Made by a program: the position numbers and the translations under genes
Assembly (NCBI GenBank): GCA_017540175.1
Contig: JAFYBN010000014.1
Coordinates: 39,010-103,009 of the forward strand
DNA: 64,000 bases
Origin: Clostridia bacterium
GTDB lineage: Bacteria; Bacillota; Clostridia; Oscillospirales; CAG-272
Reading direction: 5' to 3'
The notes under the pieces: generated by a model
What the model was told of the DNA's origin: nothing
Seen by the model: only the letters and a program-made list of their open reading frames with translations
Databases searched by the model: none
Part shown: one piece after another, positions 1 through 64,000 of the stretch
How positions within the stretch are numbered: the first letter of the stretch is position 1
Layout of the letters: the number at the start of each line of letters is the position of its first letter

Positions 1-23
1 ATTTTTGTTTTGCCGCGGGAATC

Positions 24-52
24 TTGACATTGACTGTCTGTCCGGTTATAAT
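24..52 (+). promoter_or_regulatory. SigA-type promoter upstream of the 109..2175 gene
   Basis: TTGACA (24-29), 17-nt spacer, TATAAT (47-52), about 55 nt before the ATG. Confidence 0.6.
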
Positions 53-108
53 AGAGACAGGCAGCGGCTCACAGCTCATCCGCCGCACTCAGAAAGCGAG
101 GCAGGAAT

Positions 109-2175
109 ATGACAGTTCGCATCATGCAGAACAGCCCGGAGACCGCGTATGCGGCATCGGAGCTGGAACGCTTCCTCGGAGAATTCACAAACGCTGAGAT
201 CAAGCGGGAGGGGGAAGCGGACCGCCGCGTGACCCTGACCGTCGACGATACCCTGCCCGCCCCGGACTGGACGATATCCGGCGACGGGACGGAGCTTGCA
301 GTTCGGGGCGGGTGCGCCTCGTCCGTGCTCTGCGGCGCGTGCGACGCGCTCGCCGACGCGGGGTTATTTTTCGAAGCGACCGGTTATTCCGCGCCGCTCG
401 GCTTCGACTCGGAGCGGTTTTTCCGCGTGAACAAGGCGGTGACGCCGAAATTCCGCCTGCGCGGCATCCGCCAGCACATCAATTTCCCGATGGACATTTC
501 CTCCTATCCGCTGAAGGACGCGAAGGAGTACATCCGCGCCCTCGCCCGGATGCGGTTCAACGCGATCACCTTTCACAGCTATCCCGGACAGTGGCACGAG
601 ACGCGTCCGGACGACCCGAACGATCACGCGGGGCATTTCTTCTACGGACAGACCCATCCCGTCCCCGCGGACGATCCGCTGACCGCCTCGCGCATCGAAA
701 ACCGCAGGATCTACTGCATTCCCGAGGTCGAGGCGATTTATGACGACGAAGCGAAGCGGGCGGAGTTCGCGAAGTATTTCCTAAACGAGCTGATAAAGAC
801 GGCGAAGGAAGCGGGCATGGAGGTCACGCTCTCGGTCGAGATCCTTTCCGACGACGCGGACGCGGGCGCGCGGATGCTTCACGTCCTGTGCGAGACCTAT
901 CCCCTGATCGATACCCTCGAGCTGATTTCCGAGGAGTGCGGCGGCTTCCGCGACGTGCCCGGCGTCACGCGGGAGAACATCACCGAACACCTGACCGGGC
1001 TCTTCGGTGCGGAGATCCTCGACGGGGACGGGAAGCTCCCCGGACTGCCGGACGGTCTGCCCTCCCAGCTCAGCTCCGCCGCCGTCTGCCTGAAGCGGAT
1101 GCTCAAGGTGCTCGACAAGCGGGAACAGTGGCTCGCGGGGCTTGCCCGCGTCCCCGCCCTGCGCGCGGGGCTTTATCTCACCGACCGCGACACGCTGCGG
1201 GTGCTGAGACCCATCCTGCGCCGCTTTTTGCCCGCGGGGATGACGATGAGCCTGCTCCCCGCCCACGGGGCGCTCGCCGCGGCGGACAACATCGAAAACA
1301 CCGGGACGACGGCGGAGGACTGGCAGAACACCATGTTCTATTCGTGGGCGGAGTTTGACGGGAACATGTACCTCGAACAGCTTTCCACGGAGGGGACGGA
1401 CAAGCTCGTGACCCTGCCGCCGACCGGCTCCTCCTACGGATACGTCATCAATCACTGGCGGACGGCGGAAAACAATCTGACGATCTCCTATGCCGCCGAG
1501 GCTTCGATTTCCGCCATGCCCGCCGACGCGTATTACAGAGAGTACGCCGCGCGGCTCGGCATCGGGGACAAAGAGGGCTTCGCCGCCTTCTGCAAACGGC
1601 TGGCGCGGCTTGACACCTACAACAGGGACAACCTCTTCAACATCGGCTTCTGCGCGGTCGGATGCTGGCTCAACTGGCACAGGGAGGGCAATTACATGAC
1701 CCCGCGCGGGTACGAGGACAAGGATTACCGGCACGCGATCGCGGAATATGAAGCCCTCGCTGCCGAGGCGCGCGCGCTGCTGCCCGCCGCCGGAACAAAG
1801 GAAGGGACCGCTTTCCTGCGCCTGACGGAGAACCGGTGCGAAACGAGCCTGCTTCACGTGCGCTCCATGATGACGCTCGAGGAGCTCAGGGAGGTGTTCG
1901 ACTACGAGCATCCCGCGCCGCTCACACCGGAGACGGCGGAGAAAATGACGGGGATCCTGAAGCGCTCGCGGGACGACGCGGAAGAATATCTCGCTCTCTA
2001 CGGCGCTCTGCTGCCCGACCGCGGCGGAGAAGGACAGCTCGCGAGCTATCACGAAACGACGCTCGTCTACATCGACGCGATCGCCTCGTCCTTCGGTCTG
2101 GACAAGGGCAGGATCAAGGCTGCGCCGCGCGCGGTCTACGACGAGCCGCCCATGCCCGACCCGGATGCCCGGTAA
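109..2175 (+). CDS. Hypothetical protein, glycoside-hydrolase-like (TIM-barrel, GH20b/DUF4838-like by eye)
   Basis: 688-aa ORF. Segment FRLRGIRQHINFPMD...MRFNAITFHSYPGQWHE after an N-terminal alpha/beta domain resembles glycosidase-like families. Overlapping ORFs in other frames are Arg/Pro-rich shadows. Confidence 0.6.
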   Translation: MTVRIMQNSPETAYAASELERFLGEFTNAEIKREGEADRRVTLTVDDTLPAPDWTISGDGTELAVRGGCASSVLCGACDALADAGLFFEATGYSAPLGFDSERFFRVNKAVTPKFRLRGIRQHINFPMDISSYPLKDAKEYIRALARMRFNAITFHSYPGQWHETRPDDPNDHAGHFFYGQTHPVPADDPLTASRIENRRIYCIPEVEAIYDDEAKRAEFAKYFLNELIKTAKEAGMEVTLSVEILSDDADAGARMLHVLCETYPLIDTLELISEECGGFRDVPGVTRENITEHLTGLFGAEILDGDGKLPGLPDGLPSQLSSAAVCLKRMLKVLDKREQWLAGLARVPALRAGLYLTDRDTLRVLRPILRRFLPAGMTMSLLPAHGALAAADNIENTGTTAEDWQNTMFYSWAEFDGNMYLEQLSTEGTDKLVTLPPTGSSYGYVINHWRTAENNLTISYAAEASISAMPADAYYREYAARLGIGDKEGFAAFCKRLARLDTYNRDNLFNIGFCAVGCWLNWHREGNYMTPRGYEDKDYRHAIAEYEALAAEARALLPAAGTKEGTAFLRLTENRCETSLLHVRSMMTLEELREVFDYEHPAPLTPETAEKMTGILKRSRDDAEEYLALYGALLPDRGGEGQLASYHETTLVYIDAIASSFGLDKGRIKAAPRAVYDEPPMPDPDAR

Positions 2176-2183
2176 ACGGGAAA

Positions 2184-2245
2184 CAAAAAAAGAGAACCGC
2201 TGTGTTTCTCCCTGCCCCGGAGAAATGCGGCGGCTCTGTTTTCTG
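2184..2245. terminator. Bidirectional hairpin terminator between convergent genes
   Basis: A-run, then nested stems agag-aaccgc...tttctcc/ggagaaa...gcggcgg-ctct, then gttttctg. Lies between the stop at 2175 (+) and the stop at 2362 (-). Confidence 0.5.
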
Positions 2246-2361
2246 TTCGGATCGGTTGACGTTTCCCGGGTTTACGGGTCGTTTGCAGGGTCGGCACGTT
2301 TCTCTTTCTCCGCGCCGGGCGTTTCGGGAAAGCGAAGAGCCGCTTCCCTTCCCTGTGCGGT

Positions 2362-2907
2362 TCAGACCGTCCGGTATCCTTTGCCGAATTTCTTTCTGTA
2401 ATTGTCGATGCAGTGTTCGATCACCTTCACCGCCTCGCCGACGCCCATGATCTCGTCCACCCGCGTTTCCTTGCCTTCGAGGTTCTTGTAAACGGAAAAG
2501 AAATGCTGGATCTCGTCGAAGATGTGCTTCGGGAGCTCCGAGATATCGTGATAGGTGTTGTAGGTCGGGTCGCCGAAGGGCATTGCGATGATCTTTTCGT
2601 CGCCCATGCCGCAGTCGAGCATTTTCATGACCCCGATGGGATAGCTCCGCACGAGGGTCATGGGACGGATGTTGTCCGAGCAGAGCACCAGCACGTCGAG
2701 CGGGTCGTGGTCGTCGCCGAGCGTTTTCGGAATGAACCCGTAATTCGCGGGATAGTGGGTCGCCGTGTACAGAACGCGGTCGAGCATCAGAAATCCCGTG
2801 TCCTTGTCGAGCTCGTATTTCATATTGCTGCCCTTGCTGATCTCGATGACGGAGATGAAGTCGATCGCCGCGATCCGCTTTTCGTCGATGTCGTGCCAGA
2901 TGTTCAT
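2362..2907 (-). CDS. ppa: Inorganic pyrophosphatase (family I)
   Basis: 181 aa. KYELDKDTG...DRVL...YPANYGFIP.TLGDDHDPLDVLVL matches the classic family I PPase signature. Confidence 0.9.
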   Translation of the reverse strand: MNIWHDIDEKRIAAIDFISVIEISKGSNMKYELDKDTGFLMLDRVLYTATHYPANYGFIPKTLGDDHDPLDVLVLCSDNIRPMTLVRSYPIGVMKMLDCGMGDEKIIAMPFGDPTYNTYHDISELPKHIFDEIQHFFSVYKNLEGKETRVDEIMGVGEAVKVIEHCIDNYRKKFGKGYRTV

Positions 2908-2934
2908 GCCGTGCCCCCGTGCCGCGTGTTGTTT

Positions 2935-3978
2935 TCAGTGTTTGTTCCGTCCCCAGAACGTATTGTAGCCGTCCGGCGTCCAGCCGGGCTCCACGCCCTT
3001 CACCGCTTCCGCCGCCGTGACGATGGCGTCGGAGTTGTCCGTGTCGACGAGCGTATAGCGGTCGTTCCCCATGCCGAGCTTCTTCATATAGCTGAGCTGG
3101 CGCAGACCGTGCCGCGTTTCGATCCGCTCGATCATCGTCTTGCCGCCGCCTCTCGGGAGGCTGTACAGAAGGTCCACGGACGCGCTGTCCGCCGCGAGAA
3201 TGTCTGTCGAGACGAGGATGCCGATGTCCGGCGTCACGACCGGCTCCGCGCCCTTGCCCTCGCAGTCGCACGAGACGGAGATGTTGCGCAGGACGTTGAT
3301 ATAGCAGACGTGGGGCGCGAAGTGATCGACGGTCGCCTTGGTGCTCTCACAGATGCGCTCCATGAGCTCCTCCTCGGCGATGCTCCACATATTGTCCGAG
3401 CCTTTTGCCGTGTGGATCTCCGCCTTGCCGATCCTGCCGTCCGCGCAGCCGATGCCGATGTTCTTGTTCGAGCCTCCGAAGCCGCCCATGGCATGCCCCT
3501 TGAAGTGGGTCAGGGTCAGAAGGGAATCGTAGTTCAGCATGGATTTGCCGACGTGCATTTCTTCGAACCACTTCCCGCCCTCAACGGGCAGCGCCGCGAC
3601 GCCCTCCGAATCCGTGATGTCCACGGGGCAGAAGGTCCAGCCGTTGATCTCGAGCGTTTTGCGGTGCTCCTCGGTCGTATAGCGGCTGCCCTCGTAATAG
3701 GTGTTGGTCTCGATGATCGACGCGGACGCGGGGAGACGGCTCGCGAAAAGCTCCTTCACCCACGGGCGCGGGATGATGTTCGGTCCCTCCGCCTCGCCGG
3801 TGTGCAGCTTGACGGCGATCTTCCCCGTCAGCACGGACGACACGCGGTCAAAAATCTTCAAGAGGCCCTGTTCGGACAGATCGCGCGTGAAGAACACGAC
3901 GGAGCTCTCTCCGGTGCGCTCCTCAAACGGAACGTAGCGGTTTCCGTCCTTTCCCGGGACGGGAGTCTTTTTTTTCAT
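2935..3978 (-). CDS. DUF362 domain-containing protein
   Basis: Start moved to MKKKTPVPG (ATG at 3978, RBS gaggagaaag upstream). KLHTGE..GPN, THFKGH..GGFGG..KN.GIGC motifs are typical of DUF362. The upstream 72 codons of the track ORF are Arg/Ser/Thr-rich junk. Confidence 0.8.
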   Translation of the reverse strand: MKKKTPVPGKDGNRYVPFEERTGESSVVFFTRDLSEQGLLKIFDRVSSVLTGKIAVKLHTGEAEGPNIIPRPWVKELFASRLPASASIIETNTYYEGSRYTTEEHRKTLEINGWTFCPVDITDSEGVAALPVEGGKWFEEMHVGKSMLNYDSLLTLTHFKGHAMGGFGGSNKNIGIGCADGRIGKAEIHTAKGSDNMWSIAEEELMERICESTKATVDHFAPHVCYINVLRNISVSCDCEGKGAEPVVTPDIGILVSTDILAADSASVDLLYSLPRGGGKTMIERIETRHGLRQLSYMKKLGMGNDRYTLVDTDNSDAIVTAAEAVKGVEPGWTPDGYNTFWGRNKH

Positions 3979-4021
3979 GGCTTTCTCCTCTCTCTGCTCC
4001 CGACTTGTCGGGAAGCGGCTG

Positions 4022-5479
4022 TCATTCCATTTTGTCGTACACTTCGATGAGCTTTGCAAGCAGTTTGTTCGACGCTTTTTCGTTTCTCTTGAAATAGGAC
4101 GCGACCTCGGCTCCGTTCTCCACGCAGTCCGCGGCGATGTTGTTGTAGGTGAGCTGATAGGTATAGGAAAAGCTGATGGTTCTCGTATCGGCAATGATCG
4201 TGAGCATTTCGGTGTCGTCCGGCGCGTCCGCGGTGCGGGCCTTGATCGCGGTCTCGTAATAGGCAGGGAGCACCTCGTTATAGTTATAGCAGCTCATTGC
4301 CTCTGTGACCGTGCCGACGATATCGAGCTTCTCGGGCGTCACGTTCTTCGGAATGCCCCACGGAACGTCGGTGCAACAGTTGATGTAATCCTTCTGCGCC
4401 TCGTCGAGCTTCGGGGTCGGAAGGAAGCCGTAGCGGATATCGCTGATGCGGTAGGTATCGTACGCGTCGCCGACCTGCGTGTAGGCGAAGATCGCCAACC
4501 CGTTCTTGAACTGATCGATGCCGAAATCGCCGCTTGCGACATAGTCGTCGCCCTTGATGAGCAGGCGCATGATATCCACGTACTTCGTCACGCGCTCGAT
4601 GTCGATATCGAGATAGGGGATGCCCTCGGCGTCGTGGCGGTAGACGGGGATGTCGACCGCCTCCTGCATGCAGTACCAGGTCTGCGAGCCGGAGGTAAAC
4701 GCGATCATGTCCTTCGTATTGAGCTTTCCGTTGCCGTCGAGGTCCCTCGAGGCGCCCTCGGTCAGCTCATGCAGGCGGTCGAGCGTCCATTTTCCTTCAC
4801 GCACGTCGTCATAGAGACCGCTGTATCCGAGATCTTCCGTGATATCCTTGTTGAAGGTGATCACGCGCGTCCAGTGCAGGCCGCAGTAGGAGAGATAGCT
4901 CGAAGCGGCGTACATCTTGCCGCCGATGCGGAGCGCTTCGACGGTGTTCTTCGGCCACCAGGGCTTGTCGAAATTGAACTGCTCCACCGCGAGAAGATTA
5001 TAAAGATACCCGTCCTTGCCGAGCCCGAAGGTGTTGGTGTCGTGTCCGATCAGGATGTCGTAGGAGTCGTCGCCCGCGACGACCGCCTTTTTGGCCTCGT
5101 CCCGCCCCGCGGTCGTGTCCCCGGTTTCGATCCAGCGGATGCCGATGTTGAACCGGTTCTGGATATTGTCCCGCGAGGCGTAAAGCACGTCATCTACCGG
5201 GTTGCCGGTGATCTCGTCGAACGTGATGTAGGTCGCGAGCTCCTTGTTGTAGAAATTGCAGGAGAGGATGCGGAAGTCGTACCCTTTGAAATCCGCGTCA
5301 CCCAGATCGTCCGGAACGTACGTGTCTTCCTCGGGGGCCGCCTCCGTTTCCTCCGCTGCTGACGGAGTCTGCACGGGCGTGGCGCTGTCTTCGCTGCCCG
5401 TCGCCGTCGAGCATCCGACGGAGAGGATGAGAATCTCCAGAAATACGAGAAACAGTGCGATGATACCGTGTTTTTTCAT
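4022..5479 (-). CDS. Extracellular solute-binding lipoprotein (ABC sugar-type SBP), orphan
   Basis: Start at MKKHGIIALFLVFLEILILSVGC (lipobox-like, ATG 5479). About 485 aa. Paralogous by eye to 25594..27078. No permease or ATPase genes adjacent. Confidence 0.75.
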   Translation of the reverse strand: MKKHGIIALFLVFLEILILSVGCSTATGSEDSATPVQTPSAAEETEAAPEEDTYVPDDLGDADFKGYDFRILSCNFYNKELATYITFDEITGNPVDDVLYASRDNIQNRFNIGIRWIETGDTTAGRDEAKKAVVAGDDSYDILIGHDTNTFGLGKDGYLYNLLAVEQFNFDKPWWPKNTVEALRIGGKMYAASSYLSYCGLHWTRVITFNKDITEDLGYSGLYDDVREGKWTLDRLHELTEGASRDLDGNGKLNTKDMIAFTSGSQTWYCMQEAVDIPVYRHDAEGIPYLDIDIERVTKYVDIMRLLIKGDDYVASGDFGIDQFKNGLAIFAYTQVGDAYDTYRISDIRYGFLPTPKLDEAQKDYINCCTDVPWGIPKNVTPEKLDIVGTVTEAMSCYNYNEVLPAYYETAIKARTADAPDDTEMLTIIADTRTISFSYTYQLTYNNIAADCVENGAEVASYFKRNEKASNKLLAKLIEVYDKME

Positions 5480-5549
5480 GATTGCCTCCCGAATGTATTC
5501 GCCCGCGACCAAGGGAAGGGGCGGTGATGAAATCGACATCTCTGACTGA

Positions 5550-5578
5550 ATTGTACCCGATTTTCGGCGATCTGTCAA
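5550..5578 (-). promoter_or_regulatory. SigA-type promoter for the SBP gene
   Basis: Minus strand TTGACA (5578-5573), 17 nt, TACAAT (5555-5550). Confidence 0.55.
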
Positions 5579-5610
5579 GGGGAATACGTCAAATGCGGGA
5601 CTTCGTCCCG

Positions 5611-5643
5611 AAAAAGCGCCGCGCGGCGGAACCGTACGGCGCT
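5611..5643 (-). terminator. Rho-independent terminator of the small secreted-protein gene
   Basis: Minus strand stem agcgccg/cggcgct followed by ttttt, 35 nt after the stop at 5678. Confidence 0.6.
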
Positions 5644-5677
5644 TCTTTGTCACGGATCGGTTCGCAAATCGAAACGG

Positions 5678-5896
5678 TCACCGTCTTTTCGCGATCCACG
5701 CGGAACCGAGGACGGTGACGAGAACGACCGCGCCGCCGTCGACGAAAGAACGGCAGCCGGATTTCTCTGTCTGCTCAGTTTCGGGCTCGGAATTCTGATT
5801 CCATTCCGGCGGGTCGATCACATCCGCGAAGATGTTCACGGACAACATCGAAAACAGCAGAAGAAGCGCGAAAAAGGCGAGAATTCTCTTTTTCAT
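5678..5896 (-). CDS. Small secreted protein with a C-terminal TM helix and basic tail (sorting-signal-like)
   Basis: 72 aa with RBS aaaggaga. Signal peptide MKKRILAFFALLLLFSMLSVNIFA, acidic middle, then SGC..GGAVVLVTVLGSAWIAKRR. Has its own promoter and terminator. Confidence 0.6.
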   Translation of the reverse strand: MKKRILAFFALLLLFSMLSVNIFADVIDPPEWNQNSEPETEQTEKSGCRSFVDGGAVVLVTVLGSAWIAKRR

Positions 5897-6029
5897 GACG
5901 GATGTCTCCTTTCGATATGGAAGATTGTTTTGAGAGGCACGGGACAGCGTCCCGCGCCGCGGGGTTCACAGAACACTCAGGGACAAATGCGGAGTAAGGG
6001 TCCGCGCGCCGCGTTCTTCTCCCGCTCCC

Positions 6030-6058
6030 ACTATATCAAAAAAAGTGCCGCCTGTCAA
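6030..6058 (-). promoter_or_regulatory. SigA-type promoter for the small secreted-protein gene
   Basis: Minus strand TTGACA (6058-6053), 17 nt, TATAGT (6035-6030). Leaves a leader of about 125 nt. Confidence 0.55.
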
Positions 6059-6156
6059 GCCCCGGCGAAGCAAACGGGCCGCCGCATTCCCCGTTTTTTT
6101 GAGTGAATGCAGCAGCCCCGTTCGTTACGCCGCCGACGCGGGCGGAACGGAAAAGC

Positions 6157-6987
6157 TCACTCGATGTTGACGCTCTTTTTCGCGATGCGCACGTTCACCC
6201 ACCAGAACGCCGCGGCGAGCAGCGCGTTCACGGCGCACTGCACGATCAGCCACGTGACCGCGCCGATCGACACCGTGTCGGTGTACGCAGCGACGTAGAG
6301 CCGCTGGAAAAACGTGGCGACGCCGAAGACCGTCAATACCGTCCCGACGACGAAATTCACACCGAGCACAAGTAGGATCGACACGAGGACCTTGTGCCTG
6401 CGCACGATGGACGCTCCGAACAGAATGGCACCCGTGATCTGGAAATACGAGCGCACGGCGGAAATCAAGAGCAGGAGGCACGCGAGGAAGAACTCGAGCG
6501 GCACCTCTGCGGCGGCTTCCCGGATCAGATACCAGAAAACCCGCACGAGCTGGAACGGGTCGCTCGCCTCGAAGCCCGCCGCAACGACGAACCCCGCGGC
6601 CGTGACCGCGGCGCCCCCGATCAGCATCCAGACGCCGGAGGCCAGGAATTTCGAAGCGATGAGCCTCCCCGGCGTGACCGGAAGCGTGAAGGTGAGATAC
6701 GCCTCGTCCGTCACCATCGAACGGTAGAAGCGGACGAAAATCAGAACGACGATCACCGTCATGGCGGCGGCGAGAAGCATCCCGTCAACGATCAGCGAGC
6801 CGACGGCGGCGGCATTCAGAGCGCCGGGCAGCGCGGCGCCGGTTTGCGCGGTGTCGCTCTTTTCGGTCAGTGAAAACGTGAGCGCGCTGAGAAATCCGAA
6901 TACGGCCGCCCCGGCGATGCCGATCAGCGCCGGAACAAGCGTCCGGCTCAGGGCCTTGAAGTCATGCTTGAAGCAGGTCAATAGCAT
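6157..6987 (-). CDS. ABC-2 type transporter permease
   Basis: Start at MLLTCFKHDF (ATG 6987), 4 nt after the ATPase stop. Six predicted hydrophobic helices. Placement after an ABC ATPase. Confidence 0.7.
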   Translation of the reverse strand: MLLTCFKHDFKALSRTLVPALIGIAGAAVFGFLSALTFSLTEKSDTAQTGAALPGALNAAAVGSLIVDGMLLAAAMTVIVVLIFVRFYRSMVTDEAYLTFTLPVTPGRLIASKFLASGVWMLIGGAAVTAAGFVVAAGFEASDPFQLVRVFWYLIREAAAEVPLEFFLACLLLLISAVRSYFQITGAILFGASIVRRHKVLVSILLVLGVNFVVGTVLTVFGVATFFQRLYVAAYTDTVSIGAVTWLIVQCAVNALLAAAFWWVNVRIAKKSVNIE

Positions 6988-7985
6988 CGGAACACCTCCC
7001 GGAAAAGCTCGTCGAGCGTCTTGCCCGAATCCCTGCGCACCGCTTCCGCCTCGCCGCTCATGACGCACCGGCCGCTGCCGATGAAGACGAAGCCGTCAAG
7101 GATGGGCTCCACGTCGCGGATGAGGTGGGTGGAAATCAGCACGGTCGCGCCCGGATCGCAGGCAGTCACGATGGTATGCAGGATATAGTCCCGCGCGGCG
7201 GGATCGACGCCGCCGATGGGCTCGTCCAACAGATAGAGCTTCGCGCGGCGCGCCATCACGAGCACGAGCTGAACCTTTTCCGTCGTGCCCTTCGAAAGCG
7301 TTTTCAGCTTCGCGTTTGCGGGCACGCCGAGCATGCCGAGCATTTCCCGCGCCCTTCTCTCGTCGAAATCGCCGTAGAAATCGCGGAACAGACGGATGCA
7401 TTCCTCCACGCGCATGCCGGGGTTAAAATACATCCGCTCCGGAAGATAGGACACGATGGCTTTCGACTCCGTACCCGGGGTCAGACCGAAGACGCTCACC
7501 TCGCCCTCCGTCGGCTTCAAAAGACCGGCGAGGATCTTGATGAGCGTGGTCTTTCCGCTCCCGTTCGGGCCGAGCAGACCGATGATCCTGCCCGCGGGCA
7601 GCTCGATGCCGATATTCCGCAGAGCCTGGACAGAGCCGTAGTTCTTTTTCAGCCCGAAGCAGCGCACGGCGGGCTCCGCCGGGCTTTCGCTTCCCGGGTG
7701 GGGCGCGGGGTTCGCGGGGACGGGCGCATCCGGGATGGGATCCGTGGGGACGAGCGCATCCGGGATGGGATTCACAGGGAATGCCGCGTTGGGCGCGGGA
7801 TCCGTGGGGATGGGTGCGGCGGGCGCGTTTCCCACGGCAGGGACCGTCTCTTCCCGCACCGCTCCGAAATCGGACGCCGCGGCTTCGGACGCCGCAGCTT
7901 CGGGGACCGGGTTTTCCGCGGTTCCGAACGCCTGAGGCACGGCTTCCTCGGCGGCGCGAATGTCATTGGGTTCCAAAAGACTCAT
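6978..7985 (-). CDS. ABC transporter ATP-binding protein with about 105-aa Pro/Ala-rich N-terminal extension (start uncertain)
   Basis: Walker A GPNGSGKTT, signature LSKGTTEKV, Walker B LYLLDEP. The canonical core starts near AVRCFGLKK. An alternative GTG start at 7667 is preceded by ggag. The ATG at 7985 has a GGAG with almost no spacing. Confidence 0.8.
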   Translation of the reverse strand: MSLLEPNDIRAAEEAVPQAFGTAENPVPEAAASEAAASDFGAVREETVPAVGNAPAAPIPTDPAPNAAFPVNPIPDALVPTDPIPDAPVPANPAPHPGSESPAEPAVRCFGLKKNYGSVQALRNIGIELPAGRIIGLLGPNGSGKTTLIKILAGLLKPTEGEVSVFGLTPGTESKAIVSYLPERMYFNPGMRVEECIRLFRDFYGDFDERRAREMLGMLGVPANAKLKTLSKGTTEKVQLVLVMARRAKLYLLDEPIGGVDPAARDYILHTIVTACDPGATVLISTHLIRDVEPILDGFVFIGSGRCVMSGEAEAVRRDSGKTLDELFREVFRCY

Positions 7986-8023
7986 CTCCTCTCACGGCGG
8001 CAGGTAGACCGCCCACTGCCGTC

Positions 8024-8052
8024 ATTATAACACGGGGTTGATTGTTTGTCAA
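8024..8052 (-). promoter_or_regulatory. Consensus SigA promoter of the ABC operon
   Basis: Minus strand TTGACA (8052-8047), 17 nt, TATAAT (8029-8024). Confidence 0.65.
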
Positions 8053-8223
8053 TAACTATTTATCGTTTTACGATATATTCACAGGAAATTTCAAAAAACT
8101 TCAAACCCGCGTCTGTCGGTTCGGGAATGCGGCGGGCGCGGGCAGACGCGGGCAGACGCGGGCAGGACGGACCGGCGTGATCCCGGTTGAAGCGGGATTG
8201 CAGGTCCAGCGCGGCGGGCGCGC

Positions 8224-9483
8224 TCAGCGCACCTGACCGCTGCCGCGGATGATATACTTGTAGGTCACGAGCTCCGCGAGCCCCATCGGGCCCCGTGCGT
8301 GGAGCTTCTGCGTGGAAATGCCCATTTCGCACCCCAGTCCGAACTCCCCGCCGTCCGTGAAGCGGGTGGACGCGTTGACGTAGACCGCCGCCGAATCCAC
8401 CTCGCGGGTGAAGAACGCGGCAGCCTCGTTGTTTTCTGTGATGATTGCCTCGCTGTGACCGGTGGAATGCTCCGCGATGTGACGCGCCGCCTCCTCCACG
8501 CCGCCCACCACATGAACGGCGAGAATGTAATCGAGGAACTCCTTATCGAAATCCCCTTCCCCGGCGGGCGTTCCCGGAATGATCGCGGCCGCTTCCGCGT
8601 CCAGTCTCAGCTCGACGGGGATGAGCCCGCGCGCCTGTCTCTCGGTGACAAGCCGCTCGCGCAGCTTCGGCAGGAAGGTCTCGGCGAGCGCGCGGTGGAC
8701 GAGCAGGACCTCCGCCGCGTTGCACACGGAGGGACGGCTCGTCTTCGCGTTTTCGACGATGGCGAGCGCCATGTCGGGATCCGCGTCCCGGTCGACATAG
8801 ATGTGGCAGATTCCCGTTCCCGTTTCAATGCAGGGGACGCGGGCGTTCTCCACGCAGGTCCGGATCAGCCCCGCCCCGCCCCGCGGGATCAACAAATCGA
8901 CCAGTCCCTCGGCGAGCATCATCTCCCGCGCGCTTTCGCGGGATGTGTCCTCGATGAAGCCGACGAGCGCGCCGGGCAGACCGGCCTTTTCGATCCCGCG
9001 CTTCAGAACCGCCGAAATCGCGGCGTTCGAGCGGAAGGCGTCGCGCCCGCCCCTCAGGATCACCGCGCTGCCCGCCTTGAGCGCGAGGGCGGCGGCGTCC
9101 GAGGTGACGTTCGGACGGCTCTCGTAAATAATGCCGATCACGCCCATCGGGACGGCGGTCTTTTCGATCGTCAGTCCGTTCGGTCGGGTGACCGACGAAA
9201 GGACGCGTCCGACGGGATCGGGCAGGGCGGCGACCTCGCGCATCCCGTCCGCCATGGAACGGATCCTCGCCTCGGTCAGCCGCAGCCGGTCGGTCATCAC
9301 GGGACCGAGCTTTTCCGCGGCGGCCTCCACGTCCTCTCGGTTCGCCGCGAGGATGGCCTCTGCGCTCTCCTCCAACTCGCGCGCGGCAAGCAGAAGGGCG
9401 CGGTTCTTTGTCTCAGATGCGCACCGCGCGAGGGAGGGCGCGGCGGTCTTTGCTTCCTTTAAGATTTCAAGCGTCGTTCTCAT
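8224..9483 (-). CDS. proA: Glutamate-5-semialdehyde dehydrogenase (gamma-glutamyl phosphate reductase)
   Basis: 419 aa. Typical ProA sequence ([30 protein letters not shown]). ATGA overlap with proB. Confidence 0.92.
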
Positions 9484-10253
9484 GCTTTCTTCCTCCCGAC
9501 AAAGCGCGTACCGACGGTTTTGCCCGCGGCGATCTCATACAGGACGGCGGGATTCTGTCCGTTGACGATCAGCATGTCGACGCCCGCCTCCATGCAAATC
9601 TTCGCGGCGGAGAGCTTGGTCGCCATGCCGCCGGTGCCGAGGGACGATCCGCTGCCGCCCGCTGCGGCGAGGATCTCGTCCGACAGCTCTCTCACCTCGG
9701 GGATGAGGCGCGCCGCGGGATCCTTATGCGGGTCGGCGGTATAGAGCCCGTCGATGTCGGACAGCACGACGAGCAGATCGGCTTTCGTGCTGGTCGCGAC
9801 GAGCGCGCCGAGGGTATCGTTGTCCCCCACCGCGACCTCTTCCGTAGCGACGGTGTCGTTCTCGTTCACGATCGGGATCGCGCCGAGCTCGATCAGCTTT
9901 TCGATGGTATTGATGAAATTGCGGTATCGGACGCCGTTTCTGAAATCCTCCGCGGTAAGGAGGATCTGCGCGACGGTGTGGCTGTATTCGGAAAAGAGCT
10001 TGTCATAGGTGTACATCAGCTCGCACTGTCCGACCGCCGCCATCGCCTGCTTCGTGGGCATGTCGTCCGGACGCGCGCCGAGGCTCATTTTCCCGACGCC
10101 CATTCCGATCGCGCCGGACGAGACGAGAATGAGCTCGTGCCCGGCGTTTTTGACGTCGGCAAGCGTTTTGCACAGCTCGCCCGTGAGGCGGATGTTGAGC
10201 CGCCCCGTCGGGTGGGTCAGGGTGGAGGTGCCGATTTTGACTGCGATTCTCAA
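9480..10253 (-). CDS. proB: Glutamate 5-kinase (short form, no PUA domain)
   Basis: (M)[13 protein letters not shown]...VSSGAIG...NDTVA..DND.L. No in-frame ATG nearby. TTG at 10253 is preceded by GGGAGA at 6 nt. The upstream part of the track ORF is implausible. Confidence 0.85.
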
Positions 10254-10275
10254 AACAATTCTCCCGTCTCTGTGG

Positions 10276-11064
10276 TCATTTCCGGATGAATTCAAGGAAG
10301 CGCTGAATGTGGTCGTCCCAGTATTCCCACGTATGCGCTCCGGGGTCTTCCTCATAGACGTAGCCGAAGGGATTGCCTTCAAAGCCGCCGAAGAAGTCGC
10401 GGGTGAAATGCGCCGAGTCGAGCAGGAAATCGCTCGAGCCGCAGGAATGGTAGATCCGCGGGACGGGGAGCCCTTCGGCGACGATCCTCTTCGCGTTTCC
10501 GATCAGGTCTTCCTCCGAGCCGATGAGATCGCGCCCGTCGAAATTCACATATGCCCGCCGATCCTTTGCGGGGTCGATGTGCCGGGTATCCTCGGGCAGG
10601 CGGCGGTTGAAGATCCCGGCGGACAGGCAGCCGATCGCGGCGTACTGCTCCGGGTTCGCGAGTCCGATCTTGAGGGCTCCCGCGCCGCCCATCGAAAGCC
10701 CGCAGATAAAGTTGTCCTCCCGCGCGGCGGAAAAGCCGAAGAAGGAACGCATCACGGCGGGCAGCTCATGGGCGACATAGTCGTAGAAGCGGCCCCCGTG
10801 CGCCTGATTCGCGTAGCCCGACACCTCGACGGCGGGCATGACGACGGCAAGGCCGAGGGGAGCGGCGTAACGCTCGATGGAGGTGCGCCGCTGCCAGATC
10901 GTCTCGTCGTCCGACGCGCCGTGGAGCAGCCAGAGAACCGGAATTTTGTCGTTCTCGGTTGTTTCCATGCCGATGAGCTTCGAGGATTTCTCCGGCAGGA
11001 TCACCTCGCAGCCGACGCCGCGCCCGAGGACGTTCGAAAAGAAATGCGTATGCGAAAGCGCCAT
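10276..11064 (-). CDS. Esterase family protein (esterase D / CE1-like alpha/beta hydrolase)
   Basis: 262 aa. LWLLHG..DD...W, nucleophile elbow GLSMGG. Tandem paralog of 11066..11848. Confidence 0.8.
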   Translation of the reverse strand: MALSHTHFFSNVLGRGVGCEVILPEKSSKLIGMETTENDKIPVLWLLHGASDDETIWQRRTSIERYAAPLGLAVVMPAVEVSGYANQAHGGRFYDYVAHELPAVMRSFFGFSAAREDNFICGLSMGGAGALKIGLANPEQYAAIGCLSAGIFNRRLPEDTRHIDPAKDRRAYVNFDGRDLIGSEEDLIGNAKRIVAEGLPVPRIYHSCGSSDFLLDSAHFTRDFFGGFEGNPFGYVYEEDPGAHTWEYWDDHIQRFLEFIRK

Positions 11065-11065
11065 G

Positions 11066-11848
11066 TCAATTCTCCTTTCTCTTCCCGTCGATCCAGTTCA
11101 GAACGAGCTGGATCTCTCTGTCCCAGAAGCCCCAGGTGTGCGCGCCCTCCGGCTCCCGATACGTCGCGTCATAGCCGAGGGCGGCGAGGTGATCGCGCAT
11201 CCGGCGGTTGTCCGCGAGCAGAAAATCGCTCTGCCCGCAGGAGATGAAGAGCTTCGGCAGGGGCGAGCCGTCTGCCTTCCGCTTTTCGGCAAGCGCGAAG
11301 AGATCGTTGTCCGAGCCTTTGAATTCATCCGGCTCGCCGTAGATATCGGTGAAGAAATGGTTGTCGGGGTTGTACAGGTGGATCGGGTCGAACGCGGCGG
11401 AGAGGGGCGCGCAGTACCCGAAGGTCTCGGGATAGGTCAGCGCGAGGGCGAGCGAGCCGTATCCGCCCATCGAATTGCCCGATACATAGGTGTCTTCCCG
11501 CTTGTTCGACATGCCGGGGAAGAAGGAGCGGCACCGCTTCACGAGCTCGTCCCCGATGAAGGTGCGGTAGCGGTAGCCGTATTTCATGTCCGTGTACCAG
11601 CCGAGATAGGTGGTGGGCATGACGACCGCGACGCCGTGCTCTTCGGCGTACCGCTCGATCGACGTGCGGCGCATCCATGTGGTGTGGTCGTCGCTCATGC
11701 CGTGGAGCAGATAGAGGGTGGGATAGGTCTCTCCGGTCTCGCCGGGATTCACGCCGATGTTCCCGCGGGTCTTCTGCGGGAGCACGACGTTCATGGACAT
11801 CGCCATGCCGAGCGCGTCGGAGAAGAAATTGACTTCTAAAAACGCCAT
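11066..11848 (-). CDS. Esterase family protein (esterase D / CE1-like), paralog
   Basis: 260 aa. LYLLHGMSDDHTTW, GNSMGG. A 1-nt gap to the downstream paralog. Confidence 0.8.
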   Translation of the reverse strand: MAFLEVNFFSDALGMAMSMNVVLPQKTRGNIGVNPGETGETYPTLYLLHGMSDDHTTWMRRTSIERYAEEHGVAVVMPTTYLGWYTDMKYGYRYRTFIGDELVKRCRSFFPGMSNKREDTYVSGNSMGGYGSLALALTYPETFGYCAPLSAAFDPIHLYNPDNHFFTDIYGEPDEFKGSDNDLFALAEKRKADGSPLPKLFISCGQSDFLLADNRRMRDHLAALGYDATYREPEGAHTWGFWDREIQLVLNWIDGKRKEN

Positions 11849-11867
11849 AGGTTGCCTCCTCAGTATT

Positions 11868-14063
11868 TCAGAACGAGATTTTTACGTGGATCGGTTTCCC
11901 GCCGCTCGGGAAGGTGAAGTACGAGGTCTCGCTGTCCGGCTCGTAGTCGAAGGAAAGCTCGGTCTTTACGCCGTCCGCCGTGACCGAAACGGATTTCGGG
12001 GGGCGCTTGGTCCACACCCGCGCGGCGACGGTCATCTCCGACGGGCTTCTCGAGACGAAGCTCAGGGAGCGCTGGGAGACGGCGAGCTTCTCAGCGCGTC
12101 CCGCCAGGCAGACGAGGGACGCGGGCTCGCTTTTGTCGATCCGGGCGGTATCGATCCACAGCCCGACCGAACCGGGCTGAAGCAGCGGATCCTCCACGAC
12201 GGCAAGAGCGTCGTCGAAGAGGTCGATATACGAGCCGCAGAGCTCGTCCGCCTCGTCCGTCACCTCGTCCATGCGGGCTGTGACGACGTACGCGCCGCGG
12301 CGCAGGATCAGGGATTCCTTCTTTTCAGCGCCGAGCAGGGAGAGCATGAGGTCGCGGTAGGCGTCGGACGCCTCCGGTTCCGCGGCGAGCTTTGCCGGGG
12401 CGACGGGGAGGACCGATACCCTGCCCTCTCCGACCGGATAGGTCCCCTCTGCGGCATGCCTGCCGAGCCCGAGCGCTTCGGTCAGGTGCTCGGCGGGGTT
12501 TTCGTACCGGACCGCACCGGTATTCCACCATTCGCGCACGCGGTGGAAGGGATCGCTGCCGTCGCCGACCAGAACGAGGGTACCGCCCGTGCGAACCCAG
12601 CCCGCGATGCCCTGGTGGATGTCCGGGGAGGCGGGCTTCATGAATTCATAGGACAGCACCAGCGTCTTATACGGCGCGAGATAGCCCGGGAAGCGGCGGA
12701 TATTGTCGAGCTGGATGGGACGGGCGGCAAGCCCGGCTTTGAGAAGCGGCAGGGCGATGCCGTAGAAGGACGAGAACTCGAGCGCGCCCTTCGCCTGCGC
12801 CTCCCCAAGCCCGGGACTGAATTCCTCCCGCGGGTACATGCGCTGGAACATGGCGGAATCCGCGAGCGCGACGGCGACCTCGACATTGTCCCCACCCCAC
12901 TGTACGTCCGCCTGATCCTTCATGTCGCGCAGGGCGTGCATGACGGTGAGCAGATTGGTCTTGTATTCCGGCGGGATGATCGTGCGGGTATCGGAGGAGG
13001 GTCTGAAGTCCTCTCTCTTTCCGCCCGCGGCGCGGTGCGCCTCCCATTCGGCGCGGGCCGCGTTCATGGCCTCGTCGTTTGGATGGTGCTTCCCTTTCAT
13101 GACGCGCGCGGGCCACGGGGAGACCTCGTAATCGGAGATCTCCGGGTGGAAGAGCGAGGCGACGACGGTGCGGTAGTAATTCTCGCGGTAATCGACCCAG
13201 GTGTGGCGCGGATTGTCCTCGATCGGGTCGGCGAGGTACCACATCCGCCGTCCCGTGCCGCGCACCAGCTCCTGCATGACGCCGTATTCGAGGAACGCGG
13301 TCTCGAAGGTGCGCTCCTTTCTGACGCCGCGGAACACGTTCGGCTCACGCGAGGTGCCCGTCCAGATCTGGGCGATGTAGCCGTCCACGGTGGGCAGGTC
13401 GATGAGCGCGCTCTCCGGAGAGACGATCTTCCACTGGGAGTAATTGATGAGGGAATGCGTCGGGACGTAGAAGCGCAGCAGCCGCCCGTACTTCGTCATG
13501 GCATATTCCTTCAGCTCGGAGCAGAGGCGGTCGAGTGTGCGGGTGTAGAGGTACTGCTTGAGCTTCGACGCCCGGTACTGCGCGTCGCACGAGGACTGCG
13601 GGTCGACCCAGTCCTCCTTATAGTATATCTTCCATTCGCGCTTGAATGCGTCGGAATAGCCGGTTTCGACCCAGAATTCCGGTTCCTCGAGGTGGATCGC
13701 CTCCACGCCGCAGTCGACCGCGTGCCTCAGCCCGTCCGCGAGGAAATGGGCGAAGGCGTTTGTGGGCACCATGTACGGCACGTCGACTCCGTGGGCGCGC
13801 TCCGTGCCGTCGGGATTCTTCTGCCCCTCGTCGCGGTGGTTGACGCCGTCCCAGCGTCCGAAGAGATAATCCTGATACTCTCCCCACGACACGCCGGTCA
13901 TGAGGTGGACGACGTACCCGGCTTTTTTCCACTTCTTCACGCGTTTTTTCAGATCATGGAAGCCGTAAACCATGACAAAGTCGGACTGGACGTCGAAGAT
14001 CGGCTCGAAATCCCGGCTCTCCTGCACGCCCGTGCGTTCTTCGCTTCTCGGGTATTCTTTCAT
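11868..14063 (-). CDS. Conserved hypothetical protein, glycoside-hydrolase-like barrel plus C-terminal domains (function unknown)
   Basis: Start at MKEYPRSEE (ATG 14063), forming an ATGA overlap with the upstream gene's stop. 731 aa. AIHLEEPEFW-type motif. No family recognised with confidence. Confidence 0.65.
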   Translation of the reverse strand: MKEYPRSEERTGVQESRDFEPIFDVQSDFVMVYGFHDLKKRVKKWKKAGYVVHLMTGVSWGEYQDYLFGRWDGVNHRDEGQKNPDGTERAHGVDVPYMVPTNAFAHFLADGLRHAVDCGVEAIHLEEPEFWVETGYSDAFKREWKIYYKEDWVDPQSSCDAQYRASKLKQYLYTRTLDRLCSELKEYAMTKYGRLLRFYVPTHSLINYSQWKIVSPESALIDLPTVDGYIAQIWTGTSREPNVFRGVRKERTFETAFLEYGVMQELVRGTGRRMWYLADPIEDNPRHTWVDYRENYYRTVVASLFHPEISDYEVSPWPARVMKGKHHPNDEAMNAARAEWEAHRAAGGKREDFRPSSDTRTIIPPEYKTNLLTVMHALRDMKDQADVQWGGDNVEVAVALADSAMFQRMYPREEFSPGLGEAQAKGALEFSSFYGIALPLLKAGLAARPIQLDNIRRFPGYLAPYKTLVLSYEFMKPASPDIHQGIAGWVRTGGTLVLVGDGSDPFHRVREWWNTGAVRYENPAEHLTEALGLGRHAAEGTYPVGEGRVSVLPVAPAKLAAEPEASDAYRDLMLSLLGAEKKESLILRRGAYVVTARMDEVTDEADELCGSYIDLFDDALAVVEDPLLQPGSVGLWIDTARIDKSEPASLVCLAGRAEKLAVSQRSLSFVSRSPSEMTVAARVWTKRPPKSVSVTADGVKTELSFDYEPDSETSYFTFPSGGKPIHVKISF

Positions 14064-15319
14064 ACGCTTCTTTCTCCGCTTTCGGCGGTGCTCGCCGGAT
14101 CTCTCCGGCGCGGGGCGGTCGCCGACTTGCCGTCCTTTTTCACGGTGACGGAGTCGGCGTCGTAGGAAACGGCGCACAGGGGTTCGGCGAGTAAGGCCTC
14201 ACACGTCTCGTTTTCAAAAACGGGCGGGGTGAAGCTCTCCGTTCTGCCGGAACGGTATACGAAGGTGAAGACGCCGTTTTCGTCTGCTTCTGTCTTTTCC
14301 GCGTAGTCAAGCAAAACAAAGTAGTCCCACCAGTTGTTGGAATAGCCCTCGAAATCCGCGCCGCGCGCGTGCGGCATGCAGGAAAACCACCAGCGGTGGT
14401 GCAGGCGGCAGGCATGCTTTTCGCCGATCCCCTTCGGGATGTAGACGGACGGATCGAACAGCTCGGTCTCCCCGGTCAGCGCGGGGTAGTGATCGTGCCA
14501 ATCCCGCCATGTGGAGAGCACGGGCGTCGGGTTCTGCCAGTCGTAATCGCGCACGGAATTGGGCGAGAAGTGGACGTTGCCGCACGCCGCCGTGCCGTCG
14601 TAGTTGCGGTTCGCGAGGGTGAATTTCTGCCAGAGATTGAGTTTTTCGTACGGGATGCCGTCCCATTCATGCTCCGCGTAGCCCGCGCAGTCCGAGCCGC
14701 CCGTGAAGACGTGCATCATGACGTTTTCCATCATGTGGCCGAAACACTCGAAATTCGCGTCCCGGCGGCTGACGGACACGTTGAGGATCGCCGTGAGCAG
14801 GCAGTCCGCCTCAATGGGATCGCCGTTGATCCAGTAGGCGTTCTTTCCGAACATGCACGCCTCAAAGCAGTAGACCGGATCGAGATTGACGAGCAGGACG
14901 AGATCGAACTCCCCCGCCCTTCTCCGCTCGACGATGCGATGGCGCTCGAGGAGACGGCTGTAGTCGAAGGAGAAGCCAACGTCATCCGGGCAGACCTCCT
15001 TCGTGAACCATTCGTTGCTCCACCACCCGTACCAGCCCTTTTCATAGAGGCGGCAAACGGTCTCTTCGTTGAGGGAGTGCGAGGGGCCGGAGGGCAGGCG
15101 AAACTCGACCTTGTGGCGCGGGAATTCGTCGACCGTCTCCCACGCGGCGATCTCCACCTCGACAAGCCCGTGCGAGCCGAAGCGGATGTCGTCGCGAAGC
15201 TCCTCGACGGAGTTCTTGACGTCGGCGGTTTGTTTCAAAAGATCGGAAAGGCGGCTGCCGTCGGCGAACAGCGGATTCTGCTCGACGACGAGCGCGCGGA
15301 TACGGCGGCGAATCGGCAT
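14060..15319 (-). CDS. Hypothetical Trp/Cys/His-rich protein (function unknown)
   Basis: 419 aa, RBS GGAGGA. WYGWWSNEWF, CGNVHFSPNS, HHRWWFSCMPHARG. Translationally coupled to 11868..14063. Confidence 0.65.
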   Translation of the reverse strand: MPIRRRIRALVVEQNPLFADGSRLSDLLKQTADVKNSVEELRDDIRFGSHGLVEVEIAAWETVDEFPRHKVEFRLPSGPSHSLNEETVCRLYEKGWYGWWSNEWFTKEVCPDDVGFSFDYSRLLERHRIVERRRAGEFDLVLLVNLDPVYCFEACMFGKNAYWINGDPIEADCLLTAILNVSVSRRDANFECFGHMMENVMMHVFTGGSDCAGYAEHEWDGIPYEKLNLWQKFTLANRNYDGTAACGNVHFSPNSVRDYDWQNPTPVLSTWRDWHDHYPALTGETELFDPSVYIPKGIGEKHACRLHHRWWFSCMPHARGADFEGYSNNWWDYFVLLDYAEKTEADENGVFTFVYRSGRTESFTPPVFENETCEALLAEPLCAVSYDADSVTVKKDGKSATAPRRRDPASTAESGERSV

Positions 15320-15357
15320 GGAGTCCTCCCCCCGAAAACCTTCTTTGCGTTATATCC

Positions 15358-15386
15358 ATTGTATCACGCGAAAGCGGGCTTGTCAA
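15358..15386 (-). promoter_or_regulatory. SigA-type promoter of the six-gene minus-strand operon
   Basis: Minus strand TTGACA (15386-15381), 17 nt, TACAAT (15363-15358). Confidence 0.6.
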
Positions 15387-15388
15387 TC

Positions 15389-15427
15389 AAAAAAAGCCGA
15401 CCGGGGGAGAAAATCCCTCGGTCGGGC
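15389..15427 (-). terminator. Rho-independent terminator of the 15533..16204 gene
   Basis: Minus strand gcccgaccgaggg-attttct-cccccggtcggc followed by ttttttt. Confidence 0.7.
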
Positions 15428-15532
15428 GTTTGGCGGGATGATCCGGGCAGTCGATCCGAAAAAACCGGAGCCCGGGCGTAAGGGACGCGCGATCCGTCGG
15501 ACTGCGGCGTGCCGCTCTGTTCGGGGATCCGC

Positions 15533-16204
15533 TTACCGGAAGAACAGGAACCTGCGGGGCGAGAGGAAGCGACGGAGCGGATTCGGCCGAACGGCGGGGG
15601 CTTCTTTGACAGCCGTGATCGGGGGCATTTCGCCGATCTCGACCGCCGGCGCGCCCTCGAAGCGGTATTCCGGTTCGCTCTCGGGCTTGAACAGGCGGAG
15701 CTCATTCAGGGAAAGCTCGTCGCAGCCTGTGAAATTGATCACGAGGCAATAAAACGCGTACTGTGCGGCACTCTCCTCAACCTTCGCGACCTTCCAGCCG
15801 TCCGCTTCGGCGGCAAAGCCCGCGGCGGCGAGAAGATCCCATTCCTTGTCCGCCGCGCTCTTCGCGGCGAGCAGGCGCACGGTGATTTCCGTATCGGGAG
15901 CGGCATCGGCGGCGAGGGCGAAACCGGTCAGCGTCTGCGGCACACCCACGGACATGAAGATCGTGAAGGCGTGAGGTTCTTCCGGCAGGAAGCTCAGCGC
16001 GACGCCGGTTTCCCGATCCGCGTCAAACAGGGTCGTGAGATCCGGATCGTCCGCGGCGAGGGAGAGAGAGGACGTGACGCGCAGGTTTTTCATGCCCTCC
16101 GGCGCGGCGCAGTCATAAGCGGGAGTCGGATCGGCGGCAAGAGTGCCCGCGGCAAGCAGGAGCGCGAGCAGAAGCGCGCCGAGCAGGACAGTCAGTTTTT
16201 TCAT
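15533..16204 (-). CDS. Secreted protein, galactose-binding/discoidin-like domain (tentative)
   Basis: Start at MKKLTVLLGALLLALLLAAGTLA (ATG 16204, RBS ggagga). The LFDADRETG region resembles F5/8-type-C or CBM-like domains. Confidence 0.55.
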   Translation of the reverse strand: MKKLTVLLGALLLALLLAAGTLAADPTPAYDCAAPEGMKNLRVTSSLSLAADDPDLTTLFDADRETGVALSFLPEEPHAFTIFMSVGVPQTLTGFALAADAAPDTEITVRLLAAKSAADKEWDLLAAAGFAAEADGWKVAKVEESAAQYAFYCLVINFTGCDELSLNELRLFKPESEPEYRFEGAPAVEIGEMPPITAVKEAPAVRPNPLRRFLSPRRFLFFR

Positions 16205-16349
16205 GAAGGATTCCTCCATCCGTTTGATTTGTCTTCCATCATAACACAAAACCCTTCGGAATGCAAGAGGCGGGACGCAAATTCGCGTCTCCGGCTTGCT
16301 TTTTGTCTGAGAAGCAGGTATAATGAAGAAAAAACGCGAGGAGAAAACC

Positions 16350-16970
16350 ATGCCCCACATTCCACAGTCCCCGACGACCGGCGTCGAGGTTCTTTCCTTC
16401 GAGGACGCGCTCCGGACCACGAACACGGCCTACGACCGCGGGAAATGGCTCTATGTTCCCGATTTCTATTCGGAATACCGGTACATTCTCGGCACAAGGG
16501 GGGCCCATCCCCTGATCGCCGTGGGCATCAACCCCTCCACCGCCGCGCCGGACGCGCTCGACAACACGCTGAAATCCGTGGAGCGCATTGCCCTCTCAAA
16601 CGGGTATGACAGCTTCGTCATGTTCAACGTCTATGCCCAGCGCGCGACCGATCCGGACGCGATGGAAAAAGAACTCAATCCCATTCTTCACCGCGAAAAC
16701 ATGAAGGCGTTTTCCTACGTCCTCTCCGAGGCGCTCAAATCCGGGCACACCCCCGACATCTGGGCGGCGTGGGGCACGCTCATTTTGAAACGCCCCTATC
16801 TTGCCGCCTGCGTGCGGGACATGCTCCGGCTCGGGGAAGAAAAAAACGCCCGCTGGTTCACAGCCGGCGCACGGTCGAAAAAGGGAGGGCATCCCCATCA
16901 CCCGCTCTATCTGAAAAAGGACGCTCCCCTCGATCCGTTCGACGCGGGGGCATACCTCGCGTCGCTCTGA
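16350..16970 (+). CDS. DUF1643 domain-containing protein
   Basis: GINPSTA...D.T...V and NV(Y)A.RATDP motifs. The ATG at 16350 has RBS gaggag at 6 nt. The ATG at 16323 is an alternative start. Confidence 0.7.
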   Translation: MPHIPQSPTTGVEVLSFEDALRTTNTAYDRGKWLYVPDFYSEYRYILGTRGAHPLIAVGINPSTAAPDALDNTLKSVERIALSNGYDSFVMFNVYAQRATDPDAMEKELNPILHRENMKAFSYVLSEALKSGHTPDIWAAWGTLILKRPYLAACVRDMLRLGEEKNARWFTAGARSKKGGHPHHPLYLKKDAPLDPFDAGAYLASL

Positions 16971-16996
16971 GGGGAGCGCGTTATTTCGTTTTCGTC

Positions 16997-18292
16997 TCAG
17001 GCGCGCAGCATCTTCTCCGCGCACGCGAGCTTGATGCACGAGCAGAGGATCGGGATCGCCTGCTCGAGCTCCTCCGGCTCGGGGAAGGTCGGGGCGATGC
17101 GGAGGTTGCTGTCGTGCGGGTCGCGTCCGTAGGGGTAGGTCGAACCGGCGGTCGTGAGCGTCACTCCCACGGAGCGGGCAAGCTGGTACACACGCCGCGC
17201 GCAACCTTCCTTCACATACAGGGAAATGAAGTACCCGCCGCGGGGCTCGGTCCAGTGCGCGATGCCAAGCCCGTCGAGATGCTTGTGGAACTGCTTTTCG
17301 ACCAGCTCGAATTTCGGGCGGATGATGTCCGCCTGGCGCTTCATGTGGGCGCGGATGCCGTCCGCGTTCTTGAAGAACTTCACATGGCGCATCTGGTTGA
17401 TCTTGTCGTAGCCGATGGTCTGCGTCGCGATGATCGGGCGGATCTGCTCGAGGTTGCGCTCGCTCGCCGCCATGATTGCCAGTCCGGAGCCGGGGAAGGT
17501 GATCTTCGAGGTCGACGCGAAATAGAAGATGTTGTCCTCGGTGCCGTTTTCCGCGGCGTAATCAAAGATGTTGGCGAGGTGGACCTCCTCGTCGTACAGC
17601 TCGTGGACGGAGTAGGCGTTGTCCCAGAAAATGCGGAAGTCCGGCGCGGCGGGGTGCATGGCGGCGATCGCCTCCACCACCTCGTCGGAATAGGTGAGTC
17701 CCTCGGGGTTGGAGAATTTCGGCACGCACCACAGTCCCTTCACGGACGGGTCGGAACAGGCAAGGTCATAGACCGCGTCCATGTCCGGGCCGTCCGCGTT
17801 CAGCTTCACGGGAACCATTTCGATGCCGAGCGTGCGGCACATCGTGAAGTGGCGGTCGTATCCGGGAGACGGGCAGATGAATTTGATCCGTCCCTGACGG
17901 CACCACGGCTCATGCCCGCCGGCGACGCCGAACAGCATGGCGCGGACGAGGGTGTCGTAAATCACGTTCAGGGACGAGTTGCCGAGCACGAGGATGCGGT
18001 TCGCCGGGAGTCCGAGCAGTTCGCTGAACAGCCGCTTCGTCTCCGGAAGACCGTCGAGGATGCCGTAGTTGCGGCAGTCGAGCCCACTCTCGCTGAAGCA
18101 GTCGCCGCGGTCCGCGATGATGGAGAGCAGACCGGAGGAAAGGTCGAGCTGCGCCTGGTTGGGCTTGCCGCGCGTGAGGTCAAGGGTAAAGTTCATATCC
18201 GACCAGCGGTCAAGACGCGCCTGTTCCGCGGAACAGACGGCGAGCAGTTCTTCGGTGTTCATTTCGGCGAACGGTTTCTTTTCGATTGCCAT
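16997..18292 (-). CDS. PLP-dependent aminotransferase (class I/II fold)
   Basis: Start at MAIEKKPFAEM (ATG 18292, RBS ggagg). 431 aa. TSKITFPGSGLA contains the likely PLP lysine. Confidence 0.75.
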   Translation of the reverse strand: MAIEKKPFAEMNTEELLAVCSAEQARLDRWSDMNFTLDLTRGKPNQAQLDLSSGLLSIIADRGDCFSESGLDCRNYGILDGLPETKRLFSELLGLPANRILVLGNSSLNVIYDTLVRAMLFGVAGGHEPWCRQGRIKFICPSPGYDRHFTMCRTLGIEMVPVKLNADGPDMDAVYDLACSDPSVKGLWCVPKFSNPEGLTYSDEVVEAIAAMHPAAPDFRIFWDNAYSVHELYDEEVHLANIFDYAAENGTEDNIFYFASTSKITFPGSGLAIMAASERNLEQIRPIIATQTIGYDKINQMRHVKFFKNADGIRAHMKRQADIIRPKFELVEKQFHKHLDGLGIAHWTEPRGGYFISLYVKEGCARRVYQLARSVGVTLTTAGSTYPYGRDPHDSNLRIAPTFPEPEELEQAIPILCSCIKLACAEKMLRA

Positions 18293-18421
18293 GACAACCT
18301 CCGGCATTTTTGCATGTAATGATCGCAAATCTTTCAAAAGACGCGTGAAATCTGGCGGTTTATGCCCGAAAATGAATAATCGAGCGACCTTGCAATTCAT
18401 GAAACCGTCCAGTAATTGTAT

Positions 18422-18450
18422 ATTATAATGGAACTCGGGTTTGTTTTCAA
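18422..18450 (-). promoter_or_regulatory. SigA-type promoter of the aminotransferase gene
   Basis: Minus strand TTGAAA (18450-18445), 17 nt, TATAAT (18427-18422). Confidence 0.55.
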
Positions 18451-18610
18451 GTCCGGCGCGAAAAATTTTGAAAAAATTCGCAATTTATTCTCAACTTATC
18501 CGATAATGCCGGATATAATATTGCTTGTTTCTCTCGAGGTCCCGCGCGCCTGCGCGGGCGAGCAGGCGAAGTCCGGGGACCGCCTCCCGGAAATATCTTC
18601 GAAATATTTT

Positions 18611-19645
18611 ATGACTATGGGGGTTCTTGTGACACAGCGGGAAAGCAATCCCTATCCTTATTCGGATTCCAACAAGCGGTACATGACTTACGACTGGTAC
18701 ATGAAGCGGCGCTTCGGCGGCAAAGCCGCGCGGATCGCGCTGGACATCGGCTGTACCTGTCCGAACATCGACGGCACGCGCGGCACGGGCGGCTGCATTT
18801 TCTGCAAGAACGGAAGCTCGAGCGCGATGGGGGAATCCCTGGACGAACAGTTTGAACACGGCAAGGATATCGCGCGGCGCAAATGGAAGGTCGCGGGCTT
18901 CGTGCCGTATTTTCAGGCGCACACCAATACCTGGGGCGACCCCGCGCTGCTGAGTGCGGCGTACAATCACGCGGCAGTCTGGAAGGACGTGCTCATGATC
19001 GCGCTTGCCACCCGTCCCGACTCGATTTCGGAGGAGCTGACGGGTTCGCTGGTCCGGCTGGCGCGCAAGGTCCCGCTCATCGTGGAATTCGGTCTGCAGA
19101 CCTCGAACGACAAGACCGCCGCTCGGATCAACCGCTGTCACACCTGGGCGGAATTCTGCGCGGGATATGAAAAGCTCCGCGCCGCCGCGGACAAGGTGAA
19201 CGCGGAATGCCGGGACGAACTTCCCGCGGACGGCAGGGAGATCCCGGGACTGAGGATGAAGCGCTTTCAGATCGGCGTACATCTGATCGACGGGCTTCCG
19301 GGCGAGGACGCGGAGGACATGCTCCGCACCGCGCGGGACACGGCGGCGCTGCGTCCGGACATGGTGAAGATCCATCTTCTGCACGTACTCGAGGGGACGC
19401 AGCTGGCGAAGCTCTATGAAAGCGGGGATTACGAGCCCATGTCGCGCGAGGATTACGTCCGCGTCGTGGCGGATCAGCTCGAGCTTCTGCCGCCTGACGC
19501 CGTCATCGGGCGGGTCACCGGGGACGCGGCGGAAAACGAACTGCTCGCTCCCGACTGGTGCGTGAAAAAAACGATCGTTGCCAATGAAATCGACAAGGAG
19601 CTCTACCGCCGGAATTCCTGGCAGGGTCGAAGGTTTTGTATATAA
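18611..19645 (+). CDS. TIGR01212-family radical SAM protein
   Basis: NPYPYSDSNKRYMTYDWYMKRRFGGKAARIALD.GCTCPN.DG..G.GGCIFC matches the family N-terminus. The start at 18611 is uncertain (ATG 18617 or GTG 18629 are also possible). Confidence 0.8.
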   Translation: MTMGVLVTQRESNPYPYSDSNKRYMTYDWYMKRRFGGKAARIALDIGCTCPNIDGTRGTGGCIFCKNGSSSAMGESLDEQFEHGKDIARRKWKVAGFVPYFQAHTNTWGDPALLSAAYNHAAVWKDVLMIALATRPDSISEELTGSLVRLARKVPLIVEFGLQTSNDKTAARINRCHTWAEFCAGYEKLRAAADKVNAECRDELPADGREIPGLRMKRFQIGVHLIDGLPGEDAEDMLRTARDTAALRPDMVKIHLLHVLEGTQLAKLYESGDYEPMSREDYVRVVADQLELLPPDAVIGRVTGDAAENELLAPDWCVKKTIVANEIDKELYRRNSWQGRRFCI

Positions 19646-19683
19646 CCAACAAAGGGCGCGTATATAATTCGTAAAAATTGTGC

Positions 19684-19712
19684 TTGCAAAGCGAGCGGGG
19701 TTTTGATATAAT
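19684..19712 (+). promoter_or_regulatory. SigA-type promoter of the rubredoxin gene
   Basis: TTGCAA (19684-19689), 17 nt, TATAAT (19707-19712). Confidence 0.6.
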
Positions 19713-19760
19713 TAGACGCGAACCGTAAAGGAAACCATAAAGCGGGGAGGTGAAGAGACA

Positions 19761-19937
19761 ATGAAATACGTGTGCCCGATCTGCGGCTATGTTTACGACG
19801 AAAAGGAAGGCGATCCCGATAACGGCATCGAGCCCGGAACGCTTTGGGAAGACATCCCGGATGATTTTGAATGCCCTCTCTGCGGCGTCGCGAAGGACGA
19901 GTTTGAAGAAGATACGGAAAGCGAAGAAGAAGAATAA
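19761..19937 (+). CDS. Rubredoxin
   Basis: Not in the ORF track (58 aa). [50 protein letters not shown] carries both CxxCG knuckles. RBS ggggagg. Confidence 0.92.
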
Positions 19938-19949
19938 GCGTGAATACGG

Positions 19950-19977
19950 CTCCGGGATGCAGATCCCGGAGTTTTTT
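19950..19977 (+). terminator. Rho-independent terminator of the rubredoxin gene
   Basis: ctccgggat-gcag-atcccggag followed by tttttt. Confidence 0.8.
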
Positions 19978-20009
19978 GATGTGATCCGCCGCCGAGGGCA
20001 GGTTGTTGT

Positions 20010-20060
20010 CAAACGAACAGCCATGCCGGCACCGCCCGGCATGGCTGTTCGTTTGATTTT
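20010..20060 (+). terminator. Second strong hairpin (20-bp perfect stem) in the convergent intergenic region
   Basis: caaacgaacagccatgccgg (20010-20029) pairs with ccggcatggctgttcgtttg (20036-20055), then atttt. Confidence 0.5.
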
Positions 20061-20085
20061 GCGGGAAAGGGGGAGAAGCCCCCAT

Positions 20086-20131
20086 AAAAACAGGCCGGGC
20101 GGCACACGGTGAACATCCGTGTGCCGCCCGG
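20086..20131 (-). terminator. Terminator for the giant surface-protein gene
   Basis: Minus strand ccgggcggcacacgg-atgttca-ccgtgtgccgcccgg, followed by cctgttttt. Confidence 0.6.
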
Positions 20132-20320
20132 ATTCTGCGCGCCTATGCGAATGCGCGAATGAATGAAGGGGGAACGCCGTCAGGTCTTCCCCTTCTCCGG
20201 CGAACCGTGATCGGGGAGACCGGCGGTGATCCTGTTAGCCGGATCAAACGCCGTGACTTCGGTTTTCACGGGTTTGAACGGTTTCTCTGCCATTGCGGGA
20301 TCCTTCGCCCCGGTTTTCGC

Positions 20321-23300
20321 TCAGCTGCCGGAACGGGCTGCCTCGTACGCGTCGGCTGCGCACGAATAGGCATAGATCGCGGCCGCCGCGTTCCGCGCCT
20401 TTACGTGATATTCGTTTGTTTCGTCGGTATAATAGTTCAGCATCGTATCGACGTAGGACAGTGCCGAAACCGTGACCTTCACCGTGCGCCCTTCTCCGGT
20501 CGTGAGCACGATCTCATGGGACTCGCTCAGCTTATGCGCCGCGATGTTGGCGATCCGCACGCAGTATGCGCCGCTGTCTGTTACATCAACCGCTGCGTCT
20601 ATGCCGTCAACGGTCGCGGCAACGGTGCCGTTGAACGCCGGCGCGGGCTTGAAGTACACGTTGATCGCCGTTTCGCTGTCCAGCGTCAGGGAGTAGGTAA
20701 CAGCCGTGATGTCGCCACCGGTATTGTTGTTGTTCACGACCTTATGATCCGCCGCCTCGGCCGCGATGGCCTCCATATCGAAGTTTGCGGCTTCGGTATA
20801 GTGCCCGTCCATCTCGTCGTAATCCGTTCCCAGCGTCCAACCGCGCAGCTCGGCAAGGAACGGCTGCACATAGTGCCCGTAGTCGGCGACGGCTTTGATG
20901 AGGTTCCGCGTCGTGAGGTCATACTGATCCGTCATTTTGTCGAATACTTCGAAGTAATCCGCCGCCGAATGGGTCGCCGTCACCGTTTTTTCCACGCCGT
21001 CCTGCGTGTAATGGAAGACTGCCGTGATGGGTTCCGCCATCTGGATGGCGTTGATGTAACAGGTAAATCCGTAGTACCTGCCGTCGACGCTCATACAGTC
21101 TTCGTCGCGCGTGTCGTTCTCTGTGCAGGTTCCGTGAGGCACGGAGAATTCCATGACGCTGTCCGTATAGTCCACGCCCTCGATTTCGGGCAGGCTCATA
21201 TAGAAGTTCACGCCGATCTGTCCGGAGAGGACGAGGGACATCGTCATGAAAGCAGGCGCATCACAAGGCTTCAAAGTCACGCCCTGCAGCGCGCTGCCGT
21301 CGATGCTGCCTGCGGGATAGATCACGGACCCGTTTTCGCTGCGGAATGCCTTCTGCAGTGTGACGCTGCCGCCGTAGCTGTCGGCGTAAACGGAGTCCGC
21401 AGGATTCGTCCAGTTCAGCGTAATGTCGGAGCCGGAGCGCCCCTTCCCGTTGCCGATGCCGGCGCCATACTGCCCGCCGTCGGCCACGATCTTGCCGCCG
21501 CCTATGACGACGGTGGCGCAGCCTCTGTTTCCGCCTCCGATGCCTGCGGCGCCGTATGCGTAGTCTCCGGACGCATTGACGGTGCCGCCGTTGATCGTGA
21601 TCAGGCTGGGGCTGAGATTGCCGTTGAAGTCGCTGCCGCCGCCGATGCCCGCGCCGTACGATCCGCCTTTGGCCGTGACCTTGCCGCCGCGTATGACGAC
21701 GATGCCGATACCGCCGTATCCGCCGCCGATGCCCGCGCCTTCGCTTGCGGAGAAGGCGTCGACGCTGCCGCCGTTGATTTCGACGGTGCCGGTGCCTTTG
21801 GATCCGCCGCCGATGGCCGCTGCCCAGCCCGCGGTTCTGGCCATGACGCTGCCGCCGTTGATGATGACGGTGCCGCTGCCGTTATTTCCGCCGCCGATGC
21901 CGGCGCCGCCGCCGGTGCCGGCGCGGCGGCTGTGGCCACATGCTTTGACCGTACCGCCGTTGATCGTGATGACACCGGAGTCGAAGCCGTCGTCTCCGCC
22001 GATGCCGGCAGAATTGTCGTCTCTATCCTTACGAAGGGCATCGAGCATGCCGGTGCCCGCTGTCTGACCCCAGACCGTAAAGCTGCTGCCGCTGTTGACG
22101 CTGATCCCCTTCGGCACAGTCAGGGTCGCGCCGTCCAAGAGGATCAGGTTTACGCTGCCGTCGACGCTGATGCGGCTGTCGTTCGTTATGGTTCCGTCCA
22201 CGGCGTACCAGCCGGTGCTCCAAATCTCGTCGCCCGCCGAAACGAAGGTGCAGGCAGCTTCGCCGGCATGGCTGCCGTCCGGGTTCACATAGGGGACCTC
22301 GGGCCCGTCGGAAATCTCCGCAAGGATCGTCACGTCCGCGCCCCGCATGTCAAATTGAGCCGTATACGAACCGTTTTCCAACCGGGTGAACTTCAGATAC
22401 ACGTTCCGGAGGCTGCCGTTGTGCATGAACTGATACTTCAGAGACCGAAGCGTACGGAGTTCGGGCGGCGTGTAAATCAAAACGATCTTGTCGTCTGCCG
22501 CCGCCTTGACGGGCACGCTCTTCACTTCGCCGTTTATCTCCAGAGACAGCGTGCCGGACATGCTTTCATCCGCGAAGATCGTATGGATCTTTTTCCCGAA
22601 GCGGACCGTGACCGTGACGGGTTCCGAAGGCATGATAAAGGATGAATGGTAAACGCTGCTTCCCTCGTTGTGAGAACCCGTGGTGACGGAGATGGCATCG
22701 CCCGATACATCGCCCTTGACCGTCAGCTCTTTGAGCTCGTCTTCCGGCATGAGCACCGTGGTGATGTCGACGCTGAAACCCACCTCCGACTCTTCGGACA
22801 CGATGATATAGCTGTTTGTCGCTGCGTTTTCCGGTTCGGTCAGGGTCACGGCGGTGATCCCCCGGACGGGGATGGCGAAGGTTCCCGTAATGAACACATC
22901 CTTCTCGGGCATGGTGAACTCATACTGGTATTCGCTGCCGCCGCCAAGCGCGGTCGTCGCGATCGGGCTGCCGCTTTGATCCATGACCGCCAGGTTCTCC
23001 AGCGCGTAAGCGAGATGGGTTTCCGGCTCCGCCTTTACCCTGACTTTCCAGCCTTTCTCCGCCTGTGCAAGGTCCGCCGAAAGCCTGCCGTTCTCGATAT
23101 CGTCGTCCACGAGGACGGCATACTTCGTCTGCTCGGGGGCTTTTCGGAACTGAGCGTAGACGTAGACGTCCCATGTGTCAAGCTCCACTTGATATTCGCT
23201 GTTTTCACTAATCTCCGTGAAGCGGTACTCGACCTCCGTCAGGTCCTCGTAGTCCGTCAGATTCTCGTTGATCTCCAGAATCTGAAGCGTGGACGGAATA

Positions 23301-24835
23301 TATTCGTATCCGTTGTCCGGACGGATGGAGAGCGTGACAGTATCGCCGTCGTCTGCGATCATCTTGTCCGCTTCGACCGTGCCGCCCTCCATATCGCGGA
23401 TAAATACCAGATTCTGGTTCGTGCCCATATCCGCGAATTCGACAAAGATCTTCACATTCGCGGCGGGCATGGGAAAAGTGAGCGTGTTCGGATCAGGCCG
23501 GGACACGCCGGGGACTTCGTCGGTGTACCCGGCGGGATACTCATCATGATATGCCAGAACCGTGAATGAAGCCGTGATGCCGATCGAGCTGCCGGTAGAA
23601 GAGTACGGATCCGCTGTCAGGGTAACGGTCTCTCCGGGATACGCGGTATTCTCAAAGGAATCCGACCCTGTCCGGCTCACATACCCGGACATACTACCGT
23701 CAGGATATTCAATGTAATACTCGCATCTTTCCGCAAACTCCGCTGTCACGGACACACCTCTGCCCGGCATGGTGAACCGGTCGTTCGTCACGGCGACCGA
23801 ATTTCCCGCGCTGTCCGTCACGGTCAGAGAGCGCAGTACATAGCCGTTCTCGGGCGTGACGGTCAGCGTGACAACCTCTCCGACGCAGGCCTCCGTCTTA
23901 TCCGCCGTCACGGATCCGTCCCGAATATTCGGATCCACCTCGATGGGAAAGCGCGGCAGGCTGGCGCTGCTTTTCGAGCCGATCTCAGGGTCCGTCGGCG
24001 CGTTGTTGCCGCTGACCGTGCCGCCTTCCATATCGAATGAGCCGCCGTTGACGTACACGCCGCCGCCGTTTTTCGCTTCGTTCCCCGTGATACTGCCGCC
24101 CTCCATGGCGAATGTGCTGCTGTTAACGTACACGCCGCCGCCCTTTTCCGCGGCCGTGTTATCGGAAATCGTGCCGCCGCTCACGGAGAGGCTCGTGCCG
24201 CCGCCCCCGCCGAACCAGATGCCGCCGCCGTTGTTGGTCGCGGTATTGCCGGTGACGATGCCGCCTGTGACGGTGATATCGCCGGTGCTGTTCTGCCCGA
24301 TGCCGCCGCCGTTGCGCGCGGTATTGCCCGTGATGGTGCCGCCGCACATCGTGAAGCTGCTGCCGGTTCCCGAAACGTACACGCCGCCTCCGGTACTCTG
24401 AGCAGAGTTTCCGCTGATCGTTCCGGCGTTCATGGTAAACGAACCGTTTTTCTTCACCCATACGCCGCCGCCGACGCCGTTTGTCGAACCGCCGGTGATG
24501 ACGCCGGTCTGACCGCTGCTGCCGTCGACAACGGTCAGCGTGCCGTTCACGATAATGACGCTTCCGTTATCCTGAGAGCTGCTCAGTCCCCTGCTGAGGG
24601 TGAAGCCGCCGAGGTCCAGCGTGACGCTTTTTCCCCTGGGCACCGTCAGCGCGGCGCTGCCCGCCCCCGCCGTCACGTCGTTTGTCAGCGTGACCGCGTC
24701 GCCGGCGCTGAACGCCGCCTGCAGATCCTCCCAGGCCATCACGTCGTCGTCGTCCGCCCACGCCGCCGCGGTCAGCAGCCAGACGGCCGCGACGCACAGC
24801 GCAAGCACGGTGAAAATCCGTCTTCCGTGTTTCAT
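20321..24835 (-). CDS. Giant secreted protein: two parallel beta-helix repeat modules separated by Ig-like (InlB B-repeat-like) domains
   Basis: Start at MKHGRRIFTVLALCVAAVWLLTAAAWA (ATG 24835). 1504 aa. N-terminal GGG(V/I)(Y/W)V...G.SFTM.GGTI.GNTA repeats, then VTLTVTPENGYVL...V..DRFTMP type domains, then a (G/A)AGIGGG...G.V.I.GG.V repeat block. No LPXTG. Confidence 0.85.
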   Translation of the reverse strand: MKHGRRIFTVLALCVAAVWLLTAAAWADDDDVMAWEDLQAAFSAGDAVTLTNDVTAGAGSAALTVPRGKSVTLDLGGFTLSRGLSSSQDNGSVIIVNGTLTVVDGSSGQTGVITGGSTNGVGGGVWVKKNGSFTMNAGTISGNSAQSTGGGVYVSGTGSSFTMCGGTITGNTARNGGGIGQNSTGDITVTGGIVTGNTATNNGGGIWFGGGGGTSLSVSGGTISDNTAAEKGGGVYVNSSTFAMEGGSITGNEAKNGGGVYVNGGSFDMEGGTVSGNNAPTDPEIGSKSSASLPRFPIEVDPNIRDGSVTADKTEACVGEVVTLTVTPENGYVLRSLTVTDSAGNSVAVTNDRFTMPGRGVSVTAEFAERCEYYIEYPDGSMSGYVSRTGSDSFENTAYPGETVTLTADPYSSTGSSIGITASFTVLAYHDEYPAGYTDEVPGVSRPDPNTLTFPMPAANVKIFVEFADMGTNQNLVFIRDMEGGTVEADKMIADDGDTVTLSIRPDNGYEYIPSTLQILEINENLTDYEDLTEVEYRFTEISENSEYQVELDTWDVYVYAQFRKAPEQTKYAVLVDDDIENGRLSADLAQAEKGWKVRVKAEPETHLAYALENLAVMDQSGSPIATTALGGGSEYQYEFTMPEKDVFITGTFAIPVRGITAVTLTEPENAATNSYIIVSEESEVGFSVDITTVLMPEDELKELTVKGDVSGDAISVTTGSHNEGSSVYHSSFIMPSEPVTVTVRFGKKIHTIFADESMSGTLSLEINGEVKSVPVKAAADDKIVLIYTPPELRTLRSLKYQFMHNGSLRNVYLKFTRLENGSYTAQFDMRGADVTILAEISDGPEVPYVNPDGSHAGEAACTFVSAGDEIWSTGWYAVDGTITNDSRISVDGSVNLILLDGATLTVPKGISVNSGSSFTVWGQTAGTGMLDALRKDRDDNSAGIGGDDGFDSGVITINGGTVKACGHSRRAGTGGGAGIGGGNNGSGTVIINGGSVMARTAGWAAAIGGGSKGTGTVEINGGSVDAFSASEGAGIGGGYGGIGIVVIRGGKVTAKGGSYGAGIGGGSDFNGNLSPSLITINGGTVNASGDYAYGAAGIGGGNRGCATVVIGGGKIVADGGQYGAGIGNGKGRSGSDITLNWTNPADSVYADSYGGSVTLQKAFRSENGSVIYPAGSIDGSALQGVTLKPCDAPAFMTMSLVLSGQIGVNFYMSLPEIEGVDYTDSVMEFSVPHGTCTENDTRDEDCMSVDGRYYGFTCYINAIQMAEPITAVFHYTQDGVEKTVTATHSAADYFEVFDKMTDQYDLTTRNLIKAVADYGHYVQPFLAELRGWTLGTDYDEMDGHYTEAANFDMEAIAAEAADHKVVNNNNTGGDITAVTYSLTLDSETAINVYFKPAPAFNGTVAATVDGIDAAVDVTDSGAYCVRIANIAAHKLSESHEIVLTTGEGRTVKVTVSALSYVDTMLNYYTDETNEYHVKARNAAAAIYAYSCAADAYEAARSGS

Positions 24836-24910
24836 ACTCTGCCTCTCCGATGTAAACGATGAAATGCGCGTTCCGGACGCACTCCGGGCGCGCGGAAAAT
24901 CCATTGATTG

Positions 24911-24939
24911 ATTATACCGGATTTTACCGAAAAAAGCAA
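24911..24939 (-). promoter_or_regulatory. SigA-type promoter of the giant surface-protein gene
   Basis: Minus strand TTGCTT (24939-24934), 17 nt, TATAAT (24916-24911). Confidence 0.55.
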
Positions 24940-25041
24940 GAGATTTCAGACAAATTCCGAGATGAAGAGCCGCGCGCCGCACGGAAGCACCCGGAACCGC
25001 TCAGGCGCGCCGACCGCGCGGACGGCGTCGGGAGAGGCGTG

Positions 25042-25071
25042 TTGACATATCCCCGCCCGGCATGGTATAAT
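25042..25071 (+). promoter_or_regulatory. Strong extended -10 promoter (P1) about 520 nt upstream of the SBP ATG
   Basis: TTGACA (25042-25047), 18 nt, TGgTATAAT (25063-25071). Confidence 0.55.
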
Positions 25072-25428
25072 GGATCCGGCGGCAGCGGGATGCGGTGCGG
25101 CGCTCTGTTCAGCCCCCGTCATCCCGGTTGTTTCCGGATTTCGACAAACAGAACAAAACGATAACGCAACAAAAGTCCCCGTCGGACGGCGGCGTCAGGC
25201 GGGAGCGCAGAATGAGGCGTACTTCCACTGTCACTGGGGCGACGATCGCGCGCCGGGCGTCTTCAACGACTGGCTTGTCGCCTGGCCTGGGGCGTTCTGC
25301 TGGAACACGGCGGAATGGATGCGCCGCAATCGCCGGATGAACGGGTGAAAGGAGCCCCGCGGCACCGTCCGCGGAACGGACAGCTTCCGGGATCCTCCCC
25401 GAATGATCGTAAAAATCCCGAAAAAGAC

Positions 25429-25457
25429 TTGAAATGCTCGTTGGAAAGAGTTATAAT
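25429..25457 (+). promoter_or_regulatory. SigA-type promoter (P2) of the SBP gene
   Basis: TTGAAA (25429-25434), 17 nt, TATAAT (25452-25457). Confidence 0.55.
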
Positions 25458-25593
25458 GAATCAAACCCTTTGGAGGGCAGTAAATCCCCGACCCCGCCGC
25501 GGCGGATCCGGACGGACAGCTTCCGACGCGCCCGCCCGGGCAAGCCGACGCGGAACACACAAACCGACCGTGGATCCGAAAAAGGAGGACAGG

Positions 25594-27078
25594 ATGATGA
25601 AAGCGATCAAACGTATCGTCTCTTGGATGCTGCTCGCCGCGCTCCTGACCGTTTCGGCGGCATCCTGCAGCCAGACGGCGCCCGAAGAGTCGCCGTCGTC
25701 GGCTTCCCCGGAGGCGAATTCCCCCGAACCCGCCGCGGCTGAGCCCGCAGAGACCGAGCCGGAAATCGTGCTCCCGGACAAGACCTTTGACGGCGAACAG
25801 GTCATGTTTCTCGTATCGAAGAACCTCGGCTACGACTGGTACACCAGTTACGAGATCTATGCCGAGGGGATGACCGGAACGCTGATCAACGATGCCGTCT
25901 ATACTCGCAACAGCCGGATCGAGGACGAGCTCGACATCCGCATCGCGGAAACCAAGGAACCGGACTGCCATACGATCGCCCGCAATTCCGTCAAGGCGGA
26001 CGAAAGCGTTTACAACGTCGTCATGCCCTATGTCAACAACACGCTCAAGCTGGCGACGGAAGGCCTCCTGATGGATCTGAAGACCATGCCGTGGATGGAT
26101 CTGGAAAATCGCTGGTGGGATCAGCGGGCGAACGAAAACCTGCTCATCGCGGACAAGCTCTTCATCACCACGGGGGATATCGCCATTCTCGACAACGAGT
26201 GCACCATGGTGATGTTCTTCAACAAAGAGATGATCAAGGCATACAGCCTCGAAAATCCCTACGAGCTCGTGCGGGAAAACCGATGGACGCTCGATAAGGT
26301 CCGCGACATGGCGGAAGCCGTCACCAACGACGCGAACGGCGACGGCAAACTGACCAACGACGACGTGTGGGGCCTCTCGGTCGCGTTCAACGCGCCCATC
26401 TCGATGTACTTCGGCGCGGGCGAGCGGATCGTCAGCAAAAACGAGGAAGGCGAGTTGGCGTTCTCCATCGGCTCTCCCCGCTCCGTGGACGTGTTCGACA
26501 AGCTGATTGCCCTCTGTTACAGCGACAAAATGCTCTCCACCCATACGACGGGCAACGCAAACTACGACGCCGTGGCGGCCGTCTTCAACGCCGGACGGGT
26601 CATGATGGTGACCTTCGCCCTCGTCGATATCAACGGCATGCGCGATGCGGAGCAAGAGTTCGGCATCCTGCCCTATCCGCTGTTCGACGAGACGCAGAAG
26701 GAGTACAACAACCTCATCAGTACGGGTCTTGTCAGCTCGGTCAGCGTACCGATCACCTGCCCGAACACGGACGTGACGGGAGCCGCGCTCGAGGCGATGG
26801 CCGCGCTGTCGACGGAGACGCTGACCCCGGCGTACTATGACAACGCGCTCAAGACCCGCTACGTGCGGGACGAGGAGTCCGGCGACATGCTCGACATCAT
26901 CTTCGCTACCCGCGTGTACGATCTAGGCTTCATCTCCGACTGGGGCGGCGCCGGCAGCCTGGTGTCGAATCTCTATTCGAGCAAATCCACCGACTTCGCT
27001 TCCGGCTGGGCAAGGATCCGGAAAGTCGCCGAAAAGATGCTCGAAAAAGCCCTCGAATCGTATGCCGCTTTGGGATGA
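25594..27078 (+). CDS. Extracellular solute-binding lipoprotein (ABC sugar-type SBP), orphan
   Basis: Start at MMKAIKRIVSWMLLAALLTVSAASC (ATG 25594, RBS aaaggagga). 494 aa. Paralog of 4022..5479. Confidence 0.8.
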   Translation: MMKAIKRIVSWMLLAALLTVSAASCSQTAPEESPSSASPEANSPEPAAAEPAETEPEIVLPDKTFDGEQVMFLVSKNLGYDWYTSYEIYAEGMTGTLINDAVYTRNSRIEDELDIRIAETKEPDCHTIARNSVKADESVYNVVMPYVNNTLKLATEGLLMDLKTMPWMDLENRWWDQRANENLLIADKLFITTGDIAILDNECTMVMFFNKEMIKAYSLENPYELVRENRWTLDKVRDMAEAVTNDANGDGKLTNDDVWGLSVAFNAPISMYFGAGERIVSKNEEGELAFSIGSPRSVDVFDKLIALCYSDKMLSTHTTGNANYDAVAAVFNAGRVMMVTFALVDINGMRDAEQEFGILPYPLFDETQKEYNNLISTGLVSSVSVPITCPNTDVTGAALEAMAALSTETLTPAYYDNALKTRYVRDEESGDMLDIIFATRVYDLGFISDWGGAGSLVSNLYSSKSTDFASGWARIRKVAEKMLEKALESYAALG

Positions 27079-27269
27079 CGCCGCCCAAGGCTTCTTCCCC
27101 CTCTCCGGTCCCGTCTTCGGCGGTGCCGCCCTGCCATTTAGGGGGACAAGAGGCACGCCCCCGACCTTCCCGGCTCTCGCCGCGGGAGATCTGTCGGCGA
27201 AGCTGACAGAGGGGGGCCGATTCCTCCGATAACAGGGAAAAAAGTGCGGCGGCTGGCTCTGAAAAAGCA

Positions 27270-27312
27270 AGCGGTTCACATTTTCTGGTGTGAACCGCTC
27301 TTTTTGTTTTTT
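27270..27312 (+). terminator. Rho-independent terminator
   Basis: agcggttcaca-ttttctgg-tgtgaaccgct, followed by ctttttgtttttt. Confidence 0.8.
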
Positions 27313-27346
27313 ACTTTTTTGAGCCTGCTGCCGCGGGATGACACGC

Positions 27347-28174
27347 CTACAGGATCGTCAGTTCCCGAACGTTTCCCCGGTCTCCTCTGGCGGTCACATA
27401 CTGCATCGTTCCGCCGGGCAGCCGGCTTTCAAAGCCGAAATGAACATGCCCCGCAAGCACGGCCTTGATTTGTTTTTCCCCATTGACGTATTCCGCAAAG
27501 CGTTTTGTATCCGCGCTCGGCCGCTGCCCGGCGGCGAGGATTTCCGGGTAGGGGATCAGGTGCGCTTCATCGCAGCCCACCAGATAGGCGGAACCGTCAT
27601 GCCAAAAAGCGACGGAGGCGTCATAGAGCGACTGCTCAAAGAGCGGCGCGTGCAAAAACAGAACGACTGGGTATCCTTTTTCGACTTCCATCCTCAGCCG
27701 CTCCGTCTGCCAGTCCTCCACCTGATGGTAAGCGTCGTCGATCCCGACGAAATTGACCCCGCCCACCACACGGGACGTGAACATCAGCTTCACATTCAGC
27801 TCTTTGAGCTTTCCCATGCTGATGAGCCGGTAATTCATGTCCTCGATGCCGCCGTCGCAGCGCCAGTACTCGTGATTGCCGGCGATATAGAGCATTTTTT
27901 CGTGTTTCAGAACGTTCTTTGCGAACGCGATATTGGCTCCGGACGCGAAATCGATCAGATCCCCCGTATGAACGATCAGATCGCAGTGCTCCGTCCCGTA
28001 CGCCATTTCTTCCGCCAAGGCTTCGAGGGCCGCTTCCCGACTGCGCTTCTTCCCTTTCGCCGCGATCTCCGGGCTGTCGTTTTCATCGTACAGCGGAAGA
28101 TGATTGTCCGTGATATGCAGCACGGTCAAAGGTTTTGCGAGACCGATTTCAAGAACCGTCTTTTCAATGTTCAT
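27347..28174 (-). CDS. Metallophosphoesterase
   Basis: 275 aa. LHITDNH, HTGDL, GNHE motifs. Confidence 0.8.
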   Translation of the reverse strand: MNIEKTVLEIGLAKPLTVLHITDNHLPLYDENDSPEIAAKGKKRSREAALEALAEEMAYGTEHCDLIVHTGDLIDFASGANIAFAKNVLKHEKMLYIAGNHEYWRCDGGIEDMNYRLISMGKLKELNVKLMFTSRVVGGVNFVGIDDAYHQVEDWQTERLRMEVEKGYPVVLFLHAPLFEQSLYDASVAFWHDGSAYLVGCDEAHLIPYPEILAAGQRPSADTKRFAEYVNGEKQIKAVLAGHVHFGFESRLPGGTMQYVTARGDRGNVRELTIL

Positions 28175-28257
28175 GTTTTGTTCTCCCCATTCGATTGTGT
28201 ACGGACCGGATCACGGCCGTGCATTGGATCGTGGTGCGCCCCGCGCCCGAATAACGC

Positions 28258-28312
28258 AAAAAAGGCGATCCCCTCCTGGGAAGGAGTTTCCCTTCCCGGC
28301 GGACGGGGATCG
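28258..28312 (-). terminator. Compound hairpin terminator of the DUF2284 gene
   Basis: Minus strand cgatcccc..gggaagg-gaaact-ccttccc..ggggatcg, followed by ccttttttg. Confidence 0.65.
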
Positions 28313-28327
28313 TTGACCTTTGGCGGC

Positions 28328-28864
28328 TTATTCCAGCAAAAAACATGCCGAATACGTCATGGTGCCTCTGCCGTGGTTGTACGGAATGCCGCAGTCCCGG
28401 CACACCTGCGTCACGAACAGACCGAATCCCTCCATCGAATAAACCATTTTGTCGGGGAAGCGGCAGGGATGATCCGGGTAGGTGCACTCCTTGCAGTTTT
28501 TACAGCCTCCCGCACCGAGCGCGAGCAAATCGGGCCAGACTTCTCTGAGACGCTGATAAAGCCGTCCGAAATTCTCTCCGTGACGCTTTCCGAGCTCCTG
28601 TATGCCTTCCCAGTCGAAATCGTCCTCCAGCGTCTGCACGCTTTGAACGAGCAAGCCTCTCTTGTACTTTGCGAGAATCCTCCGGCTCTCTTCCAGATCC
28701 CCGAACGCGGGCGGGCAGGCCCAGGTCTTGTTGTACTGACCACAGCGGTTCGCCACGCAGGCGTCGCGGACATCCTGAAGAACTTCGAGCTTCGTCGCGT
28801 CCATCGGAGCCGCACAGTCGAATCCGTATTCCTCGGCGAGGGTAAGCAGTTCCTGATCCGTCAT
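28328..28864 (-). CDS. DUF2284 domain-containing metal-binding protein
   Basis: 178 aa. C..NRCGQYNKTWACPP plus a second Cys cluster GCKNCKECTYP. Confidence 0.8.
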   Translation of the reverse strand: MTDQELLTLAEEYGFDCAAPMDATKLEVLQDVRDACVANRCGQYNKTWACPPAFGDLEESRRILAKYKRGLLVQSVQTLEDDFDWEGIQELGKRHGENFGRLYQRLREVWPDLLALGAGGCKNCKECTYPDHPCRFPDKMVYSMEGFGLFVTQVCRDCGIPYNHGRGTMTYSACFLLE

Positions 28865-28959
28865 GATCCCTTCTCCTTCACAAACCGGCTGCCATATGGG
28901 CGGAGGGAAATTCTGCGCTCCCCCGGTCAGCCGGGATCCCCGAAAACTTGAGTTTTCTT

Positions 28960-28989
28960 ATTATACACTCCCCCGGTCCCCGCTGTCAA
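28960..28989 (-). promoter_or_regulatory. SigA-type promoter of the DUF2284 gene
   Basis: Minus strand TTGACA (28989-28984), 18 nt, TATAAT (28965-28960). Confidence 0.55.
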
Positions 28990-29154
28990 TAGGGAGAGGT
29001 GCTTTGGGGAGCAAAAAGCCGCTTCCCGACGGAATGCGGTTTTTGCGCTGCAGCCGTGCCTTCGGAGCGAGCGGCAGAAATGCCTCACGGAGATCAAACG
29101 TGCGGTTTTGCGCCCGACCTTTTTCATCCTCTCCGCGGGTCGGGGTCCGCGCGG

Positions 29155-30330
29155 TCAATCCGCCTTTCGGATCAGCTCGCTCCCCGGTATGCCCGCGTAG
29201 GCGTAATTCCGGATCAGACCGTGCCACGTGTACCACGGGGAGCCCGCTTCGTGCTGGGCGTAGAAAATGCCGACGCCGGTTTCCGGGTCCGCCAGCAGAT
29301 AGCAGCCGAGCGCGCCGTCCCAGCCGAATTCGCCTTTTCGGCTCAGGGAGTTGTTCCGCTCCGGGTCGAGCAGGGTGCGGACGCCGAGCCCGTACCCGTA
29401 TCCAGCCTTGCTCCAGCCCCCCATCGCGTCAAAGTCCCGCATCGCGTCGGGGCCGAGCTGGTTCGTTTGCAGGAGGCGGATCGATTCCTCCGAGAGGATT
29501 TGTGCGCCGTTTGCGGCCCTGCCGCCGCAGGAGAGCATGGCGGCCAGCTTCGCGTAGTCCCGGACGGAGGAGATCAGCCCGCCGCCGCCCGAACGGTAGA
29601 GCGGTCCCATGCCCATGTCGACGCCTTCCCGGCGGATCACGGCGCGCGCCCGCCCGGTTTTGCCGTCGAAGCCGTGATACTCCGGCGCAAGGCGCGTTCT
29701 CTGTTCGGCGTTCAAAACAAAGCCCGTGTCGTCCATGCCGAGCGGATCGAAGAGCTCCCTTTTCAGGATTTCGGGATAGGGGATGCCCGCCGCCTCCTCC
29801 ATCACCGCCGCCAGGACGTCGTGACAAAAGCTGTAGCGGAAATGCGTCCCCGGCTCGAACAGAAGAGGGACTTCGGCAAGCGCGGCGACCGCCTGTCGGG
29901 TCGTGGGTCTGCCGTCCGTCTCCCGGAGCATGCGCTTCACGGGCTCCGCCGTCCCGTCGTAGGAAAAGCCCGCGGTCATGGACATGAGGTGCCGCACGAG
30001 CATGACGTTTTCCGCGGGGGCTGCACTCCCGTCCTCCCGCCGCACCGTCATCCGTCCGAGTTCGGGAAGATATTCGGACGCGGGCGCGTCGAGGGAGAGG
30101 ACGCCTTTTTCGATGAGGCGCATCGCTGCCGTCACCGTGGAGATCTTCGTCGCGGAATAGAGATTGACGAGCGTGTCCTCGTCAAACGGGACGCCACGCT
30201 CCACATCCCGGAGGCCGGCGAAATGCCGGTGCACGATCTCCCCGTTCAGGCTGACCGCGCAGCCGAGACCGGGAATGTTCTTTTCTTTGTAAAAGGAATC
30301 GAGATAGCGGTCAAATGCGGAAAAATCCAT
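29155..30330 (-). CDS. Serine hydrolase, beta-lactamase (class C-like) family
   Basis: 391 aa. The SxxK motif appears as YSATK. Typical EstB/AmpC-like length. Confidence 0.8.
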   Translation of the reverse strand: MDFSAFDRYLDSFYKEKNIPGLGCAVSLNGEIVHRHFAGLRDVERGVPFDEDTLVNLYSATKISTVTAAMRLIEKGVLSLDAPASEYLPELGRMTVRREDGSAAPAENVMLVRHLMSMTAGFSYDGTAEPVKRMLRETDGRPTTRQAVAALAEVPLLFEPGTHFRYSFCHDVLAAVMEEAAGIPYPEILKRELFDPLGMDDTGFVLNAEQRTRLAPEYHGFDGKTGRARAVIRREGVDMGMGPLYRSGGGGLISSVRDYAKLAAMLSCGGRAANGAQILSEESIRLLQTNQLGPDAMRDFDAMGGWSKAGYGYGLGVRTLLDPERNNSLSRKGEFGWDGALGCYLLADPETGVGIFYAQHEAGSPWYTWHGLIRNYAYAGIPGSELIRKAD

Positions 30331-30470
30331 ATTCCCTGCTCCTTTTTTCGGAAGTCGCTCGGGTTGACGCTCAGCTGCGCGCGGGCGAGCCTCCCGCTGT
30401 GTTCGCGTGCCGGATGGGATGCGCCGCCCTTCGCCTCTCGGTTGGTCGGTCGGTCGGCTTTCGGCCGGTT

Positions 30471-31349
30471 TCAGTCCGCCGTGAAAAAGGGTCTGTCCCG
30501 GACGGTTTCGAGATGCGCCTCAAGGAGCCGCCGGTCGGCCTCGGAGAACGGGTGCGCGAGAAAATCTTCGATGTTTTCCGCGCCGAAGCGGAAATGCCCG
30601 AAATTCCCGGGCGGGACGATGGCGTCCACGCCGAGGGAAAGTGCGTATTTCACCGCGGCGATGAGCAGGTCGGTCTGGGTCTCGGTATCGAAGGGCTTGC
30701 ACCAGGATTTCGGGTACTTCGACGCGTGGTGCTCAGCATCGTCGGTCCACGCCCGCTCGATCATCGATTTCATGCAGAGCACGCCCACGCCCCGCTCCTT
30801 CGCCGCGCGAAGCAGCCGGTCGCCCATGCCGTACGCCATGTTCATATGCCAGTTGAAGGGAAAGAGCACGGTGTCAAAATCGTACAGCTCGAGGCACCGA
30901 AGCGCGGCGGCTTCCGAATGGGCGGTGATCCCCAGCTTCCGGGCGATCCCCTTTTCCTTCATTTCGACCATCAGCTCCATGACGCCGCCGGGACCGAACG
31001 CGCGGTCCACGTCCTCCATCGAGGAGATGCCGTGCATCTGGTACACGTCGAAATGATCGGTATGGAGCATCTCAAGGGAGCGGAGCATTTCAGCCTCGGC
31101 TTCCCTGCGCATCCGCTGACCGGTCTTGCAGGCGAGATAAATGTCCCGCCGAAAAGGGACGAGCGAATTGCCGAGCTTTTCCTGCGCGTCGCCGTAGGAG
31201 GGCGCGATGTCGAAGTAGTTCACGCCCCGCTCGATTGCCCACGCCACATAGCGGTCGGAGTTCTCCTGGCCGTCCCGCTGGGAGACGATCCCGCCGTAGA
31301 CGACGCGGGAGATCTCGTATCCGGTTTTTCCGAGCGTTGTCTTTTTCAT
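30471..31349 (-). CDS. Aldo/keto reductase
   Basis: 292 aa. LGKTGYEISRVVYGG...NYFDIAPSYGDAQ. Confidence 0.8.
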   Translation of the reverse strand: MKKTTLGKTGYEISRVVYGGIVSQRDGQENSDRYVAWAIERGVNYFDIAPSYGDAQEKLGNSLVPFRRDIYLACKTGQRMRREAEAEMLRSLEMLHTDHFDVYQMHGISSMEDVDRAFGPGGVMELMVEMKEKGIARKLGITAHSEAAALRCLELYDFDTVLFPFNWHMNMAYGMGDRLLRAAKERGVGVLCMKSMIERAWTDDAEHHASKYPKSWCKPFDTETQTDLLIAAVKYALSLGVDAIVPPGNFGHFRFGAENIEDFLAHPFSEADRRLLEAHLETVRDRPFFTAD

Positions 31350-31350
31350 T

Positions 31351-31794
31351 TTAACCCTCCGTCTTCCGGATAAACGCGTTCTGCAGGGATTCCTTGCCCA
31401 TCTGCATGATCTCGATGCGGTTGCCGTCCGGGTCGTGCGTCCAGCACTGCAGATTGCCGTCGGAGCCGGACTTCACGTCGGCGTCGAGGGGATAGCCGGA
31501 GGCCTTGATGTTTTCGGCAACGCGGCCGATGTCCTCCGTGAGCAGGCACAGGTGGTCGCTCCCGATCCGTCCGGTCTGCTTCGGCGCGTCCGGCGCGCTG
31601 TAAAACAGCTCGACGAACTGTCCGCCGCCCGCGTAAAGGTAGACGATCCACGGGTTCCCCCTGTGATCCGCAAGATCGAAGGCTTTTTCAAAGCCAAGCG
31701 CCTCCCGGTAGAATTTCAGCGACGCCTCCATGTCCGAGACATTGTACGCTGTGTGTGCCAGCCCGAGGATCAGGCGTTTTCCGTTTTCGTTCAT
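31351..31794 (-). CDS. VOC family protein (glyoxalase/bleomycin-resistance fold)
   Basis: 147 aa. LAHTAYNVSDMEASLKFYREALGF...DPDGNRIEI. Confidence 0.8.
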   Translation of the reverse strand: MNENGKRLILGLAHTAYNVSDMEASLKFYREALGFEKAFDLADHRGNPWIVYLYAGGGQFVELFYSAPDAPKQTGRIGSDHLCLLTEDIGRVAENIKASGYPLDADVKSGSDGNLQCWTHDPDGNRIEIMQMGKESLQNAFIRKTEG

Positions 31795-32037
31795 GCTTGC
31801 TTCCTCCCTGTGTCGGTTCTCTTTTTTTCGATTTTATCACAGCCGACCCTTGCTTTTGGTGGATAAAACGTGAAGTTTCCATGAAAACGAAGCGGAGCCC
31901 TTTCGGATGGAATCGATCCTCGCCGCCAACGACGGCTGAATGAAGGTGAACAGCGAGGAGGGCGCGTTTACGACGGAGTTTCTTGTCCCCGCATTGCCGC
32001 AAAAAACCTGATGTTCGTGCCGTACGCGAATCTTCGC

Positions 32038-32066
32038 TTGCCAAAGCGGACGGATTGTGATATAAT
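32038..32066 (+). promoter_or_regulatory. Extended -10 SigA promoter in front of the DinJ-like remnant
   Basis: TTGCCA (32038-32043), 17 nt, TGaTATAAT (32058-32066). Confidence 0.55.
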
Positions 32067-32102
32067 ACCTGCGGAAAGAATGCAAAAACAAATCCGGAGG
32101 GC

Positions 32103-32246
32103 ATGACGAACGATCAGGTTTTGATTCAATTCCGCGCGGTCAGGAAGCTGAAACAGGACGTGACGGAGCTCTTTGAAAGCCCCGGCACGGATCTGCCGAC
32201 AGCGCTGAGGATGCATACGAGCATGAGCCGCATGAAGCCCCGTTAG
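32103..32246 (+). pseudogene. RelB/DinJ-like antitoxin remnant (truncated or frameshifted)
   Basis: The 47-aa ORF MTNDQVLIQFRAVRKLKQDVTELFESPGTDLPTALRMHTS... resembles the RHH N-terminus of DinJ. A PLEVTVPG-like continuation is only found in another frame. No intact toxin gene lies downstream. Confidence 0.4.
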
Positions 32247-32627
32247 AAGTCACCGTACCGGGGTATGCGGAAATCACGCCGCGGGAAGACGGACGGAGCC
32301 CCGCGAGTCGTTTGGACGGCTGCGCGCGGACGCCATACCGGAGGACATCCGCAAAGGTCTGTTTGAATTTCCGTGCTGCCATCCGTAAACAGGAAACAAT
32401 ATTTCGTGCGGCAGGAATGCGGATAGAAAAGCAGGGGTACCGGCATAAAGAATCTGCCTCCGCAGACAGACCTGTTGTTCATCCGGCCGCTGAGTTCCAA
32501 GAAACCAACTTTAGGCTGACCGTCTTGGGAATCAGGCACAAATGAAAGCTTGAGAGCTTTGAAATACGATCCCGTCCCGCGCAGTCGGCGGAGGGAGAGA
32601 AAAAATCCAAATAAAGGAGTATGCCCC

Positions 32628-35240
32628 ATGGACGAAAGAGAGTTTACCTGCGGAGATTATAGGTATACGCTTGCCGACGACGGCGGGGCGGTGATTGAGA
32701 AATACAGAGGGGAGGAAGCCGGGGAGCTGGAAATCCCGGCGGAGTTGGACGGGCACCGGGTCACGGCGATCGGCAAAGATGCGTTCAGCTGCTGCAGCAG
32801 TCTGACCGACGTGACCATTCCCGACAGCGTGAAAAAGATCGGCGATATCGCCTTCGAATTCTGCGGCTGCCTGGCTTCCGTAACCATTCCCGACAGCGTC
32901 ACGGAAATCGGCGACGGTGCGTTTGGCGGATGCGATATGCTCTCAGAGTTCCACATCTCTCCGCGTCATCCCGTATTCAGCATTATGAACAACGCGCTTG
33001 TCCACAGGGCTGAAAAACGTCTGCTCTGCGTTCCCGGCGCATTCACCGGTCATTATGATATTCCCCGCGGCATTCATATCATTGGTAACTGCGCGGTCTT
33101 CGGATGTAAAAGTCTGACCGACGTGACCATTCCCGACACCGTCACGAAAATCGGCGAAAGCGCGTTCACTCTTTGCATAAACCTCGAATCCGTTATCATT
33201 CCCGACAGCGTCACGGAAATCGGCAGCGGCGCGTTTTATGAATGCCACAGCCTGACCGACGTGACCATTCCCGCCGGCGTTAAGGAAATCGGCTACTGTG
33301 TGTTCGGAGGCTGCAGCAGCCTGACCGACGTGACCATTCCCTCCGGTGTCACTAAAATCGACGACAGCGCATTCTGTCACTGCAGCAGTCTGACCCGCGT
33401 AACCATCCCTGACAGCGTCACGAAAATCTGTAGATCCGCGTTCGCTGATTGCAACAGTCTGACTCGTTTGACCATTCCCGACAGCATTGAGGAAATCGGC
33501 ATCTTTGCATTCCAGAACTGCACCAGACTGACCGACGTGACCATTCCCGACAGTGTCACGAAAATCGGCATCTACGCGTTCGAGAACTGCATCAGACTGA
33601 CCGCTGTGACCATTCCCTCCAGTGTCACAAAAATCAACAACCACGTATTCTGCGGCTGCAAAGGTCTGACCGCCGTGACCATTCCCTCGGGCGTCACGGA
33701 AATCGGCAATGACGCGTTTTCCGGATGCAGAAGCCTGACTGATGTGACCATTCCCTCCAGCGTTAAAGAGATCGGCAATGGCGCGTTTAAAAGCTGCAGA
33801 AGCCTGACTGACGTGACCATTCCCTCCAGCGTTAAAGAGATCGGCAATGGCGCGTTCAAAAGCTGCAGCAGCCTGACTGACGTGACCATTCCGGACAGCG
33901 TCACGGTGATCGGCGGCAGCGCGTTCGAACTCTGCTCAAGCCTGACCGCCGTGACCATTCCCTCGGGCGTCACGGTGATCGGCGAAGGCGTGTTCAAAAG
34001 CTGCAGCAGCCTGACCGACGTGACCATTCCCCCGGGTGTCACGGTGATCGGCGAAGGCAAGTTCAAAAGCTGCACAAGCCTGACCGACGTGACCATTCCC
34101 TCGGGCGTCACCAAGATCGGCAACTGCGCTTTTTCCGGATGCAGAAGCCTGACCGACGTTACCATTCCCTCGGGCGTTAAAGAGATCGGCAACGGCGCGT
34201 TCGAATCCTGCGGCAGCCTGGTCTCCGTAACCATTCCCTCGGGCGTCACGGAAATCGGTGACGGCGCTTTTTCCGGATGCGATATGCTGACCGAGTTCAA
34301 CGTCTCTCCGCGTCATCCCGTATTCAGCATTATGAACAGCGCGCTTGTCCACAGGGCTGAAAAACGTCTGCTCTGCGTTCCCGGCGCATTCACCGGTCAT
34401 TATGATATTCCCCGCGGCATTTATGTCATTGGTTACGGCGCGTTTTTTGGAAACAGCAGCCTGACAGGTGTGAACATTCCCGTCGGCGTTAAAGAGATTG
34501 GCGACTGTGCGTTCGAAGGCTGCACAAGCCTGACCGATGTGACCATTTCCTCGGGCGTTACGGTGATCGGCGACTGCGCGTTCAAAAGCTGCAGCAGCCT
34601 GACCGACGTGACCATTCCCTCGGGCGTTAAAGAGATCGGCAACGGCGCGTTCGAAGGCTGCACAAGCCTGACCGACGTGACCATTCCCTCGGGCGTTAAA
34701 GAGATCGGCAACGGCGCGTTCGAAGGCTGCACAAGCCTGACCGACGTGACCATTCCCTCGGGCGTTAAAGAGATCGGCAATGGCGCGTTTGAATACTGCG
34801 ACAGCCTGGTCTCCGCAACCATTCTCTCCGGCGTCACGGAAATCGGCGACTATGCGTTCGGAGGCTGCAGCAGCCTGGTCTCCGTAACCATTCCCTCCAG
34901 CGTTAAAGAGATCGGCAATGAGGCGTTCGAATTCTGCCGCAGCCTGACCGACGTAACCATTCCCTCCAGCGTCACGGTGATCGCTCGAAACGCGTTCAAA
35001 TTCTGCAGCAGCCTGACCGCCGTGACCATTCCCTCCGGTGTCACAAAAATTGACGACTACGCATTCTGGAACTGCAGCAGCCTGACCGACGTGACCATTC
35101 CCTCCAGCGTTTATGAGATCGGCGACCACGCGTTCTTGGAATGTCCCATCCGGACCGCCGTCGTCGACAGGGGCTCTTACGCGGAGAAGTACTGTACAGA
35201 AAACAACATCCCCTTCGTCTGCGCCGATGAAAAGGCATAA
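32628..35240 (+). CDS. BspA-like leucine-rich repeat protein (LRR_5 type), no signal peptide
   Basis: Start at MDEREFTCGDYRY (ATG 32628, RBS aaggag). 870 aa. Tens of about 23-aa units of the form SLT.VTIP.SV..IG..AF..C. Two-module architecture. Confidence 0.85.
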   Translation: MDEREFTCGDYRYTLADDGGAVIEKYRGEEAGELEIPAELDGHRVTAIGKDAFSCCSSLTDVTIPDSVKKIGDIAFEFCGCLASVTIPDSVTEIGDGAFGGCDMLSEFHISPRHPVFSIMNNALVHRAEKRLLCVPGAFTGHYDIPRGIHIIGNCAVFGCKSLTDVTIPDTVTKIGESAFTLCINLESVIIPDSVTEIGSGAFYECHSLTDVTIPAGVKEIGYCVFGGCSSLTDVTIPSGVTKIDDSAFCHCSSLTRVTIPDSVTKICRSAFADCNSLTRLTIPDSIEEIGIFAFQNCTRLTDVTIPDSVTKIGIYAFENCIRLTAVTIPSSVTKINNHVFCGCKGLTAVTIPSGVTEIGNDAFSGCRSLTDVTIPSSVKEIGNGAFKSCRSLTDVTIPSSVKEIGNGAFKSCSSLTDVTIPDSVTVIGGSAFELCSSLTAVTIPSGVTVIGEGVFKSCSSLTDVTIPPGVTVIGEGKFKSCTSLTDVTIPSGVTKIGNCAFSGCRSLTDVTIPSGVKEIGNGAFESCGSLVSVTIPSGVTEIGDGAFSGCDMLTEFNVSPRHPVFSIMNSALVHRAEKRLLCVPGAFTGHYDIPRGIYVIGYGAFFGNSSLTGVNIPVGVKEIGDCAFEGCTSLTDVTISSGVTVIGDCAFKSCSSLTDVTIPSGVKEIGNGAFEGCTSLTDVTIPSGVKEIGNGAFEGCTSLTDVTIPSGVKEIGNGAFEYCDSLVSATILSGVTEIGDYAFGGCSSLVSVTIPSSVKEIGNEAFEFCRSLTDVTIPSSVTVIARNAFKFCSSLTAVTIPSGVTKIDDYAFWNCSSLTDVTIPSSVYEIGDHAFLECPIRTAVVDRGSYAEKYCTENNIPFVCADEKA
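33727..33864 (+). repeat. Intragenic 2 x 69-bp near-identical tandem repeat (LRR units)
   Basis: Period 69 nt (33727 and 33796) with 2 mismatches seen by eye. Confidence 0.8.
34598..34804 (+). repeat. Intragenic 3 x 69-bp tandem repeat (first two units identical)
   Basis: The unit cctgaccgacgtgaccattccctcgggcgttaaagagatcggcaacggcgcgttcgaaggctgcacaag starts at 34598, 34667 and 34736. Confidence 0.85.
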
Positions 35241-35282
35241 CCGCCGGGAACGGACAGACATCCGAAAAAAGGAGTATGCCCC

Positions 35283-35524
35283 ATGGACGAAAGAGAATTT
35301 ACCTGCGGAGATTATAGGTATACGCTTGCCGACGACGGCGGGGCTGTGATTGAGAAATACCTCGCAGAAGACAATAAGCTGAAAATCCCGGCGGAGCCGG
35401 ACGGGCACCGGCTCACGGCGATCGGCAAGTACGCGTTTTTCGACTGCAGCCTGACCGATGTGACCATCCCCTCCAGCGTTAACAAAATCGGCGAGAGTGC
35501 GTTCTCAAGCCGCGACAACCTGTT
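35283..35524 (+). pseudogene. Truncated BspA-like LRR paralog (5' fragment only)
   Basis: 35269..35360 duplicates 32614..32705 (RBS plus the first 26 codons, 2 mismatches). LRR similarity stops near 35520, where the tRNA-associated repeat array begins. The track ORF 35283..35975 simply reads through the array. Confidence 0.65.
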
Positions 35525-35972
35525 ACACGCGCCCGTTCGATTCCCCCTTATCCGGATCAAAAAAAGAACCTTACGGTTCTTCTTTATGACCCGAGGGGGA
35601 ATCCCTCTCGCCTGCGGGCTCGGTCATGGGCGCCTACACGCGCCCGTTCGATTCCCCCTTTTTCGGATCAAAAAAAGAACCTTGCGGTTCTTTTTTATGA
35701 CCCGAGGGGGAATCGAATTCTCGCCTGCGGGCTCGGTCAGGGTGCGGGAAAACATCCCGAGTTTGCCGCAGGCATACTCAGCCGGGAATGTTTTCTTACG
35801 CGCACCCGTTCGATTTCCCCTTTTCTCGGATCAAAAAAAGAACCTAGCGGTTCTTTTTTATGACCCGAGGGGGAATCGTTCTCGCCTGCGGGCTCGGTCA
35901 TGGGCGCCTACACGCGCCCGTTCGATTCCCCCTTTTCTCGGATCAAAAAAAGAACCTTCCGGTTCTTTTTTA
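35525..35972. repeat. Composite repeat array derived from the tRNA-Glu 3' end (units of 111, 162, 112 bp plus a partial unit)
   Basis: Units start at 35525, 35636, 35798 and 35910. Three extra copies of tgacccgagggggaatc (35587, 35698, 35861). Four copies of the hairpin aaaaaaagaacc-NNNN-ggttctttttt. The invariant 21-mer tctcgcctgcgggctcggtca occurs at 35606, 35719 and 35880. Confidence 0.9.
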
Positions 35973-36044
35973 TGACCCGAGGGGGAATCGAACCCCCGTT
36001 ACTGCCGTGAAAGGGCGGTGTCTTAGCCTCTTGACCATCGGGCC
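35973..36044 (-). tRNA. tRNA-Glu (anticodon UUC)
   Basis: Minus strand GGCCCGATGGTCAAGAGGCTAAGACACCGCCCTTTCACGGCAGTAACGGGGGTTCGATTCCCCCTCGGGTCA. Cloverleaf drawn by hand. 7-bp acceptor stem, loop CTTTCAC, no encoded CCA. C28-A42 mismatch. Confidence 0.9.
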
Positions 36045-36068
36045 ATTATAAATATTCACCCGGTTAGT

Positions 36069-36140
36069 TGACCCGAGGGGGAATCGAACCCCCGTTACTG
36101 CCGTGAAAGGGCGGTGTCTTAACCGCTTGACCATCGGGCC
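36069..36140 (-). tRNA. tRNA-Glu (anticodon UUC), second copy
   Basis: Same as the first copy except for the D-loop (AAGCGGTTAAG versus AAGAGGCTAAG). 24-nt spacer between the copies. Confidence 0.9.
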
Positions 36141-36155
36141 CCGGACCGGGTGAAT

Positions 36156-36232
36156 TGGTAGCGGAAGTTGGACTTGAACCCACGACCTACCGGGTATGAA
36201 CCGGTTGCTCTAGCCAGCTGAGCTATTCCGCC
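36156..36232 (-). tRNA. tRNA-Met (anticodon CAU; elongator type by eye, Ile2-lysidine not excluded)
   Basis: Minus strand GGCGGAATAGCTCAGCTGGCTAGAGCAACCGGTTCATACCCGGTAGGTCGTGGGTTCAAGTCCAACTTCCGCTACCA. CCA is encoded. G1-U72 pair and one G-A mismatch in the T stem. Confidence 0.8.
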
Positions 36233-36270
36233 ATGCGCACAGAAACACAAACGTCCCTGCGACGTCGGAT

Positions 36271-36299
36271 ATTATACCATAAAGGCGGGAGTTTGTCAA
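36271..36299 (-). promoter_or_regulatory. Consensus extended -10 promoter of the tRNA-Met/Glu/Glu operon
   Basis: Minus strand TTGACA (36299-36294), 17 nt, TGgTATAAT (-10 at 36276-36271). Confidence 0.7.
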
Positions 36300-36389
36300 C
36301 ACCTTTTCGAAAAATTATTTTTGCGCGTCCGGACTTCCCTTTTCCGTGCCCCGCTCCTGAATTTCTGCGGTCTCCCTGCACTCGTCCGC

Positions 36390-37001
36390 TCATCCGTTCC
36401 CCGTGCCGATCCCGAGCAGATCCGACAGCAGCTCCAGAATGCGGAAGCGCACCCTGACCCTTCCCGAGGATTTCGTGATGATCCGGTACTCCTCCGGCGT
36501 GAGTCCGACCGCGAGCGCGCCGCCGTCGTCCGCCCTCGCCGCGCGGACGCACAGGCCCGGAAAAAGTACGCACCACCAGTTCCGCCCCTCTCCTTCTCCG
36601 AGGATGATCCTCACGGAGCGGTATTCGCCCGCGGGGAACTCAAAATCCCCGTAATCCCGCCGCGGATAGACTTCCCGTCCGATCTCCACCCGGACGGGAC
36701 AGCTCTTCCCCGCCCTGCCGACCGCGTCCTGCGCGGTTTTTCGGAGGATCTCCGCCGCCGCCCGCGCGGTCTTCTCTGCTTCGTCCGCGTTCGCACAGTC
36801 CGCGAACAGCTCTTCGGCGCAGGAGAGCACCGCGTCCCGGACCGTGAGCTTGAGCTCCTGATCCTCTTTTGAATCCGACTCCGCGATGACGCGCAGACGA
36901 ACGACGTCCCCGTACAGCGCGCTCTCCCCCTTCGTCGGGCAATACGGCAGCAGGACCGCGCAGAGCAGCACGGACGATGTAAATGCAAGCCAGAATTTCA
37001 T
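36390..37001 (-). CDS. spoIIR: Stage II sporulation protein R
   Basis: 203 aa with a signal/TM N-terminus. LRVIAESDSKEDQELKL.VRDAVL and GEGRNWWCVLFPGLC are SpoIIR hallmarks. Confidence 0.88.
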   Translation of the reverse strand: MKFWLAFTSSVLLCAVLLPYCPTKGESALYGDVVRLRVIAESDSKEDQELKLTVRDAVLSCAEELFADCANADEAEKTARAAAEILRKTAQDAVGRAGKSCPVRVEIGREVYPRRDYGDFEFPAGEYRSVRIILGEGEGRNWWCVLFPGLCVRAARADDGGALAVGLTPEEYRIITKSSGRVRVRFRILELLSDLLGIGTGNG

Positions 37002-37063
37002 GAAAAAAACCTCCGGTAATCCGTTTTTCAGAGGATCGACCGGAGGTTCTTTGTTTATTCGCT

Positions 37064-37786
37064 TCAGAACGATATTTCCGCAAGCACGGGTCTGTGGTCG
37101 CTTGCCTCTGCCGGAATGACGCGGGCGGACTCGATGCGCGTATCCGGCGAGCAGAACAGGTAATCGATGCGACAGGACGGTCTGTCCGACGGGAAGGTAT
37201 AGCCGGGGCAGTACGCGCCCGCCTCGTCATACCGCTCAAACAGAGGCGCGAGCACCGGGTCGGTCGGGTCCGTATTGAAGTCCCCCATGATCGCGAACGG
37301 ATTCTCTTCCCTCTCCGCCAGCGCGAGGACCGTTTCGGCGGCATTTCTTCTTTCCGCTTTGCTCAGCCCGAAATGGGAGGAGAACACGGTGAACGCTCCG
37401 CTCCCTTCGGGAAGAGAGATCACGGCGCGCGTCACGCTGCGGTGCTCGAAGCGGCGATCCCGCTCGCTCTCCTTCGGGTCGGGGATGTGGCAGACCCGCG
37501 TCTCCGTGATCGGGAATCGGCTGAGCACGGCGTTTCCGTAGGGATTCGGACCGCTGACGTCGATGGATTTGCCGAAAAAGCAATGCCATCCGAGCAGCGC
37601 CGCCATCGTTTCGGCCTGCGCCGTATAGTCCGCTCTCACGCCGCGTCCGCGCACTTCGTTCAGCCCGACGAAATCCGCTCCGCTTTCGCGGATGACGGCA
37701 GCCGCGGCGCTGAGGTCGATCGTCGGGGGATCGGAGCGGTACACGAGCCCGTGCTGGATGTTGTAGGTCATGACGGTCAGCTTCAT
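37064..37786 (-). CDS. Endonuclease/exonuclease/phosphatase (EEP) family protein
   Basis: 240 aa. TYNI.HG, GLNEV and a terminal SDHRPV motif. Confidence 0.8.
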   Translation of the reverse strand: MKLTVMTYNIQHGLVYRSDPPTIDLSAAAAVIRESGADFVGLNEVRGRGVRADYTAQAETMAALLGWHCFFGKSIDVSGPNPYGNAVLSRFPITETRVCHIPDPKESERDRRFEHRSVTRAVISLPEGSGAFTVFSSHFGLSKAERRNAAETVLALAEREENPFAIMGDFNTDPTDPVLAPLFERYDEAGAYCPGYTFPSDRPSCRIDYLFCSPDTRIESARVIPAEASDHRPVLAEISF

Positions 37787-37801
37787 CGCGCGCCCCCCGT
37801 T

Positions 37802-38887
37802 TTATTTCTTGATGAATTCGATGTAGCGGTTCCAGTCCTTGCGGGAGAGAAAATGCGTGCCGATGCGGAGATGATAGCCGACCTTGCCGTCCGCGAAGCA
37901 GTCGCCGCCCTCGGGCAGGCGGTCGGGCGCGAGGAAGCCCGGCTCCCCGAGCAGCTCCCACGCGGGAGACGCCGCGCGGCAGGCGAGGTATTCCGAGACG
38001 GGATCCGCCCACTCGTCCTCGGTCGCAGAGGCGACGTAAAGCTTGCGCGGCGCGGCGGCGGCGAGCAGGAAGTGCTGATCGAACGGCGTCCGCTCGGAGG
38101 TTTCAACGTCGGTCGAGATCTCCTGCATCTTTTCCGAGAACCAATAGGGGAAGACGCTCGCGATGCGCGGGAAGGTCTCGCCGACCTTGCCCCTCGTGAT
38201 CGCCGCGCCGGAACAGCCGGAATCGTTCGAGAAGACGTGGGTAAAGCGCTCGTCGTTCGCGCCCGCCCACAGCGCCGTCTTGCCGAGGCGCGAATGCCCG
38301 ACGACGCCGACCCTTGTTTTGTCCACGCAGTCGAGGGAAAGCAGAAGGTCGAGCACGCGGGATGCGGCGAACGCCCACATGCCGATCTTGCCCGTAGCGT
38401 CTGGCGCGCGCTTGCCGTCCGGGAAGAGGTGGGCGGACAAAAGCGTTCCCCATTTGTCGTCCCCGTCGAACGCGACCGAATTCATGACGAATTCCGCGAC
38501 GGCGACGTTCTGGTCGAGGATCTCCTCCATCGGGTAATACCACGGGAAGCCGAACGAAATGTACACGAAGGCGGGGACGGGATTCTCCGCGCTCGCGCCG
38601 TCCGGCACGGACAGGGTCACGGGGAAGGTGAAGCTCTCCCCGTCCGGCGTCGGGAAGGTGATGTCGTAAACGGTGGAGACGGCGACGCCGCCCGCGGTGC
38701 GCTCCCTGTGCTTTTCGCTCCAGGTCGTCGGTCCGACGGAGCGCGGCATTCTGCCGTATTCGTATTCCTCGAGAGTGGAGAGCAGCTCGCGGCGTCTCTT
38801 CTCCCATGTTTCCGCCGTCGTCGGGGTCCCGTCCGCCGAGACGAGAAGGGGCGGCAGGGCGCGTTTTTCAAGAAGCTCGTTCAGCAT
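37802..38887 (-). CDS. Alpha/beta hydrolase, glucuronoyl-esterase (CE15)-like
   Basis: 361 aa. GHSRLGKTALWAGA resembles the CE15 G-x-S-R-x-G-K nucleophile motif. The N-terminal W..RR.E....EYEYG..P region is typical of the family. Confidence 0.6.
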   Translation of the reverse strand: MLNELLEKRALPPLLVSADGTPTTAETWEKRRRELLSTLEEYEYGRMPRSVGPTTWSEKHRERTAGGVAVSTVYDITFPTPDGESFTFPVTLSVPDGASAENPVPAFVYISFGFPWYYPMEEILDQNVAVAEFVMNSVAFDGDDKWGTLLSAHLFPDGKRAPDATGKIGMWAFAASRVLDLLLSLDCVDKTRVGVVGHSRLGKTALWAGANDERFTHVFSNDSGCSGAAITRGKVGETFPRIASVFPYWFSEKMQEISTDVETSERTPFDQHFLLAAAAPRKLYVASATEDEWADPVSEYLACRAASPAWELLGEPGFLAPDRLPEGGDCFADGKVGYHLRIGTHFLSRKDWNRYIEFIKK

Positions 38888-39048
38888 GGCAAATCTCCTT
38901 TTCCGAACCCGTCCGGGGACGCGGAAACGTCGCTCTCCGGACGGAAGATTTTCAGGACTTTCAGGAACATTATATCACAAACCGCGCCCCATTGCAATTT
39001 CTTTTTCAATGTGATATAATAAAAAAAACATCCCGAAGAGAGGTTCCC

Positions 39049-40089
39049 ATGGAAAGCCGGAAGAAGAACGAGTTGTCCGCCGCGTCGGTTTTTCTCATGC
39101 TGCTCGTGATCTTCATCCACCTGTCGGCGGAATGCGTGAACGGGTATCTGAAGGAAAGCGCCGCGTTCGCTCTCATGGCGTCTCTGAACCGGCTCGCGTC
39201 CTTTGCCGTGCAGGGCTTCATTTTCCTCTCCGGACTGAAGTTGTTTCTGAAGCGGAACGAGCCCTTTTCCTACAAAACCTTCGCGCTCTCCCGCCTGCGC
39301 CGGGTGATCCTGCCCTATCTCGTCGCGTTCTGCGTGTTTTACGCGGTTTACGCTTCCCTTTCGAGGATCTCGCCCTCCGTCCCGCATTTCTTCGGCGAGC
39401 TTTTCACCGCCGGGCTGGCGACGCACTTCTATTTTATCGCCGTCATCGTTCAGTTTTATCTGCTCATGCCGCTGTGGAGGCTGCTCGGCCGCAGGGCTTC
39501 CCCCCTGCTTCTGTGCTTCGTTTCGTTCACCCTGACCTCGGTCCTCGCCCTGCATCTGCCGGAGCTCGTACAGCTTGTGTCCGGCAAATGGATCGACTTC
39601 AATTCCCGGCTCTTTACCTCGTATCTCTTCTATTTCGTCTGCGGCATGGCGGCGGGGAGCCGGTATGACGAATTCCTCGCTTTTCTGAAGCGCCGCAGGA
39701 TCGGGCTGGGTGTTCTCTGGGGGCTTTCCGCCGCCGCGGACTGCGCGCTATTCATCCTGATCCGGCGGGATTTTTACTACCCCGTCTGGGCGGACGAGTG
39801 GCACATCCTCACCTCCGCGCTCGCGATCCTCTTTCTGATTTCCCTCTGTGCGGCGGCGGGGAACGGGCGGCTTCTGCGCTCCCCCCTGCTCTCCCGCACC
39901 GACGGCGCGTCGTATCTCGTTTATCTCTGGCATCCCCTCATCATCCTCTGCGTCGATCTGCGGCTGAACAATCTCGGCGTCGTATCCCTGACGCTGCGCT
40001 TTCTCATCCGCGCGGCTGTGGCGCTCCCCCTCTCGATCGCGCTGTGCGTCGGGTGGCAGGCGCTTGTCAAGAGAATTCGGAAATCATAG
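39049..40089 (+). CDS. Acyltransferase family 3 membrane protein
   Basis: Start at MESRKKNELS (ATG 39049). About 10 hydrophobic helices. The IHLS...N...S.AVQGFIFLSG pattern is typical of acyltransferase_3. Confidence 0.7.
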   Translation: MESRKKNELSAASVFLMLLVIFIHLSAECVNGYLKESAAFALMASLNRLASFAVQGFIFLSGLKLFLKRNEPFSYKTFALSRLRRVILPYLVAFCVFYAVYASLSRISPSVPHFFGELFTAGLATHFYFIAVIVQFYLLMPLWRLLGRRASPLLLCFVSFTLTSVLALHLPELVQLVSGKWIDFNSRLFTSYLFYFVCGMAAGSRYDEFLAFLKRRRIGLGVLWGLSAAADCALFILIRRDFYYPVWADEWHILTSALAILFLISLCAAAGNGRLLRSPLLSRTDGASYLVYLWHPLIILCVDLRLNNLGVVSLTLRFLIRAAVALPLSIALCVGWQALVKRIRKS

Positions 40090-40294
40090 GCACGCTCGGC
40101 ACTCGGTCTCTGGCGGCGGGGACTTTCGGGGATCGAAATTTGATCCGATCCGACGCCCGTACCCCGTACCACGGCGGATTTATCCCGCGGGGGCTTGCAA
40201 ATCCCGCGGCGGCGTGCTATAATACAATGATATCATTCAGACAACAGCGGGAAGCCGGATGCGCGGCGTCCCCTTGTGTGAACGGAGGTACACG

Positions 40295-40948
40295 ATGAAA
40301 GATCACAAAAACAAAACCCCGCTCGAAAAACCCTCTCCGGATCAGCCGGAGAACGCGGCGGAGCACAGCGCAGAACAGGAGCCGTCCTTCGCGGAAAAAG
40401 CCGTATCGACTTTTTACGACGCGGTGGAGGTGCTGGCGACCGTGTCCGTGTTCGTGCTGCTTTTGTTTGCCTTTGTGATCCGCATCAACGTCGTGAACGG
40501 CAACTCCATGCTCAACACCCTGCACAACGGCGAGCGGCTGGCGGTTTCCGACCTCTTCTACACGCCGAAGCAGGGGGACATCGTGATCATCCACCGCATT
40601 GATGCCGAGGGGTACACCCATCCCATCGTCAAGCGCGTGATCGCCGTCGGCGGGCAGACCGTGGACATCGATTTCGACACATGGACGCTCACCGTGGACG
40701 GGAAGGTCGTCGAGGAGTCCTACCGTTTCCTCGATCCGGAACGCAGAACGCTGGGCAGCGAGATCCCCCTCCCCATCACGCTCGGGAAGGATGAGGTCTT
40801 CGTGATGGGCGACAACCGCAACGGCTCCGCGGACAGCCGGCAGAAGGAGATCGGACCGATCGACCGGCGCACCATTGTCGGCAAGGCGCTTGTCCGCATT
40901 TATCCCGCGAACACCTTCACCGTCTTCAAAAATCCGTTTTCGAACTAA
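40295..40948 (+). CDS. lepB: Signal peptidase I
   Basis: Start at MKDHKNK (RBS ggagg). NGNSMLNTL, VKRVIAVGGQTV and MGDNRNGSADSR boxes. Confidence 0.9.
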   Translation: MKDHKNKTPLEKPSPDQPENAAEHSAEQEPSFAEKAVSTFYDAVEVLATVSVFVLLLFAFVIRINVVNGNSMLNTLHNGERLAVSDLFYTPKQGDIVIIHRIDAEGYTHPIVKRVIAVGGQTVDIDFDTWTLTVDGKVVEESYRFLDPERRTLGSEIPLPITLGKDEVFVMGDNRNGSADSRQKEIGPIDRRTIVGKALVRIYPANTFTVFKNPFSN

Positions 40949-40985
40949 GACCCGTTTCTCCGAACCGGAAGCATAAGGAGGTCCC

Positions 40986-42062
40986 ATGCCCTCACAGAAT
41001 ATACAGTGGTTCCCGGGGCATATGGCGAAAACCCGCCGCCTGATTACGGAAAGCCTCGGGCTGGTGGACATCGTCATCGAACTGCTTGACGCGCGCAGTC
41101 CGCGCTCCTCGAAAAACCCCGAGATCGACCGCCTGATCGGGCAGAAGCCCCGGCTCACCCTGCTCACCAAGGCTTCCCTCGCCGATGCTGCCGTTACCGC
41201 GCGCTGGGTTGCCGCCATGCCGGATTCCCTCGCCGTCGACGTCGTGACGGGGGAGGGCGTGAAAGCCATCGCACCTGCTGTTCGGCGCATTCTTGCCGAG
41301 AAGCTGAAGCGCTACGCGGACCGCGGAATGGAGGGACGCACGGTCAAGGCGATGATCGTCGGCATCCCGAACGTGGGAAAATCCTCGCTCGTGAACAAGC
41401 TGAGCGGGGGAAAAAAGGCGAAGGTCGAAAACAGACCCGGCGTCACGCTGACCAAGCAGTGGGTCACGACGCAGAGCGGGATCGACCTGCTCGACATGCC
41501 GGGCGTGCTCTGGCCGAAATTCGACGACCGAAAAATCGGAGAACGGCTCGCGTTCACCGGCGCGATCCGGGACGCGATCCTCGATACGGAGGAGCTGGGT
41601 TCCCTGCTCTGCGCCGAACTGTACGCGCGGCACGCGGAGCTTTTCTGCGCGCGCTACAAGCTCGACCGCGCCGCTCTTGAAGGCTTCAAGCCCTTTGAGC
41701 TTCTGGAAGCGGTCGCGAAAAAGCGCGGCTTCCGTCTCTCCGGCGGGGACTTTGACACCGCGCGCGCCGCGGACATGGTGCTCGACGAGTTCCGCGAGGC
41801 AAAGATCGGGCGCATCACGCTCGACGATCCGGACGAAGACCCGATCCTTTCGGAGACTTCTCCGAAAAAGGGAGCAAAAGGCTCGCAGCGACGCCCCGCC
41901 TCCCCTTCCGAATGTGAGAAAAGCGAAGAGGAGGAGGCGCAGACCGCCGGGCGCTGTCCGTCGGACGCCGAGTCGGTCGAAACAGGACCCGCGCCGGCGC
42001 GCGAAGAAACCGGCGACGGGCCGACCGCTCCTTCTCCGCGGGAGGAAAGCTCCGATGCTTGA
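40986..42062 (+). CDS. rbgA: Ribosome biogenesis GTPase A (YlqF/RbgA) with about 78-aa acidic/Pro-rich C-terminal tail
   Basis: QWFPGHMAK...DARSP..S.NP, circularly permuted G motifs (GIPNVGKSSL, DMPG). Low-complexity tail from about aa 281. Confidence 0.88.
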   Translation: MPSQNIQWFPGHMAKTRRLITESLGLVDIVIELLDARSPRSSKNPEIDRLIGQKPRLTLLTKASLADAAVTARWVAAMPDSLAVDVVTGEGVKAIAPAVRRILAEKLKRYADRGMEGRTVKAMIVGIPNVGKSSLVNKLSGGKKAKVENRPGVTLTKQWVTTQSGIDLLDMPGVLWPKFDDRKIGERLAFTGAIRDAILDTEELGSLLCAELYARHAELFCARYKLDRAALEGFKPFELLEAVAKKRGFRLSGGDFDTARAADMVLDEFREAKIGRITLDDPDEDPILSETSPKKGAKGSQRRPASPSECEKSEEEEAQTAGRCPSDAESVETGPAPAREETGDGPTAPSPREESSDA

Positions 42063-42714
42063 CAAAACCTTTGACGCGGCATACGCCGCCGAATACGGCA
42101 CGGTCTGCGGAACGGACGAAGCAGGGCGCGGTCCCCTCGCCGGGTCCGTGGTCGCCGCCGCCGTCGTCCTTCCCGCGGGGATCGAGATCCCCGGACTCGA
42201 CGACTCGAAAAAGCTCACGGAAAAACGGCGCGAAGCGCTGTACGATCTCATTCTTCAAAAAGCCCTTGCCTACGGGATCGCCGAGAGTACGGCGCGGGAG
42301 ATCGACGAGATGAACATCCTCGCGGCTTCCCTGCTCGCGATGCGCCGCGCTGCGGAGATCGTAAAAAAGACGATCCTGCCGGGTGTGGTGCTGATCGACG
42401 GAAACCGGCAGACCGATTTCGGGGTCCCCTCCGTCACGGTGGTGCACGGGGACGCGATCTCGCAGTCCATCGCGGCGGCGTCCGTGCTCGCGAAAGTCAC
42501 GCGGGACCGTCAGCTCGTAAAGCTCGACGAGCTCTACCCCGCATACGGCTTCGCGAAGCACAAGGGCTATCCCACGCGCGAGCACAAGCGCGCCGTGTAC
42601 GAATACGGTCCCTGCCCCGAACACCGCCGCTCGTTCCTCTCCTTTCTCGAACGGGAGGGGGACGCGCTGAGAGCGGAGATCGAAGAGGAAAAGGCGCGGC
42701 ATGAATCAACATGA
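42055..42714 (+). CDS. rnhB: Ribonuclease HII
   Basis: The ATG at 42055 overlaps the rbgA stop by 8 nt. GTDEAGRGPLAGSVVAAAVVL, DDSKKL and KHKGYPT motifs. Confidence 0.9.
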   Translation: MLDKTFDAAYAAEYGTVCGTDEAGRGPLAGSVVAAAVVLPAGIEIPGLDDSKKLTEKRREALYDLILQKALAYGIAESTAREIDEMNILAASLLAMRRAAEIVKKTILPGVVLIDGNRQTDFGVPSVTVVHGDAISQSIAAASVLAKVTRDRQLVKLDELYPAYGFAKHKGYPTREHKRAVYEYGPCPEHRRSFLSFLEREGDALRAEIEEEKARHEST

Positions 42715-43126
42715 ACTCGGAAGGATCGGGGAGAATTCCGCCGCCCTCTGGCTCGAGGAGCGCGGCTGGGAAATCCTCGCGCGGAACCTGCGCCTCGGGC
42801 ACGATGAGATCGACATTCTCGCGAGAAAGGACGGGATCCTCTGCTTCGCGGAAGTCAAGACCCGTCGGCAGATCCCGGGCGCGCCCTCTCCCTTCGGCGA
42901 ACCTGCCGACGCCGTGAACGCGAAAAAGCAGGCGAGCCTCGTCCGCGCCGCGGGCGCGTATCTTGCCGCGCATCCGGGCGACGAGACGCCGCGCATCGAC
43001 GTGATCGAGGTCTACGCCGACCCGTATTCGGACGTCTACCGTCTTCTCGAGATCCGGGTCTATGAAAACGCGGTGCGGCGCACGGGCAAATTCTCATACA
43101 AAAACGCCGGGCGCGGCGGACGGTAA
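42701..43126 (+). CDS. YraN family (UPF0102) endonuclease-like protein
   Basis: 141 aa. G...E..A..WL...GW.IL.RN.R.G..EIDI.A......FAEVKTR. Confidence 0.85.
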   Translation: MNQHELGRIGENSAALWLEERGWEILARNLRLGHDEIDILARKDGILCFAEVKTRRQIPGAPSPFGEPADAVNAKKQASLVRAAGAYLAAHPGDETPRIDVIEVYADPYSDVYRLLEIRVYENAVRRTGKFSYKNAGRGGR

Positions 43127-43199
43127 ACGAAAAGGTCCGCCCGCTTCGGAGAGCACGGCGCGGAGCCGGGCAGAACTTCAGGATAAAGGGGAATCGGAT

Positions 43200-44135
43200 A
43201 TGAAACTCTGCGACATGCACTGCGACACCGCGACAGCGATTTATTACGGGCACAAAAAGCTTGCGTCAAACGACTGCGCCGTCTCCCTCGAAAAGGCGGC
43301 CGTTTTCGAAAAATACCTCCAGCTCGCCGCGTTCTTCACCTCCCCGAAGCTCGGGGACGAGGAGGGCTGGGACGCCTTTCTCGCGGCTCGGCAGTATTTT
43401 CTCGACGAATGCGCCGAAAGTGAAATTCCCGTGCTCGCCTCCTCCGGCGAGCTTGCCGCGTGGGACCGCTCCGACAGCCGCGCCGCGTTCATCCTGACCG
43501 TGGAGGACGCGCGCATCCTCGCGGGAAGGCTCGAACGCGTGGAAGAGCTCTATCGGCTCGGCATCCGCGTCATGACCTTGCTTTGGGGCGGGGAGACAAT
43601 CATCGGCGGCTCCCACAACACGGATGCGGGTCTGACCGATTTCGGGCGGGCGGCGGTGCGCGAAATGCTGAATGTCGGGATCATCCCGGACGTCTCTCAC
43701 GCGTCCTTCCGCTCGACGGACGAAATTCTCGATCTGTGCGAGGCCGCCGGAAAAGCCCCGGTCGCGACGCACATGAACGCCCACGCCGTCTGCAGCCATT
43801 CGCGCAATCTCACCGACGACCGTTTTCTGCGGCTTGTGAAGCTCGGCGGCTGTGCGGGCGTCTCGCTCTGCCCGCCCCATCTCGCCGAAAACGGCGCGCC
43901 GACCACCTCCGCGGATCCCGCGCGGCATCTTCTTCATTACCGCGCTCTTTCGCCGGATGCGGTCGGGTTCGGATGCGATCTCGACGGCACGGAGCTCCCG
44001 GATGATCTGCCGGATCTCTCGGCGCTTCCGGTCATTGCGGAGCGGCTGCGGGAAAGCGGGCTGAAGGAGACGGAGATCGAAGAGATTTATTATGGGAATG
44101 TGTTCCGGTTTCTTAAAGACAATCTTCCTGAATAA
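43200..44135 (+). CDS. Dipeptidase (peptidase M19 family)
   Basis: Start at MKLCDMHCDT (ATG 43200). GI..DVSHAS and ATH.NA..V..H.RNL motifs. Confidence 0.75.
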   Translation: MKLCDMHCDTATAIYYGHKKLASNDCAVSLEKAAVFEKYLQLAAFFTSPKLGDEEGWDAFLAARQYFLDECAESEIPVLASSGELAAWDRSDSRAAFILTVEDARILAGRLERVEELYRLGIRVMTLLWGGETIIGGSHNTDAGLTDFGRAAVREMLNVGIIPDVSHASFRSTDEILDLCEAAGKAPVATHMNAHAVCSHSRNLTDDRFLRLVKLGGCAGVSLCPPHLAENGAPTTSADPARHLLHYRALSPDAVGFGCDLDGTELPDDLPDLSALPVIAERLRESGLKETEIEEIYYGNVFRFLKDNLPE

Positions 44136-44204
44136 ACAAAAAGGAACGCGGCTTTCTTAAAAGAAAGCCTGGCAAAGAATTTTATACAAATAAAGGGAAA
44201 CGAC

Positions 44205-45689
44205 ATGAATTACTATTCTACGCGCAGCATGGGGGGCGGCCTTCCCGTCTCCGCTGCAGAAGCGATCAAGCGGGGGCTCGCCGCGGACGGGGGGCTCTAT
44301 CTCCCCGAGCGCGTTCCGGCGCTCAGCCGGGCGGATTTTGACGCGCTCTGCGCCATGAACTACCCCGAGCGGGCGGCGAAGATCCTCTCGCTTTATCTCG
44401 AGGACTACGATCCCGCCGCTCTGCTCGACGACTGCCGCGCGGCCTATGCCGAAGAACGCTTTCCCGGAGGAGCCGCGCCCGTCCGCTCCCTCGGGGACAA
44501 GCTTTATATGCTCGAGCTCTGGCACGGTCCGACCGCGGCGTTCAAGGACATGGCGCTGCAGATCATGCCCCGCCTGCTCTCCCGCGCTCTCTCGATGACG
44601 GACGAAAAGCTGCTCGCGCACATCCTCGTCGCCACGAGCGGGGACACGGGCAAGGCGGCGCTCGAAGGCTACCGGGACGTGGACGGCGTGAAGATCACCG
44701 TGTTCTATCCCGTCGACGGCGTGAGCGCGATGCAGAAGCGGCAGATGCAGACCACGCGCGGAAGCAACGTGAACGTGGTTGCCGTGCGCGGGAATTTCGA
44801 CGACGCGCAGAACGGCGTCAAGGCGATTTTCGCGGACAAAGCCCTCGCCGGGAAAGCGCATGAAAACGGCTTCTTCTTCTCCTCCGCCAACTCCATCAAC
44901 TGGGGGCGGCTCGCCCCGCAGATCGTCTATTATATCTCCGCGTACTGCGATCTGGTGAACGCGGGCGCGGTCCGCTTCGGCGAAGAGGTGAACATCGCCG
45001 TGCCGACCGGGAACTTCGGCAACATCTTCGCGGCGTATCTCGCGCGGGAGATGGGGCTTCCCGTCCGCCGCCTGATCTGCGCCTCGAACCGCAACAAGGT
45101 GCTGACCGACTTCATCCGCACGGGCCGGTACGACCGCACGCGCGAATTCTACAAGACCATCAGTCCCTCGATGGACATTCTGATTTCCTCCAACCTCGAA
45201 CGTCTGCTCTCCGTGCTCGTCGGTCCCGAGACCTGCTCCGCGCTCATGGAAGAGCTGAAAACGACCGGTCGGTACGACGCCCCCGCGGACCTTGCCGAAA
45301 AGATCCGCGCGGTCTTTTCGGGGTATTATCTCGACGACGAAGAGACGAAGGCCGAGATCGCCGCGGCGTGGGCCGAAAAAGGCGTGCTGATCGATCCGCA
45401 CACCGCCGTCGGGCTGGGCGCGGTGAAACGGTACCGCAAAGAAACGGGGGACGGCGCGCCCGTCATCCTCGCGTCCACGGCAAGTCCGTACAAATTCGCG
45501 CCCGCCGTCGCGGACGCTCTGGCGCTCACAGATCGTGCCGAAGGCTTTGCCCTGCTCGATCAGCTCAGTCTGGCGACCGGAACCGAGATCCCCGCTCCGC
45601 TCGAGGAGGCCGCACGACTGCCCGTCCGCTTCGAGCGGGTGATCGACCGGGATGAAATGCCGTCCGTGCCGTTTGAGATCGGAGGCTGA
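44205..45689 (+). CDS. thrC: Threonine synthase (long form)
   Basis: 494 aa. GGLY.P...P, WHGPTAAFKDMALQ (PLP lysine) and ATSGDTGKAA. Confidence 0.9.
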   Translation: MNYYSTRSMGGGLPVSAAEAIKRGLAADGGLYLPERVPALSRADFDALCAMNYPERAAKILSLYLEDYDPAALLDDCRAAYAEERFPGGAAPVRSLGDKLYMLELWHGPTAAFKDMALQIMPRLLSRALSMTDEKLLAHILVATSGDTGKAALEGYRDVDGVKITVFYPVDGVSAMQKRQMQTTRGSNVNVVAVRGNFDDAQNGVKAIFADKALAGKAHENGFFFSSANSINWGRLAPQIVYYISAYCDLVNAGAVRFGEEVNIAVPTGNFGNIFAAYLAREMGLPVRRLICASNRNKVLTDFIRTGRYDRTREFYKTISPSMDILISSNLERLLSVLVGPETCSALMEELKTTGRYDAPADLAEKIRAVFSGYYLDDEETKAEIAAAWAEKGVLIDPHTAVGLGAVKRYRKETGDGAPVILASTASPYKFAPAVADALALTDRAEGFALLDQLSLATGTEIPAPLEEAARLPVRFERVIDRDEMPSVPFEIGG

Positions 45690-45690
45690 C

Positions 45691-46437
45691 ATGTCGCTCT
45701 GGGTCATGGGCGACACGCATCTTTCCCTCGGGGCGGGCGTCAACAAAAAAATGGATCGGTTCGGGACGCGCTGGACGAATCACACCGAAAAGATCGCCGC
45801 GCGGTGGTCCTCCGTCGTCCGGGACGGGGACACCGTCGTGCTCCCGGGGGACATCTCCTGGGCGAGCAGTCTGGAAAGCGCGGCGGAGGATTTCCGGTTT
45901 CTCGACGCGCTTCCGGGGAAGAAGCTCATCTCGAAGGGCAACCACGACTATTGGTGGACGACCGCTTCGAAAATGAAGGCGTTCTTCTCCGAGATCGGCG
46001 TCGAAAGCATCGATTTTCTGCACAACAACGCCCACGCCGCCGAAGGCACGGTCCTCGCCGGGACGAGGGGCTGGTTCCTTGAGGAAAAGCACCAGTCCGA
46101 GAAATTCGACGCGGATTATCCCAAGCTTGTGCGCCGCGAGTGCGAGCGCCTTTCCCACAGCCTGAACGAGGCGGCTCGTCTGCGCGCCGAACGCGGCATT
46201 CTGCCGCCCCCGCTCGTCTTTCTGCATTTTCCGCCGGTCTTCGGTGATTTCCGGCTGGATCCGCTGATCGACGTCATGGAGGAGCACGGGGTCCTCGCGT
46301 GCTATTTCGGACACATCCACGGGCTGTACGACGTGCCGCCATACACGGAATACCGGGGCATCCGCTTCATCAACGCGGCGGCGGATTATCTCGATTTCAC
46401 CCCCCTGCTCGTCCGCGTTCCGGGGCGGAAGGCGTAA
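45691..46437 (+). CDS. Metallophosphoesterase
   Basis: Start at MSLWVMGDTHLS (ATG 45691, 1 nt after the thrC stop). GD.SW and GNHDYWW motifs. Confidence 0.8.
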   Translation: MSLWVMGDTHLSLGAGVNKKMDRFGTRWTNHTEKIAARWSSVVRDGDTVVLPGDISWASSLESAAEDFRFLDALPGKKLISKGNHDYWWTTASKMKAFFSEIGVESIDFLHNNAHAAEGTVLAGTRGWFLEEKHQSEKFDADYPKLVRRECERLSHSLNEAARLRAERGILPPPLVFLHFPPVFGDFRLDPLIDVMEEHGVLACYFGHIHGLYDVPPYTEYRGIRFINAAADYLDFTPLLVRVPGRKA

Positions 46438-46466
46438 ATCGGTCAAGCCCCGCCTTAAACTTGCCC

Positions 46467-46494
46467 AAATCGCGCTTCGCGGCGCGATTTTTTG
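46467..46494 (+). terminator. Rho-independent terminator
   Basis: aaatcgcgc-ttcgcg-gcgcgattt followed by a T-run. Confidence 0.7.
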
Positions 46495-46504
46495 CAGAAA
46501 CCTC

Positions 46505-46533
46505 TTGACACCGCGCCGTTTTCATTGTAAAAT
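46505..46533 (+). promoter_or_regulatory. SigA-type promoter of tig
   Basis: TTGACA (46505-46510), 17 nt, TAAAAT (46528-46533). Confidence 0.6.
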
Positions 46534-46589
46534 ATTAAGAGCTATTGCAGATTTTAACATGTGTTCATACGGAACAAGGAGAAAGAAAC

Positions 46590-47924
46590 ATGAGCCTGAA
46601 ATCACAGGAAACCATCGCCGCCAATCAGAAGAAGGTCACCTTCGACGTGGACCGCGCGACCTTTGACGCCGCCGTTGAAAAGGTCTACCGCAAAGAAGTG
46701 AAGCGCATCACCGTTCCCGGCTTCCGCAAGGGTCACGCACCCCGCAGAATGATCGAGAAAATGTACGGCTCGGGCGTTTTCTACGAGGACGCCGTCAACG
46801 AGATCATCCCCTCCGCGTGGGAATCCGTCTTTGACGAAATCGAAGGCACGGTCGTGAGCCGTCCCGAATTCGACGTGGAAACCATCGACGAAAACGGCGT
46901 CACCCTGACCGCCACCTTCTTCGTCAAGCCCGCCGTCGAAATCGCCGATTATCTCGGCATTCCCGTCGAGCGTCCCATCGTCAAGGTCACGGAAGAGGAA
47001 ATCGACGAGGAGATCAAGCGCGTGCAGAACCGCAACTCCCGTATGATCGAAATCACCGACCGTCCCGCTCAGAACGAGGACCTCGTCAACATCGATTTCG
47101 AGGGCTTCGTCGACGGCACGCCGTTCGACGGAGGCAAAGCCGACGGGCACCAGCTCAAGCTCGGCTCCGGTCAGTTCATCCCCGGCTTCGAGGATCAGGT
47201 GATCGGCCACAGCATCGGCGACGAATTCGACGTGAACGTCACCTTCCCCGCCGATTATCATGAGGCCTCCCTCGCCGGCAAGGAAGCGGTCTTCAAGTGC
47301 AAGCTGAACGGCATCAAGTTCAACGAGCTGCCCGAGGTCGACGATGAGTTCGCCCGCGACGTTTCCGAATTCGACACGCTCGCCGAATACCGCGAGGACA
47401 TCAAAAAGAACCTCACCGAGGATCACAAGAAGCGCGCCGACAACGCGATGGACGAAAAGCTGATCGACGCCCTCATCTCGAAGCTCGAAGCGGACATTCC
47501 GGAGTGCATGTTCGAAGCCGAGACCGAAAACGAGGTCCGCGACTACGACAACCGTCTCCGCATGAACGGTCTCGATCTGAAGACCTACTTCCAGTACACC
47601 GGTCTCGACCTCGACGGTCTCCGCAAGCAGATGAGACCCGGCGCGGAGCGTCAGGTGAAGACCCGCCTCGCTCTGGAACGGATCGCCGAGAAGGAAGAAC
47701 TCGCCGTCACCGACGAAGAGATCGACGCCGAATACGCGCGTCTTGCCGAGCAGTTCGGCATGGATACCGAGCGCATTCACGAAGCGGTCGACAAGGATTC
47801 CGTCGCCGCCGACCTCAAGGTGAAGAAGGCCATCGAGCTCGTCCGCGAAAAGGCGGCCGTGACCGAGGTCGAAGACAAGGCCGAGGAAACCGAAGCTGCA
47901 CAAGAGAACGCCGACGCCGAATAA
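46590..47924 (+). CDS. tig: Trigger factor
   Basis: Start at MSLKSQET (RBS aaggagaaag). VPGFRKGHAPRRMIEKMYG and the FKBP-type PPIase region IPGFEDQ.IGH. Confidence 0.92.
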   Translation: MSLKSQETIAANQKKVTFDVDRATFDAAVEKVYRKEVKRITVPGFRKGHAPRRMIEKMYGSGVFYEDAVNEIIPSAWESVFDEIEGTVVSRPEFDVETIDENGVTLTATFFVKPAVEIADYLGIPVERPIVKVTEEEIDEEIKRVQNRNSRMIEITDRPAQNEDLVNIDFEGFVDGTPFDGGKADGHQLKLGSGQFIPGFEDQVIGHSIGDEFDVNVTFPADYHEASLAGKEAVFKCKLNGIKFNELPEVDDEFARDVSEFDTLAEYREDIKKNLTEDHKKRADNAMDEKLIDALISKLEADIPECMFEAETENEVRDYDNRLRMNGLDLKTYFQYTGLDLDGLRKQMRPGAERQVKTRLALERIAEKEELAVTDEEIDAEYARLAEQFGMDTERIHEAVDKDSVAADLKVKKAIELVREKAAVTEVEDKAEETEAAQENADAE

Positions 47925-48101
47925 GCCCTCTCACGCCGCAGAACCGAAAAGGTCTCAGAGCCACGCGGTCAGACCGCAGAACGACGCCGCTGTCCAGCGC
48001 GGACAGCGGTGTTTCCGATTCACGCGGGGTATTTCCCGCATAAACTGTTTTCGCGCGGCGAATCCTCAACCGACACCCATCATCCAAAAGGAGGAAAAAT
48101 C

Positions 48102-48686
48102 ATGGCACTCGTTCCGATGGTCGTCGAACAGACCAATCACGGCGAACGCTCCTACGATATTTATTCCCGTCTGCTCAACGAGCGGATCATTTTCCTCGCG
48201 GACGAGGTCAACGACGTCACCGCGTCCCTCGTCGTCGCCCAGCTGCTCTACCTCGAGTCCGTCGACCCGGACGCCGACATTTCCCTCTATATCAATTCCC
48301 CGGGCGGTTCCGTCACGTCGGGGCTCGCCATCTACGACACGATGAACTTCATCAAATGCGACGTCTCCACCATCTGCATCGGCATGGCGGCGTCCATGGG
48401 CGCGTTCCTGCTTTCCTCCGGCGCGAAGGGCAAACGGTTCGCCCTCCCGAACTCCGAAATCATGATCCATCAGCCCTCCGGCGGCTCGCAGGGACAGGCG
48501 ACGGACATCAAGATCCAGGCGGAGCACATCATCAAGATCCGGGATCAGCTGAACGCCATCCTCGCGGCGAATACCGGCAAGCCCATCGAGACCATCGCCG
48601 CCGACACCGAGCGCGACAATTTCATGTCCGCCGACGAAGCGCTCGCCTACGGTCTGATCGACAAGGTCATCGCGCACCGTCCGTAA
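48102..48686 (+). CDS. clpP: ATP-dependent Clp protease proteolytic subunit
   Basis: Start at [11 protein letters not shown] (RBS aaaggagga). [22 protein letters not shown] and MIHQP. Confidence 0.95.
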
Positions 48687-48711
48687 CCTTCAACACGAGA
48701 AAGGGCACACT

Positions 48712-50010
<1,299 letters not shown>

Positions 50011-50240
50011 AGCCGAAAGGACCGTCGGCTCCTCTCCCGTGCGCGAGCGCGGGACGGAGTACGGCGGTCTTTTGCATCGGCAGAGGGGAGTGGCACGGAA
50101 CTCAAGCGAAAAGCGCGCGCTTCGGCCGCTTCAGCCGTGCGCCGCGGAGTGCGGAACACCCCGGAGGCGGCTGAGCGGACGCCGCTTGAGCCGTATCCGG
50201 AATTATCAACCATTCGGAGAATCTGAGGGGAGGCGCTGAG

Positions 50241-52103
50241 ATGAAAAGAACACGAATCATGCGGATCGCTCTGATTTTGCTCGCGGCAGCCCTGCTCGCG
50301 CTTGCGGGCTGCGGCTCTGGATCGAAGAGCGGAGAATTGATCATCAAACCCGGCGATATCAACGTTCCCTCCTACGCTTACGCGAACCGCACGGATATCA
50401 TAACGGCAGTCATACCGGACACCGTTCGGATCATCGCGGATTATGCTTTTTCGGAGTGCCGTTCGCTCACGTCCGTCACGATCCCCGATACCGTGACGAA
50501 GATCGGCGCAGGCGCTTTTTCGGGATGTACGTCCCTCGCCTCCGTCACGATCCCGGACTCCGTGACGGAGATCGGTACGGGCGCGTTTGCGGGCTGCGCC
50601 TCCCTCAATTCGATTTCAATACCGGATTCCGTCGCATCGCTCGGCATAAACGCCTTCGGGCACTGTGAAAAGCTGGAGGAGGCGAGCGTGCCCGGACACC
50701 TGACCCAAGCGGGCTCCTTTACGAAGAGCCCGAACCTGAAAACGGTCCGTGTCACGGGAAGCGTTGTCAAAGAGGGGTTTGCCCGGCAGTTCGAGCGTCT
50801 GACCGGTCCGGTGATCGTCGAAGACACCGTGACCGAAATCGAACAGCTCGCGTTTGCCGACTGCGGTTTTCTGACCTCCGTTACGATCCCGGACTCCGTG
50901 ACGGAGATCGGCACGGGCGCTTTTTCAGGGTGTACGTCCCTCGCCTCCGTCACGATCCCGGGCTCCGTGACGCGGATCGGCGAATCCGTGTTTGCGGGCT
51001 GCTCTTCCCTTTCCTCCGTCACGATCCCGGACTCCGTTGCTTCGATCGGCTCCTACGCCTTTTCCGGCTGCGCAGCGCTGACCTCCGTCGTGATCCCGGA
51101 TTCCGTCTCCGTCATCGGCACGGACGCCTTCAACGGATGCGAAGCCCTCGAAACGGTTACGCTCCCCGGCGGCGCAGCATGCCACGGTTTCGACGGTTGC
51201 CCGAATCTGCGTGAGATCCGTCTGACGGGCGACGAATTCAACAGCAGCCTTTTGACACGGCTGGCAGGTCTCCCCGCCCTCGAATCCGTCGTCCGTGTCG
51301 GCGGGACGCAGGAGGTTCAGAGCGCCGTGGTCCTGTTCGAAAAGGATTCCCTCTCCCTGACGGAGAACACCCCCGTCAGCCTCGGGTTGATCTGCTTTGG
51401 AACCCCGCGGGAGCTCACATATTCCGTGGAAGGCGATTCCGTGACCGTAGAGAGCCGAGGTGAGGACGGCGTGGAAATCACGCCCGTGCGGGACGGAGAG
51501 GCGATCGTCAGCGTGCGCGACGCGGACGGTCCGGTCGGGATCTGCACCGTCCGTGTTCTACTGCATCACGATCTGGCCGATCTGATCGCGAGCGGGGACG
51601 TCTCGGTCACCCTGAGCTGCTCCGGCATCCAGAGCGGGAAGGTTCAGATCCGGAACAATACGGACCGGAAAATCGCCTTCTATGCCCCACCCGGGACGTA
51701 TATGATGGCGGGGGGCAGCGGGTATCAGAACATGATGATCATGACGGAAATCCGGGGAACCCTCAGCGCGAACGCAAGCGAAAAAATCGACGTCGACACC
51801 TGCTGCATGAACATCCATCGGGATATTCCGACCGAGGACAAGTCCTTTTCCCTCTCGAAATCGGAGGACGAGGTTCTGTGCGCACTGGCGGCATACTGTC
51901 AGCAGAACAGCGTCTCCTATAAGGTCCGGCAGGCGGCAACATGGATCCTGACCGACGACGCTTCCTACGAGGCCTGCGGGACGCTGGTCAATGCGGGCGG
52001 AGCCCGCGTCATCACCCGGGAGAATTACAACGAGGCGGCAAGCCTGCTCGAGTCGATCCGGGAAAGGCTGAACGAAAACGGAAAATCAGCGGATGAACCG
52101 TAA
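50241..52103 (+). CDS. BspA-like LRR lipoprotein with C-terminal uncharacterised domain
   Basis: Lipobox LLALAGC. About 10 LRR_5 units (SLTSVTIPD.VT.IG.GAF.GC). A Big-like segment, then a 180-aa Cys-containing tail. Confidence 0.8.
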   Translation: MKRTRIMRIALILLAAALLALAGCGSGSKSGELIIKPGDINVPSYAYANRTDIITAVIPDTVRIIADYAFSECRSLTSVTIPDTVTKIGAGAFSGCTSLASVTIPDSVTEIGTGAFAGCASLNSISIPDSVASLGINAFGHCEKLEEASVPGHLTQAGSFTKSPNLKTVRVTGSVVKEGFARQFERLTGPVIVEDTVTEIEQLAFADCGFLTSVTIPDSVTEIGTGAFSGCTSLASVTIPGSVTRIGESVFAGCSSLSSVTIPDSVASIGSYAFSGCAALTSVVIPDSVSVIGTDAFNGCEALETVTLPGGAACHGFDGCPNLREIRLTGDEFNSSLLTRLAGLPALESVVRVGGTQEVQSAVVLFEKDSLSLTENTPVSLGLICFGTPRELTYSVEGDSVTVESRGEDGVEITPVRDGEAIVSVRDADGPVGICTVRVLLHHDLADLIASGDVSVTLSCSGIQSGKVQIRNNTDRKIAFYAPPGTYMMAGGSGYQNMMIMTEIRGTLSANASEKIDVDTCCMNIHRDIPTEDKSFSLSKSEDEVLCALAAYCQQNSVSYKVRQAATWILTDDASYEACGTLVNAGGARVITRENYNEAASLLESIRERLNENGKSADEP

Positions 52104-52178
52104 TGCGCAGCGGCACGCGGGCGCCGATCCGGTTCGGAAACATGTGTTCCCCGGGCGGGGACAGAAAGGCGGACAAGA

Positions 52179-52895
52179 ATGAAACGGTTTGAAGGAAAGG
52201 TCGCCGTCGTCACGGGCGGCGGGCACGGGATCGGAAAAGCGGTCGCCGCGGCGCTAAGCGCGGAAGGAGCGGTTGTGCACATTCTCGACACGAGGCCGGG
52301 AGACTGGTTCGTCGGCGACGTCGGCGAACCGAAGACGCTCGAGCGCTTCGCCGCGTCCGTCGTCGAAAATAGCGGACGGGTGGACTGTCTCGTGAACAAC
52401 GCGCCCCCGCTCATGAAGGGGCTGGACGCCTGCTCGTGGGAGGATTTCACCCGCGCGCTCTCCGTCGGCGTGACCGCGCCCTTTTATCTCACAAAGCTCC
52501 TCGCGCCGCATTTCGCCCCCGGAGCGGCGGTCGTGAACATCTCCTCCTCCCGCGACCGGATGAGCCAGCCGCAGACGGAGAGCTACGCGGCTGCGAAGGG
52601 CGGCATCGCCGCGCTGACCCACGCGCTCGCGATCAGCCTCGCGGGGCGTGCCCGGGTGAACAGCGTCTCCCCCGGATGGATCGACACCTCGGAAAGCGGA
52701 GAGGCGATCACGGGCGCGGACGCGCTTCAGCAGCCAGTCGGCAGGGTCGGGACGCCGGAGGACATCGCCGCGCTCGTGCTCTTCCTCTGCTCCGCCGAAG
52801 CGGGCTTCATCACGGGGGAGAACGTCTGCGCGGACGGCGGGATGACGAAGCTCATGATCTATCACGGGGAGCACGGATGGACGTACGCGCCGTGA
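52179..52895 (+). CDS. SDR family oxidoreductase
   Basis: 238 aa. TGGGHGIGKA cofactor motif and Y..AK catalytic pair (YAAAKGG). Confidence 0.85.
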   Translation: MKRFEGKVAVVTGGGHGIGKAVAAALSAEGAVVHILDTRPGDWFVGDVGEPKTLERFAASVVENSGRVDCLVNNAPPLMKGLDACSWEDFTRALSVGVTAPFYLTKLLAPHFAPGAAVVNISSSRDRMSQPQTESYAAAKGGIAALTHALAISLAGRARVNSVSPGWIDTSESGEAITGADALQQPVGRVGTPEDIAALVLFLCSAEAGFITGENVCADGGMTKLMIYHGEHGWTYAP

Positions 52896-52935
52896 AGAAG
52901 CCGATCCCTCGGTCGGCGCTCATCGGGAGGACAGC

Positions 52936-53451
52936 ATGAAATTCCTTTGGAAGGATTACGACCCCGGAGCGGACGCGTTCTGCGAGGAATGGCTCGACGC
53001 GGAGGCAACCCGCCTGACGGGGCTGGACGACGGTTGGCGGGCGTTTCACGCATACTGGACGACGGACGGCGGTCTTGCCGAAGGAAGGGATTTCTTCGAC
53101 AAGGTTATTTGCACACCGCCCTCCTCCCCTCTTTCCCCCTCCTCTTCCCTGCCCGCCCGGGGCGGTGAACCTGTCGCGGCGATCGCGTTCGGGCTGCACG
53201 GGCGTGTTCTGCACGTGATGGAACTGCTCGTCAGGCCGGATCTGCGCGGGCGCGGGATCGGGACGGCGGTGCTGCGTGAGCTGCTCGCGAACGGGAACCT
53301 TCTTAACGGCGGGAGCGCGGTCCGCGCGGAAGCGGTGATATTCCCGGACAACGCCGCGTCGATCCGGGCGTTCGAGAAAGCGGGATTCCGCTTCGATCAC
53401 GCGCACCCGGACGGGGACGCGCTGTATTACACGTATGAGGCGGAACGTTAA
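52936..53451 (+). CDS. GNAT family N-acetyltransferase
   Basis: 171 aa. V.P..RGRGIGTAVLREL acetyl-CoA binding motif. Confidence 0.75.
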   Translation: MKFLWKDYDPGADAFCEEWLDAEATRLTGLDDGWRAFHAYWTTDGGLAEGRDFFDKVICTPPSSPLSPSSSLPARGGEPVAAIAFGLHGRVLHVMELLVRPDLRGRGIGTAVLRELLANGNLLNGGSAVRAEAVIFPDNAASIRAFEKAGFRFDHAHPDGDALYYTYEAER

Positions 53452-53466
53452 AAGGACCTCTCCGTC

Positions 53467-53856
53467 ACGCGCGCCCGTTCAAGTCCCACAAACTGCAGCG
53501 AAAAAAATAAAGACAGCTTCCCGACAAAAGGATGCTGTCTTTATGGTGCGGAAGACGGGACCCCCAATTCTCGCCTGCGGGCTCGGTCATGGGGAAAACA
53601 GCCCGGTGGGCTGTTTTCTTACGCGCCCGTTCAAGTCCCACAAACTGCAGCTGAAAATAAAATACAGCCTCCCGACGATGGAAAAGCTGTACTTTATTCT
53701 TCGGAAGACGGGACCCCCAATTCTCGCCTGCGGGCTCGGTCAGGGTGCGGGAAAACATCCCACCGGGATGTTTTCTTACACGCACCCGTTCAAGTCCCAC
53801 AAACTGCAGCAAAAAATGAAAACAGCCTCCCGACGATCGAAAAGCTGTTTATCAAG
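53467..53856. repeat. Composite repeat array derived from the tRNA-Leu(GAG) 3' end (units of 154 and 157 bp plus a partial unit)
   Basis: Units start at 53467, 53621 and 53778. Extra copies of the tRNA 3' end (t[gt]cggaagacggga at 53547 and 53700). Three inverted degenerate copies (gttcaagtccc-acaaactgcagc). Three hairpins with compensating stems. The same 21-mer as in the Glu array occurs at 53569 and 53722. Confidence 0.9.
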
Positions 53857-53938
53857 TGCGGAAGACGGGACTTGAACCCGTATGGGATGCCCCACACGCC
53901 CCTCAAACGTGCGCGTCTGCCAGTTCCGCCACTTCCGC
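53857..53938 (-). tRNA. tRNA-Leu (anticodon GAG)
   Basis: Minus strand GCGGAAGTGGCGGAACTGGCAGACGCGCACGTTTGAGGGGCGTGTGGGGCATCCCATACGGGTTCAAGTCCCGTCTTCCGCA. Class II long variable arm. Loop TTGAGGG by hand folding. No encoded CCA. Confidence 0.85.
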
Positions 53939-53955
53939 GTGCGGTTGACGGTGAC

Positions 53956-53984
53956 ATTATAGCACGGCACTCCCCGTTTGTCAA
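53956..53984 (-). promoter_or_regulatory. Consensus SigA promoter of tRNA-Leu(GAG)
   Basis: Minus strand TTGACA (53984-53979), 17 nt, TATAAT (53961-53956). The tRNA starts 17 nt downstream. Confidence 0.7.
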
Positions 53985-54092
53985 GAGCATTCTGATATTT
54001 TTTTCATCAGTTTCTAATCTTTTGATGCAAGATTCCTATTGATTTTTCATCGGAAATGGAGTATGATAGAGACAACAAAAGGAAAGGAGTAA

Positions 54093-54332
54093 ATGAACAT
54101 GAAAGAATTCATCCGCGCCATTGACGACCTTCCGCTGATCGTGAAAATCATCCTCTGCATCCCCGCGCTCCACCTGGTCTGGGCGATCTACCGCATTATC
54201 GCTTCCCTGAACGAGAACAACACCACGGGTCTGATTATCTCGATCGTCCTCTGCTTCATTCCCATCATGTGGATCATCGACCTCGTCACGCTGATCCTCT
54301 ACGGAAAGATTTGGCGCTATACCGCCGCTTAA
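54093..54332 (+). CDS. Small two-TM membrane protein (unknown function)
   Basis: 79 aa, RBS aaggag. Two hydrophobic helices (LIVKIILCIPALHLVWAIY and LIISIVLCFIPIMWIIDLV). Confidence 0.55.
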   Translation: MNMKEFIRAIDDLPLIVKIILCIPALHLVWAIYRIIASLNENNTTGLIISIVLCFIPIMWIIDLVTLILYGKIWRYTAA

Positions 54333-54491
54333 GTTCATCTTTCATTTTCGCCCCGCCCGGCAGACGTCGGGCGGGCGTTTTTTTATCGGTTGACGAAATT
54401 CCCCGAAAGGCTTTTCGCGCCGTTGATTTTTTCAGGGAAATCTGATATAATGACCGAAAGGCCATCCGCATCGGATTTGAGGAGGAGCACG

Positions 54492-56519
54492 ATGAGCATT
54501 CGCATCACGGAAAACGCATTCTATTCCCTCGAGATCGGCGAACGGGAGGCGCTCCGCTACCGGGTCGGCGGAGGGGACGGGCAGGAAATCCTTTTCCGCT
54601 GGCCCGAGTTCGAAATCGACGGGCACGCAACCGGCGTCCCCTCCGGCCTGCGGGAGACCGGGCGGCGCATGCGCAGCGAAGAGATCGAGGAAATCACCCT
54701 CGAGGGCTCGCTCGGCGGGGATCTGACGCTCAGCATGATCCTGCGCGTATGTGCGAAAACGCCGTTCATCCGTTTCCGCTATGCCCTCTCCTCGTCGTCT
54801 CCGGCGCGCATGACGAAAAAGGCGGGCGAGCATCTGCGCTATCTCTCCTGGTCCGGCGCGAAGGACGCGCGGCGCACAGAGATCCGCCTCTCGACCTATG
54901 ATTTCCTCATGCACTGCTACTGCCCGGAGGAGTTCCCGGCGTTCGAGCGTGAGGACGACCTCATCGGTCCGCTCCTCGCGGAGGAACGCGGGGAGGTCTT
55001 CCTGCTCGCCGCCTATGAGCACGGCTCTATGTATCCGGAGAAATTCGTCGTATTCCGCCGCACCGCGGACGGGATCGCCCTCGAAGCATACCGGGGCAAT
55101 TACCGAAACGCTCAGGCGATCGACCTTGCGCCCTATGAGACGATCTGGCTGCAGGCGGGAGCCGTGAGGGGCACGGAGGACGACCTCGCGCGGGCATACC
55201 GCGAATTTCAGCTCTGTTGGTGCACGCTCAACCGCGAGAGCCGCAAGCCGCATATTTTCTACAACACATGGGCGTATCAGGAGCGGAACCGGTTCTGGGG
55301 CGGGCAGGAATACCTCACGTCCATGAAACAGGAGCGGATCGAAAAGGAGATCGAGATCGCGCACCGGATGGGTGTGGACGTGTTCGTCATCGACACCGGG
55401 TGGTATCAGAAGACCGGGGACTGGGAGACGAACCGTGCGTTCTTCCCGGACGGCATGGAGCACATCCGCGACATGCTCGCAGAGCGCGGCATGAAGCTCG
55501 GCTTATGGTTCGGACCGACCCTGGCGGCGGTGACCAGCGAGGTCCTCAAAAAGAATCCCGGCTGCAAGGCCTCCATAGGCGGGGCGGAGCCGCAGCCGTT
55601 CCGGGTTTGGGAGACCGAGGAGAGCTATTCCATGTGCATGGTCTCCGATTATTGGAAGGACTTCGCCGACCGGCTGATCGAGCTCGCGCGGACTGTCGGC
55701 GTGCGCTATTTCAAATGGGATTCTGTGGATACGGACGGCTGCGACTGCGCGGGGCATCATCACGGGGACGAAAACGATCCGCGCGAGGAACGCCGCGCCT
55801 CCTTCCGTTTTCAGATCGGGCAATACATGTCGAAGGTGGTCGACCGCCTCTGCGAAGCGGTGCCGGACGCCATCGTGGACATGGACATCACGGAGGCGCA
55901 CCGCTATTTCGGGCTCGGCTTCATGTCCTCTGGCAAATTCTTCTCCCTGAACAACGGACCGTATTACAACAGCTGGGGCATTCCGATCCCGGGACATGTC
56001 TGGAGCAACGTCTTCGTCTATCCCGGACCCTCGCGGACGTGGGTCTGCCGTCAGAACCTCGCCTATGACAAATGGTTCCCGTCGGTGCTTATGATGGCGC
56101 ACTATCTCCCCGACGATCCGGCGGACTCGCAGCTCGTCAATCTCGCGTCCCTTGTGCTCGGGCAAAACGGGATCTGGGGCGATCTGCTCCGCGTATCGGA
56201 CGAGGGTCAGACGCTGTTCGGCGAGGTGCTCGGCGTGTACAAGCGCGTGCGGGACGACGTCACGGCGGCGTATCCCGCGGTGTACGGGCGTCCGGGCGAG
56301 ACCTTCGAGGTCCATGAGAAGATCAGTGGCAAAACGGGGAGAGGTCTTGTTTCCGTTTTTGCCAACCAGCCCGGCACGTACCGGTACCGCCTGGCAGCCG
56401 ACGCGAAGGGCGAGCCGACCGTATTCGGTCCGGCGTCCCTCTGCCGCGAAGAGGACGGGCTGTGGATCAAAGCCGATTTTACCGGCGCGGGCGCGGCGAT
56501 TCTGTTCTTCGAGGGGTAA
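54492..56519 (+). CDS. Alpha-galactosidase-like glycoside hydrolase (GH36-like)
   Basis: Start at MSIRITENAF (RBS ggagga). FYNTW...G.DVFVIDTGW...GDW, GMK.GLWF and FKWD motifs. Confidence 0.7.
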   Translation: MSIRITENAFYSLEIGEREALRYRVGGGDGQEILFRWPEFEIDGHATGVPSGLRETGRRMRSEEIEEITLEGSLGGDLTLSMILRVCAKTPFIRFRYALSSSSPARMTKKAGEHLRYLSWSGAKDARRTEIRLSTYDFLMHCYCPEEFPAFEREDDLIGPLLAEERGEVFLLAAYEHGSMYPEKFVVFRRTADGIALEAYRGNYRNAQAIDLAPYETIWLQAGAVRGTEDDLARAYREFQLCWCTLNRESRKPHIFYNTWAYQERNRFWGGQEYLTSMKQERIEKEIEIAHRMGVDVFVIDTGWYQKTGDWETNRAFFPDGMEHIRDMLAERGMKLGLWFGPTLAAVTSEVLKKNPGCKASIGGAEPQPFRVWETEESYSMCMVSDYWKDFADRLIELARTVGVRYFKWDSVDTDGCDCAGHHHGDENDPREERRASFRFQIGQYMSKVVDRLCEAVPDAIVDMDITEAHRYFGLGFMSSGKFFSLNNGPYYNSWGIPIPGHVWSNVFVYPGPSRTWVCRQNLAYDKWFPSVLMMAHYLPDDPADSQLVNLASLVLGQNGIWGDLLRVSDEGQTLFGEVLGVYKRVRDDVTAAYPAVYGRPGETFEVHEKISGKTGRGLVSVFANQPGTYRYRLAADAKGEPTVFGPASLCREEDGLWIKADFTGAGAAILFFEG

Positions 56520-56660
56520 TCCCGGCGCAGGCACGGAACGGCGGGGGCGCCGAAGCGCTCACCGTCCGGGAAACGGTCAGCCGAGGAACCGAGAAACTCG
56601 GGAAATCCGGGAAATCGCGCTCAAATCGTACCCGCGGACAGAAATTTTTTCAAAAAGCCC

Positions 56661-56689
56661 TTGACAAACGCGCCGCGGCGTGATATACT
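56661..56689 (+). promoter_or_regulatory. SigA-type promoter of the tRNA-Leu(UAA)/tRNA-fMet pair
   Basis: TTGACA (56661-56666), 17 nt, TATACT (56684-56689). Confidence 0.65.
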
Positions 56690-56725
56690 ATTCAGGCAAC
56701 AAGGGGAAACCCGAGGGATTTGCGT

Positions 56726-56811
56726 GCCGGAGTGGCGGAATTGGCAGACGCCCGGGACTTAAAATCCCGTGATACGAAAGTATCGTACCGGTTCGAGCCC
56801 GGTGTCCGGCA
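56726..56811 (+). tRNA. tRNA-Leu (anticodon UAA)
   Basis: GCCGGAGTGGCGGAATTGGCAGACGCCCGGGACTTAAAATCCCG...ACCGGTTCGAGCCCGGTGTCCGGCA. Class II. Loop CTTAAAA. One G-G mismatch at 7:66. Confidence 0.85.
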
Positions 56812-56831
56812 TCCCTTGTTCAACTGAATAT

Positions 56832-56906
<75 letters not shown>

Positions 56907-56931
56907 GAGCAGTTGGTAAAATCCAACAAAA

Positions 56932-56970
56932 AATCAGCTCTGATCGTTCAAGATCGGGCTGATTTTTGTT
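56932..56970 (+). terminator. Rho-independent terminator after the tRNA pair
   Basis: Imperfect hairpin aatcagctctgatc-gttcaa-gatcgggctgatt, followed by tttt. Confidence 0.6.
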
Positions 56971-57418
56971 TGTTATTGACGATAATACGGTGTTTGCCTG
57001 CTGTCCCTCACCTCCGGGGTGTGGGCTGACCCATACCGTGACCCATACGCGGAAAGGGCCGGAAAGGACCGGATGTGGGCGGAAACCTCCGGGTGGGAAA
57101 TTGGGCGGGGATTTTGGCGGAATTCGCGGGGACGGGGCGGGAGTGTGCCGGGAGGTTAGAGCGGGAGAAGGAATGATCTATTGCTCGCAGCGGATCGGTT
57201 TACGACGTGGGGCGTTCCCTGCTCTGGCGGGCGGCGGTTTCCTGTGCGCTCTGTGCGGGGCTTTCTTTGATTATGCGGTGTAATCTCTGCCCGGTATGAG
57301 CGTTCTCAATGAACTCCCATTTTTTCGCGAGCAAAGCGGATTCACAAAAAATTCACAAACAGATTTGAAAAACCATGGAGTAAATCCGCCGCTCAAGCGT
57401 CTTTAGATCAGAAGGCTC

Positions 57419-57447
57419 TTGCGAGGCAAAAGCTGATATGCTACAAT
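57419..57447 (+). promoter_or_regulatory. SigA-type promoter upstream of the ECF sigma gene
   Basis: TTGCGA (57419-57424), 17 nt, TACAAT (57442-57447). Confidence 0.45.
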
Positions 57448-57480
57448 TAAAGAAAAAGTAAAAACATTGGATGGCCAGCC

Positions 57481-58059
57481 ATGTTTTCCATTCTGCTTAC
57501 AACTCTCACGGCAGAGGAGCAGAACCGCGTTCTTGCTTTATGGCAGGAAAACGGCGCTGCTCTTGTCTACTATGCCCGAAACGAACTGGAATCACCCGAC
57601 CGTCAGGAGGAGGCGGAAGACATCGTCAGCGAAGCTTTCGCCCGCCTGATGACCCATTACGAACGGTATGGAAACCGAACGGATGAACAGATGAAAGGAC
57701 TCTTATTCCGCATTGTCCATAACCTCTGCGTGAATGAGCACCGCAGACGGAAACGAAACTCCGCTTTTCTTTACGATGAGGAAGATTTACGGAAGGTTTC
57801 ACCGGAAGCCGCCTCCCCGGAACTGTCTCCCGAGGATATCGTGATCTCCGAGGAAAACATCCGTCGGATGAAATCGATCTTCCGCTCCCTTTCCCCAAAA
57901 CAGAAGGAAGTTTTAGAGATGAAGCTGAACGAGGAAATGACGGACGGAGAGATTGCAGGCGAGCTTCATATTTCAAAACGCCTGGTACAGCAGCGTCTTT
58001 GCCGTGCCAGAGAAAATGTCAGAATCAAATGGAAGGAGGGGTCGCATGAACCGCGCTGA
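57481..58059 (+). CDS. RNA polymerase sigma factor, sigma-70 family ECF-like
   Basis: 192 aa. Region 2 (EDIVSEAFARL....Y) and region 4 HTH (LSPKQKEVLEMKLNEEMTDGEIAGELHISKRLVQQRLCRAR). Confidence 0.8.
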   Translation: MFSILLTTLTAEEQNRVLALWQENGAALVYYARNELESPDRQEEAEDIVSEAFARLMTHYERYGNRTDEQMKGLLFRIVHNLCVNEHRRRKRNSAFLYDEEDLRKVSPEAASPELSPEDIVISEENIRRMKSIFRSLSPKQKEVLEMKLNEEMTDGEIAGELHISKRLVQQRLCRARENVRIKWKEGSHEPR

Positions 58060-58750
58060 CAAACTGGATAACCTGCTGACGCTGGCAATTCGGGAAGTGA
58101 TCCGCGAAGACTGGGAGGCAATGACCTCGGTTCCGGACATTCCTCCGGTGAGCGGGCGATGCAGCGCCGAAATGAACAAGGTCTTTTCGGGAAAGAGGAA
58201 GGCAAAAAGCGGCCACGCCGTAAAAAGGATCGTCATCGGCATCCTCGCCGCTCTGTTCGTTCTCGCCATGCTCGGAATGGCGATCCGTCCTGTGCGTGAA
58301 GCGCTTTTCAAGCCGATCCTGACGTGGTACGACACACACTTCGGCGTGCGTTATGAGATCGTAACCGAACCCGACGAACCGCTTCCGACCGTTATTGAAG
58401 AAGTGATCCTCCCCGCGTGGCTGCCGGACGGATGGAGTGCGGAAACAATGGTGTCAACCCCGGGATGCATAATTCATTTTCTTTCCGACGGAACAGGTGA
58501 CGGAATCATCATGGAGCAATATCCGATCGATCCCGGAGAGGAATCGGGATGGTTCGACAATACGGACGTCACCATAGAAACCATAACTCTGAACGGCAGA
58601 ACGGAGGCAATGCTGTTGTCTTATGCGGACGGAATACGCAGTTTAACATGGACGGATCGGTATGAGTTCGTTCTGTCATGGGCAAGCGAACAAGCGGATG
58701 CCGATATTTTGATCCGGATCGCGGAGAGCACGAAGCCATCAAAACAGTAA
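58046..58750 (+). CDS. Anti-sigma factor-like membrane protein (DUF4367-type C-terminal domain)
   Basis: The ATG at 58046 (RBS ggaaggaggg) overlaps the sigma gene by 14 nt. Single TM IVIGILAALFVLAMLGMAI. The extracytoplasmic domain ends ...FVLSWASEQADADILIRIAES. Confidence 0.7.
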   Translation: MNRADKLDNLLTLAIREVIREDWEAMTSVPDIPPVSGRCSAEMNKVFSGKRKAKSGHAVKRIVIGILAALFVLAMLGMAIRPVREALFKPILTWYDTHFGVRYEIVTEPDEPLPTVIEEVILPAWLPDGWSAETMVSTPGCIIHFLSDGTGDGIIMEQYPIDPGEESGWFDNTDVTIETITLNGRTEAMLLSYADGIRSLTWTDRYEFVLSWASEQADADILIRIAESTKPSKQ

Positions 58751-58860
58751 CACCTTATTGAAAAGCGGAAAATCGCATCCATCCACGGCGAACAGACGGC
58801 ATATTCAGCATACATGATTTCACAAGACAATCAACGAATGGTCGAAAAGAGGTACCATAT

Positions 58861-59112
58861 ATGAAAGCAAAACAGGCAGGATTCAGAATAGCAGCCGCGC
58901 TGACAGTAATATTCCTATGCCTTTCGGGATGTCATGGGAAAACGAACTCGGCGGGAACTGCCGAACCGGGCGCGAAAGAACCGTCGGCCGCAAGCTCCGC
59001 TCCCGCGGTCGAAAGTTCCGATCCCGCCGGAGCCGATGTTTTGAGCCATTTCTACACCCGGACCGTATATCCCATGCCCGCGGGATCGATCTGGCTGGCG
59101 GAGCACGAATGA
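58861..59112 (+). CDS. Short lipoprotein (possibly a truncated paralog fragment)
   Basis: 83 aa. Lipobox FLCLSGC and a low-complexity linker. It ends after about 25 structured residues and is followed by 276 nt of non-coding sequence. Confidence 0.45.
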   Translation: MKAKQAGFRIAAALTVIFLCLSGCHGKTNSAGTAEPGAKEPSAASSAPAVESSDPAGADVLSHFYTRTVYPMPAGSIWLAEHE

Positions 59113-59388
59113 TAACGACTCTTTCTTTGCTTGAGCGGTGCAATTTCTGCTCCGCTCGATTTGTTTTCACGCTGCCCCCACCGGCACCCCGCCGATCTTC
59201 GCGTCGCGAATGAGGTACATCGACCGCTTCCCTTCGCGATCCGGCGGATCAAGAAGGACAGCAATCCCTGCGCGTTGCTTTTCCTTTTTCAACGGCGAAA
59301 GTTCTTTCCGGCATGTAACGAAACGGCTTCCCCGAGGGTTATAGAGTTTGAATACCGAACCGTCCGTTCGCAAAGGAGGAAAACTCAG

Positions 59389-60630
59389 ATGAAAAAACGG
59401 ACTCCCGGCATGCTGCCGCTCCTCATCGGTCTCGCTCTGCTCTTATGCGGGTGCGGGAGCGGGCAGGCGTTTATCGAATATCCGGAACAGAATCCCCAGG
59501 GGAACGAAAGCGGTCAAATCGAGAATTACGTCTACGCCCCCGTCGAGGACAAATCTTATCCGTATAACGCGATATCGGGCCCCGAACAGCTGAAATACGA
59601 CGGCGGATCCCTTTATTTCTTCAACGGGAATCCGTCCCCGCATGAAAAAACCGGCGCGACGCTGATGGCGTTTGATCTCGCATCCGGCACGATCCTTCCG
59701 GTTTGTCCGGATCCTCTGTGTTCCCACGACAATCCGGGCTGCCCCTTCTACGGCTTCGACACCTCTTATTACGCCGCGAACGGTTCGATTTATTACCGCA
59801 GGGGATATCACTATCTGGTCTATAACGCCGAAGGCATTCTGATCGACGCGGTCGATCACGCCGACCTTGTCCGATACGACCGTTCAAAGGACAAGCTGAC
59901 CGTTTATGAAGATTACGGCGACGATTTATCATATTCCGCATACAACAGTCAGCTTTATTTCAACGGTTTTCAGTATTATTATGACTACGTTTACGACCCG
60001 GATACGGACAGGCACTACTTCCATATCTGCAGGCGGGACGTCGACTCCGGAAAGGTCGCGGTCCTCGGGGGAGACCTGAATGAGGACGCCGTTTACGAAC
60101 GCTTCCTTTTCGCCCTCGGGTCGCGCATCTACGCGACGGACGGGAAACAGCTCTTCTCCGTCGATCCCGACTGGAACGACCGCCGCGCACTGTTCGAGGG
60201 GGACTTTTCGGGAAAGGTCCTCTGCGACGGGAGCGAGATTTTCTTTGAGAGAACAGTTTCGGGCAGAATAGTCCTCGCAAAAACCGGACTTGACGGAGGA
60301 GGGGTCACGGAGCTCGGGATCGAATGCAGCCGCTGGGTCCTGACCGATCACTATATTTATTATCTCTCCGCCGATCCTTATTTCTCCGGCGGCACGGAGC
60401 TGACCGGGGGCACGGTGTACCGGTGCGATCACGACGGCGGCCGGATCGAAAAGATCTGCGATTTGAACGACGACGGGAGTGACAAGTATTTAAGCAGCCT
60501 GTGCGCCGTCGACAACTATATCTATTGCTTCTTCTACGAATACAGGAACGGCGAGCAGATCTCCTACCGCTCAAAGCTCCTCAGGATCGACGCGTCGACG
60601 GGCGAGATGACATATTACGGGATCAGATAG
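59389..60630 (+). CDS. Lipoprotein, DUF5050-like beta-propeller
   Basis: Start at MKKRTPGMLPLLIGLALLLCGC (RBS aaaggagga). Repeated ..(I/L)YY.....L.R.D.DG.. blades (NGSIYYRRG, SRIYATDGKQLFSVD, DHYIYYLSAD, TVYRCDHDGGRIEKI). Confidence 0.7.
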   Translation: MKKRTPGMLPLLIGLALLLCGCGSGQAFIEYPEQNPQGNESGQIENYVYAPVEDKSYPYNAISGPEQLKYDGGSLYFFNGNPSPHEKTGATLMAFDLASGTILPVCPDPLCSHDNPGCPFYGFDTSYYAANGSIYYRRGYHYLVYNAEGILIDAVDHADLVRYDRSKDKLTVYEDYGDDLSYSAYNSQLYFNGFQYYYDYVYDPDTDRHYFHICRRDVDSGKVAVLGGDLNEDAVYERFLFALGSRIYATDGKQLFSVDPDWNDRRALFEGDFSGKVLCDGSEIFFERTVSGRIVLAKTGLDGGGVTELGIECSRWVLTDHYIYYLSADPYFSGGTELTGGTVYRCDHDGGRIEKICDLNDDGSDKYLSSLCAVDNYIYCFFYEYRNGEQISYRSKLLRIDASTGEMTYYGIR

Positions 60631-60641
60631 GGGGGGGGCGC

Positions 60642-62897
60642 ATGACATTTGAATTACAGAAGTGTCTATCTAAATTATGGAAACCCCTGCTCGTCCTGCT
60701 GGCGATCAACGCCGTCGTCTGTCTGTGGGTGACGCGGGACGACCCGCGCGTTCTGCCCGAGGACAGCGTCACGGATTTCTTCGCCCTGTACGCCGAAAAC
60801 GCCGAGCGGATGGACGAGGAGTACCGTCTCGGCGTCAGCCGAACGAGGCAGGACAGCCGATACGCGCCGGAGGGCTTCTCCGATTTCGAGCTGTTCCGGG
60901 AGGTCTATTCCCGGATCGAATATATCGAGGATTACCGCGGCGAGCTCCAAAAGATCATCGACGACGCGGGGCTGAGGGCGGCCGGGGCGGATGGTTATCA
61001 GAGAAGGGTTTACGAAAACGTGATCTCCCTTTACGCCCGGGCGAAGGACGGGGTTGTCCTCGGGCTCGAATACACGCGGGGGTGGACGTCTTATTTCGGC
61101 TACCGGGCGGGCGATTTTCTGCTGCTGATCCTGCTCGTGTACCTTTCTTCGACTCTGTTCACGCATGAAAAAACCTGCGGTTTTCTGCCCCTTCTGCGCA
61201 GTGTGAAAAACGGAAGGACAAGGACGGCCGCGGCGAAAATCTGTGTCTTGACGGTCGTGACAGCTGCTGTTTTTCTGCTGTTCACGGCGGAGACATGGCT
61301 TTTGTTCCTATTTCGCGTCGGATTCAGCAGCCCCGACAACGGGATCCAGATTTTCGGCGCGCTGAAGCTCTGCCCCTACGTCATGACGGTCGGGCAGTTC
61401 TTTCTGTTGTCGCTCGCTGTCCGGCTGTGCGCCTTTCTCGGCTTCTCCCTCGCCGCGGCGCTTGTCAGCGTCTCGGTTTATAACCCCGTCGCCGAATTCG
61501 TCGCGGGTTCGGCCATGGTCGGGATCAGCCTGCTTCTCTATCTGAGCCGTCCCCTCGATCCGGACGGGCTGCTTTCGAACGTCGGTCTTTTATCCTCGCT
61601 TGAGGTTATCCCTTTATTCGCGCGATACCGCGCGGTGAACTTCTTCGGATATCCCGTGAGTTACCCGACCGTCCTGACCTTGGTATTTGTTCCGGCGCTT
61701 TTGGTTCTTCCCCCAGCGATCATTCTGCGATACAACGTCGGCTCGGGCGTGCTTCCGGATTCGTGGCTGAACCGGATCGACGGGATAACCGGCGCTTTCC
61801 GGGAATTCCTTGAACGCACCCTGCCCCGCGCGCGGCATAAACCCTCCCTGAGCCTTTTCACGGCGGAGACCTATAAAACGCTGTTTCTGCGTCACGCTCT
61901 GCTCTTTGCCGCGATCCTGTTTGCGGCTAAGCTCTTCCTCTCGGCTGCGGCGTACAAGCCGCCCGTTTCCTATTCCGACGCGGTCTACAAGGAGTATATG
62001 CAGATCCTTGCCGGAGAAGCGACCGAGGAAAAACGCCTGTATCTGACCGAGGAAAGGCGTCGGATCAGCGAAATCCTTGAGAGCTTTGAGGAGCTGCAGA
62101 AGCGGTACATAGACGGAGACATGCCGGCCGAGGAATATCAAAAGGTCCTTTCCGATTACAATACCGCGCTCGGCAGGGACTCGGTTCTCTCCCGCGTGGA
62201 GGACCGCCTGATCTATATCGACACGCAGAAGGAAGAAGGGCGCGAGGCGTGGTTCGTTTATGACACCGGATGGAACAAGCTCTTCTTTCAAGATTTTGAC
62301 TGGACGCTGTTCTTCGCGCTTCTCGTTCCCTTCTGCGGGGTATTCGCGTCCGAGTATAACGGAACGTCTTCGTCCTTCGGTTTCGCCGGGATCCTGAGAA
62401 CGACGAAAAACGGCCGCCGGAAAACGCTAACGGACAAGTATCTGTCCGTTATGTGCTTAAGCGCCGTATGGATCGCCCTCTGGACGGCGGCGGATCTGTT
62501 CTTTCTTCTGCGGGCGTATGAGCTGCCGGTGCCGGACGCGCCGCTCTGCTCCCTCGAATCGACGGAAGGTTTCGCGCATGCCCTTACCCTCCGTCAATAC
62601 GGCGTTCTCATGCTTGCCGCGCGGTCGCTTTTGTGGATCGCGTTCGCGGTTCTTGTCTGTTCCCTGTCAGAGGTTCTGAAGAAGCGGATGTCCGTGCTGT
62701 CCGCCGCGGCGATCTTTGCGCTCGTTCCGGAGCTGCTCGTTTATTTCGGACTGACGGCGTTCAGGGGCAGGACCTTCGTCTCTCTCACGCAGGTCACGCC
62801 GACGCTCGTCTCGGGGACGGCGGCGCCGCTGTGTTTGGGAATCTGTGCGGTCGCCGCAGTCTCGGCATATGCCGCCGGGAAATCGTGGGGAAAATAG
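60642..62897 (+). CDS. Polytopic membrane protein made of two ABC-2-permease-like halves
   Basis: Start at MTFELQKCLSKLWKPLLVLLAI (ATG 60642). 751 aa. Each half has TM1, a soluble loop of about 150 aa and 5-6 TMs. The motif GW..(Y/L)F....E(K/Y)......(L/I)(L/R)..KNGR.(R/K)T...K occurs twice. Confidence 0.7.
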   Translation: MTFELQKCLSKLWKPLLVLLAINAVVCLWVTRDDPRVLPEDSVTDFFALYAENAERMDEEYRLGVSRTRQDSRYAPEGFSDFELFREVYSRIEYIEDYRGELQKIIDDAGLRAAGADGYQRRVYENVISLYARAKDGVVLGLEYTRGWTSYFGYRAGDFLLLILLVYLSSTLFTHEKTCGFLPLLRSVKNGRTRTAAAKICVLTVVTAAVFLLFTAETWLLFLFRVGFSSPDNGIQIFGALKLCPYVMTVGQFFLLSLAVRLCAFLGFSLAAALVSVSVYNPVAEFVAGSAMVGISLLLYLSRPLDPDGLLSNVGLLSSLEVIPLFARYRAVNFFGYPVSYPTVLTLVFVPALLVLPPAIILRYNVGSGVLPDSWLNRIDGITGAFREFLERTLPRARHKPSLSLFTAETYKTLFLRHALLFAAILFAAKLFLSAAAYKPPVSYSDAVYKEYMQILAGEATEEKRLYLTEERRRISEILESFEELQKRYIDGDMPAEEYQKVLSDYNTALGRDSVLSRVEDRLIYIDTQKEEGREAWFVYDTGWNKLFFQDFDWTLFFALLVPFCGVFASEYNGTSSSFGFAGILRTTKNGRRKTLTDKYLSVMCLSAVWIALWTAADLFFLLRAYELPVPDAPLCSLESTEGFAHALTLRQYGVLMLAARSLLWIAFAVLVCSLSEVLKKRMSVLSAAAIFALVPELLVYFGLTAFRGRTFVSLTQVTPTLVSGTAAPLCLGICAVAAVSAYAAGKSWGK

Positions 62898-63320
62898 GAA
62901 TACGCGATCCTTTTTCGACGCGCGGGACCGTCTTCGCGCGGGTTATGACCTTCAGCGCGCGCTCCCATCGTCGTTTTTCACGAAAGTACGCTCCTCTTTT
63001 TGTTGATCCGGCTGAATCCGTGTTTTTTTGCCGTGCCCCGAAACATTTCGGTCCGCGGCGCGTATAAAAGATACTGACGGACATTTCGTGATCATACGGG
63101 AAAGACCGCTTACCGGGAACCGATTGCCGCGCGCATTCACGGTCATAAAGGATAAGAAAAATTTCCCTGACAAAACGGATTCCGTGCCTGTCCGCCGTAT
63201 GATCCGGTCCATCTCTGAGAAAGCCGCGGTACGTTATGTTCCGTCGCGCGGATGAAATGGATCAAGCCCGTAGAGACCTCACCGCAGGCGAAAAAAACGG
63301 TTTGATGAAAAGGAGGCCTC

Positions 63321-64000
63321 ATGTTCCGCTTTGAAATGAGAAAGCATCTCACCCGCTTCACCCTGATCCTTGTCGGCGTCATGCTCGCCGTCAACGCGGG
63401 GCTTGTCTTCGCCGAGTGCGGAAAGCAATGGAAGAATCGCGGCGAAATCAATACCGCCGTCGAAGAAGCTCTCGCCGATTATCGGGAAGACCCCGCCGCC
63501 GTGGTTCAGGAAAAGAAGGAATACGAAAACGCATGGCAGTCCTCGCTGTGGGGCGGAGATCCCGTCGAAAACCGCCGCGTCGATCTCGACAGCTATACCG
63601 ACCGGCAGCTGTGGCAGTCCCTCGATCCGATCCTCGAGAGGGTAAAGACCTATAACAGGGACGTGAAAAAGGTGGTGAACAGCGCGGTGAAAAAGGCCTC
63701 CGATCCCGATACCGTCCCCGGCTCCTACGTCTTTTGGTATCAGATCGAGCTGATTTCCCGCTACCGCCCGCTCGAAGAGCTTGAAATTCCCGCCGAGCCG
63801 CAGACGGGCTGGAACGAGTATTTCGCGCTGAAAGCTCCGGCGATCCTCTGCTTTCTCACGGGGATCGCTGTCTTCTCGAATGTCTGGCTGGTCGAAAAGC
63901 GCAGCCGGACGACAAACGTTCTGCACATCTGCAAGTACGGCGGGCGTCGGCTGATCCTTGTGAAGCTCTGCGTCTCGGCAGTCTTTTCGGTCATTTTGAC
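63321..64000 (+). CDS. Paralogous ABC-2-permease-like membrane protein (5' partial, runs off the window)
   Basis: Not in the ORF track because it has no stop. ATG at 63321 with RBS aggagg. I translated 226 codons without a stop: MFRFEMRKHLTRFTLILVGVMLAV...TGWNEYFALKAPAILCFLTGIAVFSNVWLVEKRSRTTNVLHICKYGGRRLILVKLCV. It aligns by eye with 60642..62897. Confidence 0.7.
   Translation, partial: MFRFEMRKHLTRFTLILVGVMLAVNAGLVFAECGKQWKNRGEINTAVEEALADYREDPAAVVQEKKEYENAWQSSLWGGDPVENRRVDLDSYTDRQLWQSLDPILERVKTYNRDVKKVVNSAVKKASDPDTVPGSYVFWYQIELISRYRPLEELEIPAEPQTGWNEYFALKAPAILCFLTGIAVFSNVWLVEKRSRTTNVLHICKYGGRRLILVKLCVSAVFSVIL

Follow-up and report, generated by a model that had tools for sequence, protein, structure and literature searches.

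Architecture of the array behind tRNA-Glu

The window, meaning the whole 64,000-nucleotide stretch of DNA analysed here, contains a tRNA-Met(cat), tRNA-Glu(ttc), tRNA-Glu(ttc) operon on the minus strand (35973–36232). One tRNA-Glu(ttc) gene (35973–36044) is proximal to the array described here, the other two genes lie upstream of it, and a strong sigma-70 promoter is located at 36299–36271. Downstream of the operon are three full units and one truncated unit, composed of a tRNA-Glu 3′ fragment, a 21-mer, a hairpin, an inverted copy of the T-arm and a terminator. An initial annotation, made from the letters of the sequence alone, had placed an array of tRNA-Glu 3′-end fragments here, and all of its statements about the sequence check out.

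The direct copies of the tRNA-Glu 3′ end (TGACCCGAGGGGGAATC; termed A) are found on the minus strand at 35587–35603, 35698–35717 (20 nt) and 35861–35878; their identity to the gene is lost after 17–20 nt, within the T-loop. Next to them, on the plus strand, is the 21-mer TCTCGCCTGCGGGCTCGGTCA (termed the core; 35606–35626, 35719–35739 and 35880–35900), which shows no variation among these positions, is expected 0 times in shuffled sequence and contains a mini-hairpin, GCC-TGCG-GGC. The core is followed on the same strand by hairpin H. Two units carry a short form of H (35627–35645, GGGCGC-CTACAC-GCGCCC, and 35901–35919), which is an internal deletion of a 45-nt hairpin retained in other strains; strains L119, L120, L124 and L125 have the full 45-nt H at the latter position. 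The remaining unit carries a long form (35740–35807) with an extra insertion in its inner stem, and its outer stem reads GGGTGCG/CGCACCC in place of GGGCGC/GCGCCC, the compensated change that the initial annotation had pointed out.

An inverted arm of the type GTTCGATTCCCCC-TTTTC-TCGGATCA (termed A′; plus strand) begins at 35535, 35646, 35808 and 35920. That of the truncated unit (35535–35559) consists of the T-loop and T-stem of tRNA-Glu copied in the sense orientation, then ttatc and a degenerate acceptor strand; the others span 35646–35670, 35808–35833 and 35920–35945, and the last of these forms a palindrome of ~74 nt together with the terminator and the real tRNA end. The terminator of the tRNA operon (35946–35971, loop ttcc) recurs as terminator-like hairpins at 35834–35859 (loop tagc), 35671–35696 (loop ttgc) and 35560–35585 (loop ttac; bidirectional), all four being of the form AAAAAGAACC-NNNN-GGTTCTTTTT, for which the chance expectation is 0. 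Because they are flanked by A/T, the array terminators are missed by a simple terminator scan. At the distal end of the array, the leftmost unit is cut off within its hairpin at 35524, leaving a remnant of the 3′ half of H (tacacgcgccc, plus strand, 35524–35534) fused to a truncated LRR-paralogue open reading frame (35283–35523).

The 21-mer is also present at 53569 and 53722, positions absent from the initial annotation. These cores belong to a second array of the same family (53467–53856, plus strand), made of a truncated unit and two further units and situated behind tRNA-Leu(gag) (53857–53938, minus strand). Here the arms reproduce the tRNA-Leu 3′ end (tgcggaagacgggac / gttcaagtccca), with terminators of the Leu-locus type; thus, inside the window, the flanks are Glu-type or Leu-type according to the local gene. 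In total, the window contains 5 exact cores against 0 expected.

A dispersed family of hairpin repeat elements

Both arrays are built of units of a widespread family of small non-coding hairpin repeat elements that was previously undescribed and uncatalogued; a literature search by the 21-mer string and keywords returned no description of it. The conserved module is ~80 nt long and comprises the 21-nt core with its mini-hairpin, a 45-nt bulged hairpin with two covarying stems, and a short TTCG tail resembling a T-loop. Exact copies of the 21-mer are present in at least 117 species genomes or genome loci, almost all of them Clostridia metagenome-assembled genomes from gut or rumen. Of 135 copies, 52 lie at most 700 nt downstream of a tRNA (35) or tmRNA (17) gene, and a further 12 have T-arm-like arms. 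The tRNA-linked copies span ~18 anticodon types of 10 amino-acid identities, in addition to tmRNA. All 52 linked copies share one orientation relative to the gene; this constancy excludes an invertible promoter.

About half of all copies lie away from tRNAs, and no direct repeat is evident at these sites. The module is identical in kind at every tRNA and away from tRNAs, where its tail is still T-loop-like (CCGCTTCGCTACC versus CCGTTCGAATCC). It is also inserted at position 24/25 of tRNA-Leu 5′ fragments, and in an unrelated repeat, the difference between empty and filled copies is precisely the core, hairpin and tail. The family is a dispersed mosaic of hairpin repeats, MITE-like in being small, non-coding and multi-copy and in having empty sites. 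The initial annotation had considered a BIME/MITE-like palindromic family seeded by the tRNA terminator: the dispersed mosaic is as it suggested, but seeding by the terminator is contradicted by the presence of the same module at every tRNA and off tRNAs. A MITE defined by terminal inverted repeats and a fixed-length target-site duplication was rejected, as arms (8–13 bp, copies of the target) are confined to the tRNA-linked class and the repeats vary in length.

The initial annotation would have been refuted by a 21-mer found nowhere else and a copy number fixed in all relatives. Instead, the 21-mer is widespread across genomes, and strains differ in the array, in tRNA-Glu copy number as well as in the form of the hairpin. 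The Leu array is fixed: every strain seen carries it, and none has an empty allele. In species whose SmpB proteins are 52–72% identical, the hairpin has a median identity of 77%, above that of the neighbouring tmRNA or terminators. Five arrays include a degenerate copy, which is the distal one in four of them.

The flanks follow the local tRNA or tmRNA gene

At tRNA and tmRNA genes, the order along the core strand is outer terminator, displaced tRNA 3′-end copy (running from the 3′ terminus into the T-loop), core, hairpin, inverted copy of the local T-loop and T-stem, inner terminator and intact tRNA. The direct repeat always ends in the T-loop, and the gene is left intact. At T-loop positions that vary, the flanks match the local gene with an identity of 0.95–1.0, compared with 0.28–0.71 for other loci. 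Over 20 nt, the displaced fragments share 96% identity with their gene, and 26 of 41 match it throughout. The two adjacent terminators usually differ, being less than 60% alike in 18 of 41 loci; in loci L113, L080 and L081 they are identical. The direct repeats of tRNA-linked copies range from 18 to 100 nt. A target duplication of fixed length is ruled out, as repeat length tracks terminator size. A retroelement with a primer-binding-site-like copy, or a copy of a mature tRNA, was likewise rejected: the repeat extends into the terminator of the gene itself, and where the gene does not encode CCA, the copy has none either.

The inverted T-arm copy is found downstream of 31 of 65 tRNA and tmRNA genes with a core and of 0 of 35 without one. 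The two arms of the palindrome formed by inverted arm, terminator and tRNA end differ in length by no more than 5 nt in 31 of 36 loci, and the inverted copy itself spans 10 to 21 nt. The linker joining the T-loop part to the core varies from 0 to 7 nt, even among units of one array, which is unlike conservative site-specific recombination unless the junctions decayed after insertion. The left junction has no target consensus beyond the T-loop class. Units are heterogeneous in other ways: in L032 the inner units are without terminator and acceptor parts, and L046, L075 and L003 have a left arm of just 8–9 nt. Together with the identical terminators, these features indicate that plain duplication and short terminal repeats also contribute.

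A proposed cassette-like mobile element at tRNA T-loops

Among the explanations put forward in the initial annotation, accretion of miniature non-autonomous integrative elements is the best supported, given the T-loop-ending repeats at ~18 anticodon types and tmRNA, the 96% fragment identity, the differing terminators and the arrays. We give about an even chance to a specific version, in which a non-autonomous, cassette-like element inserts at tRNA T-loops and is mobilized in trans, the enzyme and the exact mechanism being postulated. The cassette would comprise the core, hairpin and inverted T-arm together with a terminator and a tRNA 3′ end. Recombination within the T-loop of a tRNA gene would place it there, and since the cassette would bring a replacement 3′ end and terminator, the tRNA would stay intact and the earlier 3′ end would be pushed outward. 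Arrays would then grow by repeated insertion or by unequal recombination between direct repeats, and gene conversion and deletions would reshape the units. The hairpin and core may act as a DNA structure, single-stranded or cruciform, recognized by a recombinase or transposase whose gene lies elsewhere in the genome, and the inverted T-arm may allow the element to fold into a mimic of its target.

We regard as rather unlikely a fuller form of this mimicry, in which the folded DNA hairpin imitates the target tRNA 3′ end (T-arm stem, unpaired acceptor bubble and terminator stem) and one conserved module of core and hairpin is read by an unlinked recombinase or HUH nuclease of the host, so that a ~130-nt integrative cassette of a new kind retargets to at least ~18 anticodon types and tmRNA, each insertion leaving a spare tRNA 3′ end. 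The host might use such spare ends as buffers or decoys against phages and islands whose integration targets these ends. Against the cassette reading stand the lack of a linked enzyme and of a phage or plasmid vehicle in the searches described below, the imprecise junctions, the heterogeneity of the units and the many copies away from tRNAs. In addition, a double-stranded circle of 130–160 bp is physically awkward, arms matching ~18 anticodon types would demand many retargeting events, and no mobility has been caught, the Leu array being invariant in this respect.

A doubtful alternative dispenses with a dedicated enzyme. A MITE- or REP-like module would land near tRNA terminators, template switching during replication and gene conversion at the natural quasi-palindromes of T-arm and terminator would generate the direct and inverted copies, much as in a tandem inversion duplication, and unequal crossing-over would build the arrays. 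This route scales readily to many tRNA types, and it is favoured by the direct–inverted–direct arrangement bounded exactly by T-arm and terminator, the varying inverted copies (10 to 21 nt) and linkers, the tail that is T-loop-like even away from tRNAs, and the loci with identical duplicated terminators, arms of only 8–9 nt or terminator-less units. However, three coordinated template switches would be needed, independently at dozens of loci. The unrelated terminators in 18 of 41 loci, where the adjoining 20-nt fragment nevertheless equals the gene, also argue against it, as does the absence of the acceptor part from the inverted copy even in the otherwise young-looking L113, L080 and L081. 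Finally, to the left of the outer terminator, traces of earlier units occur no more often (9 of 46) than in control stretches (7 of 43); the same comparison rejects the possibility that 'single' units are decayed two-unit arrays.

Covariation of the hairpin points to a DNA structure

Covariation in the 45-nt hairpin is strong. Across 71 distinct hairpins, 95.1% of cells pair, and changes occur on both sides in 14 of 16 pairs. There are 234 double-sided changes compared with 7 one-sided ones, a value reached in 0 of 500 shuffles. G·T pairs are rare on both strands (0.6% and 0.9%). Covariation is thus almost wholly Watson–Crick and symmetric between strands, which points to a structure at the level of DNA rather than RNA, as the cassette reading would have it.

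It is quite improbable that the units are instead expressed as RNA. Under this explanation, the inter-terminator segments would be small RNAs produced by read-through of the tRNA operon. Each would fold into a three-way junction resembling a tRNA minihelix and could serve as decoy or processing substrate, or pair in antisense with the tRNA 3′ end. RNAfold predicts for the window units the 7-bp acceptor-like stem, 10-bp T-arm stem, hairpin and mini-hairpin that the initial annotation had proposed, and the folds are stable on the tRNA strand (ΔG −46 to −65 kcal/mol, z −4.5 to −5.9). Other points in favour are a single G–U pair that favours the tRNA strand, the terminator closing every unit, the displaced 3′ fragment kept identical to the tRNA, and the strong promoter of the operon. 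However, the opposite strand folds nearly as well (z −3.1 to −5.0). The acceptor-like stem pairs in the window units but is no feature of the family, identity in the acceptor part being 0.3–0.5 compared with 0.2–0.3 in controls. No unit has an intact 7-nt T-loop, since core and hairpin split it by 70–120 nt. The RF00005 tRNA model (gathering score 29 bits) scores only the three real tRNAs and no unit even at E up to 10, and none of the 4,227 models of Rfam 15 scores the units. In addition, no internal promoter was found in the array, and the module also occurs in non-tRNA repeats, in either context. The decoy or processing-substrate RNAs that the initial annotation had listed as a possibility are therefore unsupported: the acceptor stem is limited to the window, G–U covariation is absent, the tRNA model is scoreless and the array lacks a promoter.

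Other RNA candidates were rejected as well. A tRNA, class II tRNA or permuted tRNA on either strand lacks a T-stem partner and leaves the covariance model without a score. For a hammerhead or other ribozyme, the flanking CTGATGAG motifs were judged by eye; the GAAA and stem II parts are missing, and the motif belongs to a separate repeat, R2.

Partner enzyme, vehicles and integrated islands

The initial annotation had stated that the window holds no integrase or transposase, and tblastn with approximate query sequences for IS200 TnpA and XerD found no match there, which agrees weakly with the statement. Within 4 kb of copies there is no recurrent integrase, transposase or other open reading frame family, clustering of the surrounding open reading frames yielding only SmpB and generic ABC proteins. 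A XerD-like open reading frame was detected by tblastn (approximate query) in only 2 of ~140 loci, more than 2 kb away, and an approximate IS200 TnpA query found no IS200-like gene in ~1 Mb of related loci. Phage and plasmid collections yielded no copies and no related autonomous element. Among viral contigs, the exact 21-mer is present in 1 and a hairpin-only pattern in 8; these hairpin matches lie in R2-like repeat contexts, none of them beside a tRNA.

It is very unlikely, in our view, that the units are att-site scars, meaning remnants of large integrative elements or prophages in the tRNA 3′ end after loss of their interior (CIME-like). The 3′ ends of tRNA and tmRNA genes are classic integration sites, direct repeats of the 3′ end are present, and in L118, L001 and L028 the tRNA-proximal copy has foreign DNA or a prophage joined within it. 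Yet the interior is one structured module of ~80 nt at ~18 anticodon types in more than 100 species and not a set of random deletion end points. Furthermore, none of the islands observed is a full-length one with the core at its boundaries; those present lack the module and are joined elsewhere, in the acceptor part. The module is also missing from the phage and plasmid collections. A single local duplication or an assembly artefact with nothing wider behind it has virtually no chance of being correct: short-read contigs of this species do often break in arrays, but the same junctions and units recur in independent assemblies from several samples, the window holds a second locus and the family is present in at least 117 other genomes.

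Comparison with known systems

Integrative elements at tRNA genes have reportedly been divided into sublocation classes by Williams in 2002, and tandem accretion involving non-autonomous CIME-type elements is known from ICESt1. Like elements that cross over in the T-loop and CIMEs, the Clostridia element targets the 3′ part of tRNA or tmRNA genes, generates a direct repeat from T-loop to 3′ end, would restore the gene with an element-borne copy, forms tandem arrays and is non-autonomous. In contrast to them, its unit is only 110–160 bp, without a nearby integrase or a carrier phage, ICE or plasmid; it has one core for ~18 anticodon types and an integral inverted T-arm copy; its junctions are imprecise and its core module is also found at non-tRNA sites.

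The attC sites of integron cassettes and the attP(+) hairpin of CTXφ (an IMEX) are folded single-stranded recombination sites. The resemblance lies in arrays of short cassettes that each end in an imperfect palindrome unpaired at its centre, in structure being kept over sequence and, on the proposed mechanism, in a folded strand that mimics a double-stranded target and in an enzyme acting in trans. Unlike these systems, the Clostridia element targets the tRNA T-loop and not attI or dif, has a strict 21-mer and shows no link to IntI or Xer. Membership of the attC class (5′-RYYYAAC...GTTRRRY-3′) was rejected, as the palindromes read 5′-GTTCGAA...TTCGAAC-3′, with the opposite GTT/AAC polarity, and no integrase is nearby.

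Tandem inversion duplications at quasi-palindromes, studied in the Roth and Lovett laboratories, share the direct–inverted–direct triplication with junctions at two short palindromes; they differ from the Clostridia element in that the latter has a foreign conserved module at one junction, a partial inverted copy and recurrence over many loci and species. As in tRNA minihelices, a window unit can pair a 7-bp acceptor-like stem stacked on the T-stem with the discriminator A at its end, but it has an insert of 70–120 nt for a T-loop, most members lack the acceptor pairing and RNA-type covariation is absent.

REP, BIME and REPIN repeats are extragenic palindromic units tagged by GTAG or CGTC and mobilized by RAYT (HUH, Y1) transposases (PMC3733652); the survey of GTAG repeats lists other phyla and does not mention Firmicutes (PMC3733652). 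Read on the minus strand, the Clostridia hairpin is GGTAGTGAA-stem-loop-stem-GAG, with the A of CTAC in ~60% of 77 hairpins, a GTAG-like tag beside the inner stem. G·T pairs are nearly absent from it, whereas they are frequent in the REP survey (PMC3733652). Like REP-type repeats, the family consists of short extragenic hairpin repeats 3′ of genes, with covarying stems and in mosaics with other repeat modules, and its partner enzyme, if any, would be single-copy and unlinked. Unlike them, it is larger and bipartite (21-nt core and bulged hairpin), takes its flanks from the target tRNA, and has no RAYT near its copies in ~1 Mb of related loci searched with an approximate query.

Implications

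The 3′ ends of tRNA and tmRNA genes are the main landing sites of prophages and genomic islands. In many abundant gut and rumen Clostridia, a tiny gene-less element occupies this position as well and apparently rebuilds the tRNA end each time. If the proposed mechanism is true, bacterial mobile DNA would gain a further kind, a structure-guided, trans-mobilized cassette system. The mechanism would also point to a novel recombinase recognizing a DNA hairpin together with the T-loop, account for a class of metagenome assembly breaks beside tRNA genes and supply markers for strain typing. If the element is only a decaying repeat, the finding nonetheless helps to annotate hundreds of uncultured genomes.

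Finally, Rfam scans of the window and 55 related loci returned only tRNA, tmRNA, one T-box and Gut-1, the last adjacent to the elements without overlap. Gut-1 motifs adjoin the outer terminator in some lineages and the tRNA terminator at an element-free site, and this orphan motif is now assigned a defined genomic neighbourhood.

Two tRNA-linked arrays in the window

The tRNA-Met(cat), tRNA-Glu(ttc) and tRNA-Glu(ttc) genes (35973–36232, minus strand; ARAGORN and Rfam) form an operon whose promoter is a perfect TTGACA-17-TATAAT sigma-70 consensus with an extended −10 TG (36299–36271, minus strand). The Glu array lies on the lower-coordinate side, that is, downstream, of this operon. The repeat finder and direct reading bear out the initial annotation of its parts: there are three extra copies of the final 17–20 nt of tRNA-Glu (35587, 35698 and 35861) and four inverted T-loop/T-stem/acceptor copies. 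Four hairpins of the form AAAAAGAACC-NNNN-GGTTCTTTTT (loops ttac, ttgc, tagc and ttcc) and three exact copies of the 21-mer TCTCGCCTGCGGGCTCGGTCA, here called the core, are likewise present, with less than one of each expected in shuffled sequence. A simple terminator scan overlooks all four of these A/T-flanked hairpins. At the distal end of the array, a unit is cut inside its hairpin and fused to an LRR paralogue at codon ~80. The adjoining region (32550–35523) encodes an 896-aa BspA-like LRR protein followed by this paralogue, which has an identical N terminus (MDEREFTCGDYRYTLADDGGAVIEKY...) and stops after ~80 codons, exactly at the array start; the called 230-aa ORF continues through the repeats.

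The core is also found at 53569 and 53722, immediately downstream of tRNA-Leu(gag) (53857–53938). This Leu array (53467–53938, including the tRNA gene) comprises one truncated and two full units. Its architecture matches that of the Glu array, and its direct fragment (TGCGGAAGACGGGAC), inverted arm (GTTCAAGTCCCA...) and terminators are all of the Leu-locus type. Because Leu flanks occur at Leu and Glu flanks at Glu, the core and the hairpin that follows it emerge as the common module, with surroundings copied from the neighbouring tRNA. The distal Leu unit is likewise truncated inside the hairpin, and the array is invariant among strain contigs, SNPs excepted.

Distribution of the core

When one genome per species is scanned for exact matches, the 21-mer turns up at no fewer than 117 loci, compared with ~0.3 chance matches expected in the scanned collection by our own arithmetic. 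The matches listed come almost entirely from gut or rumen MAGs of Clostridia (Oscillospiraceae, Christensenellales and ‘Eubacteriales’). Three non-Clostridia matches, in Actinomycetota, Gemmatimonadales and Saccharibacillus contigs (L006, L034 and L072), come without the hairpin and look like chance in GC-rich sequence. We counted contexts for 135 exact-core copies, taking linkage as a position ≤700 nt downstream of a gene. In fixed orientation, 35 copies follow tRNA genes (~18 anticodon types and 10 amino-acid identities) and 17 follow tmRNA genes; T-arm-like arms at contig ends or beside disrupted genes accompany 12, another repeat, R2, contains 11, and 60 are in other places. Since copies were ascertained through the exact 21-mer, core conservation is overstated and young copies are over-represented. 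The genomes compared are mostly fragmented MAGs, and short-read metagenome contigs of the window's species (L122, L126, L127 and L133–L136) terminate inside arrays, which appear to break assemblies beside tRNA genes.

Insertion polymorphism

The module is dispersed, structured and non-coding, and its insertion is polymorphic. R2 is found both empty and filled, the difference being exactly the core, the hairpin and the GCGCTTCGCG tail. Three loci (L009, L025 and L064) have, upstream of the intact gene, a tRNA-Leu 5′ fragment that the module splits at position 24/25, so the tRNA leader of the promoter-proximal transcript would include the element. The tail of the module is T-loop-like at non-tRNA sites as well (CCGCTTCGCTACC compared with CCGTTCGAATCC). 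In L007, L029, L051, L099, L103 and other loci, copies of R2 itself (CACCTCATC-hairpin-AGCT-TCCCCTCAAGGGGAAGCC) are arranged as REPIN-like inverted doublets. The split fragment at L009, L025, L064 and L047 duplicates the 5′ part of tRNA-Leu(caa/cag) and is colinear with the intact copy, upstream of it.

Strains of the window's species vary in hairpin form and tRNA-Glu copy number, and a full 45-nt hairpin variant stands in other strains in place of the window's short form. In strain contig L123, SpoIIR and tRNA-Met are identical, but the tRNA-Glu genes are others, one extra tRNA is present and there are zero repeat units. Strain contigs L119–L125 also differ in the tandem duplication of tRNA-Glu (96-nt spacing), L121 having a single copy.

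Origin of the tRNA-derived flanks

At tRNA and tmRNA genes, the position and orientation of the module are fixed at the T-loop, the direct and inverted arms are locally derived and arrays form. The direct repeat always stops in the T-loop, reading ...GGGATTCG, a 0–7-nt linker and the core where the gene has ...GGGATTCG-AACCC. Over 20 nt, the displaced fragment is 96% identical to the gene (identical in 26/41), and the following 38 nt, which hold the terminators, are <60% alike in 18/41 loci and ≥85% alike in 11/41. The inverted arm, at variable T-loop positions, has 0.95–1.0 identity to the local gene versus 0.28–0.71 for other loci. In its acceptor part, identity drops to 0.3–0.5, so the 7-bp acceptor-like stem proposed initially, which does pair in the window, is an exception. 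Inverted arm, terminator and tRNA end form a palindrome with the T-arm stem outside, a mismatched middle and the terminator stem inside, its arm lengths equal within 5 nt in 31 of 36 loci. Inverted T-arm copies stand behind 31/65 t(m)RNA genes with the core versus 0/35 without it.

We see about an even chance that core, hairpin, inverted T-arm, terminator and tRNA 3′ end make up a cassette. Recombination would put this block into the T-loop, where it would restore the tRNA gene and push away the old 3′ end with its terminator; the inverted arm would let a folded single strand imitate the double-stranded target. Such a cassette fits a fragment identical to the gene although the terminators are unrelated, the multi-unit arrays of L118 and L028, in which the distal-most terminator is unique and the inner ones are alike, and the distal position of the degenerate copy in four of five arrays. 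It also fits the position of Gut-1, which, in lineages that have it, abuts the outer terminator as it abuts the tRNA terminator at an element-free site. This polarity argument draws on six filled loci (L104 1203–1386, L036 3758–3830, L113 4134–4306, L063 6036–6212, L005 1556–1752 and L044 6969–7046) and one empty locus (L107 14–86, with Gut-1 immediately behind the tRNA terminator and no unit); at gathering score, Gut-1 is absent from 40 further loci. Gut-1 (RF01706) is an orphan RNA motif, often abutting units as an inverted pair, and is built from three small hairpins with a locus-specific 7-mer (GTGAAGT, GTGAAAT or GTGATAT) after each.

Variable junctions, an inverted copy of variable extent, arms of only 8–9 nt at some loci and units lacking terminators in L032 would also suit a REP/MITE-like module with T-loop-like ends that lands near terminators without a dedicated site-specific step, its arms arising where the palindromes of T-arm and terminator undergo template switching or gene conversion. 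We regard this main alternative as rather unlikely; against it stand the unrelated terminator pairs and a negative test for remnants of older units to the left of the outer terminator (9 of 46, compared with 7 of 43 control stretches).

Structure of the core and hairpin

A typical element reads core, GGGTCGG-CTC-TGACAGTCC-ACC-GGACTGTCA-TTCACTA-CCGACCC and then GTTCGAATCCC; hairpins in the window are of a deletion form or of a GGGAAAACA...TGTTTTCTTACA variant. Pairing holds in 95.1% of cells across 71 distinct canonical hairpins, and 14 of the 16 pairs have changed on both sides. We counted 234 double-sided changes, compared with 62 in shuffles (0/500 reach the observed value), and only 7 one-sided (wobble) changes; sliding the partners abolishes the signal. 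G·T pairs account for 0.6% when the core strand is read and for 0.9% when its complement is read. The asymmetric internal loops (CTC and TTCACTA) are conserved in sequence, and a mini-hairpin within the core covaries in diverged copies (GCC-TGCG-GGC, CTCGCC-TGCG-GGCGAG, TTGCC-TGCG-GGCAA and GCGCG-ACCTA-CGCGC). The covariation of the main hairpin, Watson–Crick-only and symmetric between strands, suggests, without proving, that it acts as DNA (a hairpin or a cruciform) and departs from what structured RNAs typically show.

That the units act as RNA decoys is improbable. RNAfold recovers the minihelix-like pairing of the initial annotation on the tRNA strand (z −4.5 to −5.9), with the opposite strand nearly as good; we found no promoter inside the Glu array and no match to the element among Rfam families. 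Between species with SmpB identities of only 52–72%, hairpins linked to ssrA share a median identity of 77% (maximum 94%) and by the same crude measure are more alike than the tmRNA gene or terminators, which points to constraint or else to recent spread. Copies of a short-hairpin variant of the module at L020 358 and 5169 and at L082 1443 precede the start of a duplicated gene (ATGCCGTTTTATCCGACG...) by ~90 nt; they may sit there in a regulatory setting or as hitch-hikers.

Partner genes and related systems

No protein family recurs beside copies except SmpB, the usual neighbour of ssrA. With approximate IS200 TnpA and XerD queries, tblastn returned only two XerD-like ORFs, both >2 kb away. 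Neither the 50,697 phage records nor the 72,556 plasmid records contain the element. In 2.9 million viral contigs, there is one match to the exact 21-mer, in the host flank of a prophage joined inside a tRNA-end copy, and there are eight to the hairpin-only pattern, mostly in contexts resembling R2 repeats and never beside a tRNA. Classical island scars, as an account of the tRNA fragments, are very improbable, and an artefact is excluded.

Our literature searches found no description of the element. In its workings, it comes closest to a REP/BIME-type hairpin repeat joined to a non-autonomous, tRNA-targeting integrative element, but it belongs to neither: the GTAG tag of the former is only partly present, and the integrase of the latter was sought beside the copies and is lacking. 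In CTXphi and attC, a folded single strand mimics a double-stranded target, and the inverted arm is predicted to permit a similar fold; the element differs from attC in box polarity and in having no linked integrase. We regard it as a variation on these known kinds rather than a system of a new category.

At L118 (11850–11900), L001 and L028, foreign AT-rich DNA, in L118 a predicted prophage, is joined inside the tRNA-proximal 3′-end copy after 9–15 nt, and thus these t(m)RNA ends also serve other integrative elements, which enter at another sublocation.

Follow-up and report, generated by a model that had tools for sequence, protein, structure and literature searches.

How does the same stretch of 43 nt come to lie, letter for letter, behind two different tRNA genes, with flanks that in each case belong to the local tRNA? 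The question is raised by 64,000 nt of the genome of a Clostridia bacterium (Oscillospirales; CAG-272; contig JAFYBN010000014.1, positions 39,010-103,009, forward strand), hereafter the window, in which AATTCTCGCCTGCGGGCTCGGTCAGGGTGCGGGAAAACATCCC has two exact copies on the (+) strand, at 35716-35758 and 53719-53761; shuffled sequences lead one to expect none. An earlier note had pointed out this identity between a tRNA-Glu and a tRNA-Leu array and had attributed the shared cargo to a T-loop-targeting mobile or recombining module. The match is exact at both places, and the attribution has gained support, although movement itself was not observed and no enzyme was identified. The reading favoured here, to which a probability of about one half is given, is that the module represents an undescribed family of non-autonomous, structure-dependent insertion elements, which target tRNA and tmRNA genes but duplicate the end of the gene and so leave it whole. 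As to mechanism, the anatomy of the insertions is the sole basis of inference.

Because tRNA-Met, tRNA-Glu and tRNA-Glu (36232-35972) as well as tRNA-Leu(GAG) (53938-53856) are encoded on the (-) strand, the arrays lie downstream of the genes and the (+) strand is antisense. Read on the (-) strand, the tRNA is followed by a terminator and by repeated units, each closed by a further terminator. A unit runs from a short spacer through an inverted copy of the T-loop and the 3' strand of the T-stem (GGGGGAATCGAAC in the Glu units, GGGACTTGAAC in the Leu units), the module and a 1-nt linker into a direct copy of the tRNA that starts in the T-loop and reaches the 3' end. On the tRNA-sense strand, the module divides into hairpin 1 followed by domain 2. 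Three full units follow tRNA-Glu and two follow tRNA-Leu, and each array finishes with a partial unit.

The Glu array is headed by an intact tRNA-Glu(UUC) (35972-36045), upstream of which lie a second tRNA-Glu (36069-36140) and a tRNA-Met (36156-36232; all on the (-) strand, ARAGORN and Rfam). The members of the tandem tRNA-Glu(UUC) pair (35972-36140) differ in the D-loop and in the downstream sequence, and only the second gene, which is followed by a terminator, heads an array. This bidirectional terminator hairpin (35946-35971) recurs in near-identical copies, which differ mainly in the loop, behind the units (35834-35859, 35671-35696 and 35560-35585; repeat search and sequence). Unit 1, proximal and short (35861-35932, (-) strand like all units and their parts; covariance model, 37.3 bits, E=6.6e-07), consists of the inverted T copy (35920-35932; repeat search), a module in which hairpin 1 is shrunk to GGGCGC-GTGTAG-GCGCCC ahead of domain 2 (35880-35919), the linker A (35879) and the direct copy of the tRNA-Glu 3' end (35861-35878). 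Unit 2 is long and holds the reported 43-mer (35698-35820; sequence and covariance model): its inverted T copy (35808-35820) is followed by a module with a hairpin 1 of variant B and an extra loop insert of 25 nt (35719-35807), the linker A (35718) and a direct copy of the tRNA 3' end from T54 onwards (35698-35717). The insert (35759-35783; GGCTGAGTATGCCTGCGGCAAACTC on the (-) strand) contains a TGCCTGCGGCA mini-hairpin, which is of the type found in the hairpins of a comb-like repeat elsewhere (L115, see below) and similar to the apex of domain 2. Unit 3, distal and again short (35587-35658; repeat search and covariance model), comprises the inverted T copy (35646-35658), the module (35606-35645) and the direct copy of the tRNA 3' end (35587-35604). 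The terminal partial unit (35524-35547; sequence and repeat search) retains the inverted T copy (35535-35547) and only the first 11 nt of hairpin 1 (35524-35534), and abuts a truncated BspA-type LRR ORF on the (+) strand. Since this ORF runs into the array, the array has its distal end at the point where a gene is truncated. The fragment (35283-35540, (+) strand), in which the LRR_5 match is limited to residues 44-83, comes directly after the gene of a complete LRR_5 protein of 896 aa (32550-35240).

The Leu array starts from an intact tRNA-Leu(GAG) (53856-53938, (-) strand; ARAGORN and Rfam). Its proximal unit is long and carries the second copy of the 43-mer (53699-53798; covariance model, 58.3 bits, E=9.4e-12), with an inverted T copy (53788-53798), a module that combines a complete hairpin 1 of variant B with domain 2 (53722-53787) and a degenerate direct copy of the tRNA-Leu 3' end (53702-53714). 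In the distal unit (53547-53639; 37.0 bits), the inverted T copy (53629-53639) precedes a module that has lost the 3' strand of the outer stem (53569-53628), and a direct copy of the tRNA-Leu 3' end follows (53547-53561). The partial unit (53465-53487; sequence and repeat search), made up of an inverted T copy (53477-53487) and ~12 nt of hairpin 1, stops ~14 nt from the stop codon of a GNAT gene (52936-53451, (+) strand). Elsewhere in the window, the flank of an unoccupied tRNA-Met (56831-56907) has a terminator only and no inverted T copy.

These arrays bear out the earlier description of the shared segment. The right-hand continuation is visibly near-identical in both, and the Glu copy does have an extra loop insert, 25 nt in place of 4 nt. 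The flanks are tRNA-specific as had been claimed: on the (+) strand, the left one is antisense to the 3' end of the local tRNA, and the right one is the inverted copy of T-loop and T-stem 3' strand (GTTCGATTCCCCC or GTTCAAGTCCC). Five copies of a core had been put forward for alignment, and five were found, all with the flanks described. The 22-nt core, TTCTCGCCTGCGGGCTCGGTCA, occurs with at most one mismatch at 35605, 35718, 35879, 53568 and 53721, each time on the (-), i.e., the tRNA-sense strand; an exhaustive covariance-model scan of the window returned the same five copies and no other below E=0.07.

Beyond the window, a scan of the 20-mer CTCGCCTGCGGGCTCGGTCA against one genome per prokaryotic species gave at least 117 loci (cited by L numbers where they need to be told apart), and a covariance model recognized 124 copies in 100 loci among the matches listed, 13 of them without an exact 20-mer. 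Hairpin 1 is free in sequence and conserved in structure, may be short or long, and covaries strongly. Its typical form has an outer stem, an internal loop with TAGTGAAT on the 5' side and AGAG on the 3' side, and an inner hairpin. The copies of the window have either a minimal hairpin or a second type (GTGTAAGAAAAC...GTTTTCCC, variant B), which is also present in L023, L042, L059 and L102; other short forms occur in L022, L036, L049 and L075. Domain 2, TGACCGAGCCCGCAGGCGAG(A), is a short GC hairpin within CGAG...CGAG(A) and is near-invariant. Among 54 distinct copies, 94.9% of the cells are paired; sliding the partners lowers this to 25-43%. Both sides have changed in 12 pairs, across 151 cells. 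Positions in the internal loop of hairpin 1 also covary in a regular, non-Watson-Crick manner (G goes with G, T with C and A with A), which a K-turn would fit only in part and not in all features. The diverged copies, i.e., the 13 without the 20-mer and the module in L036, retain CGAG...CGAGA around a stem with compensatory changes, in which GCC/GGC has given way to GTT/AGC, CGGC/GCCG, CGCG/CGCG or GGC/GCC. The conserved frame together with the compensatory changes indicates that domain 2 is a real hairpin closed by tandem G.A pairs. This tandem G.A motif can form on the tRNA-sense strand only, and 60 of 71 copies fold better on that strand. The element as a whole spans ~70-110 nt and contains no gene; the complete unit spans ~110-160 nt.

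Near-invariance of domain 2 and structure-preserving change in hairpin 1 are also expected under selection for a functional RNA, which counts against the insertion-element reading. According to this alternative, which is considered unlikely, the unit would be a structured non-coding RNA folded as a three-way junction in which P1 (the helix of the flanks), hairpin 1 and domain 2 meet, and its 3' tail would have the sequence of the tRNA 3' end. Possible roles are a mimic of the tRNA end, a protein-binding RNA or a hammerhead-like self-cleaving RNA whose tandem units give rise to unit-length or circular RNAs, self-cleavage being an inference. The strong covariation, including the non-Watson-Crick pairs, the invariant tandem G.A domain and the better fold of the sense strand all speak for such an RNA, as do the fold of the window's Glu units into a three-way junction, the presence of the orphan motif Gut-1 beside several units, and an order of helices and joining strands like that of a type III hammerhead (..AAC / (C)UGACCGA / GAGA as against GUC / CUGAUGA / GAAA). 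However, there is no room for a promoter, since each unit begins a few nt past a strong terminator and finishes in another; some copies are antisense to a tRNA promoter, and inside tRNA copies both orientations are found. A role as a co-transcribed RNA is unlikely for these reasons, i.e., insulation by bidirectional terminators, lack of promoter space and the antisense orientation of 5'-side insertions. Moreover, P1 is missing in copies away from tRNA genes, a tRNA-like acceptor pairing seen in the window's Glu units is not conserved outside them, no Rfam family including the hammerheads matches at E<=10, and copies that are numerous, nested and decaying appear selfish. A type III hammerhead with the core UGACCGA / GAGA / AAC was rejected on the same threshold, since the 121-nt canonical unit has no model match at E<=10.

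Most copies lie just 3' of an intact tRNA or tmRNA gene, and at least 10 tRNA species are involved: the module follows tRNA-Ser (several isoacceptors), Leu, Arg, Gln, Glu, Ala, Pro, Cys and Met as well as tmRNA. The distance from the gene end to the downstream module is ~100-115 nt, and the orientation is always that of the gene. SmpB is a recurrent neighbour of the loci; it is the usual neighbour of tmRNA. A single subfamily, with a hairpin 1 of the GGGTCGG type, adjoins at least 10 different tRNA species and tmRNA, with flanks matched to the local gene each time. Flanks are tRNA- or tmRNA-derived in 64 of 222 segments, compared with 2 of 222 control segments. Among the evaluable genes in the collected loci, inverted T copy and module occur together at 36 tRNA/tmRNA genes and are both absent at 24; the sole nearby inverted T copy that seemed to lack a module proved to carry a diverged one.

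The rules of the junctions were derived from 40 units beside identified genes. The inverted copy comprises 11-14 nt from G53 and abuts hairpin 1, whereas the direct copy, on the other side, begins, behind a linker of A, AA or AG, at position 54-56 of the T-loop and in most units reaches the gene end or goes beyond it: identity stops within 0-4 nt of the end in ~15 cases, extends 7-81 nt into the terminator in ~12 and falls short in ~10. Where the gene encodes no CCA, the direct copy has none either, which implies that DNA or a precursor was copied and not the mature tRNA. Since the last ~22 nt of the gene exist in two copies, the gene itself is left undamaged. In every configuration, the GAGA (3') end of the module abuts the displaced ~22-nt copy of the gene end, and the hairpin-1 side faces the intact gene. 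With the inverted copy ahead of the module, as in the commonest form, the flanks can pair as helix P1 and the unit becomes a three-way junction. Internal units of L033 retain just 8-10 nt, as needed for this flanking helix. Arrays mix different hairpin-1 variants, and in six of eight the gene-proximal unit is the best preserved, the distal ones being mutated, deleted or truncated. Virtual excision followed by ARAGORN merely rejoined the upstream tRNA to its duplicated end, and the version with a relaxed threshold lacked a fair control.

Such an arrangement brings to mind integration at tRNA and tmRNA 3' ends, which are classical integrase targets. The units could be miniature integrative elements, or relics of larger ones, that supply a replacement tRNA 3' end, often with its own terminator, and depend on a tyrosine integrase acting in trans; a folded single-stranded att site, as in CTX-phi or integron attC, would be possible, and arrays would result from successive integrations. 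This scenario seems improbable on balance. It is backed by the location of the units, the direct repeat from the T-loop to the gene 3' end with its sharp end in ~15 cases, the different terminators on the two sides in L016, L065, L106 and L109, and the position of the youngest unit next to the gene. Paired with each other in single-stranded DNA, the inverted and direct T copies would also reproduce the duplex of the target, and the module has GNA triloops as well as tandem G.A pairs, both of which are stable motifs typical of single-stranded DNA. Nevertheless, none of the loci among the matches listed contains an integrase, the phage and plasmid collections provide no match and viral contigs a single one (in 2.9 million, at a prophage edge), and a fixed attP cannot account for one subfamily at more than 10 different tRNAs. 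Duplications of tRNA-Leu 1-22 at the 5' end and insertions within tRNA copies are unlike 3'-end integration, and the module would split the core site. The units do not qualify as conventional tyrosine-integrase tRNA elements either, given that the direct repeat of the 3' part is present but, in the 8-kb loci among the matches listed, no integrase gene lies within or beside them.

Other modules have simply inserted into a copy of a tRNA, in sense or antisense, with the T-loop as one of several sites. In L023, a pair of tRNA-Pro-like copies that lie ahead of the intact gene each hold a sense module in the T-loop (...AAAGG-T|AGCGAAGC-module-AA|TCAAGT-CCTGT...). Four loci (L010, L026, L066 and L049) share, in tRNA sense, the order promoter, tRNA-Leu 1-22, antisense module, spacer and intact tRNA-Leu, and in all four the 5' duplication ends exactly at the mature +1. 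In L049, the intact tRNA-Leu has a module on each side, and a dispersed, 5'-truncated tRNA-Leu copy (35-87 plus its terminator) bears an antisense module in the T-loop. A tRNA-Cys variant is found in L009 and L117, and a D-loop case in L113. The interrupted tRNA copies are decayed fragments; the adjacent tRNA is always intact. For these reasons, namely the intact neighbouring tRNA and the antisense orientation of some insertions, a tRNA intron, whether group I or protein-spliced, can be dismissed. The T-loop, proposed as the target in the earlier note, is the main site; other sites are used as well.

The same insertions keep alive a further, quite doubtful possibility: the element could be the bacterial equivalent of retro- or ribozyme-type elements linked to tRNAs, in which case a small hammerhead-like RNA (or a cDNA or ssDNA) joined to the terminal ~22 nt of a tRNA or tmRNA would be copied back beside the gene. 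An RNA-templated, SINE- or retrozyme-like mechanism remains in play because the duplication boundaries coincide with mature tRNA ends and because of the dispersed 5'-truncated copy, whose own terminator is relevant here. If true, this would amount to a SINE- or retrozyme-like system in Clostridia with tRNA ends as the landing pad.

A class of copies unrelated to tRNA has, as a rule, the left junction ...GGT|AGCGAAGC, a GC-GNA-GC mini-hairpin, lacks the P1 helix and sits within other small hairpin repeats. In this class (L008, L030, L053, L063, L085, L096, L101, L105 and others), the module is found inside another recurrent repeat, ..AAGGCTTCCCCTTGAGGG-[GCGAAGC adaptor+module]-AAGCTGTC-hairpin-GACTGATGAGGTGG..., which has a hammerhead-like CUGAUGAG box, no GAAA and no match to an Rfam hammerhead. 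Conversely, further small hairpins are nested in loops of the module. One of them, a second small element GGGGTTCCCCGAAGCGAGC...GCTTTGGGGG, occupies the hairpin-1 loop of some modules (L077 3464-3576, L048 673-783, L091 3752-3866, L045 7100-7205 and L043 3965-4068) and also occurs in the comb of L037. This comb is a palindrome of ~200 nt, seen ~20-60 nt past the unit terminator in L115, L037, L065, L106 and L109, and is composed of three to four copies of an 8-mer (GTGAAGTT, GTGATAT or GTGAAAT, depending on the locus) with small GC hairpins between them, followed by the reverse-complement 8-mers in a like arrangement. Rfam places Gut-1 at L106 1203-1281, L037 3758-3830, L109 14-86 and L024 4657-4727. 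As this orphan motif makes up the first half of the comb, there seems to be a larger repeat downstream of tRNAs, of which Gut-1 is one half. Gut-1 (RF01706) has been described as "human gut only" (PMC2864571). Taken as a whole, the nesting suggests a set of small elements that insert into one another's loops.

The at least 117 loci are nearly all from metagenome-assembled genomes (MAGs) of uncultured Clostridia, with at least 110 from gut or rumen Clostridia. Among the matches listed, the hosts belong to Oscillospiraceae, Christensenellales, Ruminococcus, Acutalibacteraceae and others, and come from ruminant, horse, chicken and human gut; several copies per genome are typical, with up to seven loci in one, and many loci are at contig ends. 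About four matches of the 20-mer outside Clostridia lack any module context and are due to chance in high-GC DNA (one each in L007, L035, L047 and L074, which are Actinomycetota, Gemmatimonadales, Micromonosporaceae and Saccharibacillus contigs). Polymorphism for presence or absence was not seen in ten assemblies that encode the flanking GNAT protein, all of which are of the same strain and have identical arrays. Three metagenome contigs of this strain (L122, L123 and L124) stop 38-153 nt past the GNAT gene, inside the Leu array. The elements break short-read assemblies and account for assembly breaks downstream of tRNAs in gut MAGs.

A match to a known RNA family or a restriction to two loci would have refuted the initial proposal, and neither was encountered. 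A very unlikely purely local origin, by tandem duplication of tRNA 3' flanks and gene conversion between the two arrays without dedicated mobility, could produce sharp boundaries at the module edges if conversion were limited by homology and could expand arrays by unequal crossing-over between repeated terminators and tRNA fragments, but is contradicted as a full explanation by the presence of the module in more than 100 species-level genomes, at many tRNAs, tmRNA and non-tRNA sites, by the different hairpin-1 variants within arrays and by the strict linkage of the inverted T copy to the module. The earlier view that local duplication is hard to invoke therefore holds for the whole, while the 43-nt identity alone could be gene conversion: it may represent one variant at two loci, by either installation or homology-limited conversion.

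The favoured reading takes the module for a non-autonomous insertion element. One subfamily at many genes, the mixed arrays and the preservation of the proximal unit mark the module as a discrete unit that was installed many times, and the collected sites show installation at or beside loops of tRNA-derived DNA, above all the T-loop. Installation may proceed via a single-stranded DNA or an RNA/cDNA intermediate; the covarying hairpins, the GNA triloops and the tandem G.A pairs point to a single-stranded active form, although this is inferred and the choice between DNA and RNA/cDNA is undecided. Trans-acting enzymes of the host or of an element would carry out the reaction, and as no enzyme is linked in cis, any machinery has to act in trans. 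Arrays might grow by repeated installation at the gene-proximal end together with unequal recombination, and in the window the arrays of tRNA-Glu and tRNA-Leu would have come to share one variant, through installation at each or conversion between them. Three points weigh against this reading: presence/absence polymorphism was not seen, no enzyme is linked in the loci among the matches listed, and we know of no transposition mechanism that leaves the target inverted at one flank and in direct orientation at the opposite flank.

A known family, vector or enzyme was not found. Rfam 15 returned only tRNAs for the window at the gathering threshold, permissive scans of both arrays and of canonical units gave nothing but noise for the module, and across the window, 41 loci and a canonical unit only tRNA, tmRNA and the neighbouring Gut-1 were matched. 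The single match among 2.9 million viral contigs is located at a prophage edge beside two host units. In this IMG/VR contig (L128 11500-12234), a tRNA/tmRNA-like 3' fragment at the end precedes two host-type units; the likely explanation is a prophage boundary with some host DNA attached, not a module carried by the phage. Blastn searches of phage and plasmid collections were negative, and the literature search yielded no paper with the 17-20-mers or with such tRNA-downstream elements. The ORFs of the 117 loci (among the matches listed; 8-kb loci) include no linked transposase, integrase, recombinase or reverse transcriptase, and only SmpB and an ABC ATPase recur in their clustering. ORFs between pairs of modules are housekeeping genes without a recombinase according to Pfam, and a RAYT/TnpA Y1 HUH transposase is not encoded in the 8-kb loci around the copies. 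The module does show one defining trait of REP/REPIN-RAYT or IS200/IS605 PATE sequences, imperfect palindromes with compensatory evolution, in multiple extragenic copies. A classical MITE was excluded, as the inverted flanks covary with the local tRNA and are not element-specific, the duplication is variable and at least 20 nt long, and no parent IS is in the loci. Integron attC/CALIN sites were excluded too: the junctions GAAC ... (A)TTCGAA are those of the tRNA T-loop, and there are neither GTTRRRY boxes nor cassettes. IS91 (with its GAAC target), the IS200/IS605 guide model, P-nucleotides with hairpin opening and snap-back cDNA each provide a partial fit, and none covers all features.

tRNA and tmRNA genes are the main landing sites of mobile DNA in bacteria, and their known occupants are, to our knowledge, large elements that carry their own integrase. 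Here, a gene-less element of ~70-110 nt occupies these sites in more than 100 species, and it has been invisible to Rfam and annotation because its hosts are uncultured. Its target-derived inverted flanks are unexplained by any standard transposition scheme. The mechanism could reveal a new structure- or RNA-guided targeting of DNA to the T-loop and could also account for the region of the orphan motif Gut-1; the conserved 20-mer is a ready lineage marker.

Among known systems, islands, prophages and satellites with tyrosine integrases resemble the units in their position at the tRNA/tmRNA 3' end, in the doubling of the 3' part of the gene from the T-loop to the end and in tandem accretion with the newest element beside the gene. 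The units differ in that they are only ~110-160 nt long, have no integrase and no cargo genes, and show an inverted T-loop/T-stem copy across a structured module, mirror-image duplications of the 5' end and insertions in tRNA copies. Type III hammerheads and the tandem units of retrozymes share the three-way junction, the helix order, tandem G.A pairs on the stem-II equivalent, a strand like the UGA turn and the formation of arrays. However, the unit departs from their core by an additional C, by GAGA in place of GAAA and by AAC in place of GUC, does not match the covariance model at E<=10, contains terminators and, in the non-tRNA class, lacks helix III. Integron attC and CTX-phi attP are comparable in that structure is conserved over sequence, a terminal hairpin is variable, a stem imitates the target and arrays form beside a fixed site; the module lacks R''/R' GTTRRRY boxes and gene cassettes, has neither an integron integrase nor a dif context, and its domain 2 is highly conserved in sequence. 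Gut-1 (RF01706), likewise an orphan and rich in hairpins, shares the uncultured gut Clostridia and the tRNA-downstream regions and often comes directly after a unit, but it differs in sequence and in structure, being built as a comb of 8-mers and mini-hairpins, and the module has no RF01706 match. REP/REPINs, PATEs derived from IS200/IS605 and MITE-like repeats are, like the module, small, multi-copy, extragenic, hairpin-forming and non-autonomous, with compensatory stems and mutual nesting, and are presumably mobilised in trans as single strands. In contrast to these, the terminal inverted repeats of the module are copied from the local target and are not element-specific, tRNA and tmRNA genes are strongly preferred, the gene end is duplicated over ~22 nt or more, and no RAYT, TnpA or parent IS lies nearby. 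Unmatched in Rfam, in the searched literature and in phage or plasmid collections, the module looks like a new kind of small tRNA-targeting insertion element.

Follow-up and report, generated by a model that had tools for sequence, protein, structure and literature searches.

Genes for tRNAs and tmRNA are the classic landing sites of genomic islands and prophages, a role that has been tied to kilobase-sized elements bearing an integrase. The defining signature of integration into tDNA is a regenerated target gene accompanied by a displaced fragment of the old one (PMC4383910), and elements that have decayed but retain attL and attR, known as CIMEs, can accrete in tandem (PMC5704250). Short extragenic hairpin repeats form a second body of literature, in which the HUH and REP systems are covered (PMC6006769, PMC3116915, PMC3733652). 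To our knowledge, no REP homes to a fixed nucleotide of a tRNA gene or rebuilds its target gene, and REP families with the GTAG and CGTC tags were not reported from Firmicutes in one survey (PMC3733652).

The element described here acts like a tDNA-integrating island, looks like a REP or PATE hairpin repeat, and passes neither membership test. With Islander islands, prophages and CIMEs it shares tRNA and tmRNA targets, insertion at the T-loop, a replacement 3' end, a displaced direct repeat and tandem accretion. Unlike them, it is only 110-160 bp long with no gene or gene remnant, it serves at least 10 target specificities with one structured module, and it has an inverted 10-nt copy of the target, DNA-like hairpin covariation and relatives outside tRNA genes. 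Set against CIMEs in particular, it has att-like ends without gene remnants and the same structured core at many targets. With the RAYT-associated REP/BIME/REPIN repeats and the PATEs of IS200/IS605 it shares short, gene-less, extragenic hairpins, compensatory stem changes and mosaic clusters, and, as in those systems, it has no terminal inverted repeats of its own, makes no target duplication and must rely on an enzyme encoded elsewhere, if on any; its orientation rule is likewise compatible with a single-stranded target. Set against an IS200/IS605 PATE, its insertion is always 3' of G53-T54-T55 and its two hairpin domains are unrelated in sequence. It differs from a REPtron in that neither the window nor about 157 fetched loci yielded a RAYT or TnpA, though this is a weak test.

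The window, by which we mean the whole 64,000-nt stretch of Clostridia DNA that was analysed, contains at 53466-53856 an array of 2.5 tandem units downstream of the minus-strand gene for tRNA-Leu(GAG). A repeat finder returned direct-repeat families spaced 152-159 bp apart, one of 42 nt in three copies (88-100% identity) and one of 54 nt in two (93%). Read along the plus strand, each unit consists of a right arm (armR), a hairpin with a T-run on the minus strand, a left arm (armL), the filler CCCCAATT, the 20-mer CTCGCCTGCGGGCTCGGTCA and a further hairpin. ArmR begins at the T-loop and copies the tRNA 3' end in inverted, partly degenerate form; armL copies it in the orientation of the gene and reaches the T-stem. 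GTTCAAGTCCC is present in three identical inverted copies (starts at 53477, 53629 and 53788), each complementary at 11/11 positions to the true T-arm (53867-53877), and the two extra copies of the tRNA 3' end are TGCGGAAGACGGGAC (53547-53561) and TTCGGAAGACGGGAC (53700-53714). The module start reads N-T-CTCGCC and the 3' ends of units read ...GGGACTTGAA or ...GGGATTCG. An intact gene with a displaced 3' fragment in direct orientation is the Islander signature, and armL and the true gene together meet it.

At the end farthest from the tRNA gene lies a truncated unit (53466..53477, plus strand) of which only the 3' strand of the hairpin remains (CACGCGCGCCCG), fused to chromosomal DNA 15 nt past the stop codon of a GNAT gene. 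Next come armR copy 0, TTCAAGTCCCACAAACTGCAGC (53478..53499, plus), in which the inverted tRNA-Leu T-loop and first T-stem bases are followed by a degenerate acceptor-like part, and terminator-like hairpin A (53507..53544, minus; T-run on the minus strand, z = -3.0). ArmL1 (53544..53561, minus), a displaced tRNA fragment, combines the complement of CCA (TGG) with the tRNA-Leu 3' end, copied exactly as far as the T-stem; unit 1 has this CCA complement, yet the tRNA-Leu gene itself has no encoded CCA. The remainder of unit 1 is made up of the filler CCCCAATT (53562..53569, plus), which lies between the tRNA copy and the core and whose last T is invariant across the family, an exact match to the conserved core 20-mer CTCGCCTGCGGGCTCGGTCA (53570..53589, plus) and a hairpin (53590..53629, plus; covariance model 48 bits) with inner stem GAAAACAGCCC/GGGCTGTTTTC and a degenerate outer stem.

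ArmR copy 1 (53630..53651, plus), found by repeat and inverted-repeat analysis, and terminator-like hairpin B (53657..53697, minus; z = -2.4) precede armL2 (53700..53714, minus), which reproduces the tRNA-Leu 3' end except for one change (TTCGG replacing GTGCGG). Unit 2 continues with its filler, recognised by sequence (53715..53722, plus), a second exact match to the conserved core (53723..53742, plus) and a complete two-tier hairpin (53743..53788, plus), which has an outer stem GGGTGCG/CGCACCC, an inner stem GGAAAACATCCC/GGGATGTTTTC and a closing G, and which scores 73 bits with the covariance model (E = 8e-16; z = -5.4). ArmR copy 2 (53789..53810, plus) adjoins the terminator of the true tRNA, terminator C (53820..53850, minus), a hairpin with a T-run. 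Beyond it lie the intact, regenerated target gene, placed by tRNA identification (53857..53938, minus), and its consensus sigma-70 promoter (53956..53984, minus), TTGACA and TG-TATAAT separated by 17 nt. Folded as DNA, the hairpins of the array gave z from -2.4 to -5.4; the two stem-loops of the form GGAAAACA(G/T)CCC...GGG(C/A)TGTTTTC gave -5.4 and -3.3, and the composite hairpin of terminator C, tRNA 3' end and armR gave -4.4.

The pieces that an earlier note, made without database searches, had described are all present, each lying at, or no more than 1 nt from, the position given for it there. This applies to the two extra tRNA-Leu 3' ends and the three inverted copies, to the ggaaaaca(g/t)ccc stem-loops (by repeat analysis and folding), to the three terminator-like hairpins, each with its minus-strand T-run, and to a 21-mer core at 53569 and 53722, which is the exact 20-mer at 53570 and 53723 with its preceding T. 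The claimed distance from the GNAT gene is also right, with the stop at 53451 and the array beginning 16 nt later. The claim that the terminator stems differ with compensation held only in part, the differences being at a single position (G-C, T-A, A-T) with the TCCCGAC loop motif kept. The hairpin of unit 1 had to be corrected, its outer stem being degenerate, and the start of the array proved not to be a unit boundary, the first piece being a truncated unit in which, at 53466-53477, a hairpin is represented by its 3' half. The ORFs at 53435-53875 (plus) and 53465-53812 (minus), dismissed by the note as artefacts, are indeed merely mechanical ORFs across the repeats and the tRNA. The observation at this locus is real and far beyond chance.

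A sister array lies behind tRNA-Glu(TTC) at 35521..35972 on the plus strand, with three full units and one truncated, cores at 35607, 35720 and 35881, and, as in the Leu array, an end in a truncated unit, at 35524. The earlier note had proposed that the two arrays share one architecture built from tRNA-specific parts, and this held; they are of the same design, their core module is identical, and the flanking arms in each copy the cognate tRNA. The Glu unit at 35720 and the Leu unit at 53723 even have a common hairpin variant, GGGTGCG/GGAAAACATCCC, between tRNA-specific arms. The exact 20-mer occurs five times in the window (53570, 53723, 35607, 35720 and 35881) where 0.04 occurrences are expected by chance, and a covariance model built from 56 copies recovered exactly these five known copies, at 37-73 bits; a further match at 9264-9326 falls inside a coding region and was set aside as chance. 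The plus-strand genes for tRNA-Leu(TAA) and tRNA-Met (56725-56907), which the note had proposed should be checked for such arrays, have no element behind either of them according to the covariance model run over the whole window. The window copies belong to a second subfamily (GGAAAAC…GTTTTC TTACAC), together with short forms that have no inner hairpin.

One reading, that tandem duplication occurred locally at two places and means nothing beyond them, has in its favour that the units are in tandem and that some have common terminators. It is refuted by the distribution of the core. When the exact 20-mer was scanned in one genome per species, at least 117 loci were returned from about 93 assemblies, with some 89 species represented by gut, rumen and faecal Clostridia MAGs and with many tRNA species among the loci. 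Carriers include Christensenellales, Oscillospiraceae, Ruminococcus, Acutalibacteraceae and one member of the Lachnospiraceae; four matches in coding regions of unrelated phyla were discarded as chance. The design recurs at at least 10 tRNA species and at tmRNA, so the view of the earlier note that this is a system-level feature and not a local accident held, and absence from other genomes or tRNA loci, which the note had named as an outcome that would count against it, was not observed. In the module consensus, N-T-CTCGCCTGCGGGCTCGGTCA leads into a two-tier hairpin: the outer stem (7-9 bp) is followed by CTC, then by an inner stem (about 9 bp, 3-nt loop) and TTCACTA, after which the outer stem closes and a G follows. 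This conserved module is about 70 nt long within a whole element of 110-160 bp that contains no gene. Several genomes have multiple copies in unrelated flanks (RGIG7033, seven loci; RGIG1578, four loci with six copies), and arrays of 2-4 units were seen at loci L033, L055, L077, L102, L023 and L118.

At tRNA and tmRNA genes the geometry is strict. Such a gene has a copy within 700 nt downstream (80-450 nt) in 46 of the 129 cases with an exact core. Every one of these 46 copies runs antisense to the gene, and most are 100-120 nt away from its 3' end. Targeted genes comprise tmRNA (about 15 loci) and tRNA-Ser (four anticodons), Leu (three), Arg, Gln, Glu, Cys, Ala, Met and Pro. In nearly all loci the left arm repeats tRNA positions 76 back to 56 without a mismatch, as a rule over 21 nt including CCA; the left junction is fixed, with identity to the gene stopping at 55|56 and followed by a 2-nt filler (CT, TT or GT) and then the core. 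The right arm is an inverted copy of positions 54-63 of the local tRNA, with 94-100% identity over those positions, 62% at 64 and background past 65. That this copy is truly inverted follows from the non-palindromic loops TTCAAGT and TTCGATT, which also rule out a direct target-site duplication of a palindromic T-loop. Insertion is invariably 3' of G53-T54-T55 on the tRNA strand, and its orientation is fixed. The length of the direct repeat varies between 8 and 101 nt, with the repeat entering the terminator (47-101 nt) in L022, L115, L019, L082, L112 and L039, and elsewhere ending with the tRNA, where the two terminators are unrelated (L045, L002 and L100). In many loci the gene-proximal terminator is unlike the distal one (e.g. 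L045, L107 and L108), from which we conclude that the insert brings its own terminator. L107 and L108 have a common ancestral tmRNA flank (…CTTAATGAA) and different module variants, inserts and terminators.

One explanation of this anatomy is that the units are inert scars, in which integrase-bearing islands or prophages have decayed until only their att-flanking ends are left, much as in CIME-like decay and accretion. In favour of scars are the regenerated gene with a displaced fragment, here in tandem arrays (PMC4383910), the definition of CIMEs by retained attL/attR and tandem accretion (PMC5704250), the stability of the Leu array within its species and a prophage that occupies the same tRNA gene beside two units at L118. 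However, independent decay would not leave the same 70-nt module at the same 55|56 junction at at least 10 tRNAs and tmRNA in about 89 species. The units hold no gene remnants, their hairpin is strongly constrained in its pairing, and the module is also found away from tRNA genes and in phage genomes. The junction of the L118 phage, moreover, lies in the T-stem and not at 55|56. We therefore consider scars an unlikely origin.

Covariation was counted on an alignment of the 56 copies and compared with shuffled and partner-slid controls. Standard pairs occupy 94.8% of hairpin cells against 69% in shuffles and 32-44% with slid partners, and double-sided changes number 205, compared with about 50 in shuffles and 25-61 in slid controls; only seven changes are one-sided. 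Counted directly, 93.7% of hairpin pairs are Watson-Crick, 2.7% G.T and 3.6% A.C. An RNA functional on one strand would be expected to tolerate G.U and avoid A.C; G.T and A.C are equally rare here, and hence the stems are kept as true palindromes without strand bias. This pattern agrees with a hairpin or cruciform in DNA, or with palindromes corrected from a template, and disagrees with an RNA made from one strand. It remains possible that perfect palindromes persist through template-directed repair without any function.

These counts bear directly on the proposal that the units encode a structured non-coding RNA, either a trailer of the tRNA or tmRNA (a top-half mimic that ends in the true 3' end) or an antisense to the tRNA 3' end. 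The hairpins do fold strongly, terminators bound each unit, and on the tRNA strand each unit ends in a genuine tRNA 3' end. The small GCC-TGCG-GGC hairpin and the many TTCG and TACG loops also resemble stable RNA tetraloops. Against an RNA are the rarity of wobble pairs, equal on both strands (2.7% vs 3.6%), with seven one-sided against 205 double-sided changes, the absence of a promoter within the units, and the strong terminator that stands between each unit and the tRNA promoter. The acceptor-like part of the arms is unpaired in most loci, relatives occur in both orientations with respect to neighbouring genes, and no Rfam match was obtained even at E<=10. An RNA role thus seems improbable. 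The unpaired acceptor part also led us to reject a tRNA-like gene or minihelix, and a hammerhead ribozyme, suggested by CTGATGAG in some flanks, was rejected in the absence of a GAAAC element and of an Rfam match.

Searches with Rfam 15, both at gathering thresholds and at E<=10, covered the window and 10 loci and returned tRNA and tmRNA alone, with nothing overlapping the module. Sub-threshold matches to Gut-1 were to a different hairpin repeat nearby. BLASTN of the consensus against phage and plasmid collections gave no match, and literature searches by sequence string and by topic yielded no description of the element, which appears to be undescribed to date.

A third alternative is that the units are host-serving DNA of the REP/BIME type, which insulate or terminate highly transcribed tRNA operons, or whose disabled att-like copies shield the gene from further phage or island integration. 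They are indeed extragenic and just past terminators, form a modular mosaic with other hairpin repeats and are stable as an array within the species. On the tRNA strand of the main subfamily, the inner hairpin is preceded by GGTAGTGAA (consensus TTCACTACC), with GTAG, a tag described for REPs (PMC3733652), 4 nt from the stem; the window subfamily differs in having GTGTAAG. However, distribution is patchy, the plus-strand tRNA genes at 56725-56907 being without an element, copy number varies between related species, and elements are present in phage genomes. The L118 prophage integrated despite two adjoining units, and the precise anatomy of the regenerated gene is left unexplained. Of the alternatives that extend beyond a local event this is the weakest, and we regard it as very unlikely.

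The reading we prefer, with moderate confidence, is that a small non-autonomous mobile DNA element, specialised for tRNA and tmRNA genes and able to regenerate the tDNA it enters, is present here in tandem. Mobility at tRNA genes is an inference here, supported by the target anatomy, by inserts that bring their own terminator, by the different inserts at L107 and L108, by the hairpin variant common to a Glu and a Leu unit, by the CCA complement in unit 1, by nested and split copies and by multiple copies per genome. In addition, unit copy number differs among related species, and relatives with variant cores are scattered, in both orientations, through intergenic sites and between the genes of bona fide phages, where as many as three lie within 14 kb. 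Within the species, the Leu array was identical in 10 samples bar SNPs at two positions and showed no copy-number variation. An empty site could not be found by synteny, homologues of the GNAT gene outside the species being at most 51% identical and synteny being lost, and a designed empty-site junction for the L107/L108 tmRNA flank had 0 matches in JGI metagenomes, a result that is uninformative if the relevant taxa are missing there. Among related phages, all sites compared were filled and none empty, one of them with 290 bp of additional hairpin repeats.

No candidate enzyme was identified. Clustering of ORFs showed no recurring transposase, integrase or reverse transcriptase within 8 kb of the 117 loci, and over these and 19 viral loci it recovered only SmpB, an ABC transporter and phage structural genes. 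Pfam searches on 20 window ORFs returned housekeeping genes only and no recombinase. A tblastn probe with IS200 TnpA revealed no Y1 transposase-like ORF in the window or about 157 fetched loci, and is weak evidence in that whole genomes were not covered. There is no tyrosine integrase gene inside the element, the 110-160 bp units being without ORFs or gene remnants. A trans-acting enzyme is no more than inferred.

On the mobile-element reading, the parts of a unit are the module (T, the 20-nt core and the two-tier hairpin), the 10-nt inverted copy of T-loop and stem start (54-63), a spacer, a terminator and a replacement for positions 56-76. Read on the tRNA strand, a segment made up of 56-76, terminator, armR complement, hairpin, core and two bases would be inserted between T55 and C56. 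The old 3' end would be displaced downstream as a dead fragment, and the element's copy of 56-76 with its terminator would complete the gene; arrays may grow by repeated insertion or by unequal crossing-over. Within this reading we lean towards folded single-stranded DNA as the active form, an inference drawn from the preservation of the hairpins as Watson-Crick palindromes without strand bias. Folding of one strand would join armR, the terminator and the copy of 56-76 in a long hairpin, the base of which would form a duplex image of the target, from T-loop into T-stem, with the adjacent AAC pairing with G53-T54-T55. An enzyme encoded elsewhere would act in trans and might be an HUH/Y1 enzyme of the REP/RAYT or IS200 type, or a tyrosine recombinase that reads structure. 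Such a mechanism resembles the guide-target pairing of IS200/IS605, recognition in REP/RAYT systems and the folded CTX attP and integron attC sites. Further points count against a mobile element: no standard insertion chemistry accounts for how the inverted T-loop copy arose, the gain of at least 10 target specificities by one module is unexplained, and a double-stranded circle of 110-160 bp would be hard to form. Snap-back synthesis at the T-arm was rejected as a source of the inverted copy, the axis of the palindrome being at the 5' edge of the loop and not at its centre.

A bolder version, which we think unlikely, is that each unit is a self-contained, nucleic-acid-guided homing cassette with the 10-nt inverted T-loop copy as its guide. 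The guide would pair with the target and with the cassette's own replacement 3' end in folded single-stranded DNA, a trans-acting enzyme would be steered to cut and join at 55|56, and the cassette would repair the gene it had interrupted. Retargeting would require just a new guide and a new replacement end, and one module could therefore serve 10 or more targets. If true, no smaller programmable insertion element that restores its target would be known.

Structure-defined recombination sites offer another comparison. Like integron attC sites in CALINs and the XerCD-dependent attP of CTX phage, the units form arrays of bulged hairpins that are defined by structure and variable in sequence, one strand alone could, through their imperfect inverted repeat, reconstitute a duplex recombination site, and array growth with the newest unit next to the target is conceivable. 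Unlike attC, they have no R boxes (RYYYAAC/GTTRRRY), the outer stem is without conserved boxes, and the junction GTTCGAA or GTTCAAG does not fit GTTRRRY; unlike integrons, there is no integron integrase, no dif site and no ORF in the cassettes, and the target is a tRNA T-loop. With the IS110/IS1111 elements, which use bridge or seek RNAs, the element shares orientation-specific insertion without target duplication and hairpin-type targets (REP and attC for IS110/IS1111), and its target could likewise be specified by nucleic-acid pairing. It differs in having no DEDD recombinase nearby, a 70-nt module in place of a 150-250 nt two-loop RNA, and constant internal loops, with the target-dependent variation lying in the flanks. 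A classical MITE is not matched, as the arms change with the target, the direct repeat is 8-101 nt and the module ends are not mutual inverted repeats, and nor is a CRISPR array, in which repeats are about 23-50 nt, as what recurs here is the entire 153-158 bp unit, without unique spacers. A retroelement primer-binding site was also rejected, the repeat often running into the genomic terminator.

What is established is a gene-less unit of about 130 bp that obeys the regenerate-the-gene rule with single-nucleotide precision at more than 10 tRNA species in about 90 uncultured gut Clostridia, and such a unit would escape every island finder and repeat catalogue. Should it prove mobile, it would be a minimal model of target recognition and repair through nucleic-acid structure alone, and a candidate for leading to a new trans-acting single-strand DNA enzyme; if immobile, it is a widespread structural feature at the ends of tRNA operons in a major gut lineage. 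In either case, the element yields false ORF calls and assembly breaks at tRNA and tmRNA loci. A 110-aa gene annotated across the Leu array in assemblies has no Pfam match, and we rejected protein coding, the ORFs being artefacts.

A few loci depart from the usual arrangement. In L009 and L117 the module lies within a decayed pseudo-copy of tRNA-Cys downstream of the true gene, and in L010, L026 and L066 tRNA-Leu(CAA) is preceded by a 5'-half pseudo-copy that contains the module in the same sense as the gene. Nested small inserts and split copies also exist in the family.

The two arrays of units in the window, one behind tRNA-Glu(TTC) (35521–35972) and the other behind tRNA-Leu(GAG) (53466–53856), have coincident distal ends, both lying at the same point within the hairpin, between TTACAC and GCGCCCG. 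This common end point suggests that the position is a breakpoint hot spot. An LRR-type ORF (35283–35975) lacks its 3′ part from approximately 35520 onwards, which is the start of the Glu array, and then continues through the array. The tRNA-Glu and tRNA-Leu loci are alike flanked by large LRR_5 (BspA-like) protein genes, within which lie long tandem repeats of 69 bp, or 23 residues (33114–35135 and 50472–51106).

In three of the ten assemblies of this species (contigs L123, L124 and L125) the sequence is broken within the Leu array or right at its start, and a spurious 110-aa gene is called across the array in assemblies. In unit 1 of this array, the copy of the tRNA-Leu 3′ end comes after TGG (53544–53546), which is complementary to CCA; CCA is not encoded in the tRNA-Leu(GAG) gene (53857–53938, reverse strand), which is followed by CTT.

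Elsewhere, on an IMG/VR contig (L118, 11870–12180), phage DNA abuts a 12-nt piece of tRNA 3′ end, GTGGAGATGAGG, that lies after two units. A prophage therefore used the same tRNA as the two units, but its crossover point differed, lying in the T-stem. The element at a further locus (L036, 4850–6740) is split, being interrupted after the 5′ strand of the outer stem by 1.7 kb, and its right half adjoins tRNA-Ser. The insert contains what we take to be, by eye only and without a database search, a truncated 3′ end from a gene for a THUMP-type RNA methyltransferase, together with a gene taken, also without a database search, to encode an apparent membrane protein with an N-terminal helix-turn-helix-like region. 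Several genomes (L048, L077 and L091) carry a second small insert, CCCCCAAAGCTCGGCTRCGCTCGCTTCGGGGAACCCC, nested within the inner hairpin, and unit 2 of the Glu array (window 35760–35790) has a different insert at this place.

Just distal to the tRNA/tmRNA element, two fetched loci (L115, 4134–4306; L045, 6860–7050) carry arrays in which short, variable hairpins alternate with a constant 8-mer (GTGAAGTT in L115, GCGATAT in L045); the arrays score 36–44 bits against Rfam Gut-1 (RF01706), below the cutoff of 50.

Variant modules are situated between phage structural genes on six viral contigs (L133, L137, L140, L142, L151 and L157). A small covarying hairpin, NNGCC-TGCG-GGCNN, with stem versions CTCGCC/GGCGAG, CCGCC/GGCGG and TTGCC/GGCAA, replaces the core, and a further variant core, TCTCGCTGCGGCTCGGTCA, is also seen among viral modules. 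Modules away from tRNA genes are set within mosaics of other hairpin repeats (L008, L030, L085, L101, L105, L138 and L152), such as GGCTTCCCC-TTGA-GGGGAAGC and GTCAGCC-GTA-GGCTGAC. The right-hand piece of the module outside tRNA genes includes GCGAAGC on the opposite strand, the DNA mini-hairpin motif of very high stability. When L152 was compared to its relative L138, it was found to include an extra 290 bp of mosaic hairpin repeats at the same site.
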